A DNA stretch of 64,000 nucleotides. Source: Octopus vulgaris (Eukaryota). The notes under the pieces are model-generated. The model was not told the origin of the DNA, ran no database searches, and was given only the letters and a program-made list of their open reading frames with translations. The translations under genes were made by a program, and so were the position numbers. Positions 1-64,000 of this stretch are shown piece after piece (the stretch's first letter is position 1; each line of letters begins with the position of its first letter). The DNA lies in the NCBI GenBank assembly GCA_951406725.2, contig OX597839.1, positions 17,360,001 to 17,424,000 of the forward strand, read 5' to 3'.

Positions 1-489
1 ATGGAATCTTTAAACCTATCAGATCTTGTCAAACTATTTAAGCCATGGCAGCATAGAAGATGGATATTAAATAATGATGATAAAATTGACTAAACCCTCT
101 TCTACATGATGCTCCAGCATGACTGTAATCAAAAGGATAAATCCAAGCAAAAGTGAAACAAACAAGGAAAAATAGAGAAATGGAAAAATAAACATAATCA
201 CTCCACTCTCTTTATTTAGATAACATAGATTCATGTTTGCAAACCATTTCTTTCACTTGTACTGTTTCATGTGGAATTTCTTTAAGTTTAAATTCTTCAA
301 TGTTCTTAGAAAAATCTTTTTGTTTTATTATTTATATCAGGAATGTTATATAAAACAGCTTTGGTTAAAACGAATTCATTTTCTTTATTGTCTTTAAAAA
401 AAATACACTTAACCCTTTTGATATGAATCTTGCTTGAATTTACTTCTAGTCTTTTGTTATTGCATCTACCATTTATAAATGTTCACACA

Positions 490-644
490 GACATGGCTGT
501 ATGGTTAAGAAACTTTCTTCCCATCTGCATGGTTTTGGGTTCAGTCTTGCTGTATAACATCTAGGGTGAATGTCTTGGGCTGACCAATGTCTTGTGAGTG
601 AATTCAGTAGACAGAAACTGTATCAAAACCTGTATGTGTGTGTT

Positions 645-692
<48 letters not shown>

Positions 693-1155
693 GAGGCGCA
701 ATGGCCTAGTGGTTAGGGCAGTGGACTTGCGGTCGTAGGATCGCGGTTTTGATTCCCAGACTGGGCATTGTGAGTGTTTATTGAGCGAAAACACCTAAAG
801 CTCCACGAGGCTCCGGCAGGGGGTGGTGGCGATCCCTGCTGTACTCTTTCGCCACTTTCTCTCACTCTTTCTTCTGTTGGCCTGCTCGCTTAGCCAGCGG
901 GGTGGCGTCATTTGAAGGCTAAAACAATGCGAAGCACATTGTGACCAGCGATGTGTAACAACATCTGATAGCCTGGTCGGTCACGGTGATCACAGTGATA
1001 TATGCGTGTGTGTGTATAATGAAGCAGTTCAGTAAAAGAGACTAATAGACTAAGTACCAGACTTGATAACCAATAAGTAGTGGGGTCAATTTATTAGACG
1101 AAACCCTCTAAGTACGTGTCTCAGCAAGCCCGCAGCATAGTAACTGAAAAAAAAA
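490..1155 (+). mobile_element. tRNA-headed SINE, family A (decayed), interrupted by a family B SINE
   Basis: Head CATGGCTGTATGGTTAAG...GGGTTCAGTC, body TTGTGAGTGAATT..TAGACAGAAACTG, internal (TG/TA)n, tail AAAAGAGACTAATAGA..AAGTACCAG; same modules as the complete copies at 2812 and 7850. Confidence 0.75.
690..999 (+). mobile_element. tRNA-derived SINE, family B (young, CpG-rich)
   Basis: Pol III A box TGGCCTAGTGG and B-box-like GGTTTTGATTCC; homologous to copies at 55066-55313 and 33398-33655; sits in a (TA)n tract. Confidence 0.85.
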
Positions 1156-1690
1156 TTAAGTTGAAAGATAATCTGTGTATTATGTACTTGCTTCCTATGT
1201 ATTTTCTTGTTTTCTATGTATTTTCTTATGTTCATTATTGCTGCATACAGCATAAAAATCTACTTATAATAAACACTATCATGGATAAAACGCATCTTGA
1301 ATTTAGGCTTAAATTGACTCAAAAATCGCAAGCTACCAAGCACCTATGCAACTGCTAGATGTGTAGACAATCTACTGTACATTGATGTCCCATCACAATT
1401 ATAAAATTATCATGTAATTTCAAGTGATGCAGATGAAAACATACATATGTATGTATGCATTTTACCCTTGCTTCATTTCTCTCTCTTTTCTTTTTTTTAT
1501 CTCCTTTTTTCTCTCTCCAGTCTCACTGAACTTACCTCTCGTATCCAACAAAGTACTATGTCTGAAACATAATCTTACTCTATAACTTTGTTTTACTTTA
1601 TTTGAGCTTCAGCTTAATAGTATTAACTATGAACATTCCTTGGGCACTCTATTGTGTTGTTTTTGTTACTTGTATTTGCTTTGGTGCTGC

Positions 1691-1825
1691 ATCATCATCA
1701 TTTAAAATCCATATTCCATGCTGGCATGGGTTTGATGGTTTGAAAGAACTTGGTGAGCCAAATGACAGTACCAAGCCCTACTCTGCTTTAACATGTTTTC
1801 TATAGCTGCATGCCCTCCCTAACTC
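1691..1825 (-). mobile_element. RTE-tailed non-autonomous element, family D (3' part)
   Basis: (CAT)n-TTTAA..TCCATGCTGGCATGGG tail and GCTGCATGCCCTCCCTAAC core shared with the copy at 45975-46271. Confidence 0.65.
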
Positions 1826-2185
1826 CAATTATATATATACATACATACTATATATATATGCTTTTTAGTATAACACCTAATTGAATTCTATAAACAAACC
1901 TTTCAATAGAAATATTTTCATGAATTGAACAGCAGGAACTGCTAGCAACCACTGACCAACGACAGTCAAGGCAATCCCAAATTCTTTCCTCCCCTTCTCC
2001 CCCTCTTCCTCCTCCTCCTTCTTCTTCTTCCCTACCAAGAATTCACATGGACTTTGAACCCACAAGAGTAAACAAGAGAGACAAAGAAAGGCAGAAGCAA
2101 GGAAAATGCCACTTATATTTGAACACTATACAAATATTCTTTTAAAAAAACTTTTTAAATTTTTCTAAATTTAATTTTTTAATTG

Positions 2186-2228
2186 TTACAGTTGAAAAGG
2201 TCTCAAATGACCGAAACTGGTACTGAAA
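2186..2228 (+). ncRNA. Minimal type-I hammerhead ribozyme motif, U3-A8 core variant
   Basis: TTACAG|TTGAAAA|GGTC-TCAAAT-GACC|GAAA-CTGG-T-A|CTGAAA: stem I CAG/CTG (extendable), core UUGAAAA, 4-bp stem II, GAAA, near-palindromic stem III ACUGGU, GUA cleavage triplet. Confidence 0.65.
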
Positions 2229-2811
2229 TGTTCTTTATAAAATTATTTTAGCATTTTCTATCTTGACTTGTTTTTTCATATATATCAACTCCCTTTTCAT
2301 CCTTATACATATATATATATATATATATATAGTTACTATAAGGTGAGCACAAGTGTGTACATATGCCGTGAAAGAGAGAGAGTTGAATTCTCTAGTAAAT
2401 CCATAGATGTAAACTTAAATAATAAGAAAATTTCATTGATAACACAAAAGTAAAACACAGTATTGACATGTATACCTTGGATATTTAAGACTGTGTTTGT
2501 GGATAGTTGATGGGTTGGATGTAGTGCTATTAAAAGAGCAATAACTCTTGAAATATGCATATACACACATTTTTTACATAGCAGCATTCATATAAAAAAA
2601 CATTGTAACTCACAATACTGGCTCTGAATTCTACAGAAAATTTATAGATAAACTGTTAACCAAATACACTCAAATCCTTGGTTGGATCAAGCCTGAAATT
2701 ATGTGGTTGGGAAGTGAAATTATTAGCCACACAACCATGCCAGTAGCTATGTACTTTTTAATATTTCATTTTATATTAAATAAATTGATATATGATAAAA
2801 AAATAATCATA

Positions 2812-3212
2812 GGTACAGGAGTGGCTGTGTGGTAAGAAGTTTGCTTCTCAACCACATGGTTCTGGGTTCAGTCCCACTGCGTGGCACCTTGGGCAAGTGT
2901 CTTCTACTATAGCCTCGGGCCAACTAAAACTTTGTGAGTGGATTTGGTAGACAGAAACTAAAAGAAGTCCGTTGTGTGTGTGTGTTTGTATGTGTGTTTG
3001 TGTGTGTGTGTCTGTGTTTGTCCCCTCCCAACATCGCTTGACAACTGATGTTGGTGTATTTATGTACCTGTAACTTAATGGTTTGGCAAAAGAGACTGAT
3101 AGAACAAGTGCTAGGCTTACAAGGAATAAGTCCTGGTGTCAATTTGTTTGACTAAAGGCAGTGCTCCAGCATGGCCACAGTCAAATCACTGAAACAAGTA
3201 AAAGAGTAAAAA
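2812..3212 (+). mobile_element. tRNA-headed SINE, family A, full length
   Basis: A-box-like GTGGCTGTGTGG, B-box-like GGGTTCAGTCCC, CORE-like ACCTTGGGCAAGT, internal (TG)n, tail GAAACAAGTAAAAGAGTAAA; many homologues in the window. Confidence 0.9.
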
Positions 3213-3632
3213 ATAAAGTTTTATCATATTATTGTGTATTTTCTTAATAAAAATGGGTGGGTACAAATTTTACTGCCAAATACCATGTGTTATATAAAAT
3301 TTTAATCTTGCTTTTGGTGGAGGAAAGTACATACTATATGGAGAGTTTCATGTGACCTTATAAAATTTTGTATCATCATCATTTAATGTTAATTTTTCCA
3401 TACTTGTATTAGTCAGGCAGAATTTATTAAGGCAGATTTTCTATGGTCAGATGCCCTTGCTATAACCAACTCTTCTGTTTCCAAGCAAGGTAATATTTCC
3501 CAGAGACAGACATATTTTTGATGAAAGACTGGAAATGAGCATGTTCATTTCCAAACATCATATGATGTCAAGACAAGGGCACACACAAATAAATACACAT
3601 TCACACATGTACATACATACATACATATGTAT

Positions 3633-3920
3633 GAGGGTGTGAGACCTAGTAGTTAGGGTGTTGCAAAATCATAGGTTTGATTCCCGGACCAGGCAGTGTG
3701 GTGTGTTCTTTAGCAACATACTTCATCTCACATTGCTCTGCAATCACTTCGGCATCTGACATGTGACACAACATGCACCTACCTATACAGAAAATGTTGA
3801 GTTGATGGAGGAAGTTTGATGGAGGAATGTACAGCATGGGCATTTAATCACTATAAATAAATCACCTGTGCAGGTTCTTCAACAAGAATTTGCAGAGTCC
3901 TCTACAACAGAAGAGTCCAT
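3633..3920 (+). mobile_element. Decayed tRNA-headed SINE (family F-like head)
   Basis: GACCTAGTAGTTAGGGTG...GGTTTGATTCCCGGACC A/B boxes; head similar to 15714 and 24975. Confidence 0.6.
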
Positions 3921-3922
3921 GT

Positions 3923-3967
<45 letters not shown>

Positions 3968-4224
3968 AAAACAAAATTTAAAGAATCGAGATTGAAACCC
4001 ATGTTTATCCTTGTGTTTACCTATGAAATATGAACATAATATATTTGCATATGTATGCCCATGGTTAAAAATAGGTAATATATTGGTAGTGTAATGGATA
4101 CTTCTATCCCTTAGTCATTTTAACCTCTAACTCAACTAATATACAATTGCAGCGTGGAAGGTGTTTATAAGCCATTTAAGAAACACACAAAAGCCGTTTG
4201 ATTCACTTCAACATTTAAGTTTAA

Positions 4225-4274
4225 TTTGTCAAAATATTTTCGTCGCTAAAATCCGCGACCTGTTCACTGACAAA
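4225..4274 (-). ncRNA. Minimal type-I hammerhead ribozyme motif, G3-C8 core variant
   Basis: Minus strand TTTGTCA|GTGAACA|G|GTCGC-GGATTTTA-GCGAC|GAAA-ATAT-T-T|TGACAAA: perfect 7-bp stem I, 5-bp stem II, perfect palindromic stem III AAUAUU, 1-nt insertion after A9. Confidence 0.7.
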
Positions 4275-4428
4275 GTCCGTGCTGCATCTCAACTAATATA
4301 TATATATATATATGTGTGTGTGTGTATAGATATATATGTATTATGTATGTATAGTGTGTTAGAAGTGGGGTCCAGGTATTGAATATTGAGAAAAGAGGAG
4401 TTCACCAGAATTTTTTATATAGTCATTA

Positions 4429-4468
4429 TTATTAGCGCATTCGTTCATTTTTCAAACTTGTCAAATAA
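4429..4468 (-). ncRNA. Degenerate minimal hammerhead motif (U3-A8, A15.1 changed to U)
   Basis: Minus strand TTAT|TTGACAA|GTTT-GAAAAAT-GAAC|GAAT-GCGC-T-A|ATAA; one substitution from a canonical GAAA core. Confidence 0.4.
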
Positions 4469-4849
4469 AATTTTTTTGTGAATGTACAAACAGGTTAGTT
4501 ATCTATATAAAGCAGGTGTTTTTCTGTTTTGTTCAGAAGAGGGGAACATTATATATATAGCTTGTTTCAGCTGAGGCACCACCTTGAAGAATTTTTAGTT
4601 GAATGAATCAACCCCAGTACCATATATATATATATATATATATAAAGTAACACGTTCACAAGTAATCAAATACTGGGTGAACTTTTGTTATTTTTCCCTC
4701 TATGCCTACGTGAATTGTTTTTGAGTATACATGGTCTGGGAGATTCTTCTTATAGTAGAAGAAATAGCTAAATTCTTTGGCTGCTATTTCTAAAATTTTG
4801 GTATGCGGCAAAGCAAATTTTTTTTTTACTGAACCCTAATTATATAAAG

Positions 4850-4903
<54 letters not shown>

Positions 4904-4905
<2 letters not shown>

Positions 4906-5038
4906 GAAGGTTGTTTGCTATGGCTGGTCAGAGAGTGATCATTGGTTTCACACCTGACGAGTCATCTATACAGCTACGCACTTTATATCTATGAAACCAA
5001 TGGTCACTCTCTTATCAGCCATAACAAGCAACATTCTA
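4904..5038. repeat. 47-bp inverted repeat enclosing and overlapping a hammerhead-like core
   Basis: Arms 4904-4950 and 4992-5038 match at 41/47 positions; CTGACGA at 4954-4960 and GAAACCAATGGTC at 4993-5005. Confidence 0.85.
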
Positions 5039-7849
5039 AAGATATTACTGCTGTAATGTTTTAGAGTGTGCTTTATTTACAGATATCTGAACTACTGATG
5101 ATATATATGCATGGTGGGATTCTTCCAGTTTCTATCTACATCATCCAGTCACAAGGTTTTGGTCAGCCCAGGGATTGTAGTAGAAGACATATTGTTATTT
5201 TGAATCTATTTATATAAATTGTATTTTCTTTAGAACAGGTTGTTTGCGTGCCTCTTCCATCCAAACCAGCTAAATACTAAATACACTTGTCCAGTGGGAT
5301 TGAAATCTGTTTACATGATTTTCAAAGTGAAAGTGTTAATCACATGGCCATGCCAGCAACAGGTTATATGAGAGATAACCAATCTATAACCAATCTATCG
5401 TATAAAGTGATTGTATAGAATTTGATTGTATGGAAACAATCTCTTTTTCTTCGGTGCTAAAACTAAAGAAAATATATCTAATTCCTGATATTTCACAGTG
5501 CAGTAAACCAGTTATATTCTGTTGCTGTGTTGTGTTGATATTTAGGTGTATTTTTTTTGTTGTAGAGTTTGCTGGTTTTTTTGTTTGTTTTGTTTTGTTT
5601 TGTTTCCTAATAGATGCACTGTTTATAAACAAGCAAGCCTTGGATATCGACAACAATGCGTAATTTAACATAATATCACAGAATAAAGAAAAATCAAAAC
5701 AATACCAAAATAACAAAAATCTGACAAATTTTAATTTGACACTTTGCAATATTTTATACACACACATACAAACACATACACGCACACACATGCATACACA
5801 CACTCACACACATGCATTTACACACGCACACACATGCATTTACCACACACACTCCTACATATGCACACATACCATTCACATGCACTAACACACACACATA
5901 ATCATATACATTATCACACACATATACACACATTATTACACACAAATATTTATCATATGTCCATCTCTTCTATGTATTTCATTGCTATTTACACTACTTT
6001 ACTTTAGTAACTAAACCAAACTTACACAATTTACACATCTCTCTCTGTCTCTCTGTAGGATATCTTTACTAAAGTTCTTTTAGTAGATTCTATTAAAAGT
6101 GATTTTGTCTCAGGAATTCTACTGAATTAGGTAATAATGTTGTCATCTGGAAACATTATTGTCATTTCTGTGTTTTTTGTTTTCTTTCTTCCTCTTCAAC
6201 TTTTTTCTTTTCCTTTCTTTTGTCTTATTTTTCTTTTTTTCATTCTCTCCTCCAAAATAGATGTCACATCAGCACAGCCTCAAGTAAGGCTGAACAAACT
6301 GACAAGTCTCTCTCGCTCTCTCTCTTTCTTGTTGTTTTTGCTGTTTTTCTTTCTTTTTCTTTTTACATTTCACTTTTGTTTTTTCTTACCCCATTTTCCT
6401 ATCTTAAAAATCACAGAAATTTTGTCATTGATTTTGGTTTCATTTCAGAGGAAGGATATTTTCTTCTTCAGTGACATTTTTCGAATAAACGTCTCTCTTT
6501 ATCTCTCTGTCTGTCTCTCTCTCTCTTTACAAATTCCCACACACACACACCCACACCCAGCCCTCTCTCTAGATTTTTTCTTTCACTCTTCCTCTTTATC
6601 TCTCTTTCACCCTCTCTCTGTCACTTTTTCTTACACCTTACATTGCTTTTGAGCAATACTTACTGTCTACTTCACTGTATACACTCACAAAAATTTGAGA
6701 AGGATAATATAAGTATAAGAGGTTTACAATTTTATACATACATATCTATATATATATATATATATGTATGTATTTCTGTCTAACCTACTGAATGCAAACA
6801 ACTCTTAGGGTATTAAAAAGTTTAATAGACCAAGCTGTAACGTTACAAAACTCACAAAAAAAATCTCATAAAGAAGACAACAGAATGGGGTGGGGTGGGG
6901 AACACACACACACACGCATGCACACACACACGCATGCACACACACACGCACAAGCAGACACACACGCACAAGCACACACGCACACACCAATTTATTTCTA
7001 ACAGTAAAAGCAGAAAGCAATGTAAATAAAATAGTCCCACACCACTTCCCTCGACCCACCATCACCCCACCCCCACCTTCTTGAAATCTTGGAGAGTCAG
7101 CAAAGTACGTTTTTCTTAAAAATACTGAAATACTACAACTAGAACAATTGGAAAGAAATGCAACATTTGGTTGCAATGTATTTTTGGGTAAATATTTTTT
7201 CCTTCTGTCCTTAGTGATAGTAGTAGTGGTGGTGGTGGTGGTGGTGGTATGTTTATCTCTTCAAGCACCAAACTAAACTCACCAGAGTGGTTTCATATAT
7301 AAAGAAAATCTTTTCACATTTTGAAAAAGTAAGTTATTTGCATGTGTGTGTGTGTGTGTGTGTGTATTTGATATATGTGTTCATGTGCATGCATGTATTT
7401 CTGTTACTTGTATGCTAGTGTGCATGCATTTGTGTGTGTTATTATGTTATATATGTGTATGTGTGGCATTTTTACATATACATGTGGGTGTAATAAATGT
7501 ATGATTCTTGTGAAATCTGTGCATGAATATATATTTGTAGAGTGTTTGTATATTTGTATATCAATGTTTCACTTGTTTCACTCATTCGACAGCAGCCATG
7601 CTGGGGCACTGCTTTTAAGGGTTTTAGTCAAATTGATCACTGTACTTAGGTTTTTTCATTAAGTGCAGTACTCATTCTTTTAGTCTATTTTGCTGAACTT
7701 CTAGGTTACAGGGATGTAAACAAACTGACACCATTGGTCAAGTGCTGGGGAAGGTGACAAAAATAAATCACACACACACACATCACACACATACACACAC
7801 ACAGTGAGCTTTCCCAGTTTTCACCTTTCAAATTCATTTACATTCATAT

Positions 7850-8240
7850 GCAGGAGTGGCTGTGTGGTAAGTAGCTTGTTTACCAACCACATGGTCCCAG
7901 GTTCAGTCCCACTGCATGACAACTTGGGCAAGTGTCTTCTACTATAGCCTCAGGTTGACCAAAGCCTTGTGAGTGGATTTGGTAGACGGAAACTGGAAGA
8001 AGCCCATCGTATATGTATGTATATGTATATGTTTGTGTGCCTGTGTTTGTCCCCACAACATCACTTGATAACCGATGCTGGTGCATTTACGTCCCCATAA
8101 CTTAGCAGTTTGGCAAAAGAGACTGATACAATAAGTACTAGGCTTACAAAGAATAAGCTCTGAGGTCGATTTGCTAGACTGAAGGTGGTGCTCCAGCATG
8201 GCTGCAGTCAAATGACTGAAACAAGTAAAAGAGTAAAAGA
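7850..8240 (+). mobile_element. tRNA-headed SINE, family A, full length
   Basis: Same head, CORE-like body and (GTAAAAGA)2 tail as 2812-3212; an oppositely oriented partial copy lies at about 7570-7840. Confidence 0.9.
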
Positions 8241-8763
8241 ATATCTTTCTGTTTAATGTGTGTGTGTGTGTGTGTATACATACACATATGCAAACACATC
8301 ACTATGTACAGTCTATACTTACAAGCTATATATTGGCAGCGCATATTTTTGTTGTTTCACCCCAAGTCATCCTCGATTGACCAAACCTATGGTCTGAGAC
8401 ATTCCAGTTATGGTCATTGTGTTCTTTTTTATGTCCCAGATTGTACTGTCCAGTATGTGTTTCTATGTTTTTTTTCTTTTTGTAAATTTCTATAAATTGA
8501 GAGCAAGCTGGTTGCTGTATCTAGCATATCAGGTGAAAATATAGAGGCTGCCACATTGGCTGTGTGAGCAAACCTCTGATCAAAGACATTCCATCTGTGA
8601 CCACCCTGCCTTTTGTTTATTCAGGACAATATTGTATAAAGCGTTTTTAAGAATGACTAGTGTAATTAATTTGAGAGAGACTTGGCTGCTGATTTTAGCA
8701 AGCTGTGTGGTCACATAGAGACTGTCTCTCACTGGCTCATTGGTGTTTCATTGTCACTTTTAA

Positions 8764-8984
8764 CCTTTTAATATTCAGATTACTCTATCAAATGCAATGC
8801 TTATTTATTCACGTTGCTTTGAATAAATCAAGAATTATTTTGTAGCTTTGAGGTTTCAATGATGTGATTGTTTACTTTTAGAATGACAATGTAGGGTAGA
8901 TGTGAGAGGCTGGACCTGGCCAGTTTGAACAAAAAAACAGATAGAATATTTGAACCAGGTATAGCCAGTTTGAATGCTAAAGGG
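8764..8984. mobile_element. piggyBac-like MITE (TTAA target site)
   Basis: TTAA at 8760-8763 and 8985-8988; termini CCTTTTAATATTCA and TGAATGCTAAAGGG are imperfect inverted repeats; reversed partial homologue at about 56537-56692. Confidence 0.75.
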
Positions 8985-9204
8985 TTAATGTCCCATTACT
9001 AATATTTAAAATAATGACTTACTTATGGAACATCTGGTATGAATACTTTTTATATGTTGGTATATGTATGGTGTTGCTATTTGAGATAGCACAATCATTA
9101 GATGGGGAAACCATGTATTCACCTCTTCAGCAAGACACTTGTTCCTATTTCTCTATCATACTTTCACTTCCATCAGTACTATACTCCATTCAGTTGAGTT
9201 GGTG

Positions 9205-9425
9205 ATGGTCTTGTCTTGTGAATAGCTGTTGGCCACATCAGTGCTGGTGCCATGAAAAATGTACTCAGTACATTCTGTAAAGTGGTTGACTGTAGGAAGG
9301 GTATCCAACTGTAGAAACCCCACCAAAGGAGATGTTGGAGCTCAGTGCAGCACTTTGGTTCATCAGTTTCTAGTAAACCATCCAACCGATGCCAGTATGG
9401 AAAAAGGGACGTTAAATGATGATGA
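9205..9425 (+). mobile_element. RTE-tailed element, family D
   Basis: GGAAGGGTATCCAACTGTAGAAACC core and TCCAACCGATGCCAGTATGGAAAA..GACGTTAAATGATGATGA tail. Confidence 0.7.
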
Positions 9426-9564
9426 GGATAATTACATGTGATCAGAGAGGTGACATTACCTACTACTGTTATCAGGACATTGAATCACCATAAAGAGACC
9501 CTCACTTCTTTTTTTTCTTTGTGTATCTGCATGTTACCTTTTTATTGAAATATTCTTCAAACAC

Positions 9565-9732
9565 ATGCACTTTGCTATGTGATTAAGAAGCTCACTTTGC
9601 AACCATGTGGTTTTTGGTTCTGTTCCACTACACAGAACTTTGGGCAAGAGTCTTTTACTATAGCCCCAGACCAGTCAATGCCTTCGGAGTGAATTTGGTT
9701 GAAGGAAACTGTGCGGAAGCCCAATGTATGTG

Positions 9733-9805
<73 letters not shown>

Positions 9806-10050
9806 GTGTGTGTGTTTATACATGGAAAATGAATTTGTGTCTGTTTGTTTCCTCCACTACCACCACTTGACAACTGGTGTTGGTTTATTTATATCCCCCT
9901 AACTTAGTGGTTCAGCAAAAAGAGACTAATAGAATAAGTACCAGACTTAAATTAAAAAAAAATACTGGGGCTGATTTGTAAAACCTTTGAAGGTGATGCT
10001 CCAGTATGGCCGTTTCAGTCCAGTGACTGAAACAAGTCAAAGATAAAAGG
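9565..10050 (+). mobile_element. SINE family A with expanded internal (TC)n(TA)n(TG)n
   Basis: Head, body and tail modules as in 2812-3212. Confidence 0.8.
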
Positions 10051-10410
10051 TAATACCAGCTGAATATTTGAGATACAACATTCATAACATGATTCAGACA
10101 ATCAGTGTGCAACATACAAATAGATAACATTCAAACTTATAATTCCTCCGATAGTTTTATGATGTTTTTGTATGTCAAATCACTTATCTTCTTCCTCCAC
10201 TAATGACAGACTCGTTCATCTAGGTTGGATTAAGAAGGAAAAAATGTATTAATATTAATAAAAAGCATACTTATTGTGATGTCTTCATTCATTCATAGTT
10301 GTCAAAAACACCATATAAAAATCATTACAGCAAAATAGAGAAAATTATAATGAAAGAATCTCTTGTAATTTTTTGTAATTTTAGGGTTTGTTTTTTGTTT
10401 GTTTTTTTTT

Positions 10411-12095
10411 GACTGCATAAGTGTTACTTTTGATGATAATATTTATGTTTGGCTTGACATCTAGTCAGATTTTCATATGATATATCAGTACAATTAGTAG
10501 TTGTTATTTGAATTTATGGAAAGGACTGTCTTTCAAATGGATTTCTCTGCACAATGATTCTTTTTAACCCATTCAAGCTTGAGTGGTTTGTTTATGTACA
10601 GCATACAATAATTTAGTTTGTTCAGGGTTTTGACACATGCTATCTTAATGACCGACAAATTCTAAACAATACTGAAGCGTCAAGCAATTTGCTGTTCATT
10701 TCTGTTTGAAATTGTTTGAAATCAGTGCATATAATTTCTACAAGTTGTCAACAAGGTAGCTTTCACTATAGCTGCTAGCTGACCAAAGCCTTGTGAGTGG
10801 ATCTAGTTGATGGAAACTGAGAGAAGCCCTTCATATCTGAGTAACTCTAAACCACTATTAAACATCAAGTGGTTTGTTGCTTATTTCTGTATGGAGTCAA
10901 CGATGCACATTCTCTCCTGATGATACCATACACTTGCTGGCTTCCAGTATGCAGAGTTTTTGACTGGTAGCACTTGCATGTGCAAGTTGTTTGCAAGACA
11001 TCTGAAAGTTGTCAACAAGGTAGCCTCCACTACAGCCATGAACTGACCTGAACCTTGTAAGTAGATCTAATGAGTATGTATGTGTCTCTTTGTTTTGATG
11101 TTGTGTGAGAGTTGTGAATGAATGTCATTTCTAATATTCTGTGAAAGCTTATCTGGCCATGTGTAAATATTATTTTGCCTGGAAACAGGTAAGGGTTGGT
11201 GATAGGAAGAGCTTCCAGCCATAGAAAATCTGTCTTAATAAACTCTGTTTGACCAATAATGATGAGGAGGAGGAGGATTTTATCTGCAATAACTGTTGTT
11301 GTTGTTGAGCTCCAGGTCAGCCCAAATGGAACAGATCTATGATCAAAACCATGATCACCCTATATTTATGTGTTTAGGCAGAGTGTGTTCAAATCTATAT
11401 TGTCTAATATGTCTTTTCTTTCTAATTTCAAACTTTTATATAATTTGAAGTGCTTTAGAGGTTTTTCCTTCTTTTTTTTTGATTGCATAAGTGTTACTTT
11501 TAATGATAATATTTATGTTTGACTGGACATCTTGTCAAATTTTCATATGGTATATCAGTAGAATTAGTTGTTATTTGAATTTATGGAGAGGACAGTCTTT
11601 GAAATGGATTGCACTATACAAAAATTTGTTTTCAACCCATTCAAGCTTTGGTGGTTTGTTCATATGATGCATACATAATTTGGTTTAAGTAGGGATAAAT
11701 AATTTAGTTTGTTCAGAATTTTGACACATGCTATATTAACGCTTTACCTGTTCTGTGTATCACATATTAGACACAAGACATATTTTCCTGAAGACAATTT
11801 ACCATATATGATATACATTACCAAATTTTTTCAACAATCAAAATAATTTGGTCCTTATAAAAAGAAAGCTTTAAATTACTGAAAATATATGAAACAAGGG
11901 CTGACTAATTGTCTAAAAATTATTATAGTCATTTGGGATAAACTTATGAAAATGCTTTGGACAGGCAAAGGGTTAATGACTAGCCTGTACAACTCTGAAG
12001 CATCAAGGGATCTATTGCTCATTTCTGTTTGAAATTGTTTGAAAATCTGTGCCATAAGTTTTTTACAAGTTCTCTACAAGGTAGTCCCTACATAG
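10411..12095 (+). repeat. Local direct duplication of a ~360-bp unit (10411-10772 and 11481-12095)
   Basis: Collinear matches such as GA(C/T)TGCATAAGTGTTACTTTT(G/A)ATGATAATATTTATGTTTG and TTCTGTTTGAAATTGTTTGAAA; the second copy carries an extra 233-bp insertion. Confidence 0.9.
11740..11972. mobile_element. piggyBac-like MITE with TTAA duplication and an empty paralogous site
   Basis: TTAA 11736-11739 and 11973-11976; termini CGCTTTACCTGTTC and GGACAGGCAAAGGG; single TTAA at 10645-10648 in the uninterrupted duplicate. Confidence 0.85.
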
Positions 12096-12979
12096 TCATA
12101 CAGTTTAACCATTAAATCTCTTTCAAATCACATTCATTTGAAATCCATGCATATAGTTTCTACATGTTGACTACAAGATAACCTCTATATAGTCACTCTA
12201 TCTGTTTGAAGTAACAACCAAATCTCTCTCAAATCACATTTTACTATCTAAAATAAATTAATAAATGGAGTCGCTGATATAAATCTTCTTAAACAGGGCT
12301 GTCTATGGTCTTTTTCTTTTTTAGTTATATATAAATTTATGTGTGTACTACATAAGATATACCGTAATTATTCTTAGTAAGTTATTTTTCACCAAAAGTA
12401 CTCAACAAATATTCATAAAGTTAATTGGGGCTGTGACACAAATCTTCAGAAAAAAAAAGAAAGAGCTAACTTCTGATATATGACATAAAGAAAGTATGTA
12501 TGATCTCCCTATGTAGTAAATCTTACTCTGGAACATTCTAATTTGAGAAGTGTATCTCTCATCATGTGGTGCAAAAAGAGAGAATGATTTTGAACATTCA
12601 CTGCTTAGTATGGACTAATGTACTGAAAAGCTCAACTTTGCATATAGGTCCCAGAGTGATTTTTAAAGAGAATTTTTTAATAAAAAGCATGTCTTGTATG
12701 CCATCTTGTTCTGAATATGGTGCCACAACTATTGCCAAAGCAAAAGCCAGAAGCAAACGTCATGGTTTCAGTATGGCAATAAGTTCATGCAAAAGTTAAA
12801 ATGTTAATTTACTTCCCTAATACAAATATGTCTGTGCTACATTATCAAAGCCATCATGAACATCACAGCAAATATCACAACTAACTATTTCATCTTTAGA
12901 AATCTTTATCTCCAGTCTAAGACGTCATATTGAGGTAGACAGAAATTTTGTTGCTTATAACTTTTTTTTGCGTATGTGA

Positions 12980-13018
<39 letters not shown>

Positions 13019-14325
13019 ATAAAAATATTTGTATTATGTATATATATTTACTAAATAAGAAATAATATTTGTATGTATTAAATAAAATTATCAACAGGCT
13101 TAGAAAATTAAGAAAAAAAAAGAAATTTTTTTTATCATTTTCCATTTAATTTTTCTCATTTTCTTTTTAGTCTAATTTTCTCTAAGTGTATGCATGATAT
13201 CATTTAATGTATGCTTGGCATACATACATACATACATACATACATACAATTCAATCTATATTTATATAACAATCTGTATGTGTATTATCACATATGTAAA
13301 CCAAACACAAGCTATGACTAAATAAGTAGAATATAAAACTAAGGTGGTGGTTTGGAAGAGTCAGTAAAATGTCTGTGAAAAGCTGTTTACTGATATTTAG
13401 TTTGACCTTTTTAAGTTCTGAGTTCAAATCTCAACAAAGCTAACTTCGTCTTTCATCATTGAAGTTAATAAAATAGGTAAACTAGTAGTGAGATTGAAAT
13501 AATCAACTACCTACCTGTACATGGTTTGTCTGTTACTTGATAGAGGGAGCCTTGAAATTGTTGCATGACTTATTAGAAATAGCAGCCAAATTTCCTTCAA
13601 ATCACATTCCTGTGACAAATCATGTGACAATCAAATTGACTGTTCAAAGTAACATTTTTTCTAGGTTGTCTTGAGAATGACTTTGTGTTTCCTCTTTGGC
13701 CCACCATGTGACTGAGAGCAAACTGGTAGTTTTCCAAAGAAAATTTGTTGAGGAAGTCTAGAATGCATGTAATAAGACAAATCTACTTGAGGAAGTCTAT
13801 AATGCATGCAACAAGTCCAGTCAACCTCAGTTGGAATTTACTTAGGAAAACATATATGCATGACAGTTCACTGTCTTGGACTGCTCTATTATTTATTGAC
13901 TCTGGAAGGATGAAAGGCAAAGTTGATCTTGCTAGGATTGGAATCAGTATTCAGAAAGTTACCATAAATAATGCAAAGCATTCCATCCAATTAATATGCG
14001 ATGTGTGTGTGTGTGTGTTTGTGCATACAAATGTGTATGTGTGTATACAAATGTGTGTGTGTATACAAATATGTGCATGGTCATGTGTAAATATTGTGTA
14101 TGACTATGTGTAAATATTGTATGTGTACAAATGTAAGCATGTGTGGGTACATGTACTATCAACGGTATAGGACTTAACAAAAATTATAGTTCAAATGAGT
14201 ACTTGATATATATGGTGGAGGCGTTTATTAGTAATCAACATTATGGATGAGTTTCATCTGTTTTAATGCATCTAGTAATATTATTGTAAGATTGTTGAAC
14301 TGTAGAGCTGATACACACACACATA

Positions 14326-14692
14326 CCTTTTATCATGTTTCAGTCAATAGACTGTGGCCATGTGAGTGCACCACCTTGAAGAATTTTTGTTTGAATGAAT
14401 TGACCCTAGTAATTTTTTTAAAGCCAAGTACCTATTCCAAAGGTCTCTTCTACTGAACCTCTAAGTTACAGGGACGTAAACACCCCAACATCAGTTATCA
14501 AGTGGTGGTGAACACACACACACAAACATGATGGGCTTCTTTCAGTTTCTGTCTACCAAATCCACTCACAAGACTTTAGTTGGCCTAAGGCTATAGTAGA
14601 AGACACTTACCAAAGGTGCTACACAGTGGGATTGAATCCAGAACCATGTGATTGAGAAGTAAGCTTCTTAACCATACAGTCACATCTTTACC
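14326..14692 (-). mobile_element. SINE family A, full length
   Basis: Reverse complement of family A head, body and tail. Confidence 0.85.
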
Positions 14693-15713
14693 TATGTATA
14701 TATATGTATGTATGTGTGTGTGTGTGCGCGTGTATGCATGTATGCATGCATTTATGCATATGTGTATATATATATAATACACACACTAGTAAACGTATCC
14801 ATCCTTTGGATGGTTTAAGTTGCTTTGGTGGTATTTTTCCCCAAATAATTGAACTACCTAGACTGTTTATGAGTCGCATGGCAATCTATATTTCTGATTA
14901 ACCTAGGAACGGAAAATTAAATTGAAGGCTGGTTATTGTGGAGGTTGTTGCACTTTAATGATCATATAACATATAAGTTTGCAAGTGATGCAAAGTAGAG
15001 CTACTGAAGTGTTTTGGGAGTAGATTACAGATGACTACAAAATATATTTGTTTTGAATGCGAAATTTCTTGTCAGAAACAGCCACATAAATGCTACTCCC
15101 CCACCTCAGTTGAGGGGTCTTGTTTTGCAAGTTACCTGGTGACCTCATCAGTGCTGGTACTCCATAAAAATCACCCAGTACCCTCTGTAAAGTAATTGGC
15201 TTTAGGAAGGGCACTGAGCCACAGAAACCATGCTGAAGCAGACATAGCTTGGTACAGACTTCTGACTTGATGATGATGAGGATAATGTTTATTGTAGTAT
15301 ATGTTGTTCTTCATAAAACTCACACATTGCTTTACTGGTAATTTACCTACAATTTCTGCACCAGTGGACATTCACTTTTCCTCAAGGTTCCAATTTAAGC
15401 GTGTAGACAACTAAAAGATCTAGGTGAGTGCTGCATTGAAAATATACCACTACACACACACACACACACATACTGCATGTGTGTGTGTGTATGTTCAATA
15501 TAATCCTAGTTCATTATTAATTTAACATGTTTATAGTTCACTGAGTGTGCAATCACTGTTAAATAGAAAGTAAGTAACTGGTGCGCTTGCATATTGCCTG
15601 TTGTAGCTAATTCACAATGCTTATAGTGATTACCAAGCATAGTGAGTGGGTGGGTAAGTGGGGCTAATATGAATGTCATAATCCTGTTTTCTCCTAGTCT
15701 TAAAAGTTTTGGT

Positions 15714-15965
15714 GAGGGCGTGTGGTCTTGTGGTTAAGGTGTTGCACTCATGATTGCAATGTCATTATTTCAATTCCTGGCCCTGAGTGGGCATTGTGCT
15801 CTCGAGTAAAGCACTTCATTTCACATTCTTTCAGTTTCCTCAGCTGTAAATAAATAACTTTGTGATGAATTGGTGTCCCACTCAGGGGAAATATTGTGAT
15901 CTCAGTCACTTTCATGTCATGGAAACTGATTGATGCCTCATCATCCTTGGACTCGAGACATTACT
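15714..15965 (+). mobile_element. Decayed tRNA-headed SINE
   Basis: GTGGTCTTGTGGTTAAGG A-box-like head, then CTCAGCTGTAAAT segment shared with 24975 and 47660. Confidence 0.55.
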
Positions 15966-16342
15966 TGTGTTTTTTTTTTTTTGTTTTTTCCTACTTAAAA
16001 ATCCTAAGCTTTATGCTTCTCCACATTGGCAACAAGAAATTGTCAATTAGCAAAGGAGAATCTACATGATTTGATAATGTTGGAAAGAAATAGCGGCCAA
16101 AATTGCCATCACTATCTTAAAATGTATCTTAAAAGGAGAATATATTGCTTAACTGTGTCAGCCTATCTGAAAAGAAAAATAACCTTCATCAGCTTACTCT
16201 ATCAGTGCTTAACTGTAACTATCACAACAACTATCACAACTCACTGCCACTACTATCACCAAATGAAATATTGTATTAGAATCGTTATAAAACATGTTTA
16301 ATATCACAGTTATCTCTTTATCAACCTATAAAGCTGTAAATA

Positions 16343-17210
16343 CTCAGTAAATTATATGACTGTGTATTTTTGCTCTCTCATTCACTGTGTGTGTGTGTGT
16401 ATAAGTAAAAAAAACTACAGGGAAACCAACAGATCCCAGCACAGAAGTTGAACCTTGCATCCATCCATTACAATCGGTTTGTGTTACTGATCACACCGAG
16501 TGGCATTTGAAAGACTTTGACTGTCAAAATAACAAATAAAAACATTGATTTTAGTGGATAAGGTTGACAGTCTAGTCTTGCTTCATGTCTCAAGAGAATT
16601 GCCAACAATTTAACAGCTACTTAACCACAGTAGGCTGCACATAGCTGTCCTATGCACCCATATATAATTTATACTAATGATTCTTAGTAATTTATGTCAC
16701 AGCTAATTACCATTCATATTCTGTGGATGCTCTAAGTCATAAATACAGTGGAACTTCTTTGTAATATTGGTCTGTTAGATGCTAATTAGTACAGCCTGTC
16801 TGCTAGTGGTTAAGTAGATGCTAAATTGTCTGTGATCCTCATGAGACATGACAGGAGACTAGTTTGTTAAGCTTATTAGGCAAAAGAATGTTTATATATG
16901 CTATTTCAACAGCTGAATTATTTCAGAGGCCACTTGGTGTAATCAGTAACATGATTGCCCAGTAAACAACAGATACATGATTTGGCTCCCATGCTAGCAG
17001 CTGTCACAGATATGAAGGCTCAGTAAATTATATGATTGTATGTGCTCTCTCTCTCATTCACTGTATGCATGTGTAAGGTGTGTAGCCAAAGACAAGAAAG
17101 CCAACAGATCCTGCATAGAAGTTGAACCATGCATCCATCTGCTTCAGTTAGTTTATTACTGATCACACTAAATGTTATTTGAAAGACTTTGGCTGTCAAA
17201 ATATATGCTA
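16343..17210 (+). repeat. Direct repeat pair (~185 bp; 16343-16531 and 17019-17203)
   Basis: CTCAGTAAATTATATGA...CCAACAGATCC...AGAAGTTGAACC.TGCATCCATC...TTTGAAAGACTTTG.CTGTCAAAATA is present in both copies. Confidence 0.85.
16532..16893. mobile_element. Fold-back/MITE-like insertion with ~100-bp imperfect terminal inverted repeats
   Basis: About 16539-16640 is the reverse complement of about 16788-16893 (e.g. CTACTTAACCAC / GTGGTTAAGTAG, TCATGTCTCA / TGAGACATGA); absent from the second direct-repeat copy. Confidence 0.7.
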
Positions 17211-17707
17211 ACTTATATCTAAATATAGATATATGATATTAAATATATATGCTTAATAACAATTTCACTCAGTTCCATTTGACTTTAAGTTTCATGGGTG
17301 CACAAGACATGTATATCTCATCAGAGGCTAGGAGCTCCTAGCATCTGATGACATGTCCTACATAGCTATATCTACCTATTATTGAATATCCTAGCTTTTA
17401 TATAGCTAAGGGTACTCCATACAACACATCCATCCTGTTTTAAAACAGCTGGGTACAGTGTGTTACAATTTGGCAGCTATTTTTATCAGATTGACCATCT
17501 GCCTAGAACTTCAGACTATCCTCTTGTGATAGAAAAGTGAGACTTATTGAAGTTATTTCTGATCATTTCACATAAACTCAGCTGTTCTTGCTGTTTTTGT
17601 TCTTGTTCAAACCAAGGTTCACTCATACCCAAGATCTATAGTATGTCAGCCATCATCATCCTGTCATTTTAAGGATATCTAAGACTTTAATATATAATGT
17701 ATCTTTC

Positions 17708-18390
17708 TTGTATTTGGTTTGCAAGATTCTTGATGTAAACTCATATATTGAAACATATGTTGTTGTCTTGGGAGGGTCATTATGCCAATAATAAACATAT
17801 GCACTGGTTCAATTTCACTTCATTTCTTGAAATTTTTCTATTAGTTAACTATTTAATCAATTAACTAATTGGTTATTTGATTAATTGTTCAATCAGTCAC
17901 TCAATTAACTAGGTTTGTTAAAGTCCATTTTTCATCATTCACAACCTTATCACTCTACTCCAAGTCTACTTCAGGTATGTCTCAATCTTTTCTCAGATAT
18001 TACATGTCTTGAACCACCTCATTCACTTTGTACTTTCTTCTCTATGACAGTACAGTTAAATATGATAAAGATTTAGTTGCTATTTTATAGCAGATCGAGT
18101 CACCAATTAGATACTTCCTCTCTCCCTTATTTTCTCTGTGTGTGTCATTGTTTTTATTTTTGTATTTGGTTTGCAGGATTCTTTATGTGAACTCATGTAT
18201 TAAAACATATTTTGTTGTATCTCTGGAGGGTCATTATGCCAGTATCAAACATACACTGGTTCTATTTCACATCTTTATTATTTATTTGTCAATTGGTTAA
18301 TCATTTAGCCAATTAACTGATCAATTGTTTGATTAATCATTTAGTCAATCAATCACTCATCTAAGTTTGTCAAAGTCCTTTTCTTGCATT
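17708..18390 (+). repeat. Two arms of fold-back family G (17708-17935, 18160-18390)
   Basis: TTGTATTTGGTTTGCA..GGAGGGTCATTATGCCA..CACTGGTTC.ATTTCAC motif; also at 21392 and 37671. Confidence 0.75.
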
Positions 18391-19339
18391 TTGTGACTTC
18401 ATTGATGACATGCTCTCTCTGCACTAGATCTGCTTCAGGTCTGCCTGTCTCTGATATATCTTTCCTTTTATTCAAGATGGTGGGGTATGATCTGAGGGAT
18501 ACTTTAGTAGCTAATTCTATCATGTTGATTGACCACAGGCTTCCTCTTTGGCTTATTTCTCTATGGACAAAGAGCTGAAACACACTGAAGCTTATTGCTG
18601 TTTGTTTATATGGCATCAGATTATCATCATAGGTAGCTGTCATAATTCTTGGCATAACTGTGGAGAATATTCGTATAAATCTTAGCAAAGACAGAGAATT
18701 TCAAAGAAGCAACACATGCTGCTGTCACCAATCCTATAATCTCTTCCATTATATATCTCAATACATCTGTTTCCTAAATACATCTGATGAATGGCAGAGT
18801 AGGTTAACCATTTCATTGTGAGGTTAAATTTCAATAATAATGTTAAATATCTACCAAAAAAATAGAACTGGTGTTTTCTGCAAGTCACGTTGCCTCAATA
18901 AACTTGACACATCTCAACAGAAAGTAGTTTCAACATGACATTCCTCTACAAAATATGGATTGGTATATAAACTGCTTTCTGAAGTTAAAGGTAGTTAAAT
19001 TTTGACTGGATATATCTGATTTCCATACTAAAAGAATTAAAGAAGAACATATAAATCACCACCACCACCATCATCATTTAGTGTCTGTGTTTTATGATGG
19101 TATGGGCTGGACTAACTACCTTCCAATGTGTACCAAGTGTATTTCTCATGCCACTGACATAAGGGGGGGGGGCGTCATCATGTCGTTCACAAGACAATGA
19201 AACCTGAAGTGGGTGAGTAGCTATATGCTGGGAGATGATGAGTCCAAGGACTACATTATGCTTCAATATCAGCTATGATCGAATTTCAAGGACAACAATG
19301 TGTTTCCTTATCTAAAAAAGTTTTTAAAAAAGCAATAAA

Positions 19340-19734
19340 CAAAGAGAACCTATTCATGGCTGTCAGACAATTTCTGCGACCATATCACTCATAACATCTG
19401 GCCACCCAACTCCCTAGACTGCAATCCCTTTGATTGATGTGTGATTATTGAGTGAGAGACCAACAAAACACCTTGTAACACCAAAGATGAACTGAAGGCA
19501 AGGATTATGGCAGCAGTCACCAACTTAAGCAAGAGCTGTTCAGAAGAGTTGCAGGAGATTCTGAAGTTGTCTGGAGGCTGTAGTTGAAGCCAGTGGCGAT
19601 TTTGTTGTATAAATTTACTCTTTAGTATTTCAAGATATTTTTATGCAATTTTGGTAATATATCTGTTAAAATAAGATGTCACTGTTATTTTCATTTTTGT
19701 GTAATTTGGCCAACAATATATTCACTGCACCCTG
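19340..19734 (+). mobile_element. Tc1/mariner-superfamily transposon, 3' remnant (pseudogenised transposase plus right TIR)
   Basis: From 19357 it translates WLSDNFCDHITHNIWPPNSLDCNPFD* (WPPNSPDxNPxD motif), then ETNKTPCNTKDELKARIMAA; ends ...TGCACCCTG followed by TA at 19735. Confidence 0.8.
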
Positions 19735-19799
19735 TATATATATATATATATATATAATGAGGGGATAGTCTATTCCATATATATAAATTTGTGTGTGTG

Positions 19800-19845
<46 letters not shown>

Positions 19846-20540
19846 TCACATGCAATGTAGTATTTATGGCATACCTACACAAGTGTGCCCTCACATAGCT
19901 TTAAGGAAAAAGTGCATTTTTAATGAAATTTTTTCTATAAATACCTTTCATATAGTGTAAATTACAATTGCATTAGAATTTAATAAAAAAAAAATTTAAT
20001 TAATGGGTGTGCACACATTCTTATACATTTTTTTTCAAACTTTCAAATTTCAGTTTGTCGATATGTATATTTGCAAGCCCACCAATTTTCTTTCTTTACT
20101 TCCACATTGAATTCCAATATCACCATAATCCACACCAGGTACATGTAGAAAGTTTCATTAAAATGAAAATTCCTTTTTCTTAATGTTATGAGGAAACAAA
20201 GTTGGGATGGGGTGGGGTGGGGGACGTGTTGGCATGTCATAATTATACACAGTTGATTTTGTGACAAATTGTTTTTGTCGTGCATTGATACATGCATACA
20301 CATTCCTGCTGGTCAATATATATATATTTATCTATCTATGTTAATGGCTTTAACTTGCAAACGTACATATGTGTGTGTGTGCGGACACACACACACACAC
20401 ACACTCACGCACACTCACACACACACAGAGTTCTCAATTTAATTCCAAGAGGGTGCCTCAGCATGGTCGCAGTCCAAAAGAAGCATACACACACATATAT
20501 ACACTACAGTGGCATTAACTTATGTACATGTATTTATGTA

Positions 20541-20586
<46 letters not shown>

Positions 20587-20944
20587 ATTTAAGGGAAAGA
20601 GAGAGGAAGAGACATTGCTTGAGACGCACATACAGATCCATGTTGACGGCTAAATGTATATTTAACATGCAAATGGTAAAGGGAGAGGGCACTTTAATGA
20701 CCCCCTCCTTCTCCGTTATAACCCCAGCCACCCTTATGTGTACAACAATTACAAGTACAGAAAGAATGGTGATGTGATGGGGTAGGACAGCTGCAAGGAT
20801 AATGGAAAGCTGGGAGTTCTTCAGTAGAGTTATGAGTGAGTGATGGGGGTAGATATTGAAAGCATTTGTCATGTTCTGGTGGACCAAGTCTTTAACAAGT
20901 TACCACATGAATACATTGAGACACTGCAGATTGTAGAATAATTA

Positions 20945-21280
20945 CTGTTGTTTAGCCCTAGGCCAGTCCTGATCTTGTAGACTTGTGATCAAATGTGTTC
21001 CAGTTGTTACCATCCCGTATTTTATTCACACATGGTATATTTAGGACCATATTCTCTAATGTAACCTTCCTTCTTGTTGCTTAGCTCGAGGTCAGACCTG
21101 ATCCAGTAGACCTTTGATCAAAAGTGTTCCTGCTGTGACCGTCCTGTCATTTATCACATATGGTGTATCTAGGACTACATTACCTGATGTGTCCTTCTTT
21201 CTTTGTTGTTGTTTAACCTAAGTCAGCCCTGTTCGAGAGATCTATGAGGAAAGGTTTTCCAGCAGTGACCATCCAGTTTT
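20945..21280 (+). repeat. Three tandem ~130-bp copies of the abundant family C module
   Basis: TGTTG(T)TTAG/AA..AG.CAG.CCTG..C.AGTAGAC.T.TGATCAAA..GTTCC.G..GT.ACC.TCC repeated at about 20947, 21075 and 21205. Confidence 0.65.
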
Positions 21281-21391
21281 ACATATTTTATTATTTATTG
21301 AATCAGAGGAACATGTTTTTTTATTCAATTAAGCTAATTACAATTTGCTACAAGTAATTAACTGTAAAATTGAATATTTATTGGTTTTTTT

Positions 21392-21695
21392 TTTGTATCT
21401 TGGAAAGGTCATTATGCAAATAAATACATGCACTGGTTCTATTTCCTTTCTAAATTTTTTTAATTTGTCAATTGGTTGATTATTTAACTAATTAACTATT
21501 CAGTTGTTTGATTAGTCATTTGGTCAGTCAATCAGACCTGAAGTAAATGAGACATATCATTGATGAGGTCTTGAAAGGTGATGAAAGGACTTGGACCAGT
21601 TTTGCTGATTGATTGGTTTACCAAATGATTAATCGATTAGATAGTTGGTTAAATGGTTAGTCATGTAACAAATGAATAATAAAGAAGTGAATTAT
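21392..21695. mobile_element. Fold-back element family G, two inverted arms
   Basis: Arm 21392-21535 (GGTCATTATGC..CACTGGTTCTATTTC) and inverted arm ending AATAAAGAAGTGAA. Confidence 0.6.
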
Positions 21696-22372
21696 TTATC
21701 ACCTGTGAATTTTCCATGGGTATTTACTGGTTCCTTTGATAAAGAACTGTGATTCTGCTCCTCCTACATTAGTCACTTGAACACTGTCACAAAAGAAACC
21801 TTAAACCAATGAAAGAAACTCTGTATGGTTGCTTCACTTGCTAGAAACAGCAGCCAAATCTCCCTACTATGTTATAAAAAGGATGTAAGCATTGGATATA
21901 TGAACACACTCATTACTTCTATGAATGAGGGTTCTGCAAGACACAGCTGCACAGAGTCCTTAATACAATATTTTGTTGTGTAAAGGGAATGACCTATTTC
22001 CAGAGGCAATTCTATGTCATGCTAATTAACCCATACCTGGGACCAGAGTGGACCTAGAAACAATAATAGCTGAGAGGTGGTCATGACAGGAAAACTCTTG
22101 ATTAAAGATAAGCTAAATCAGAACTAATCAAAGGCTAAAAAAGAAATCATTTTGTGAGACAAACCCTTTACATGAGCTAATGAAGAAGTCTTTACATGGG
22201 CTCTTGATTTGCTAGAAATAGCAGCCAAATATTTCTCAAATCACATGCCATCTAAAATAAAAATGTTATGGTCAAACTCAAATATCTTCTTTTTAATTAT
22301 AGGCCTTCTTGGTTAGGGTTGAGCTGGGATTAAACAGTAACAACAAAATCTTAATCCATCTTGAACATAACC

Positions 22373-22853
22373 AGGTGCAGGCACAGCACTGTGGTAAGAA
22401 ATTTACTTCCTGACCACATGGCTTCCAATTCAGTCCCATTGCATGGTAACTTAGACTAGTATCTTCCATTATAGCCCTGGACAACCAAAGAGGATTGCTC
22501 AGAAACTGAAAGAAGCACCTTGTATGTATGTTTGTATGCATGTATGTATATATGCATACACACAATTACATGTATATATGCACGCATGTGCATGCATACA
22601 CACACACATTCATATGTGTGTGTGTGTGTTACTGTCTTTTTGTCTTGACTCTGATAGTTGTAAATAAGTGTCACCATCATACAAACTGTCCTTTGTTTCC
22701 AGTCTTCTGAGAAAACATGCCAAGCCACCTGGAAACAGGTGAGTGTTCATGTCAAGGAAGGTATCTGGCCTTAGAAAAAATGTGTTCCTCAGCAAATTCT
22801 GTCCCGCTCATGCAAGCATGGAAAAGTAGACATTAAAATGATGATGATGATGA
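22373..22853 (+). mobile_element. SINE with family A head and RTE-type (GAT)n tail (family A2)
   Basis: Family A 5' half, then CATGCAAGCATGGAAAAGTAGACATTAAAATGATGATGATGA; same architecture at 41490, 61010 and 61750. Confidence 0.8.
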
Positions 22854-23289
22854 ACCTCTTCTTTTAGCCATTTTTATACCAATTCGTTAGAGGCTTCTTC
22901 TGCTTACATGACTCAAAAATCAGCTGTTTATTAATTTTCATGTGCTTTCAAAAATTATGTTCCAAACATAAATATAAGGAAAAAATACAGTTATAATAGT
23001 TATTTAGACTAAAACACTTGAAATATTTGATAGTTTTCAAAATTAATTGAAACAAATGTGCAGCTTATTTAATTAGAAATACAGTCAGAAAGTGGTTAAA
23101 TTCTAAAATTCAGACCAGTAGCTTAACTGTTGTTAGTTACAGTTGGTGTGTCAATAAAAGCATTCATTTGATTAGGTACATCTTTTCTATAATTAAGTCT
23201 GTGAAAACATATTTAATGAAGAAACCATTAAACTACTGACACACAGCTGTCAATCACAAGTGAGTACGATTTCATAGTTATTTAATTGT

Positions 23290-23515
23290 TATTTCTTTAT
23301 TGCCCACAAAGGGCTAAACATAGAGGGGACAAACAAGGACAGACAAGCGGATTAAGTCGATTATATCGACCCCAGTGTGTAACTGGTACTTATTTAATCG
23401 ACCCTGAAAGGATGAAAGGCAAAGTCGACCTCGGCAGAACTTGAACTTAGAACGTAGCGGCTGACGAAATACCATTAGGCATTTCGCCCAGCGTGCTAAC
23501 AATTCTGCCAGCTCT
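23290..23515 (-). mobile_element. tRNA-like SINE, family E monomer (young)
   Basis: Minus strand GAGCTGGCAGAATTGTTAGCACGCTGGGCG...AGTTCAAGTTCTGCCGAGGTCGACTTTGCCTTTCATCCTTTC; CpG-rich; homologues at 33879, 54335, 57018 and 63065. Confidence 0.85.
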
Positions 23516-24062
23516 CCCTGGTATAGATATCACTCTTACCTGTAGCTCTAAGTCCTGTTTGCATCCATAACCTGGTAAACAGCTTTGACTACTAGGCAAA
23601 ACTGGATGAGAGTAGCCAGCATGCATGTAACTCTTGGTGAGTTAGGACTTGCTTACCTATACATGCAAAGACTAGATCCAGTGGACTTTGTAGAAAAAAA
23701 AATATTTTCTCATGAGAGAGTGAGGTTGGAGGTGCTCATCTCTTCTTCACTTTAAACAAAGTCACCCAGGATAACTAAATGGTCCCTGTCTTTGCAACAG
23801 ATGAATATGCAATTTCAAGTAGACAGTCAACTTATTTCATCCTTCCACGCTTGGCTTAGTGGAACATCTAAGATGTGATGACAAGTGACAGGAGAGAAAG
23901 AACTGTACTACCACAAGACTATTATTTATTTTCAGCTGTTTAAACTGGAACAACATTGAATGAAATGTTTTGTTCAAGGGTACAATGCAGGAAACCAACG
24001 AACCCAGAATTTTATGATCTGGAGTTCAGCATCCTAACTACTGAGCTATGTACTTTCCCAAT

Positions 24063-24273
24063 AAACTACTAACTAGAAAGAAAATAATTATGCAATGAGG
24101 AAACAAACAATGTTAATTAGGGACTAATTAAGTTAATATTAACATGTTCAATGCAGTGAGCATTAAAAAGCTAACTAGAAATAATTATGCAGTATAGAAA
24201 GACGATATTAGTTAATGAATAATTAAGTTAGTGTTAACCTGTTCAATGTAGTGAACATTAAAAAAAAGCTAAT
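24063..24273 (+). repeat. Degenerate ~100-bp tandem duplication
   Basis: CTAACTAGAA..ATAATTATGCA...TAATTAAGTTA.T.TTAAC.TGTTCAATG.AGTGA.CATTAAAAA occurs twice. Confidence 0.75.
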
Positions 24274-24974
24274 GTAAATTGGTAAAGAAAAACTAAATTT
24301 ATTAATAATAATATTTTCATGTTTTTTCAAATTGATCTTCTTTTTATTTAAGCAGATAGCATCTCTGAATTATTCATTGATTTTTCTCTTAACATTTCTA
24401 TTTTCCTTTGCCACATTTCTATTTTCCTTTGCCAATCAATATATATATATAATATTGTAGATTTACTTAGTTATTCTCTCATCAATTCTTCAGAAAGTAT
24501 GGTGGAATCTTTGCATTGTTGATGAAGATACAATAAACTTAAATATGTCCTGAGTTGTTTCCCATCCTTAGCAGAAGAATAAAAATCATGTTAATTAATG
24601 ACTAAAATTATTTTTGGTCTCACCTCATAATCATTTATAATAGATTATTTATACTCATTGCATTAAATATAACACTAACTAAACAAATGTTATACACACA
24701 TAAGCAAATGTTATGCTTTCTCTTTCACTCAGCCCCTCTCCCACTCATCTCTCTGCCCCCAACAATCATCTCCACTTTACAATTGGTATTGGTTTGTTAA
24801 AATTCCTGTAACTTAGTGGTTAGGCAAAAGGGATTAATTGAATAAATATTAGATTTTAAAAAAATAAAGTACTGAGGTTGATTTGTTTGACTAAAAACCC
24901 TTCATGACAGTGCTCTAGCATGGCCACGGTCCATTGTCAAAAACAAGTAAAAAAAAAAGATATATATATAATTT

Positions 24975-25275
24975 TGAGGTAGTGAGTTCGATTCCTGAAC
25001 CAGGCTGTGTGTTGCGTCCTTGAGTAAGACACTTTATTTTACTCCAGTTCACTCAGCTGTAGAAATGAGTTTTGACAAAATGATGCCAAGCTGTATTGAC
25101 CTTTGCCTTCCCCTTGGATAATATTGGTGGCATGGAGAGTGGAGACTAGTATGCATAGGTGACTGCTGGTCTTCTATAAAAACAACCTTGCCCAGACTTG
25201 TGCCCTGGAGAGTGACTTTCTAAGTGCAATCTCATGGACATTTTTGACCAAAGGGGGTCTTTACTCTTTACCCTA
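24975..25275 (+). mobile_element. SINE family F
   Basis: B box GAGTTCGATTCC and body CCTTTGCCTTCCCCTTGGATAA...GACTGCTGGTCTTC shared with 47660-47925. Confidence 0.75.
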
Positions 25276-25889
25276 AGTGCATGTGTATGTACATAAATTT
25301 AAGAGTGGAATTTATGGTATTACATTTAATCCAACTTATTTACATACTATTAGCTAGTATTTACAGGAGTACTGAAGATCCAGCTCACATTTATTAATCC
25401 CCAGTCTTCTGTTATGTTTATATGTATATATGATATAATACGATCAGTATATTATGGGTGTTTGTATAATAATGCCTAATGTAGATGATTTGTGATGCTT
25501 CAATTGGTTTATATCTTATGGGAAATAAATTGACAACATTGAATGCATGTATAAGTTCTATGGCTACTTAACATTGAAACAACATTATTGTATACTAGCA
25601 ATTGTGACATTATCTTGTAGTTGTTGACTTTTTCTTTAGACTTGCTAATATTAATCTTTATACATATTGACAATTTAACTTTTATAGAGTTAAAGTAAAA
25701 GACAAAAAACTTGCATTTGAGCAGTCTATTCATGGGGTGAGAAATAACTGATATAGAATGAGCAAACTGGTGAATGGAAATGATCAAGAAAAATCACACT
25801 AAAAACAATCTAGAACAAAGCACATCTACCCTTGTTTATCTCTAATATGCTCAGCAGAAAACTGTATTAAGTTTATCACAAATTGACCT

Positions 25890-25963
25890 GTAGAAACATG
25901 GATCAGTGATGAGCCAAGGATCATGTTTGGACTGCAAAAGTGCACCCTAGTGACCATCCACAA
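25890..25963 (+). pseudogene. Possible highly decayed non-LTR reverse transcriptase fragment (R4/Dong-like)
   Basis: Translates VETWISDEPRIMFGLQKCTLVTIH, resembling the post-YxDD segment SxDIxMxFGLxKC; short and flanked by stops. Confidence 0.3.
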
Positions 25964-26698
25964 TGATGATGACATCTTGGGAATCTTACAATGAAACCTA
26001 CTTTCTCCATATGGTCTATTATTCATTTACACTGATTCATTTAACATGGTGATTTTGGAACCAAACACCTGTAATAAACAAGGAAAGACATATTTCCTTG
26101 TGTATTTTTTTATTCTTGAGTGAACAAAGTCATAGTTTTCAATTTGATCAATCACATCAGTCATTGATTCTGTACATTTTTCATAGCAAGAGTGATAAAG
26201 GTGAATGGACCTGTACACCTCAGGCATAATAAATACCTCAATATAATTTTGTTTGATGCTCTAGTTTAATGGTTTTCTTGTCAGTCCAAGGAACTGGTTG
26301 TGTTTTTTACACTTCAATGAAACTTTATGTATCTTTAAGTAAGAGCTAAGTCAACCTGTTACACTCTCTCCACCTCACTCCCTATCTCTAATCATCTCTG
26401 ACACATATTTTGCACACTCTGGCCTACCTCCTTACTCACCTTTTCTATTCCTGTATCCCTATTCTGTATTTCATATTCCCTTTGTACATAGAGGATGTGC
26501 CCTCACCGTCTGTTTCTCTCTCACTTACCACCTAGAGAAGCTATATATCTCCTCTTCAAGAAGACACCTGTTCCTATTTCTCTATCTTGCTTTTATCTCC
26601 ATCAGTACTGTACCTCATTCATTTGAGGGAATCTTGTCTTGCAAGTACTTTGCGCCTAGAGTAGAAAGAATCATTTTTGCCTGTAGTGATATATATAT

Positions 26699-26766
<68 letters not shown>

Positions 26767-26879
26767 TCACACAACATATATATCATACTAAATGTGTATT
26801 CACCATTTTGAAAGACATGTAATTTTTGTCTGAGATGAAATCTCTTCAATTACATTGATTGAGTTTATATATGTATGTA

Positions 26880-27062
26880 CATAATGTGACCGCGTGTGTA
26901 CAGTTGGCGATTTTTTCCTTCGGTCTTCCCTTCTTTGGATCTTTCCTTTTCCTATGTTTCTGACGAAGAGCTCCGCTCGAAACGTTAAACCCTCCTTCTT
27001 TCCTATCTTCCTGGGCATCCAATAATACTATATTTGTTCCACGTCCTCGCGTTGTGTTTTCA
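26880..27062 (+). mobile_element. Short CpG-rich (TA)n-flanked element carrying a hammerhead (Penelope-like pLTR remnant)
   Basis: Bounded by TA/TG microsatellite; contains the hammerhead at 26956-26990. Confidence 0.6.
26956..26990 (+). ncRNA. Minimal type-I hammerhead ribozyme motif, canonical C3-G8 core
   Basis: GTTT|CTGACGA|A|GAGC-TCC-GCTC|GAAA-CG-T-T|AAAC: 4-bp stem I, 4-bp stem II, palindromic stem III ACGU, GUU triplet. Confidence 0.7.
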
Positions 27063-27116
27063 TATATATATCCATACATATATATATATATATATATATA
27101 CACACATCTATCTATC

Positions 27117-27148
<32 letters not shown>

Positions 27149-27524
27149 TATATATATGTATACACATGCTTAATTTTCAGTATTGGTATGTTGTGGATTT
27201 TCTTTCTTTCACCTATGTCAATCAGCTACTATTAATATGTTCAGTATTATGTTGTAAATTTTTGTTGCTACTTTTTTCCTGCTGCTTTCAACTGTTTGCT
27301 TTTCTTTCATTTCTATGCTTAACTATTATAGTTTTCATCTCCTGCTGATATTTGTATTTTTAATACTGCACATCCGTGTCCAGAAGAGATATTATCTCAG
27401 GATAAATACCACAGTGACTGGCCTATCAACAGTGTGTACATATTAAGTATGATGCATAAATGGTTATTCTCATTACTTAAAATTTAATTTCTATCTTACA
27501 TTTATCTATTTGTATATGTGGGTG

Positions 27525-27730
27525 TTGGTGCCTCGTAAAAAACATGGTGATGGTGCCATGTAAAAGACACCCAGTATATTCTGTAATTTAAATGGTATTA
27601 AGAAGAGCATCCAGCAGTAGAAACCATGCTGAAATATACTATGGAACCTGGTGTAGCCCTTGGTCTTGCGAATTCCTATCAAGCTGTCCAACCCATTGCC
27701 AGCATGGAAAACAAATATTAAATGACGATA
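27525..27730 (+). mobile_element. RTE-tailed element, family D
   Basis: GCATCCAGCAGTAGAAACCATGC core; TGTCCAACCCATTGCCAGCATGGAAAAC tail. Confidence 0.65.
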
Positions 27731-28171
27731 ATGTTTCTCAAATTCATTTCTGTGTTCTACCTACCTGTAATAATTTTTTTCTTTCTTTCTGACTTCATGG
27801 CGAGATGGTTCTTACTATTTTTTTAAACACCTTCTTTTCCTACTATATCCCTTTCTTTTCTTCATCCTCCTATCAGAATATAAATATTCTTTTTGCTATT
27901 TCTTTAACAGTTTCCTATCATTTATCCGCCAGCATTCCTCCACCATCCCTATCATTGCTTTATCTTGTCACTATTTTTATTTTTCTATCCTGATTATTGA
28001 ATTCGTTCCCTTCTCACATTTATTCTCACAATTATTTAAATTTTCCTTTTTTTGTTTCTTGACTTTTTTAACTGCCAAAAACATGTTTACATATTTACAC
28101 ATACATACACACATACACAATTATTTTGTTTATCCTTATTTGAACTGATAAAGTATAGTTTGACGATATAC

Positions 28172-29627
28172 AGTCAACTATCGCCCAATCTCACTCACCT
28201 CCCACATCATTAAAGTGTTTGAAAGAGTGTTAAGATCAAGGATAGCTGACTTCCTGGAGACCCACAAACTCCTAAATTCAAATCAACATGGCTTTCGCTG
28301 TGGCAGGGACTGTCTAACACAGCTCTTACACCACATTGAAGATGTACTCAAAGCCTTGGGAACAGGTTCGAACTCTGACGTCATATACCTTGACTTCAGT
28401 AAAGCGTTCGACAGGGTAGACCATAACATCCTACTCTCAAAATTGGCAAATGTTGGAATCCGTGGAAAAGTTCTACACTGGATTCAGTATTTCCTAGCGA
28501 ATAGAACACAACATGTTGTAGTTGATGGAGTCCACTCAAACCCAGCAAAAGTCACCAGCGGTGTTCCCCAGGGAACTGTTTTGGGTCCGCTACTCTTCAT
28601 AATTTATGTAAACGACCTTTCCAGTGTCGTACATCACTGCAAAGTGAAAATATTCGCTGATGACACTAAGCTCCAGCAAATCGTCAATGAAGAAGCAGAC
28701 CGAACCTCAACTCCAGTCTGACCTATATGCTGTGAGTCAATGGGCAGACAGAAACAAAATGCAACTGAATGAGGGAAAATTTGAGCTGATGCATTTTGGA
28801 AGAAATTCCTCACTAAAACAACCATACTCTCTTCCTTCAGGGGAACCGCTCACAGCCTCTAACAATATCAGAGACCTGGGTGTAATTGTTGATGACGATC
28901 TCAGTTGGAGTGCACACATCAACAAGAAGGTCGATACAGCTCGTAGGATGAGTTCCTGGATCTTAAGAACTTTCCGGTCCAGAGAACAAGGTGTCATCAT
29001 ACCACTTTTTTCATCCTTTGTACGGCCACACCTCGAATACTGCTGCCCACTGTGGTCTCCTCACACAAGACAAAACATCTCCAGAATTGAGTCACCCCAG
29101 AGGGCTCTCACTAAACAAATTGAAGGCATGGCTGCTCTCGACTATTGGGATCGCCTTAAAGCCTTGAAACTTTACTCCCTCCAGCGTCGCCGTGAGCGGT
29201 ACATCATTTGTACGATGTGGAAAATATACCGCCAACTTTGCCCAAACGACCTAAACATTAGCTTCAAGGTTCATCCGAGACTTGGACCACGGGCTATACG
29301 TCCGCTGCCAAATTCAAGATCACAACATACATGTACACTGCAACATAATTTCTTTTCCTCAACAGGCCCTGCCCTATTTAACATTGTCCCGAGGGAGATC
29401 AAAGAGGAAAAGGATCCCATCAACTTCAAACAGAGTCTGGATGGATTCCTTCAAAGAATACCAGACAAGCCACCCATAATTGGATACAACTCACCCAACA
29501 AGAACTCACTACTTGAACAAAACTTGACTTAAACAGGATTCGAATAATCCTATCAGGTGGTGCTATTAAGTTAGACATGGCCTGGACCAATCTCTGGTCG
29601 AAACATATCTAAGTTTATCTAAGTTTA
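28172..29627 (+). mobile_element. 5'-truncated CR1-type LINE (ORF2 RT and C-terminus, 3' UTR, short tandem tail)
   Basis: NYRPISLTSHIIKVFER start at 28176; YLDFSKAFDRVDH, SGVPQGTVLGPLLF, FADD, RDLGV, VRPHLEY, SLQRRR motifs; 3' stem-loop GACCA-ATCTC-TGGTC (29585-29599); (TATCTAAGTT)2 tail. Confidence 0.92.
28176..29532 (+). pseudogene. LINE reverse transcriptase reading frame with a single +1 frameshift
   Basis: Track ORFs 28215-28721 and 28660-29532 join if one base at 28704-28706 is removed (..EEADR/TQLQSDL..); no other stop seen. Confidence 0.88.
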
Positions 29628-29825
29628 CATACATAAGTATGAGTATTGTATAAATATATGTGTGTGTGTGTGTATATATATATATGTATGTGTGTGTATC
29701 CATCCATATATATTCTTATATATATATATATATGTATATATTAGATACATACATATGTTTATATATATACATATATACATAAATACATAACATATACATA
29801 TGTATGTACATACATACATACATAT

Positions 29826-30150
29826 GTCATCATCATCATCATTTAATATCCCTTTGTCTAGGCTGGCATGAGTTGGATGGTTTAACAAGAATAGACAAGC
29901 CAGGTGGCTCTACCAGGCTTTATGCCTGCTTTTACATGGTTTCTACAACTGGATGCCCTTCCTAACGCCAACCGCTTTACAGACTGTACTGGGTGGTTTT
30001 AACATGGCACCTGTCTTGGTGAGGTCACCAAGTACTTGCAAGATAAGACTCCTCAACTGAGTAGGGTATAGACTGGGAAAAAGAATTAATGATAGTAAGA
30101 TAGGAGCGGGTGTCTTGCTGAAAATGTTGATACATGGTTTACCCACCTGG
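29826..30150 (-). mobile_element. RTE-tailed element, family D
   Basis: (CAT)n tail, CTGGATGCCCTTCCTAACGCCAACC core, CTTGCAAGATAAGACTCCTCAACTGAG segment. Confidence 0.75.
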
Positions 30151-30319
30151 AAAGTGAGAGAGAGAGAGAGAGAGAGATGTGAAGTCCAGGTACAATGTGA
30201 ATATGAGACAGAATTGAAAGTTCACTAAGTGAAATAGTATGATAGACCATTAGATATAGGGAATGAGTTGGATGCAGAGGATGTTGAGTGTAGCAGTAAG
30301 AGCCTCAACTCTGAGATGG

Positions 30320-30700
30320 ATAGGTCTTCTCAAGTACAGCATAACACCATTCATCTCAGTCTCCTCTCATCTCCTCTGAGAGGCTCAGCATCTTGAAGTC
30401 AGTCTTTACCACTTCAACCCACGTCTCCCTAGTTCTACCTCTTTCACATGTTCCTTCTATGTTCAGCAATTGGTACTTTGTACAACTGTCCTTATCCATT
30501 TGCATTACATGACCATATCAGCACAATCTTCTTTCCTGCATACCACATTTGATGCCTCTTAAACCCATTGTTTTTCCTATTCATGCACACTAACATTTTA
30601 CATCCATTGGAGCATACTTGCCCTTCCAAGTCTTCATATGTCCTCTGCATTTACAGCCCAAGTTTTATAGCCATTACTATTCATACACAGGCAACCTACC
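30320..30700 (-). pseudogene. Decayed RTE-clade LINE, C-terminal coding remnant
   Basis: Minus strand GLRGIKCGMQERRLC*YGHVMQMDKDSC...IEGTCERGRTRETWVEVVKTDF matches the RTE RLRWxGHVxRM..GRPxxTW signature. Confidence 0.8.
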
Positions 30701-30727
30701 TTTCATTCTGAGCAAGAGGGATACTAT

Positions 30728-30762
<35 letters not shown>

Positions 30763-31039
30763 ATGATTATAATGATAGTATACACTTTGCCATGTATATA
30801 CATGTGTGTATGAATTTATGTAAATATGCATATCTGTATGTATATATATATATATGTGTGTGTGTGTGTATACTTATTGATCTTCCCACCTTTTTGCACT
30901 GTTCAGTGATATTCTTATTTTAGATGAAAAAGTTAGATAAGAAGATTATTTAGCTGCTGTTTCTGATAACTATGCCAAGGGTTATTTATTATCTCAAAAA
31001 ATTCAGCCAATTAAGGGGTTATACAAAGGTTTTATTTTA

Positions 31040-32095
31040 GAAATTCAGTTAATAATAATACTATTTTAATAAATTATATTACCTTATTAATTAATGAATA
31101 TTAGTTAATAACAATGTTGTAATAGTTCATACTATTGCTGTTCTAATTGATAACAAGGCTATTTTAATTAATAAAAGCAGCCCATCTTATTTTATAACAA
31201 AACATGTTAGTTAATACTAAAGCAACTTCGATAAATAACACTGCTAGTTTAATTAATAAGAAGATTGACTTTAAAATAATGTTAAATTAGTTAACAGCTT
31301 GCTATTCTACAACTCTATTTACTAGCGTATAAGTCATGCCCATAATTTAGTACAGAATTTGGTACACTTTTTGGTACAACTTTGGTACAATTTTTGGTAT
31401 AATTTTAGCACAAATTTTTTCATTTAAAATCGAGTATAAAATAGTGTTTACAATACCAAACCTGGTTTAAATAATAACAATGCTAATTTAATTAATAACA
31501 ATGCCAGTTTAATTAATAACAACTCTGCTTTAGTTAACTATGTTATTTAATTAGTAACAATACTCGCTTAGTTTATAATAATGCTCTCTTGGCCAATAAC
31601 AATAGTAATTTAAACAATAAGTGAGTTTAATTAATTATCATTCTCCTTTAGTTAATAACAAAGCTAGTTAGCTTAATGCCATTTTAATTAATAATAATAC
31701 CAGATGAAATAATAATGCTAATTCAGTTAATAACAATATTTTTTTTATTAACAGCAGTGTTAGTTTAGCTTATAATAATGCTGGTTTTAACTAATAATTA
31801 GGCTAGTTTATTTATTAACAATGTTAATTTAGTTAATTTTAAGATGTTTTAGTTAATAATATTATCTTAATTAATAACAATCTTGATTTAGTTAACAACC
31901 AAGTTAATTTATTTAGTAACAATATTTTAGTTAATATTAATGATAACTCTGTTTAATTACAACAATTTTAGTTTAAAGTATAACGTTATTTTAGTCAATG
32001 ATAATACTATTTTATTAAATAACAATACTAATTTAGTTAATGATGAGATTATCTTAATTACAGTGCTGTTTTCATTAATAGTATTGTTAATTAAA
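31040..32095. repeat. Degenerate 21-bp AT-rich minisatellite with an internal ~12-bp repeat block
   Basis: Consecutive units AATAACAATGCTAATTTAATT / AATAACAATGCCAGTTTAATT / AATAACAACTCTGCTTTAGTT; TTTGGTACA block at about 31345-31420. Confidence 0.8.
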
Positions 32096-32338
32096 CCAAT
32101 ACAAACAGCAACAGTTGTGCACAACTAAACTATATTTTACGTGATAGTTTTATTGATAAATACCAATTTTCAGCTTGAATCTTATCAGATTCAACTTTGC
32201 TTTCAACATTCCAGAGACTGTAAAATCAATAACAATAATATATCAGACATATTGATCACCTATATACATATGTATATGTGAGTGTGTGTGTGTGTGTATG
32301 TGTGTGTGTGTGTGAATATATATCTATTGTGTGTTTCT

Positions 32339-32375
<37 letters not shown>

Positions 32376-33162
32376 CATACATGCCCCTACTTTACAAAAT
32401 GAAAATTTTGTCTAAGAAACAAGTTCTACCAACATTTTTCTATTACTAAGATGAGCCAATAAGTTAACCCCATGTGGCCACTAAAACTGCTGGAAATAGA
32501 AGCTGACTACCTGTAATCTTGTGGTACTAACATAAAAAAAGACATAGATGGCTACATTTGAAATGTATTCTAGATAGACAAAAGAAGAAAAAAAATGAGA
32601 TGGTCATGACTAGAAGAACTTTTTATTTTTAACATATGTCTCACCCATCAGAGCACTGACTTGTGTCTAAATAACATCTTAAACAGTATACTCTAAAATA
32701 TGGCTTAAGCCATGAATGTGTAACCATATCTGTGTATGCATGCACACACACACATTTTCCTTGAGCTCATGAAGCTAGTTTATTGGTTTCCATGATGTAT
32801 AAGTGACTGAGATAATAAGATTCCCCCTGAATGGGATGCCAGTCCATTGCAGGGTTCAAGGTCTAGCAATTTTGAAAGGAGGAAGCAAGTCAGTTACATC
32901 AACCCCAGCACTTGCTGATATTTTATTGAACTTGAAGTGATGAAAGTTGACCATGGCAGCATTTGAACTCTCAGAACATAAAGAAATGCTTCTAAGCTTG
33001 CTTATGTATATATATGCATACATACATATATATATATAAATAAAATTTAAAATAGGATAAAATCTTTATAAGAATTTATCAAGTAGTCAGCATGAAAACC
33101 TCATAATGGAGGTGTTTGTCTGGTATGTTGATTTTGTTCATTTTTGTGTCTTGATTATGCCT

Positions 33163-33218
33163 GCACTGACGATTAGAAAGCAGATTACATACACTAACTA
33201 TGAAATCACATGATTTGT
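33163..33218 (+). ncRNA. Degenerate minimal hammerhead-like motif
   Basis: GCA|CTGACGA|weak stem II|GAAA-TCACATGA-T-T|TGT; stem III is one base from the palindrome ATCACGTGAT; lies in a (TA)n-flanked segment at about 33040-33360. Confidence 0.4.
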
Positions 33219-33397
33219 GGCTGGATCTATTTTTAAGGGTTGGCTTCAAAGGTTGCATTCCCTCGTGTTCAGTACACTGTGTATCTATTATGGTAGTTTT
33301 GACTTTAAGAGTTCCTCATAGTATGAAGCATTTATGTGTAGTAATGCCCTTAATGTAAATATATATATATATATATATATATACATACATATATATA

Positions 33398-33655
33398 TTA
33401 CATGATCACATGACTGACCAGACTATCAGATGTTGTTACACATTGCCAGTCACAATGCGCTCTGCATTGTCTTAACCATCAAATGATGTCACCCTGCTGG
33501 CCAGGCGATCAGGTTAACATTCCTCCACTGATCAAAAAGGGGCTGGAGCATTGTGAATTGAAGTGTTTTGCTCAAAAACAAAACGCACCACCTGGTCTGG
33601 GAATTGAACCTGCAATCTAGCAACTGTGAGTGCAACAGCCTAACCACTAGGCCAT
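33398..33655 (-). mobile_element. SINE family B-related, older copy
   Basis: CACATGACTGACCAGACTATCAGATGTTG tail and CCTAACCACTAGGCCAT head match family B; the middle differs. Confidence 0.7.
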
Positions 33656-33878
33656 AAAATTTCTACATATATATATGTATTACTTGTTTCAGTCATTAGA
33701 CTGTGGCCATGCTGGGGCACTGTCTTGAAGAATTTTTAGATGAATGAATCAACCCCAGTATTCTTTTGTTGAACTACTAAGATACGAGGACATAGACAAT
33801 CCACCACTAGTTATCAAATGGTGGGTGGGTGGGTGGGACAGACACAAAGGCACATACACACATATAGATGATAATCTA

Positions 33879-34237
33879 TTCTACTATAGGCAAAAGGCCT
33901 GAAATTTTGGGGGAGTAGGCCAGTCGATTAGATCGGCCCCAGTGCTTACTTTATCGACCCCGAAAGGATGAAAGGCAAAGTTGACCTTGTCAGAATTTGA
34001 ATTCAGTATGTAAAGACAGATGAAATACCTATTTCTTTACTACCCACAAGGAGCTAAACACAGAGGGGACAAACAAAGACAGACTAATGGATTAAGTTGA
34101 TTACTTAATTTATCGACCCCGAAAGGATGAAAGGCAAAGTCGACCTCGGCGGAATTTGAACTCAGAACATAAAATCAGACGAAATACCTCTAAGCATTTT
34201 GCCCGGCATGCTAACGTTTCTGCCAGCTCGCTGCCTT
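33879..34237 (-). mobile_element. SINE family E dimer
   Basis: Two CCGAAAGGATGAAAGGCAAAGT cores with two different tails, joined at GAAATACCTATTTC (about 34022-34035). Confidence 0.85.
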
Positions 34238-34617
34238 ACATGTATAGTTAATAATATATATGTAATATGGTATGTACATACTGAGTGTCAATGCTTCCAA
34301 GGCTGGCTTTGCTTTTCATCCTTTTGTAATTGACAAAATAAGTACCAGTTCAGTATTGGGGTTGATGTAATTGGATTCTCCCCTCCCCTCAATACTGCTG
34401 GCCATGTACCAAAATTAGCAAGAAATATAGTGTGTGTATGTAGTGTCTGTGCATGTTTGTAATGCGTTTTTGTCTATGTATGTATATATGCACTATATGT
34501 GTGTAGGTATTTATAGTATGCATGGATGTATGGTTATGAAAGCATGCGTTTGTGTTCATATGTGCATCATGTTTCTGTGTGTGCGTTTGTACAAATGTGT
34601 ATGTAACATGCATGTAA

Positions 34618-34655
<38 letters not shown>

Positions 34656-34997
34656 ATGTGTAATATATGTATGCCTGTGTCTGTATGTTTGTAATGCACA
34701 TGTTTATGTGTAATGTGTGAATGCATGTATACATGTGCATATGTTTGTGTTAATTTACGCATTAGTAAATATCATTTGTTAAACAGTTAATTTACTGTCA
34801 AATATTCAGTATTTGGCTAATCACTCAGGAAATAAGGCTCACTAGACATTATTACGCATGTTCTCACTCACTTATCTTATGAGAAAAGAGAAGAAACGGC
34901 TTGTTTAAATCATTGTTTCGTTGTTTAGTTCCAGCTCAGCTCTGATGAAGATGATCTCTGACAGAGATTGTTCTAACCATGGCCATCTTCAGACAAT

Positions 34998-35480
34998 AGG
35001 TGTAGGTGTGGCTATATGGTTAAGTAGCTTGCTTCTTAGCCATGAGGCACATGGCCTTGTGGTTAGAGCAGTGGACTCGCAGTTGAGGGATCGCGGGTTC
35101 GAATCTCAGACCGGGTGATGTGTGTGTTTATGAGCGAAACACCTAAGCTCCACACGGCTCCGGCAGAAGGTAATGGCGAACTTCTGCTGACTCTTTCGCC
35201 ACAACCTTCTCTCACTGTTTCTCCTGCATCTTGCAGCTCACCTGCGACAGACTGGCATCCCGTCCAGGTGGGGAACCTATACGCCAAGGAAACCGGGAAA
35301 CTGGCCCTTATGCGCCAGGTATGGCTCAAGAAGAAACAAGCAAAACAAACATGAGGTCTTGGGTTCAGTTCCCCTGAGCACCATGTTGGGCAAGCATCTT
35401 CTACTGTTGCCCCAGGCTGACCAAAGAACTTATGAATGGGTTTGGTAGATAGAAATTGAAAGAAGTTCATCATTCATCAT
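34998..35480 (+). mobile_element. SINE family A head interrupted by a nested SINE
   Basis: GTAGGTGTGGCTATATGGTTAAG...CATGAGG|insert|CATGAGG TCTTGGGTTCAG..TTGGGCAAG. Confidence 0.8.
35044..35349 (+). mobile_element. SINE with family B head and a different 3' half
   Basis: A box TGGCCTTGTGG, B box GGTTCGAATCT; flanked by CATGAGG at 35041-35047 and 35350-35356; A-rich (CAAAA)-like tail. Confidence 0.85.
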
Positions 35481-35705
35481 GTTTATGTATGTATGTATTT
35501 ATCTGTCTATCTATCTATGCACACACACACACACACACATATTGTTCAAATTTACACACATACACAGAATGCTGGGCTGGCAGAATTGTTTGCATGTCAG
35601 ACAAAATGCAGTATTTCTTATGGCACTTTACATTCTGAGTTCAGATCCTACGAAGGTCAACTTTGCTTTGCATCCTTGGTGAGCAAGGGAGCAATAAAGT
35701 GAAAT

Positions 35706-36047
35706 ACCAAGGAGGTTTTTCCCTCTTTCTCAAAGGCTGTCATTACTTTGGAGACAGTACTTCTTGATACACCAAACATTTTGGCTGTTTTAATTATGCT
35801 TGTGCCTGTCATACGAGCACCAACAATTTGACTTCTTTGGAAGTCCGATACATCTGTCATTTTAATTAATTTTAATTACCTTTTTCTGATGATATCTGAA
35901 AAGAAACAGCAATTTTAGGAAAACATATTAAGCAACAGCAATAATAAATTAAAAAACAAAAACAAACTAACTATTGATGGTTTTATAGATATTTCAAAAT
36001 TATGATGCAATGATGCTAGGTGTTTCCATTATTTTGTCCAACCCCTG
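35706..36047 (-). mobile_element. Tc1-family transposon, 5' remnant (TIR plus transposase N-terminal HTH)
   Basis: Minus strand TA|CAGGGGTTGGACAAAATAATGGAAACACC terminus; ATG at 35860 gives MTDVSDFQRSQIVGARMTGTSIIKTAKMFGVSRSTVSKVMTAFEKEGKTS, a paired-like HTH. Confidence 0.85.
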
Positions 36048-37670
36048 TATATATATATATATGTATGTTTGTTTGTGTGTGTGTGTGTGTGAGTGTGTGT
36101 GTGTCTGTGTGTGTGTGTATATTATATATATATATATATATATAATATGCAATTGTAACATGCCAAGGAGAAAGCTATGATGTGGTTACTTGCTTTGCTA
36201 ACAATAACAGCATCCAACCCATGAAATCATTTCCAAACACCCATAAAGGTGATGACAATGTTAGTGTTGAAGGCATTGATACATTCCCTTCCCACAAACA
36301 CTTACAGATACACACACACTCACACATAAATTTATGTTCGTCCAGCGGAGCAATACGGACCATATGGTCATCTACCGAAGATGACTAATGACTCGTACAG
36401 TAACTTTGTTTAAAGTAAAGAAGAGCTGTGCACCATTAACCTCACTCTCTCTCATCTGTAATTATCTTCAATCCAGTAGCAAGACCTGCTCAAAACAACT
36501 GGGGCTGGAGATGAATACAGGAGACAACCAAGATGTCTTGTCCATACTGCTCCCTGCTTTCCACAATGTTTTGCTGCAGCTGCTTTCTTCCTCCTTTGAG
36601 CCATGAAGATTTCTTTCACCAAGTCTGCTGCATCCAATCTTCACGTGCATAAATAGGCAAGCCCTAATATACTAATTAACCCATATTTGGGTCCCTGACA
36701 GGTGCTACTACTCCAAGTCAAGTCTATCCTTACAATACATGTGAAGTTGTTTGTAATATAATCACTAGTTGTATCACCAGTACAGTATGTTATATATGGA
36801 ACCTTGTGCAACTATCTTCTACAATAGTCTCAGGTTGACCTATGCCTTGTGAGTGAATTTAGCAAATGAAAACTGCATGGAACCTTGTGTGTGTATATAT
36901 ATTTATGGAGGTTGTCTGCTCCTTGCAGAGCTTAACCTCTTCTTGTACCTATAATTGCCCTATCCTAACATGAGCTCTTAAATGACTTTTGAACCCAGAA
37001 GCATATTTGAAGGGCTGATCGCATATACTGCAGCAATGTCTCATTTCAGCATTGGATCCGTGTATGAGTGTGTGCATCTACCTGTGTGTTTCTGTGTTTG
37101 TGTTTATCACCCCTGTGCCACTACTTGATAAATAGTCTTTGTTTATATTCCCCATATCTTAGCATTTTGTTAAAAGAGAGCAATAGAAAAGTACCAAACT
37201 TGCAAGAAAAAAAAAAAAAGACACAAGTACTGAAGCCAACATGTTTGACTACACCCTTTCAAAGCAGTTCTCCAGCATGACCACAATCCAGTGGGTGAAA
37301 CAAGATATCAGTATGCATTTAATTTCACTGTAAGCTCAGACCTTCAAAAGTCTTTTCAGTATTTTGGAATAACAATTAAACCAACCAGTTTCATCATTAT
37401 TTAACACCTCTTCAGAAATCTCTCACCTTTCTCTCTGCCTCCATTGGGATGCTGAGAGAAAATGGTGGAAACCTACTTATTTAAAATGTAAACAAAATTG
37501 TGCCATGATACAATTCATTTGCAAATTTGATAAAGTAATTACTAGAATTGCAGATAATAATTGCTAGAGTAGCATTATGGGAAAATAAATTATGAAAATG
37601 AGTCATGCTTGTGACTTTTGGGCAACTATTTATATTAGCATGGATTTTCTTCTTCCTACTTTACCCCAAT

Positions 37671-38037
37671 CATATTTTGTTGTATCGTAGGAGGGTCATT
37701 ATGCCAACAATAAACATATGTATTGGTTCTGCTTCACTTCTTTATTTGTATTACTTGATTGGTTAACCATTAAAGAATTTTAACTAACTGTTTGCTTGTT
37801 TTGTCAATCAATCAATTGCGAATAGCACCAAAAGGACTTTGAGAAACTTAGTTGATTGATCAACTAACTGATAAATCAAACACTTGAATAGTTAATTGGT
37901 AATATGACTAATCAATTGACTAATAACAATAAAGAAGTGAAATAAAACCAGTGTGTGTGTGTTTATTGGCATAACGATCCTCCCAAGATATAAAATATGT
38001 TTCACACAGGAGTTTACTTCAAGAATCTTGCAAACCA
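37671..38037. mobile_element. Fold-back element family G, near-complete palindrome
   Basis: GGAGGGTCATTATGCCAACAATAAAC is mirrored by GTTTATTGGCATAACGATCCTCC; TTCACTTCTTTATT is mirrored by AATAAAGAAGTGAA. Confidence 0.8.
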
Positions 38038-38174
38038 CTTGCACAAATGATATATCCCTATTATAACTTTATTAATTAAAAAACAAAGGTTATACAATTT
38101 CAAATCTTTGTTATTCAAAACTCAGAAAATGAAAGACTGTCACAAAAATTTATAAGTGGGTGAAAAAATCTAAG

Positions 38175-38930
38175 CACAGTTGTGTGATAAGAAGTTTGTT
38201 TCTCAACCACATGGTTCCAGGTTCAATCCCACTGCATGGCACCTTGGGCAAGTGTCTTCTACTATAGCCCCCGGTCAACTAAAACTTTGTGAATGGATTT
38301 GGTGGACAGAAACTGAAAGAAGCCTATATATATATATATATATATATATATTGATATATACACACACACAAACATACATGTATGTGCATGTATATGTGAC
38401 TTTGTGTCTGTGTTTGTCCCCTACTACCACTTGAGAACTCCTGTTGGTGTGTTCACATTCCCATAACTTATTGGTTCAGTAAATGAGACTGATAAAATAA
38501 GTACCAGGCTTAAAAATATGTACTGGGGTTGATTCATTCAACTATGGTGCCCCAGCATGGCTACATCCTAATGACTGATAAAAAGAAAATAGATGTAGAG
38601 CTGAATATCAACCAATTTTGTATATATTTTAATAGATAATCTTTGGTTGCTATTGTATAGTATCATGAGAAGTAGTGATGTGAAAATCCTGATAAGATAT
38701 TAAATAACAATGAAGAAGGTCATTTTGGACCTCATTCCAGGTTGCAAAAAAAAAAAAAAAAAATGAAAATTGTATTTAGGTGGAGGAATGACTCTGTGGT
38801 TATGAAGTTTACTTAGCAACCATGTGGTTCAGTCTCACTGTGTGGTACCTTAGGTAAGCATCTACTATAACCCCAGGCCAATCAATGCCTTGTGAGTAAA
38901 TCTGATAGATGGAAACTGTGTGGAAGCTTG

Positions 38931-38964
<34 letters not shown>

Positions 38965-39050
38965 GTTTGTGTCTGTGTTTGTACTCCACTTCACCTCTTG
39001 ACAAATAGTGCTGGTTTGTTTGCATTCCCATAAGTCAATAGGTCAGCAAA
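38175..39050 (+). mobile_element. Two SINE family A copies (38175-38592, 38778-39050)
   Basis: Family A head and CORE-like body with internal (TA)n. Confidence 0.8.
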
Positions 39051-41070
39051 TCCACTAGTGTGATAACAAGATTGTGAGCTTCTGTCACAAATGGGGTCAC
39101 CTAATGATAATGATGAAGGAACAGAACATGAAGTTTTAGTTCCTATTTGCAAATATGTTTGAGTTTGTGGAATGAAGAATTATATACTCTGGAGTTCATC
39201 ATTTTAATTAATAAGAATAATCCCAAACACTACAGACAATTAATAATAATTTTCTGAGAAATAAGACTACTTAACCATGAGTTCCCTCCATTGTATTCTG
39301 TTAGACAAATTATATAAGGAAAATGTTTTAGTTAATTAAATCCATTCACTGGTATTCATCATCATCATTTAACATCCACTTTTCCATGTTTGCACTAATC
39401 AGATAGAATCTACTGAGGCAGATTTTTTACACTAGTTACCCTTCCTGTTACCAACCTTCATTTGTTTTCAAGTAAAGCTAAATTTCCTCATGGCTTGACA
39501 TGTTTATAATGGGAAACTGGAAATGAACAACATTGCTCATATAATGATGATGCTCACCTAATGTCAAGACAAGGGTACACACAAACATATTTTATATTTT
39601 ATAAATATGTGAAAGACTGTGTTGTTGTTATCACTGTTACCATTGGTGTTGTTATTATGTACCCCCAAGTTAGTCCTAACCAAACAGATCTATTATTAAT
39701 GACTTTCTAGTCTTTTTTATATCCAAGATTTGTTAACCTTTGGTTAATCCTCACTTTGTGAATGGAATTTGGTAGGTGGAAACTATATAGAAGCCTTATC
39801 ATACAACTAATAACTTATTGGTTTTCTTAGTCTGATTAAACAAAAAAAATAGAAGAATGTGTCCACCTTCCATGTTTTAAAACAACAGGGTGTGTTCTGA
39901 GAGATTTTGCTATTGTTTCTAGCTCTTTACTGTACTTGTACTTACAGTGGCATTCACCCAGGGTGGGTTGAACTGGCCTTGATGAATTGTTTGTTCAGAA
40001 TTTCAGTGGGAATACAAGTTCACATGTGGTGCCTGGTCACATACATACACACTTTGGGATAGTGTGATCTATAGTAGTTCATTTTGCCATCAATTGTTGT
40101 CTCTTGCAGAGGATTCACTGACCAAGTCACCACACATTATCCAAGCAGACGTAACCTGGATTTGAAACAGGTTCTAGAGACATGCTTTAACAAAAGCTTA
40201 AGGATGCTTCTCTCACAGTGATCTCCCAGTACATTGGACATCAACCCAGAATTTCTAAGGGCCTGTGCTATTGCTTGGTAGTCATTGAGCCTACATGAGG
40301 TTCATCCATCCTTTCTAGCTCTTTAAGTCACTGTGGAAAAAATTTCCCTCAATGCATTGTGAAAAAATTAGGTGACCTTCAGAAGAGCAAAGTGAATTTA
40401 ATAACATCAGATATCAAACTAGATAGCAGATAGTAGTATATACTGCAGCACTCAACTGTTTGTGTCAAATGTGTTACATTACAACTGTGTTATTAACCAA
40501 TTAACTGTTGGGGTTTTAGGGGTTTTTTTTAAAGTAAACCAGAGGACATGCTTTTAGTTGGTTTTCTTTTCTATTCTAAAGCTAAAGAAACATAACTTCA
40601 TATTAAAGAAACATAACTTCAGATTCTACATTTTTTTCTTCTGCATTATATTTCTGTAATTCACTCAGTTAGAAAGAAGAATGTAATAGTTTATATTAAA
40701 AAATAAGGATAGCTTACTTTATTTTTCTATAAAATTACAACCAACAGCTGTAAGTCATTGCATTCTCAGTTAAAAACAGACAACAACAGCTTATTAACAG
40801 AAAAACTCTTACTAGCCAATCAACATTTTATTACTATGTTGCTACATTCCTCAATATGGTTGGCTCTCACCATTAACTCATTCATTTCTTGGTGACCATA
40901 TTCACAGCAACCCATTTAAGACCACTTCTGCTCCTATGATACAAATCTGTCTGTTTTAATATTTTTCTAGATAATCTAGCTGTAGAAAATTCCATCTGAC
41001 CCATGCATGCATGGAAAAGTGGATGTTAAAGCAATGATGATGATTGTGTGTGATGGAGTATTCTCAACTT

Positions 41071-41782
41071 CACAGCCATTCCTGTACATAAAAGGGAAAA
41101 CAGGATGGTCATGGCTGGAATGCTTTTGATTTTAAGTCTGCTTGGTCAGAGCCTGACCTAGGGCTAAGCAATAACAACATCAACAAACCAACCAGTGGAT
41201 GTTCCACATAGACTGTTGACCTCCTAGAAACAGCAACCAAATCTCCCTTAGCACACATGTTGAAGCTGACATCTGACAATTTTTTTTCTTCAATTTCTTT
41301 CTTGCCTATTGTTTGCTTTCTTTTATTTTATTCCCTTAAGGCACTGAAATCTAAACTCTTTCTAATAAACAGGCCATTGAGGGAGCTTTTATGGTCACAG
41401 AACATGCTAGAAATAGCAGCCAAATATTTATCAATTTACACCAACTGTTTTAAGCTTAGATAATGTGATCTTGGTTTCTTTGCATTAGTATCATCATCAT
41501 AATTTTAATGTCCAGTTTTCCATGCTTGCATGGGTTGGATGAGGTTTATTGAGGCATATGTTCTACAGCCAGATGCTCTTCCTGTCACCAACCCTCACTT
41601 CTTTCTAAACAAAGTAATATTTCCTTTTGGTTAAACATGTTTTTACAAAATTTAGGAAATGACTGATACTGCTTGTATGACAGAGACGTTTACAACTATT
41701 ATGCTGTTAAGACAAGGTGACACAAACTCATTAGCACATATAAACATACACACTCAATATAAATACATGTGTGTGTTTGTGT

Positions 41783-41831
<49 letters not shown>

Positions 41832-42307
41832 CACATACACACAAACATACATGTATATTGTGCATGCACATATGTATATATATATAATGAAAAGAAGATG
41901 ACAAAGAAAATTCTTTAACACGTCTTTAATTATAAGTTACAAATGTTTCTGTAGATATATAGACACATACACACACACACAAATATGCACTCACACATAC
42001 ATACATACACACGATTGGCTTCTTTCAGTTTGTGTCCACTAAATCCACTCACAAGCCCATGGTTGGCTTAGAGTTATAGTGCAAGACACTTGCCTAAGGG
42101 AAAAGCCAAAATTAGCTGGCTGGGAAGGAAACTACACAGCCATTCCTGTACATAAAAAGGGGAAAACATGGCTGGAATGCTTTTGATTTTAAGTCTGCTT
42201 GGTCAGAGCCTGACCTAGGGCTAAGCAATAACAACATCAACAAACCAACCAGTGGATGTTTGACATAGACTGTTGACCTCCTAGAAACAGCAACCAAATC
42301 TCCCTTA
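41071..42307 (+). repeat. Near-identical ~175-bp direct duplication (41071-41250 and 42135-42307)
   Basis: CACAGCCATTCCTGTACATAAAA...GAAACAGCAACCAAATCTCCCTTA is shared; the copies differ by a 9-bp indel and a few bases. Confidence 0.9.
41490..42150 (-). mobile_element. SINE family A2 (A head, RTE-type tail) with microsatellite and internal insertion
   Basis: (CAT)n..TTTCCATGCTTGCATGGG tail at about 41490; GGCTTCTTTCAGTTT..AAATCCACTCACAAG body at about 42017. Confidence 0.65.
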
Positions 42308-42903
42308 AATTACATTCTATTGTCTTAAGAATCTAAGTGACATTAATTAATGTATATCTAGTTGCACTGTGCTATCAACTAATTCATGTTGATAGCACAT
42401 TGTAATCCTCTCCACTCTCTCTCCAGACAGCTAATGAGGTGGACATGTTTTATGCCCATGAAACTTTAACTAACATGCAACTGGCTCAAACTGTTATTTT
42501 ATATATATATACATACATATGTTAATGTGTGTGTACACATACATATTCACATACACTTGCATACAGTAAGACTGCAATATAAAAAGACATTGTAAATTCA
42601 GTGTAATTTCTACTTCTCTTTGTCTTATTGTATATCATCACCTTCTCTTTGATAAATGGTACAACCCGAAAATGTTAGCTTCCCTTGTGTTTCCTTCATT
42701 AATTTTTCATTGTACACATTCTTCTATTGTTGTTGTTTCATCTTCTATTTCATACTCTTTTCCTGCTATGTGTTTTATGCATTTTGTTTGTCTGACTTTG
42801 TCTTATGTTTTTGTCCTCTCTTTACCTCATAACATTGTTATATTTTTTGTCTTTTTCATCTACCTATATCATCATATATATATACTTGCATGCATATATG
42901 TGC

Positions 42904-42950
<47 letters not shown>

Positions 42951-44300
42951 TACATGCATGTATATATACATACACACCCATGTATATATATATGTAAATA
43001 TATATGTACATGAGTGCATAACCATGCATAGTCATATATATGTGTGTGTGTTGATTTATGCATATATAATAATCAACAGACTGTAAATTTTGTCTAAAAG
43101 AATAGAGACCTCTCACATGTCTCCCCCTTTCTTTTGGAGTATTGAAATATATATATACTAATAATTGAACTACTGTGACCTCTCATCTCTCATTATGAAG
43201 TTGCATCATTGCATGAATCATCGGAAGAAAGTAACAGAGGTGATGGTTACAGTGATGGTGTAATGAATGGGGCAGCAGTACTGAAATCTCTATCATTCTT
43301 TTACATCATTGCTGAGTGAGAAGAATGAAAATGAAATGCATTAGTAGTGAAATGAATTGTATTGAGTTGTGTTAGAAAAGTAACACAGTTTATCAATTAT
43401 GATAATTGGAAGATTGGTGAGAGTAGTGGATTGGGAGGAACATAAGTGCATCATTATCATTATTCAATGTCCATGTTTTATACTGACTTGTGTTGGATGG
43501 TTTGACAGGATCTGGTGAGACCAAGGACTGTATTGGGCTCTGGTGTCTATTTTTGGCATGATTCCTATGGCTGGATGCCCTTCTTAATGCCAACCAAGAT
43601 AAAATGTCTTGATGTATTATTTTGCTACCTTAGCCTTTTATCCTTCTGGGGTGGGAGCTAGGTGATGATAACAGTGAAGAGGATGATGGAGGTGATGGTG
43701 ATAGTGCTAATGAACATGATGATAATGATGAGGTTCATGATAGCAATAGTGGTGATGATGATGATGAAATAAAGATGATAGTTGTGACAATGACTGTGGT
43801 ACTGGTGGTAATGCTGTCGTTGTTGCTGGTGGTAACAACATTAGGTGATGGTATAAGATTTGATGGAGATTTGACTGCTATTTCTAGCTAGCTTGCCAAA
43901 GGAACAAATACAAATATTTGATGATAAAATATAATAAATTTAGTACTAATGATAGGAAATTCTCCCAAAACATGGATTAAAATATTAATTAGAAAACATA
44001 CCTGTTCTAATACAAATCTAATATTTCTCAATATCCACTGATATTTATCATGACTTTTCTAATTTCAGCATCTCTCTAAGCTAATATATGTGTTTGCTCA
44101 GTTTGTTGTCCTATTAATTTGTCTTCCAGTTTTCTTAATGATAAAATATATTAAATCGCAGCTTGCCATTAGCTGAAAAGGACAAAAGGCTGTCAGTGTT
44201 TTCAGCTGACTGGTTGACAAACAGTGTAATGTATTCTGGTGCTGAACATATGTCTTCGGCTACAGACACTTGACTCTTACAATTCTAATTAAATATACAT

Positions 44301-44350
<50 letters not shown>

Positions 44351-44614
44351 AGGCTAAACTTATGTCCTTTTGCGTTGCATTTTTGTTTTTTACTTTTCAT
44401 TACTTTTCATCATTCTTTTGAAGAAATTAATGGAAAAATATAAACCTCAGCTTTAGTCAATTTATCCAACTTTACAGTGATCTCAACGTGCATATTTAGA
44501 AGTATAAATTAAAAAAACAAAATCCCAAACTATACCAATACAAAAATATACTTGAAAATATATAAAAACCATTTAGTTGAGTGGGGTATAGTACGTTTGT
44601 GTGTGTGTTTGTAT

Positions 44615-44649
<35 letters not shown>

Positions 44650-44652
<3 letters not shown>

Positions 44653-44845
44653 GAAGGTTTACGAAAATAAACAAAAGACGAAGGCAGGTGGAGTACAAAC
44701 AAACAAATGTATTAGTATAGCGCTCAGGAATAGAAAAAGTCTTTTACGTTTCGAGCCTACGCTCTTCGACAGAAAGATACACAGAAAAAAACAAGGAGAG
44801 AAAGAAGAAGAGAAAAAAATGCGTGTAGGAGCTAACGATCTATCA
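44650..44845 (-). mobile_element. Short CpG-rich (TA)n-flanked element carrying a hammerhead (Penelope-like pLTR remnant)
   Basis: Bounded on both sides by (TA)n; contains the motif at 44740-44777. Confidence 0.6.
44740..44777 (-). ncRNA. Minimal type-I hammerhead motif, A6U core variant
   Basis: Minus strand TCTTT|CTGTCGA|A|GAGC-GTAG-GCTC|GAAA-CG-T-A|AAAGA: 5-bp stem I, 4-bp stem II, palindromic stem III ACGU, GUA triplet. Confidence 0.6.
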
Positions 44846-44877
<32 letters not shown>

Positions 44878-45974
44878 CAGATATAAGCATGTATCTTCTC
44901 TAGCCTTGGGCTAACCAATGACTTTTGAGTGAATTTTATAGAAACTGTGTGGAGGTCTGTCATATGTATATATGTCTGTGTTTTTGCACTTATGTTTGTC
45001 CTCACTACTAATTGACAATCGGTGTTAGTTTGTTTATATCCCTGTAATCTAGTGGTTTGGCAAAAGAGACTGGCAAAATAAGTACCAGGCTTAAAAAATA
45101 TGTACAAGGAACAATCTGTTGAACTAAAACCCATCAAGACAGTTCCCCAACAGGGCTGCAGTCCAATGAAAAAATAAAATTAAAGTAAAAAACTAAGTAA
45201 ATGAGAGATAAAGGGAAACAAGTGAGGAAAAAAAAAAGATAATGTATCAACATTTTACATACAGCTTTCAATTTTCTGCTTTAAATTTTGAAGTGTGTTG
45301 GAAGAAACTGGTTAATTTTAACTGTTTTGAAAAACCTTGTTCAAAACTGGATTTTTACAGCATACATGGTGCAGTCACTTCACATGTTAGAAATCATGGC
45401 TAAATTTCCCTGAAACCATATTCTACCCGTCTACAAAAACAGCAAAAGACAAATTTGGATTACCATGTTTTCTGGTTCTGAAGAAATGCCATCCTTTAAG
45501 ATTCAACACAATTTTTGCTTTAAAACCTTGAAACCCATCCATCAATTTTTTTTTTTTTTTTTTGCCCACTATTCCTGGTAAAGTCATGGGAATACGGTTT
45601 TCAGTCACTGTCTTCATAGCGTCGAATGAGAAGCAACCGTCATAATGCTTTGCTGCTGGATTCCCAAGCACAACCAACTGAGTCTATGGATATTATCCAA
45701 CTATCTCATTCTTGGCCTAATGTTAGGATCCTGTTAGTTGGCTTGACTTGAATAATTCATCTTGCTGTTCTTTCCTGCACCTTCTTGAAAGAAGTAAACA
45801 TCAAACCTTGGTACTTTCACCTATTTTACCTAGATGTTTAGTTAGTGCCTCAAAGGCATGTAGATCATATTGATACCTTATAATCAACAATTATCTTTTA
45901 CTTTTACAGCTGTGCTAGGTAAACCCACCTCTGGGGTTAAAATTGATGTTTAAAAAAAATGTAGTGTTCATTCT

Positions 45975-46271
45975 CTTGGGTGCACCATTTGAGCGGGATC
46001 GTTACCAGCATTGCCTTACTGGCATGTGTAAAAAAAAAAAAAAATTGAGCAAGGTCGTTGCCAGTATGCCTGACTGGCCCCCATGCCGGTGGCACATAAA
46101 AGCACCCACTACACTCCCGGAGTGGTTGGCATTAGGAAGGGCATCCAGCTGTAGAAACTCTGCCAGATCAAGACTGGAGGCTGGTGCAGCCATCCAGTTC
46201 GCCAGCCCACAGTCGAACCGTCCAACCCATGCTAGCATGGAAAGCGGACGTTAAACAACGATGATGATGAT
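45975..46271 (+). mobile_element. RTE-tailed non-autonomous element, family D (well preserved)
   Basis: GTGGTTGGCATTAGGAAGGGCATCCAGCTGTAGAAAC core; CCGTCCAACCCATGCTAGCATGGAAAGCGGACGTTAAAC..(GAT)n tail. Confidence 0.85.
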
Positions 46272-46770
46272 TTTAAGAAAAAAACAAAAAGCATCTTTGA
46301 CACAAGTAAACATGGTATGTGTTTGTAGCTGTTCAAAAAAAGATAGGAGGGTCTCTGCTGGAAAGTTTTTTACTATGTGTTTGATCATTGAAGGTTAGCC
46401 TATGGATAAACAAATCAATGAGCACGTTTGTTTCTGCCTGTTTAATCACTTGGACATAGCAACCAGATTTCCTTTAAATCAAACCGTATCATTTTTTATT
46501 ACAGAAATAGAAAAGATTATATAATAAATATTAGTAATGGATGCACAACACCAACAAATAGAATGCTTACCACAGGAACACCTTAATCATAGTACTTGCT
46601 TGATCAGGGCTGACCTTCAGTAAATCATAAAACATTAAAATTCTGTTACTATTTGACATCTAATTTTCCAAGTCTGAATGGATTTACTGATTTACTGTTA
46701 GTAGTGGAGTCTGTATATTTTCTATATATTTCTTTCTTTCTTTTTATTGCAATGTAGTAGATTTTTATCA

Positions 46771-47176
46771 GTGCAGGAATGGCTGTGTGGTTAAGAAGCT
46801 TACTTTGAAACCACATGTTTTCGGATTCAGTTCCACATGTCACCTTAGGCAAGTGTTTTCTACTAATAACTCTGGATTGACCAATTCCTTGTGAGTGAAT
46901 TTGGCAGATAGAAACTGTGTGAGATCCCTAGACTATATATACATGTATGTGTGTGTGTGTGTGTGCGTGTGTGTGTGTGTTCATATTTGTTCTCCACCCA
47001 GCTGCTTGACAACTGGTATTGTTTTGATTTCCACCCTTTTAGTGATTTGGCAAAGGAGAAAGAAAAAAATAAGTACTTACCTTAGAAAGAAGTATTGGAG
47101 TCAGTTTGTTTTGCTAAAGCCTTCAGGATGCTGCTCCAGCATGGCTACATTCTAATGACCAAAACAAATAAAAGAT
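46771..47176 (+). mobile_element. SINE family A
   Basis: Family A head, body, (TG)n and tail. Confidence 0.8.
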
Positions 47177-47265
47177 ATAGTACTTGACTGGTACTTTATT
47201 TTATCAGAATAAAAGGATAAAAGGCCAAGTTTGCATTGGTAGGGTTCGAAATCAGAAATCAAGAG

Positions 47266-47550
47266 ATCATCATCATTTAATCCATTTGTCCATACTGGCA
47301 TTGGCTGAATGGTTTGATGGGATCCAATGAGCCATAGGACTGTATTAAGTTCTAGTGTCAGCTTTGGCATGGTTTCTTCAGCTGGATGCCTTTCCCAATG
47401 CCAACAGTTTTACAGAATGTAATGGGTGCTTTTTTTAAAGGCCACCAACACGTGTGAGGTTCTCAAGTAACTTGCAAGACATGAGGCGGAAAAAGCCCCT
47501 TCAACTGAGTGACAGCAAAGGAGATGGTTTTATGGTAGGTGTTAGAAGGC
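47266..47550 (-). mobile_element. RTE-tailed element, family D
   Basis: (CAT)n tail; GCTGGATGCCTTTCCCAATGCCAAC core. Confidence 0.7.
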
Positions 47551-47659
47551 TAGTTTTCTACTATATTAAAACAGCAATAAAACAAATTAAGTCCCCTCTT
47601 CTCCATATCAGTTCTCATTCATAATTCTTGCCCCTCCTAGATGGTTTGTTTACCATGAG

Positions 47660-47925
47660 GGCTATATGTTGTGTTAGGGTTAGACACTTTATTTCGCGTT
47701 GCTCCTGTTTACTCAGCTGTAGAAATTAGTTGACATCACTGGTGCCAAGTTGTATCAGCCTTTGCCTTTCCCTTGGATAACATCAGTGGAATGGAGAGGG
47801 GAGGCTGGTATACATGGGCGACTGCTGGTCTTCCACAAAATAGACAACTTTGTCCAGATTTGTGCCTTGGAGGGGAACTTTCTAGGTGCAATTTTATAGT
47901 CATTCATGATCAGAGGAGGTCTTTT
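47660..47925 (+). mobile_element. SINE family F (5' decayed)
   Basis: Collinear with 24975-25275. Confidence 0.75.
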
Positions 47926-48875
47926 TACATTAAAAATGAATGCTTTTTCCATAATATTTTATTTCAGAAGCCACAATCTTTTCCTTACTTATACAATATG
48001 CAAAAGAGATTCATATGTTACTGTCTTCTCAATTTGTTTCTGAACACACTCATTAGTTTAATACGAAACACAAAGAATCTTTCAACAACATTTCATTTCA
48101 AAAGCCACAATCTTTTTCTCATTTATATGAATTAATAAGGAACAAAATAACCATAGTTTGTTTGATGTCTTATGTGGTTGACTATACCAAAATACTGCAG
48201 TGTTTTAAGTACTACAGTCAAATTCATATCACTTTATTCTGACAATCGCTAAAGCTAATGATATAATTGGAAGACATCTTTCTCTGGGCACTTGTTCAGT
48301 TTCTTCTTTTTGTTTTTTTAAAATATATAAATTTCCAAGTCCAGTTTTAATTTTATTTTGATTAATTGTCATTGAATAAGCTAAAAATGTGAAAAGTTCA
48401 TTTAATCAACATCGAGAACTCGTTTTACTAAACAATATACAGCAGCTCATATTTTTTTTTTTTTTTTTGCTTTTTCTGTGATCAATTGTCATATTTGACT
48501 GGATCAAGAATATCACTCTAATTCAAAGTTGACTTTTCAATTCATGGTAATATTTTAAATACGTTTAAGAAGTCTAATAAACTGGAGATTAACTTTGTAG
48601 TAATCAGTGAGGATTATTTTCTCATTCTGTAACCATAACTATAGGAATTCTACTGCAAACGTAAAAATAAATAAAGTAAAAACAGACAATGCAATTGACT
48701 CATGTGACATTTGGTTTTTACAGCCATTTTACAGCTATTTTCTCATGTCTAAGTTCTTTATTTTCATCCTACAAACACTCTCACAATATCAGTTGCTCTA
48801 TTAAGCTTGGAGAGCAGAGTTTCTGCTGCTATGTATCGTGTTTGTATGAAACTGCTGTTACATGCATATCTGCTG

Positions 48876-48924
<49 letters not shown>

Positions 48925-48928
48925 ATAT

Positions 48929-49316
48929 AGGTGCAGGTGTGGCTGTGTTGTAAGAAGCTTGCTTCCCAATCACATGGTTCTGGGTTCAGTTCACTGTGTG
49001 GCACCTTGGGCAAATATGTTCTCTTATAACCTCAGGTCAGCCAAAGTCTTGTGAGTGGATTTGGTAAATGGAAACTGAAAGAAGCCCATCATATATGTGT
49101 GTGTGTGTGTTTGTCCCCCACCACTGCTTGATAACTGCCGTTTGTGTTTACATACCCATAACTTAGCAGTTCAGCAAAAAGAGACTGATAGAATAAGTAC
49201 CAGGTTTAAAAGAAATAAGTATTGGTGTCGATTGATTTAACTAAAAATTCTACAAGGTGGTGCCCTAGCATGGCCACAGTCTAATGACTGAAACATGTAA
49301 AAGATAAAAGATAAAA
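48929..49316 (+). mobile_element. SINE family A, full length
   Basis: Head GGTGCAGGTGTGGCTGTG, CORE-like ACCTTGGGCAA, (AAAAGAT)n tail. Confidence 0.88.
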
Positions 49317-49339
49317 TACACACACACACACACACATTT

Positions 49340-49993
49340 TATTTTTGCACAAATCAGATGACAGTGACCAATATGGCTCTATGTGATTTGAGGCAAAGAT
49401 GGAAAATTATATAACAATTGATTCCATTCAAGTTCAACAATGTGAATTAGGAGATGCCTTGTCGTTTTTGTCAGCATACAGAACAATATTGAAATCCTTT
49501 AAAGCTTCTGTTACAATAGCTGTTCTGAATCTCTGTATTTAGGTATTGTATTGGTGCAAGTCATCTTGTATGACTTTCAAAATCTTACCAATTAAATTTG
49601 TATGCCTTAGACATTTCTGAAGCTCATTATCTGTCATAGAAGTAAATTTGAGCAAACTCTGGATTGTTATCATTTGGATGTAATGATCCAATCATGTGAC
49701 AAACTTTTCCCTGCACCTTAAACATAGGGCTAAATCCCGGGGCTCCAATTTATCTGCCACCTGGAGAAGTAATTGTCAGCTCATTGTTATATCTTTCATC
49801 TTTTATTTGTTACAGTCATTTGACTTTGGCCATGCTGGGGTACCACCTTGATGAATATTTTCAGTTGAATGAATCACTCAATCTCAGTACTTATTTTTTT
49901 AAAACCTGGTACTTATTCTGTTAGTCTTTTTTGCTAAACCACTAACTTACAGGTATGTAAACAAACTAACACTGGTTGTCAAGTGAAGATGGT

Positions 49994-50060
<67 letters not shown>

Positions 50061-50860
50061 GGGCTTCTCTTCAGTTTCCATCTATCAAATCCACTCACAA
50101 GGCTTTGATCAGCCGAACGCCATAGTAAAAGACACTTGCCCAAGGTGCCATGCAGTGGGGCTGAGCCTGGAACCATGTGGTCAGGGACCTCTTACCACAC
50201 AGCCACACTTGCATCACGCTTAAATGTACATTTTCCAGGAAACTGTTTGCTGTATGAGCAACATCAAAATGCCTAAGGATATTTGGTGAAAGATGAAGTT
50301 TGTCCAATTTTACCTTCCCACAAAGCAACAGATATTTCAATTCAGTAGGTCATCTGGAAGCTTTGTAGCATGAACACACATTGTCAAAGAACAAAGAGAC
50401 TCCCTATATTATGTGGGTGTCTAAGAGACAGGACAGTCCATTCTTGAAAGTCTTTTTTTCTATCTATTCTCCTGTAGTATATATTCATTGGTGTATCAGC
50501 ATCCTGTTTGTTCACACTGCTTTTACTGTTAATATCTCATTACTATTTGTATAAGATCTTTGTCTGCATATCCTATCCATTTGACAACAATTATCAGTTG
50601 GCAAAATATTCAGACTATGAAAGCTAACCCAATGCATTGTTTTGAAATAGATTATTCTCTTCTAGAGATACCCTTGACAGTCTGTTATTTGTAACAGAAT
50701 CAGAATCATATATTCTACCCCTACATGCATATTCAGACAATTGTTTTGCCTTAGTTCTCTCGTATTCAATTGCCTTTCTTTTCCTTTGCTGGTGTTCCTT
50801 TGCTACCAACCACTCAGATTTAGGCATATTTTTTTTTATTGGATGATACATGTTGAATTA
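49340..50860 (-). mobile_element. Decayed Helitron RepHel N-terminal coding remnant, split by a SINE
   Basis: Minus strand 49737-49633 GFSPMFKVQGKVCHMIGSLHPNDNNPEFAQIYFYD, then DNELQ..LHQYN; upstream YNN..TS.G and, beyond the SINE, a C/CC..GKVKL zinc-finger-like segment and SFLENV. Outer limits uncertain. Confidence 0.78.
49791..50212 (-). mobile_element. SINE family A inserted in the Helitron remnant
   Basis: Reverse-complement family A with long (CA)n. Confidence 0.88.
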
Positions 50861-51834
50861 AATAATTCTAATGTGGAAACAAACAGTACAGTATGTATAT
50901 TGTATGTAGACTATGTGGTTTTGGGTTCAGTCCCACTGTGTGGCACCTTAGGCAAGTGTCTTCTACCATAATCTTAGGCCAACCAAAATCTTGTGGGTAG
51001 ATTTAGTTGATACAAACTGAACTGAAAGAAGCCCATTCTGACTATACTATCAAACAAGTCCTTTTTAAGGCAGTCATATGTGATGTAAAGAAGATTTGGC
51101 ATAACAATACCAAATCTAATTTGGTTTCTAATTGGTATAACAATACCATAGATGCAATTTAAGTTGTGACTAATCCATTATTTCAAACACCTGTATCTAT
51201 GTCCTTCATCTTTCTTAAGCATGTGATTTCATGGAAATTTGGCTGCTATTTCTTGCAAGCCATATAACCATATAGAATTTCCTTTATTGGCCCTTTTCAA
51301 AAGCTGTTGTTGAGCCTTCATTTCAGCTTTAATCAGATAGATTTCTGATCAAATGCAATCCAGTCATAACTGACTTGTCTTTTTGTACATCTATGACTAC
51401 ATTATTTAATGTGTCCTTCCTTTTTTAAAGACAGTACTGTGTGATATGAGAGGGATTTGGCTGCTATTTCTAGCCAGTCCAACAATAAATTACATAAAAT
51501 TTGAATGCTTTAGTTCATTGACTCTAGTTTAGCGGCTGGCAGAGTCATACAAACCATGATATAAGTTATTAAATTGACCAGATAGAAACTTGCCATTTTT
51601 TAATATAATATTAAATTTAAAAATAAAAAAAAAAATTCACAATTTAAAAATGTATATAGAGGTATAGATACATGCAAATTCAGCATTTTATCATGGTTTT
51701 ATTGTTTTAGTGAAATTACATTTATAAATGCCATACATAAATACTTTTACAATTTATTTCTAGAAATGCAATAAAAATTCAATTTTATTTGTTAAGTTGA
51801 TAAAATAGTTTTGGTGGTGGTGATGATGATGATG

Positions 51835-51865
<31 letters not shown>

Positions 51866-52722
51866 TTATCCATTAAAAAAATAAAGAAAAAATTTTGTCT
51901 AGAAATGAAATTATATGAGTTTACATATGTGTGTGTACAATCATTTGTAAGTGTGAGTGTATAAACCCGTGTGTGTGTTTGTATATGTCTATGTATATAC
52001 TGTTTGTGTTTGCAAGCATGTATGTATGTAATGTGTGTGTTTATATGTATGTATGTATGCAGATATGAACAAATGTATGGGTGTATGTAATGTGTGTGTG
52101 TGTGTGTGTATAAATGGTTTACTGAATTGATATTATTGTGTTTTCGCCATTTTTTTAATTACCTTCTTCAATTGTATGTTCAGATATCTATTTAAGAATG
52201 ATCATTTCCATTCTCTTAAGTTTGTTCCAGCTAAAAAAAATTTTTTAAATGAAGACAAAACAGAAATTTGAACAAAACAGATGTTTGTCTCTCTTGTGGA
52301 TTGTTCTTCAACTATTCAGTAATTCTGTTTTGTCTGTTTTTCTACCCTATTCTCCCCTTTAATCTCCACCTATTCTTCAGTGCAAAGTGATAAACTTGGA
52401 TAGGTTTTGGTGCCTAATTAAGATGGACATGTTTTAACGAGGAATCATCTATATGTTCACTCGCCTATTACAAAAGATACTGTATTTGATAGTATAAAAA
52501 ATGCACAGGCTTGTTAGACATACACCAGCTACAGGTATAAATGTTTTTACTACATTAAAGTGTGTAATATTTAAATATAGGAATCTAGCTGCCCATTGTT
52601 ATGATAATTCCTTTTACAATACAAATAATACTAAACTGGCAAAATGACCATTCCTAAATACAAAAATACTAATAATGTTGAAGTAAATAATATTATGGAG
52701 TCTGGATTAAAATTAACTTATA

Positions 52723-53073
52723 GATGCTGGCATGGCTGTGTGGTAGAAACCTGCTTCCCAACCACATAGTTCCAGGTTTGTCCCACTGCACGGCACCTTG
52801 GGCAAATGCTTTCTACACAAAACAAGCCTTGGGCTGACCACCATCATATGTGTGTGTGTGTGTGTGTGTGTGTGTCTTTCTGTCTGAATTTATTCCCCTC
52901 CCACCATCACACTGGTATTGGTGTGTTTACATTCCTGTAATTTAGTGGTTTTGACAAAAGTAACCGATAGAATAATAGAATAAGTACTGGGATTGATTCA
53001 TTCGACTAAAAATTCAAAGCAGTGCTCCAGCATGGCCACAGTATAATGATTGAAACAAGTAAACAATAAAAGA
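52723..53073 (+). mobile_element. SINE family A with internal deletion
   Basis: Head, ACCTTGGGCAA, (TG)n, GTGCTCCAGCATGGCCACAG tail. Confidence 0.8.
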
Positions 53074-54334
53074 TGTAGTATTGAGTGCCAGGCACAAAAT
53101 TAGCTTATGGGAGGCCCAACTTTGCATATAGGATCTGGGATGAATTTTTGAGACTTTTTCGATATAAAAAATGGTTCTTAAATGCCACCAAATTATTAAA
53201 TATAGTAACCAAATTTTCCCACATCACATCTTCTTAACTTCAAAAACAAAATGGAAATGTTAAAGCAGACAATGCATTTAATAACATATTACAAATCCGT
53301 CTGACCCTTTACAATCACAAACTAGAACTGATTGTAAGTTAATATTAGTTTCCAATCTGAGCACAAGGCCAGCAATTCCTGAAGTGAAGGGATTAGTTGA
53401 TACCATCAAGCCCAGTGTTTGCCTGGTTGGGTATGACTTATTTGGTGTGTCAATACGGACTTATTTAACATTAAACATTTTAATGCATCTCTTGTTCTCT
53501 CCCTCCCTCCTCTCTGTTTATGTGTTTAAATATATTTCTTTTTGTGTATGAGGAAAGGAAAAGTGTTTATGTCAGTTGTGTTCAATTAATAAATTGTAAC
53601 ATTTCTCTTTCACCTGCTCTCACTCTTTCTGCCCATGTATGTATATTTCTACATGTTCATACACATGTGTGAGTACAAAAAAGAACTATAACTAAAACAA
53701 GTTGAATGTCCAGTTGGCCATATCATATTGTCAGTGTCCAAACAACCATTGCTTTGTGTTTAATTCTATCAACCTCAAAATGACAAAAGACATAGTTAAC
53801 CTTGGTGGGATTTGAACTCAGATTGTTTCCTGTATGGGTTTTGAAACAATATCAGGTAGTAATTATGTATAATAATGTGCTATTATTATGAGAGTAGTAG
53901 GTATGGTTGAGTATCAAATAGAATGCCCTAAATTATTATTTGGTTTTGCAACATACTGAGCTCAAGGCAACACAATATATATTTCTACCAGTATGGCATG
54001 TTCACAGGAATGTAATTTCAGGCTCAACTCTACTATGTGACTACTTAGGAATTGTCTTTTATCATAGGCTACAGTTGACCCAATATGTGTGTGTGCATGC
54101 ATGTTTGTCACTGAATGTTTTCACATTGACAGTAGGGATGATGCTTATAATAAGCAGTGAGTACTTTGGCTGTTCAGCATGAAACAACATGAAATAAAGT
54201 ATTTTACAGGGAAACAAGTAAGGGTTGGAATTAGAAAGGTCATCCAGCCATAAAACAAATACTACCTCAAGAAGTTTCGTGTCAGCATGGAAAAAAGTAG
54301 AACTACAAATGATGATAATGATGGTGATGATAAT

Positions 54335-54738
54335 TATTTCTACTATAGGCACAAGGCCTGAACTTATGGTGGAGAGGCACATTGACCCCAGTGCTCAGCT
54401 GGTACTTATTTCATCAACCCCAAAAGATGGTGGCATTTGAACTCAAAATGGACAAAAATGTTGCTAAGCATTTTGTCTGGTGTGCTACAGATTCTGCCAA
54501 CTCACCATCTTAATAATAATAATGGTTTCAAATTTTGGCGCAAGGCCACCAATTTTGAGGGAGGGGAAAAGTTGATTATATCAATCCCAGTACTTAACTG
54601 GTACTTAATTTATAGACCTCAAGAGGATGAAAGACAAAGTCATCCTCAGTGGAATTTGAACTCAGAACACCAAGATGGATGAAATGCTGCTAAGCACTTT
54701 GCCTGGCCTGCTAACAATTCTGCCAACTCACCGCCTTT
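54335..54738 (-). mobile_element. Two tandem family E SINE copies
   Basis: Two heads (TTCTGCCAACTCACC) each with a core and the ACAAGGCC.. tail, separated by (TAA)n. Confidence 0.75.
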
Positions 54739-55065
54739 AATAATAATATTAACAATTATTATCAGCTTTACATTCTTGATTCAAGCCCAGATTTCTTAAT
54801 CACATAGACATGCCTATACACATCTATGTATATTATATATATTATAGATATGTAATGTACATGTGATATGAAAAATACAGTTTCTGACACAGCTCCATGT
54901 CCCTCAAAACATACACTTTTGAAGTACATACAAATGTGAAACCAGTTAAGTGTATTAATATAAATAAATCTTCTACACTCTGTGTGCATTTTAAACATCA
55001 TTTGTTCTATACTACTACTTGTATGGATTAATATCCATCTATCTGTCTGTCTGTCTGTATATAAA

Positions 55066-55313
55066 TATCACATCACATGACTGACCAGGCTATCAGATGT
55101 TGCTACACATCGCTGGTCACAATGCACTTCGCATTGTTTTAGCCTTCAAATGACGCCACCCTGCTGGCTAAGCGAGCAGGTCAACAGAAGAAAGAGTGAG
55201 AGAAAGTTGTGTTTTCGCTCAATAAACACTTGCAATGCCCGGTCTGGGAATAGAAACCGCGATCCTACGACCACGAGTACGCTGCCCTAACCACTGGGCC
55301 ATTGCGCCTCCAC
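55066..55313 (-). mobile_element. SINE family B with ~60-bp internal deletion
   Basis: Reverse complement of 690-999 lacking the central segment; flanked by TA-rich microsatellite. Confidence 0.85.
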
Positions 55314-56536
55314 GTATATAAATATATATATATATATACATACATACACATATATATAGCCACACACACACATACATACATATATATAATGCATGTGTGT
55401 GTGTGTGTATACACACATACACACACACACATATATGCATTCATATTAAGTGTTTTATTAAAAGGCTGCAGAGTCTATCACATTATCAAAACCTAATGCT
55501 AAAGCTTGATCTGCAGAAAAATTATAATTTTTTAAATATCAACTTTAAGGTCCGATGCCAGTCCACGTGATCATCATTGTGATTGTTTCCTTATTTAAAC
55601 ATTTTTTTTCTTCTTTTTTTACCATAATAAATACTAGATGGAATATAGATTTGACAGCCATGGCCTATTCAATCATGGTTAATATTCTCATTGCTCATCA
55701 CACTACAACATTGAAGATCTTCTCGATAGCCAATGTTGCAACCACTTGGTTTTTACCAATTACATTGCTGAACGCAACAACATTTCCCCTCCCCCTAATG
55801 ACATCTTAATTTGTTTTATCCACTGCTATTGATTTAATAATGATTGTTATTGTTATTATTTTTATTATTATTATTATTATTATTATTAGTTTTTATTTTT
55901 GTATTATCTTTATTACTATTATTAGTATTACTATCATTATTGTTGGTATTAATAATATTATTGCTATTATTATTATTACTTGTTCAGCTCAATATAAAAT
56001 AAAACATTCTTTCACTCCGTCTGTCTGTCTCTCTCCCTTTCTCTCTCACTGTTGTGCATTATTGATAAGGATAAACAATTTTAATACTATCTAAATTTAA
56101 TATATTTTAGCAGTTTCCCTTTGTATTAATCGGAACCCAACTGTAGCCATTGAAATTTTGTTGCAAATAATTTAAATGTTACTTTATCCTCCTCCTCCTC
56201 CTCAACATCTCCATCATCATCATCATCTTGCTCCATCACTTTCTTCTTCTTCTTCTTCTTCTTCTTCGCCACTGGATTCTAGTTCTTATAAAACAGTCAA
56301 GTCTATGGCTACAGGAATTCCTATCAGGACTCTAAATAATGGCGCATAAATTCAGCATATTAAATTAGACTCTTGTATATTGGCATTACCACCACCACCA
56401 CTACCCCTACTATAATTCATTGTGCAACTGGGCGCAACACAGAAAACTCCATCCTTATGTAAAAGTAAGAAGACCAAATTGTTGTTGTTGTTTAGCCCCT
56501 GTTCAGTTCCCCTGCTCTCATATAACAGATGTATGA

Positions 56537-56692
56537 TTAATCCTTTAACATTTTAACTGATTGCATCCAACACATATTCTACCTGTTTTGTGTTTAATCC
56601 AGTTAGATCCAGCTTCCGATACATCCCCACAATGTCATTCTAAAAATAAACAAGCACATCACTGGAGTCTCAAAGCTACAAAATAATGCATG
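56537..56692 (-). mobile_element. Partial copy of the TTAA MITE at 8764
   Basis: ACAATGTCATTCTAAAAATAAACAA and CTCAAAGCTACAAAATAAT are reverse complements of segments in 8830-8895. Confidence 0.65.
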
Positions 56693-57017
56693 ACAGATCT
56701 ACTCACAGTTTCTCTTGACCAGATTCAGTCACAAAGCTTTGGTTGGCCTGCGGCTAAAGTAAAAGACACTCGCCTAAAGTGCCATGCAGTGGAAATGAAC
56801 CTGTAACTCTGTGTGTGTGTGCATGCATGTATGTGTGTATGCGTGTGTGCACACATGAGTGAGTGGACAAACAAAAGGGAGAGTCTCTCAGTACACTTAG
56901 TAGGAGTTAGATATATTATTATTTAAAACAGTTTGATTCAGACCCATGCTAGGTTTTTGTAAGAAGCCTACGAAGCTTTAAATTGCATATTTTAAATAAT
57001 AATAATAATAATAATAA

Positions 57018-57400
57018 TCCTTTCTACTCTAGGCACAAGGCCTGAAATTTGGTTGGCGTCAGCCAGTTGATTAGATCAACCAGTATGTAACTGATACTTA
57101 ATTTATCTACCTTGAAAGGGTGAAAGGCAAAGTTGACCTCAGTGGAATTTGAACTTAGAACGTAAAGACAGACAAAATACCTATTTCTTTACTACCCACA
57201 AGGGGCTAAACACAGAGGGAACAAACAAGGACAGACAAACGGATTAAGTCGATTATATCAACCCCAGTGCATAACTGGTACTTATTTAATCGACCCCGAA
57301 AGGATGAAAGGCAAAGTCGACCTCGGTGGAATTTGATCTCAGAACGTGCGGCAGACAAAATACCATTAAGCATTTTGCCCGGTGTGCTAATGATTCTGCC
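57018..57400 (-). mobile_element. SINE family E dimer
   Basis: Same two-core, two-tail layout and AAATACCTATTTCTTTACTACCCACAAGG junction as 33879-34237. Confidence 0.85.
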
Positions 57401-59674
57401 GTATTAATGTTTGTGTGTGTATGTGTCTTTGTGTTTGTTCCCTACTCCCTTGTAATGTGTTACAGCTGGTGTTGGTGTCTCTATGTCCCTAGACTGTAAG
57501 AAATAAAAATAAAAACTATGTACTAGGGTTGATTTGTTCAGTTACAACTCTGCTAGGCAGCCCCTCAGCATGGCTGCAGTCCAATGGCTAAAACAAGTAA
57601 AAGATAAATGATATAGCCACACTCATGGGATAGTGGTTTATAGCAATTCTAATTGCTATTGAAATCCTATCACAATCAGCTTGTTATGTGGGTGTAAGTC
57701 ACTCTGCTCTATCTTGCTACACACATCTGGAATCTATTACATGTTTAACAAGAGAGATTCTATGGAGTTGCTTAATCTCCTGGAAATAGCAGCTAAATTT
57801 CTCTCAAACCACACCCTACTATCTATATTTTCAGAGAAGGGCTTATTTAACAAGCCATTGAGAGAGATTTTATAGCATTGCTTAACCTCCTGAAAATAGC
57901 AGATATATTTCTTTCAAATCACACCCTACTGACTGTGAGAAAAAGGAAGGGTATATTGGATGATGTCTTAGATAAAATAAGCCTGGAAAGATGAGATGGT
58001 CATGGCTCGAATATTTTTGTTAATTGGTATATTCACCTTGTGTGTATCTGAAGCTATATTAGAACATACTTGGCCAAGATATCTATCTATCTGTGTGTGT
58101 GTAAAATGTATATGTACATGGATTAATGGAATTCCAGCTTCTAGAAATATTGATTTACCACAAAGTCACAATGCCTCAAATTTTAGTGCTGGATATATAT
58201 TGATTAAATTGACCCTCAATACTTAACTGGTACTTTGTTTTATTTATTCTAGAAGAATGAAAGGAGCTTATGGAAACATTAATTTCAGTATAGTAGCATA
58301 TTATCTAAGGGAAAATATATTTAACACTATCATGTGTATGATGTTAAACAGTACCTTTATGATAAATGCACATACATAATATGCAGGCTAGTTTATGTGA
58401 TTGCTCTGTCTGCTAGAAATAGCAGCCAAATTTCCTTAAATCAAACTACACTATTTTAAAAAGAGGCACACATTGGATAATAAAATCACAGATAGTCTTT
58501 TACCCCTAAAAAAAAGTAGGATTAGTATGCCTGAAATACTATTGAATACAGGTTTGCACAGTCAGTTTTAACCTGGGTTTAAACAACAGACACCACAGGT
58601 TTGCTCACCCAGTATTCAACAACAGCCACCTCTGTATTTCATGATGACACTTGTCATGTTTAGTTTTATTCGCAGAGTCATTAGAATACTGAACTGCAGT
58701 ATTTTTCCACAGTTCTTTCTCTTCTGAGATCAAATTCCACTGAGGTCAACTTTTTTTTTTTTTTTATAAATCACTGTAGTTCTTATATTCTTCCCTGTTA
58801 TTTATACAGCACATACACTACATATACATCCCCATAGTGGCAATTCCTTCATGTTTAAAGACAAGGAAGAAAAGTAACATACAATTAAGTGTCTATGTAA
58901 GCCGATCCTTGATGTTGAAGGGGATTTTTTCTTGCCTGTTGTAGGTAGTTTTAAAGTAAGAATCAGTCCATGCAATACAATCTCACTCTTTAGACTTAGA
59001 GGTCTGACCACAGTTGCTCAGCAGACTAAGGCTGGTGTGACAACCAGCAAGCTGTAGGTTTTATATTGGAGCAGCCTTCTTTTAGGTGAATTGCCTTACA
59101 TGGCCGTAAAGGTGTTGAAAAGGGCACTGGACCACCTAATGGACTTCACTCCTTGATTTGCTGTCAAGGTTGATTCTCTATGCTTTTTCCTTTCTCAAGA
59201 CACTCACAAGGCTGTGAGTGTTTGTGCTTTCAGTTTCTTCCATAACATGCTAATTAGCCCATAGTTGGGACCCTGACATGTGTTACCAATCTGTGTCAGA
59301 ATAGACCTGGGAACAATAGTAGCTATGAGGTGATTCTATATTCCCTAAAACACTAGAATTCCCAACACAGAACCCTACTTACTACCAGATACAGTTTAAA
59401 GTCATACATGGGATATATACCCATCAGTCATAATTAAGTCATATGTTTTTAGTACTAATAACTAAAATGCTTAATGAGCAATTTAAAATGGTGTCCTACA
59501 TTTCATAATCTGACCTAAGCCCTTAACCAGCTTTACATGGGCCTAGTTGTGTTAGAAGGGCTGACAAATTAAGTCTACTGCTGAAGAATATTCATTTAAA
59601 TGTGTGTACTATCTGAATTTACTTCTAGTTAGAGATGTGACACCATTTTAAGGCTGCTTATTCCATTGGTGTTT

Positions 59675-59990
59675 ATCTTTTCTTTTACTTGTATCAGTCA
59701 ATGGACTGCAGCCAAGCTTTGGCATAACTTTGAAGGGATTACTTGAATAAATTACCCCAGAACTTATTTCTAAGTTTAGTGGTTATTCTGTCAATTTCTT
59801 TTGTTGAACTACTAAGTTACATAAACAGACTATCAGTTGTCAAGTGAGGTGGGGATAATTACAAATATATAGACACACACACACACATGCACACATATAC
59901 ATGACAGGCTTCTACACAGTTTTCCTCAACCAAATTCACACACACGATCTATTGAAGAGGACACTTGCCCAAGGTACCATGCAATGTATC
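59675..59990 (-). mobile_element. SINE family A, 5' truncated
   Basis: Tail CTTTTACTTGTATCAGTCA and GACACTTGCCCAAGGT body. Confidence 0.7.
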
Positions 59991-61009
59991 CTTCAGTTTT
60001 TTTAAGATGGGTGTGATTACATTAAATTTGACTGCTATGTTTAGCAGGTCAAGCAACCATATATAGGCTTTCTTGTTATAATATAAATAGCATCTTTGTT
60101 TCTTAGGGAGTACAAAACAGTAAGCTGTGGTTGAAAGGAAACTTAGCTGTCACTTTTAGCAAGGTGACTTACCACATTGAAGCACCCTTGCTGATTGATG
60201 AACTTTGTAGTCCAGACCTTCTATCAAGATCTTTAAACATGTCACCTGCTTCTCTTCCCAGGTGCATCATTTCCCTGTTGAACTTCCTGTTGATCATAAG
60301 TTCTCTTATTCTAATAGCTTCTTTCCTTGAACTGCTTCCCTCTGGTCCCTGATATTCAATCCTTTAAGCTTTTTGTTAGTCAACACCTTTTGAATCTGTA
60401 GGTTCCTTCTTTTCATTTTTTGTAGTCCGTCCTGTTACAGTGGTCCCAAGCCATGTCTGAGACAAAATTGTATAAAAACAAGAAAGAAAAGAAAAGAAGC
60501 TGACCCATGTAGTGAACTAATGAGGTTATTTCTACGTAGTCACTCAATCTGCTAGAAATAGCAACCAAATGTTCCTCAAACAACACTCTACCTTTTGAAC
60601 AAAGAAGACACTGGTTTATGTAATTTGTGGCACACTGTAACTATATAAGTTTAGATTGTAAACAAGGCTTTTGGATGATGATATTGTCCAAGATATCTCT
60701 GCAATAACAAATATACAAGTTACTACAATGTTCTTGTATTTGCCAAGACTACTAAACATAGATTTTTCCAAAGGTCAGCTTAATTAACTAATTTGGAAAA
60801 CATGATTATTGGCATAATTTCGATTAGTATTTGTATTTTATATATTCATTTTGTTTTTAATGTTAATAGTCTGGCTTCCTGATGGTTAAGTGCAGTCTGA
60901 AATACTTAGTGTAGCAAACTAAAAAGAAATTTTAATCAATTGAATTTACACCCGTAATAAGAAGCATAGTCGTTATAACATTAACAAAGAAGACAAGGGA
61001 AGGAACTCG

Positions 61010-61418
61010 TTATTATTTAACGTCACAATTTCCATGCTTGCATTGGTCAGATGGAATTTGTTGATGCAGTTTTTTTTTGCAGCTGGATGCCTTTCCTGTC
61101 ACCAGCCCTCATCTCATACCAAGCAAGCCAGTCATGCTTTTCATAGAAGACTGGAAATAAATAGCCCTGCTCATTTACAACCACCATATGATGTCTAGAC
61201 AAGGGTAGTCACAAACATACATGCATACATAGACATACAGACACACATACACAATGGGCTTCTTTCAGTTTCTATCTACCACATCCACTCACAAGGCATT
61301 GGTCGGCCCAGGACTCAAGTAGAAGACATTTGCCCAAGGGGCCATGCCATAGGATTGAGCTCACGATCACATGGTTGGGAAGAACACTTCTTAACCACAT
61401 AACCATGCATGTGCCTGT
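61010..61418 (-). mobile_element. SINE family A2
   Basis: RTE-type tail TTTAACGTC..TTTCCATGCTTGCAT joined to the family A body and head. Confidence 0.8.
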
Positions 61419-61749
61419 ATATAACAGAACCCTCTTAAATGAACTGATTAAAAATTAAATGAAGATGTTCCATGGAAAGAGGGTCTGGTTGTTAATTCTG
61501 AATGAGTATCCACATCATCTAATATAGAGATTAGAACATTAACAATGTTTGTTGTCAAAGAAGAAAGGGGAGAGAACACTGATATTTAAACTGGTTAAAA
61601 ATTAAGTAAAGGTACAGACTGGTAAGTGGTATCTTCATCAGGGATATGCTGCAAAAAGAGATTAATTGGTAGTTTAATTATGAAGAGGATCTGACAGCAT
61701 AAACAGGTGTATTTAATTATTTCCAAATCATTTCAGTATCAGTGTATAC

Positions 61750-62157
61750 ATGCAAGCATGGCTGTGTGGTTGAGAGGCTTTCTCCTTAAATTGTGATCTT
61801 GGCCAGGTGTGTTCTACTATAGCCCTGGGTCAACCAAAATCTTGTGAGTAGAGTTGGTAAAAGCCTGTCATACATGCACACACAACCCTGCACATTTAGA
61901 TATATATGTGTTTGTGTGTACTCTTGTCTAGACATCATGTAATTGTTTTAAATAAGCATCATTGTCATACAAGCAAGGTTTCTCATTTCCGGACTTCTGT
62001 GGAAAACTTGTCCTGCTGTGAGGAAATATTACTGTGCTTGAAAATAGGTGAGGATTGGCAAGGGGAAGGGAATCCACCTGTAGGAAATCTCCCTCAACAA
62101 ATTCCATCTGACTTACACAAGCATGGGAAAGTGGACATTAAATGATAACAATGACGT
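61750..62157 (+). mobile_element. SINE family A2
   Basis: Family A head, then CAAGCATGGGAAAGTGGACATTAAATGAT tail. Confidence 0.75.
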
Positions 62158-62311
62158 TATAGAGCATTAAATCCTGTGATTAGGAAAAAACGCTAATGGT
62201 TAACTAACTTTATTTTCTGATCAAGCAACCTAAATATGAAAGTATAGCTCTAACTTTATGTTGGACAGATTTCAGCCGGTATAAATGCAAAATTATTAAT
62301 TGAAGAGACAT

Positions 62312-62744
62312 CATTAGCATTTAATGTCCATCTTCCTTGTTGGCACAGGTTGGATGGTTTGACCAGAACTGGCCAGGTAGAAGACTACACCAGGCTACTG
62401 TGTCTGTTTTGGCATGGTTTTTATGGCTGGATACCCTTTCTAACATCAACCACCCTGTAGAGTGGACTGAGTGCTTTTTACATGGCACCAGCACAGGTGA
62501 GGTCAGTTTTGGTATTGTTTTTATAGCTGGATGCCCTTCCAAATATCAACCACTTCAGAGTTTTGACTGGATGCTTTTTACATGGCACCAGCACTGACAA
62601 GGTTACCAAGTAACTTGCAAGACAAGGACTTTTTTGAGAGGAGGGGGATTTAGAGGAGGTGATCTTGTAACAGATGATGAAAGATTAAAGAGACAGGCAG
62701 AAACTCATGTCTTGTTATAGAGGAGGTACATAGTTACCTGGCCA

Positions 62745-62745
<1 letters not shown>
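62312..62745 (-). mobile_element. RTE-tailed element, family D, with internally duplicated core
   Basis: GCTGGAT(A/G)CCCTT..TGCTTTTTACATGGCACCAGCAC occurs twice (about 62415-62495 and 62515-62595). Confidence 0.75.
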
Positions 62746-62778
<33 letters not shown>

Positions 62779-63064
62779 GGAGAGATATACAATTGAAAAG
62801 CTTCACCTATTCTTTGGCTGTAGACATAAATCTTTCTCTCCATTTAACATCAATGGCACCTGGCCATTTAGTAATCATGCAAGCACATAAACCAAATCTC
62901 TGATTGCAAGATACTATGATCTCAACTTGCCCTGCTTCCTACTCATTTTATTTTCTTCAATTTTTCGTACACTCTATGACTCATAAGACAAGTTATTTGG
63001 TTTCCTTGATGTATAAGTAACCAAAATTACAACTTTCCCATGAACAGGATACTGACTGTAGCAG

Positions 63065-63270
63065 GGTTCAAATCCAACAATTTTAAAGTAAAGGAACAAA
63101 TTGATTATATCCACCCCAATGCTTGGCTGGTACTTTATGTTATCAACCCCAAAGGAATGAATGGTAAAGTTCACTTTGGTGGAATTTATACTCAGAATTG
63201 AAGGAGCTAAAAGAAAAGGCACGAAGCATTTTGCCTGACATGCTAACAATTCGGCCAAATCACCAGCTTG
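63065..63270 (-). mobile_element. SINE family E, decayed
   Basis: CCCCAAAGGAATGAATGGTAAAGT core; GCATTTTGCCTGACATGCTAACAATTC head. Confidence 0.7.
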
Positions 63271-64000
63271 CTTTCTAAATTGTAATCTGTACTTTCTAAA
63301 AAGTAATCTTTTTAAACCCTCCCTCACCTTCACTATCATTCTTGGAAAATTAGCAAAGTTCATGAGCACTATCTGCTCTTCTCAAAGACATGAAAAATCA
63401 AAAGGTATTCTATATGTGGAATATTCAACCAATTGACCAGAATTAATCATTAAGATAATTATTTTCTCCTCATCACTACAGGTATAATTTTAATTAAACT
63501 TTCTGGTGCCATTGCATTATATCTATTATTAACAACTTTACTAAACTTATTAAACCTATTTGATCCTAGGAAGATAATTCTTTTCAAAAGTAAAAAAATC
63601 ATTAATTATGTAAGTGATTGCTTTCTTCAGTAGTGTTAACAATTTAACTTTTATGTGTGTTATGGAAATTTTCCATCATTAGTCTTGTCTATTTTGTGTC
63701 GGGAATACTTTGCATGTATGTGTGTTCATTCCAAAAAGGTGAACAAGTTATGTATGCATGTGCTTCTAATTTTTTTTTGTTTTTGTTTTTTCTCTACCAA
63801 CATTCATGAATAAACCATGCCACTACTACAACCACTACTGTCAATATCATGTGAATAAAAACATCTTAGTGAAGTGGTTGATATTTTATCTTTTACATCT
63901 TACTTGTTTCAGTCATTGGACTACAGCCATGCTTGAGCACTTGAAGGCTCTAGCTGAAAAAATTGACCTCAGTGCTTTTTAAAATTTTTTTTCAAAACCT

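What the first reader, a model, noticed from the sequence alone, without database searches (positions are those of the whole stretch)
4225..4274. G3-C8 inverted-core hammerhead with perfect stems and a UUU triplet
This is the cleanest fold in the window: 7-bp stem I, 5-bp CpG-rich stem II and a perfect 6-nt palindromic stem III. It has a swapped G3-C8 pair, a G inserted after A9 and an unusual UUU cleavage triplet. A standard CUGANGA search would miss it. Intact CpGs suggest a young copy.
Basis: partly seen in the sequence, partly recalled or inferred. Interest (0 to 1): 0.72.

Follow-up and report, generated by a model that had tools for sequence, protein, structure and literature searches.

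The report
Swapped-core hammerhead in Penelope retrotransposon stump
This is a 145-base dead stump of a jumping gene present in thousands of copies, carrying a hammerhead RNA motif whose paired core letters are swapped relative to its sister elements, which likely makes it a slow, partner- or protein-assisted self-cutting RNA, though no cutting has been shown.

Summary
The fold is real. Minus strand 4274-4225 is a complete type I minimal hammerhead with G3-C8, an extra G after A9 and a UUU site; Rfam misses it and chance gives 0.01 per shuffled window. It is the pseudo-LTR ribozyme motif of a young Neptune-like Penelope retrotransposon (at least 6,905 copies; RT + GIY-YIG ORF found). The window copy is a solo 5'-truncated stump with a 13-nt target duplication. 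Three homologous sister families keep C3-G8, so the swap is a natural compensatory double change, kept in old and young subfamilies. U17 is ordinary in these motifs (24 of 56 published examples). Against a needed activity: none of 100 copies begins at the cut site, and a sister family spread with A9 replaced (92 of 100). Most copies begin about 15 nt upstream of the motif, often with an extra G, suggesting run-off cDNA from a capped transcript. This scan found the same motif four times before on other DNA. New variant of a known kind; cleavage untested.

The parts
4144..4290 (-). 5'-truncated solo copy (pseudo-LTR, no tail) of a Neptune-like Penelope retrotransposon
   Evidence: 97-99% identical to copies across G000; long copies continue upstream into a 1-kb UTR and an RT + GIY-YIG ORF
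4225..4274 (-). Type I minimal hammerhead motif, G3-C8 variant
   Evidence: sequence and descriptor; fold
4261..4267 (-). Core positions 3-9 with G3 (4267) and C8 (4262)
   Evidence: 97 of 104 sampled copies with both positions are G/C; sister families C/G
4242..4260 (-). Extra G after A9 (4260) and stem II with variable loop
   Evidence: loop differs between subfamilies while stem stays; A-U to G-C compensatory pair against sister families
4232..4241 (-). GAAA, 6-nt palindrome and U17; predicted cut between 4232 and 4231
   Evidence: sequence; cut site inferred from hammerhead numbering, not shown
4144..4175 (-). First ten codons of the element's long reading frame, cut off by the 3' end of the copy
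   Evidence: (L082 frame runs on into the RT ORF)
4131..4143 (.). Target-site duplication, copy 1 (13 nt)
   Evidence: identical to 4288-4300
4288..4300 (.). Target-site duplication, copy 2; its last three bases overlap the element's 5' end, next to a (TA)n tract

Best explanation
The motif is the pseudo-LTR hammerhead of a young Neptune-like Penelope retrotransposon, with G3-C8 where homologous sister families have C3-G8, and it is likely a slow ribozyme that would cut after U17 only as a double hammerhead or with help from the element's protein. SHOWN: the fold; membership of a 4.26-kb element (pLTR, RT-linker-GIY-YIG ORF, 1-kb UTR, pLTR, optional tail); the swap against sister families; two 3' ends; clustered 5' ends; inserted copies span the cut site intact. 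INFERRED: the 3:8 pair still forms and places the G8-equivalent 2'-OH, as in engineered C3G/G8C mutants; the palindrome pairs between two hammerheads of a tandem transcript; U17 made the swap tolerable because C17 would lock G3 into a Watson-Crick mispair; the window copy arose by target-primed reverse transcription that began at the short internal site in the ORF start and ran off the 5' end of an uncut, probably capped RNA about 15 nt upstream of stem I; this solo copy is dead.
For: 6,905 pattern matches, backward control 0. 20 of 20 EN-anchored long copies carry UTR + motif. 1,025-residue open frame with RT motifs, CX3CX2C linker and Pfam GIY-YIG. L326 is a tandem with two same-strand intact motifs 4,261 nt apart (1 of 20 junction copies). 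pLTR sequence downstream of the motif aligns to three C3-G8 families, 0 of 1,000 shuffles each; on an 11-row alignment the 3:8 pair is C-G in 8 rows, G-C in 2, unpaired in 1, covariation score 0.277 against 0.172, 0 of 500 shuffles (not independent events). G3-C8 in 44 of 45 young-loop and 51 of 58 old-loop copies with both positions covered. 30 of 31 head-to-head pairs have one tailed and one short arm (23 of 24 after merging 8 pairs from one event), matching the two initiation sites shown for anole Poseidon (PMC11167929). Engineered C3G/G8C partly rescues a PLE hammerhead, which needs its protein. G3-C8 is reported less active with C17 (PMC3884650, data not shown); computed P(3:17 paired) 0.98 with C17, 0.67 with U17, 0 with A17. 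G before the 5' end in 15 of 25 short copies against 1 of 39 long copies; 8 of 13 without an HHR-bearing inverted partner.
Against: No cleavage, and no raw RNA reads, were seen. 100 of 100 listed copies keep the two U's before the cut site and 90 keep the whole upstream 8-mer, so cut RNA left no footprint. Sister family B expanded to 3,456 matches with intact ORFs while 92 of the first 100 have C at the invariant A9: in this clade a canonical core is not needed to spread. Nearest-neighbour energy of the double hammerhead (-27.2) is above two wobble-closed monomers (-29.4 kcal/mol). An extra G after A9 strongly impaired a viroid hammerhead (PMC3705267). Conservation among dead copies is only inheritance. 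Clade assignment rests on motifs, not on an RT tree. The extra 5' G can be target- or partner-derived in some copies, including this one; the same site also looks like a 3' splice acceptor.
Confidence: 0.66

Rival explanations
1. Vestigial hammerhead: it descends from a ribozyme but no longer cuts; the sequence is kept in the master lineage for another role at the element's 5' end (internal promoter, splice acceptor context, protein binding) or by short evolutionary time.
For: No copies start at the cut site; sister family B thrives with A9C; hammerhead mutants did not affect insertion in vitro and no reads ended at the site in anole; unfavourable dimer energy and G3.U17 wobble; G at the extra position.
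Against: Two separate transversions restore exactly the 3:8 pair, all other core positions are canonical, the palindrome is perfect, and the loop changed between subfamilies while core and stems did not.
Confidence: 0.27
2. The 150/205-nt unit is an independent non-autonomous element (retrozyme or SINE-like) that is cut and circularised by the ribozyme and copied by the Penelope protein; religation would explain intact cut sites.
For: Sharp common 5' end and two fixed 3' ends in most copies; terminal stretches can pair; animal retrozymes are proposed to derive from pLTRs (bioRxiv 10.64898/2026.07.22.740005).
Against: No head-to-tail arrays in the loci examined; unit ends do not coincide with the cut site; sequence is identical to the pLTR of ORF-bearing copies and includes the ORF start.
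Confidence: 0.06
3. Chance hairpin that resembles a hammerhead.
For: No Rfam hammerhead match; other G3-C8-type patterns outside this family occur only at background (604 against 650).
Against: Descriptor chance 0.01 per window; homologous position in sister pLTRs holds canonical hammerheads.
Confidence: 0.01

Closest known systems
Minimal type I hammerheads in pLTRs of metazoan Penelope-like elements (Cervera and de la Pena 2014, PMC4209133)
   Same: pLTR location, extra nucleotide after A9, G10.1-C11.1, short palindromic helix III, NUH site with frequent U17, inverted neighbours, thousands of solo copies
   Different: G3-C8: 0 of 56 examples in their Fig. S3 (53 C3, 3 U3); extra nucleotide is G (1 of 56; their consensus is H); helix I is longer (7 bp)
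Anolis Poseidon (PAc) hammerhead and internal RT initiation (Frangieh 2024, PMC11167929)
   Same: Motif at the pLTR-ORF junction, two 3' ends defining a tail, uncut RNA as template, AT-rich targets; their engineered C3G/G8C double mutant equals the natural state here
   Different: Here the swap is natural; ORF has the Zn-finger-like linker (Neptune/Nematis type); motif lies upstream of the start codon; tail is about 55-58 nt
Natural U3-A8 core covariants (Perreault 2011 PMC3088659; Schistosoma Cercyon PLEs)
   Same: Natural compensatory exchange at 3:8
   Different: Those keep pyrimidine-3/purine-8 through transitions; this is a purine/pyrimidine inversion through two transversions
Neptune-clade EN+ PLEs (as described in Craig 2021, PMC8557442)
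   Same: C-terminal GIY-YIG, CX2-5CxxC linker, (TA)n targeting, tandem and inverted pLTRs, tail
   Different: DKS in place of the DKG motif; no tree against reference clades was built
Animal non-LTR retrozymes
   Same: Short unit with a type I hammerhead, PLE-related
   Different: No tandem arrays seen; unit is continuous with an autonomous element

Membership tests
PLE minimal type I hammerhead | Helix I closing a junction with helix II and GAAA...UH | tested here: met
PLE minimal type I hammerhead | Literal CUGANGA core (C3, G8) | tested here: not met
   G3 and C8
PLE minimal type I hammerhead | Watson-Crick complementarity of positions 3 and 8, other core residues canonical | tested here: met
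   G-C here, C-G in sister families
PLE minimal type I hammerhead | Extra nucleotide between 9 and 10.1 (consensus H) and G10.1-C11.1 | tested here: inconclusive
   Present but G; 1 of 56 published examples has G; G10.1-C11.1 in 11 of 11 rows
PLE minimal type I hammerhead | Palindromic helix III for dimer pairing and two copies on one transcript | tested here: met
   6-nt palindrome; tandem L326; not possible for the solo window copy; dimer energy marginal
PLE minimal type I hammerhead | Self-cleavage after H17 | not testable with these tools
   Only contigs, no raw RNA reads; genomic copies show no cut footprint
EN+ Penelope-like element (Neptune-like) | Single ORF with RT and C-terminal GIY-YIG | tested here: met
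   (RT recognised by motifs and homologs; Pfam hit only for GIY-YIG)
EN+ Penelope-like element (Neptune-like) | CX2-5CxxC linker | tested here: met
   CX3CX2C upstream of the endonuclease
EN+ Penelope-like element (Neptune-like) | Tandem/inverted pLTRs, optional tail, (TA)n targets | tested here: met
   62 of 121 copies in head-to-head pairs; 54 short and 64 tailed ends; 79 of 121 followed by (TA)n
EN+ Penelope-like element (Neptune-like) | Placement in the Neptune clade by RT phylogeny | not tested
   No reference clade sequences were at hand
Non-LTR retrozyme | Head-to-tail tandem repeats, one hammerhead per unit | tested here: not met
   None in the loci examined; not surveyed genome-wide
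Non-LTR retrozyme | Circular RNA | not testable with these tools
   Contigs only

The most novel reading that the evidence does not exclude
The first natural purine-3/pyrimidine-8 hammerhead: an active G3-C8 ribozyme fixed by a double transversion in a U17 background, in a clade whose sister lost A9, giving a natural series (canonical, swapped, broken) to test whether Penelope hammerheads matter. Its thousands of stumps would also be a fossil map of the element's capped transcript start and of a protein-gated ribozyme that stays uncut during reverse transcription.
Probability: 0.3. Interest if true: 0.62.

Novelty: new variant of a known kind. Interest (0 to 1): 0.42.

Why it matters
If active, it widens the natural hammerhead core beyond C3-G8 and U3-A8 and shows that CUGANGA descriptors and Rfam miss whole high-copy families. 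The clade offers a ready comparison of canonical, swapped and A9-broken motifs on homologous elements, which makes the open question of what Penelope hammerheads do directly testable. The window copy itself is an ordinary dead stump.

Tried and rejected
Rfam at E <= 1 (window) and E <= 10 (4130-4296): no hammerhead family; miRNA hits are microsatellites. Other G3-C8 families with a different stem II: background only, 604 against 650; seven loci inspected showed no stem I. Sequencing runs: no RNA holder listed; runs guessed as RNA are contigs and showed no splice joint or usable ends, no evidence either way. Empty-site allele: no joint across the insertion in four contig sets, uninformative. 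Shared first exon upstream of short copies: only two low-complexity matches to the UTR, so splicing as the cause of the common 5' end is not supported, though not excluded. A possible older bridging family (L222: C8, sister-type loop) matched only itself. NCBIfam: no hit. No other ORF-bearing Penelope piece in the window. Papers not held: Lunse 2017, Przybilski and Hammann 2007, Nelson and Uhlenbeck 2008. Searches for octopus hammerheads and for natural G3-C8 found no report; PMC6155905, PMC6466107 and PMC11014351 passages added nothing.

Full report
OBSERVATION. The fold has z = -3.4. A descriptor allowing any Watson-Crick 3:8 pair finds only this site in the window, against 1 hit in 100 shuffles. 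Rfam reports no hammerhead at E <= 10.

WHAT IT IS. The stretch 4144-4290 is a repeat: 2,358 first-look candidates, best copies 97-99% identical; 6,905 matches to stem I-core-stem II with positions 3 and 8 left open, backward control 0, 95 of the first 100 G3/C8. It is flanked by a 13-nt duplication (4131-4143, 4288-4300) and is the only copy in the window. Four of the 30 best loci ran upstream into a shared region that in two of them reached a GIY-YIG frame. All 20 endonuclease-anchored loci that I fetched (20 of 41 hits) carry ORF end, about 1 kb of UTR, the motif and often a tail. L087 holds a 1,025-residue open frame (its first ~27 residues come from an inversion junction) with RT motifs, a CX3CX2C linker and Pfam GIY-YIG. 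In L082 the frame begins inside the short unit; in the window its start codon is 4175-4173. Of 20 copies with the exact tail-to-ORF junction, one (L326) is a full tandem with two intact same-strand motifs 4,261 nt apart and an interrupted ORF. The nearest named protein is labelled Octopus vulgaris and is encoded in G000 at 99-100%, so the host is likely an octopus. Coded runs of four organism labels hold the stretch and showed no listed variant at 4267 or 4262 (contigs, weak evidence).

COPY ANATOMY. In 121 copies sampled by position on the first 36 Mb of C1 (selected through core patterns, so copies cut inside the motif are under-represented; 16 of them come from one amplified event), 3' ends are bimodal (54 short, 64 tailed, 3 other), 79 are followed by (TA)n, 62 lie in head-to-head pairs, and 30 of 31 pairs have one short and one tailed arm. 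This matches the PLE tail and two reverse-transcription start sites (PMC11167929, parts 1-2 of 4 read; PMC8557442, passages). 5' ends cluster: 63 begin within -6..+5 of the site 13 nt before stem I, 42 at +12..+23 (many are alignment-end effects of the older subfamily or inversion junctions), 7 later and only 9 extend 16 nt or more upstream. The base before the common start is G in 15 of 25 short copies and 1 of 39 long copies (Fisher p = 2.7e-7), and 8 of 13 without an HHR-bearing partner (p = 5e-4 against an assumed 17.5% G). Untemplated 5' G is attributed to copying of the cap in L1/SVA (PMC3287187, passages). I infer run-off from a capped RNA. The site also resembles a splice acceptor, as in D. 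virilis Penelope (PMC4209133; PMC2377424 passages), but no shared first exon was found and the contigs showed no joint.

THE SWAP. G000 holds 19,664 canonical-core matches (control 1,454). Three families among them share the pLTR downstream of the motif with ours (0 of 1,000 shuffles each) and one has an ORF 55% identical over 815 residues. They have C3-G8; on a hand-picked 11-row alignment the pair is C-G in 8, G-C in 2, unpaired in 1, with further two-sided changes in stems I and II. The swap is one event, inherited: 44 of 45 young-loop and 51 of 58 old-loop copies with both positions (67 old-loop copies, 9 lacking position 3), while the loop changed. Direction (C3-G8 to G3-C8) is inferred from the canonical state elsewhere. 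No second G3-C8 family was found.

MECHANISM. Engineered C3G/G8C partly rescues cleavage in general (PMC8495972, one passage) and in the anole PLE hammerhead, which cut only with its protein, and whose mutants still inserted. Minimal PLE hammerheads cut weakly and only as dimers or with helix III extended. G3-C8 was noted to work better without C17 (PMC3884650, passage, data not shown); folding gives P(3:17 paired) 0.98 for C17, 0.67 for U17, 0 for A17, and one C3-G8 sister already has U17 and the same inner stem I, so U17 may have permitted the swap (inference). I therefore expect slow, dimer- or protein-assisted cutting.

AGAINST. Of 8,004 matches to the sequence 3' of the cut site, all of the first 100 keep the two preceding U's and 90 the whole 8-mer; 1 of 121 sampled copies began at the site and is explained by microhomology. 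Sister family B spread with C at position 9 in 92 of 100 listed copies (7 A, 1 T). The double hammerhead (-27.2) is less stable than two wobble-closed monomers (-29.4 kcal/mol), tertiary contacts ignored. An extra G after A9 was detrimental in a viroid hammerhead (PMC3705267, passage; PMC1636495, passage). No cleavage or expression evidence could be obtained.

COMPARISON AND NOVELTY. It works like, and by position and homology belongs with, the minimal type I hammerheads of PLE pLTRs, but fails the literal CUGANGA test. In Cervera 2014 Fig. S3 (supplement file 2, parts 1-2 of 3 read; file 1 not searchable) 0 of 56 examples have G3, 24 have U17 and one has UUU, by my count. Perreault 2011 (section 8 and passages; its supplements not seen) reports natural U3-A8 only. 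Text searches for G3-C8, G3C8, GUGANCA, C3G/G8C and octopus hammerheads found no natural case, but Lunse 2017 on PLE hammerhead variants is not held (title seen only in reference lists) and could hold one. The retrozyme preprint (10.64898/2026.07.22.740005, part 1 of 5) defines tandem units, not seen here. The scan's notes list four earlier findings of this motif, two in this genome; they agree with a reading I had reached before looking and are not independent support.

VERDICT. Observation confirmed; new variant of a known kind; catalysis plausible (about 0.65) but unshown and probably not required for insertion. Interest 0.42.

Noticed in passing
L173-L182; e.g. L177 minus strand: Sister Penelope family B (protein P0001, about 55% identical over 815 residues) is young with open frames up to 1,312 residues, yet 92 of the first 100 of 3,456 motif matches have C at hammerhead position 9; older copies have A.
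   Followed up: partly
G000: 19,664 canonical minimal-hammerhead core matches (backward control 1,454) from many families; one family dominates.
   Followed up: partly
long copies, e.g. L087 2760-2727 minus: Branch-point-like motif, pyrimidine tract and YAG directly before the common 5' end of short copies; resembles the intron end next to the D. virilis Penelope hammerhead. No spliced form was seen.
   Followed up: partly
L044, L046, L271, L272, L275, L276, L279, L297: One inverted pair with shared flanks occurs eight times in 36 Mb, so it was amplified inside another repeat.
   Followed up: partly
window 4287-4264 minus: A 7-codon upstream frame whose stop is core U4-G5-A6; the frame differs in the older subfamily, so probably incidental.
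   Followed up: no
window about 26950-27000 plus: A canonical-core minimal hammerhead-like motif of another repeat family.
   Followed up: no
window 28164-29532 plus: Frameshifted LINE-type reverse transcriptase fragment (recognised from motifs, not searched).
   Followed up: no
L222 (G000:C1 near 2,348,340): Single decayed copy with C8 but a sister-type 6-nt loop; groups with the window family in a short-alignment tree.
   Followed up: partly
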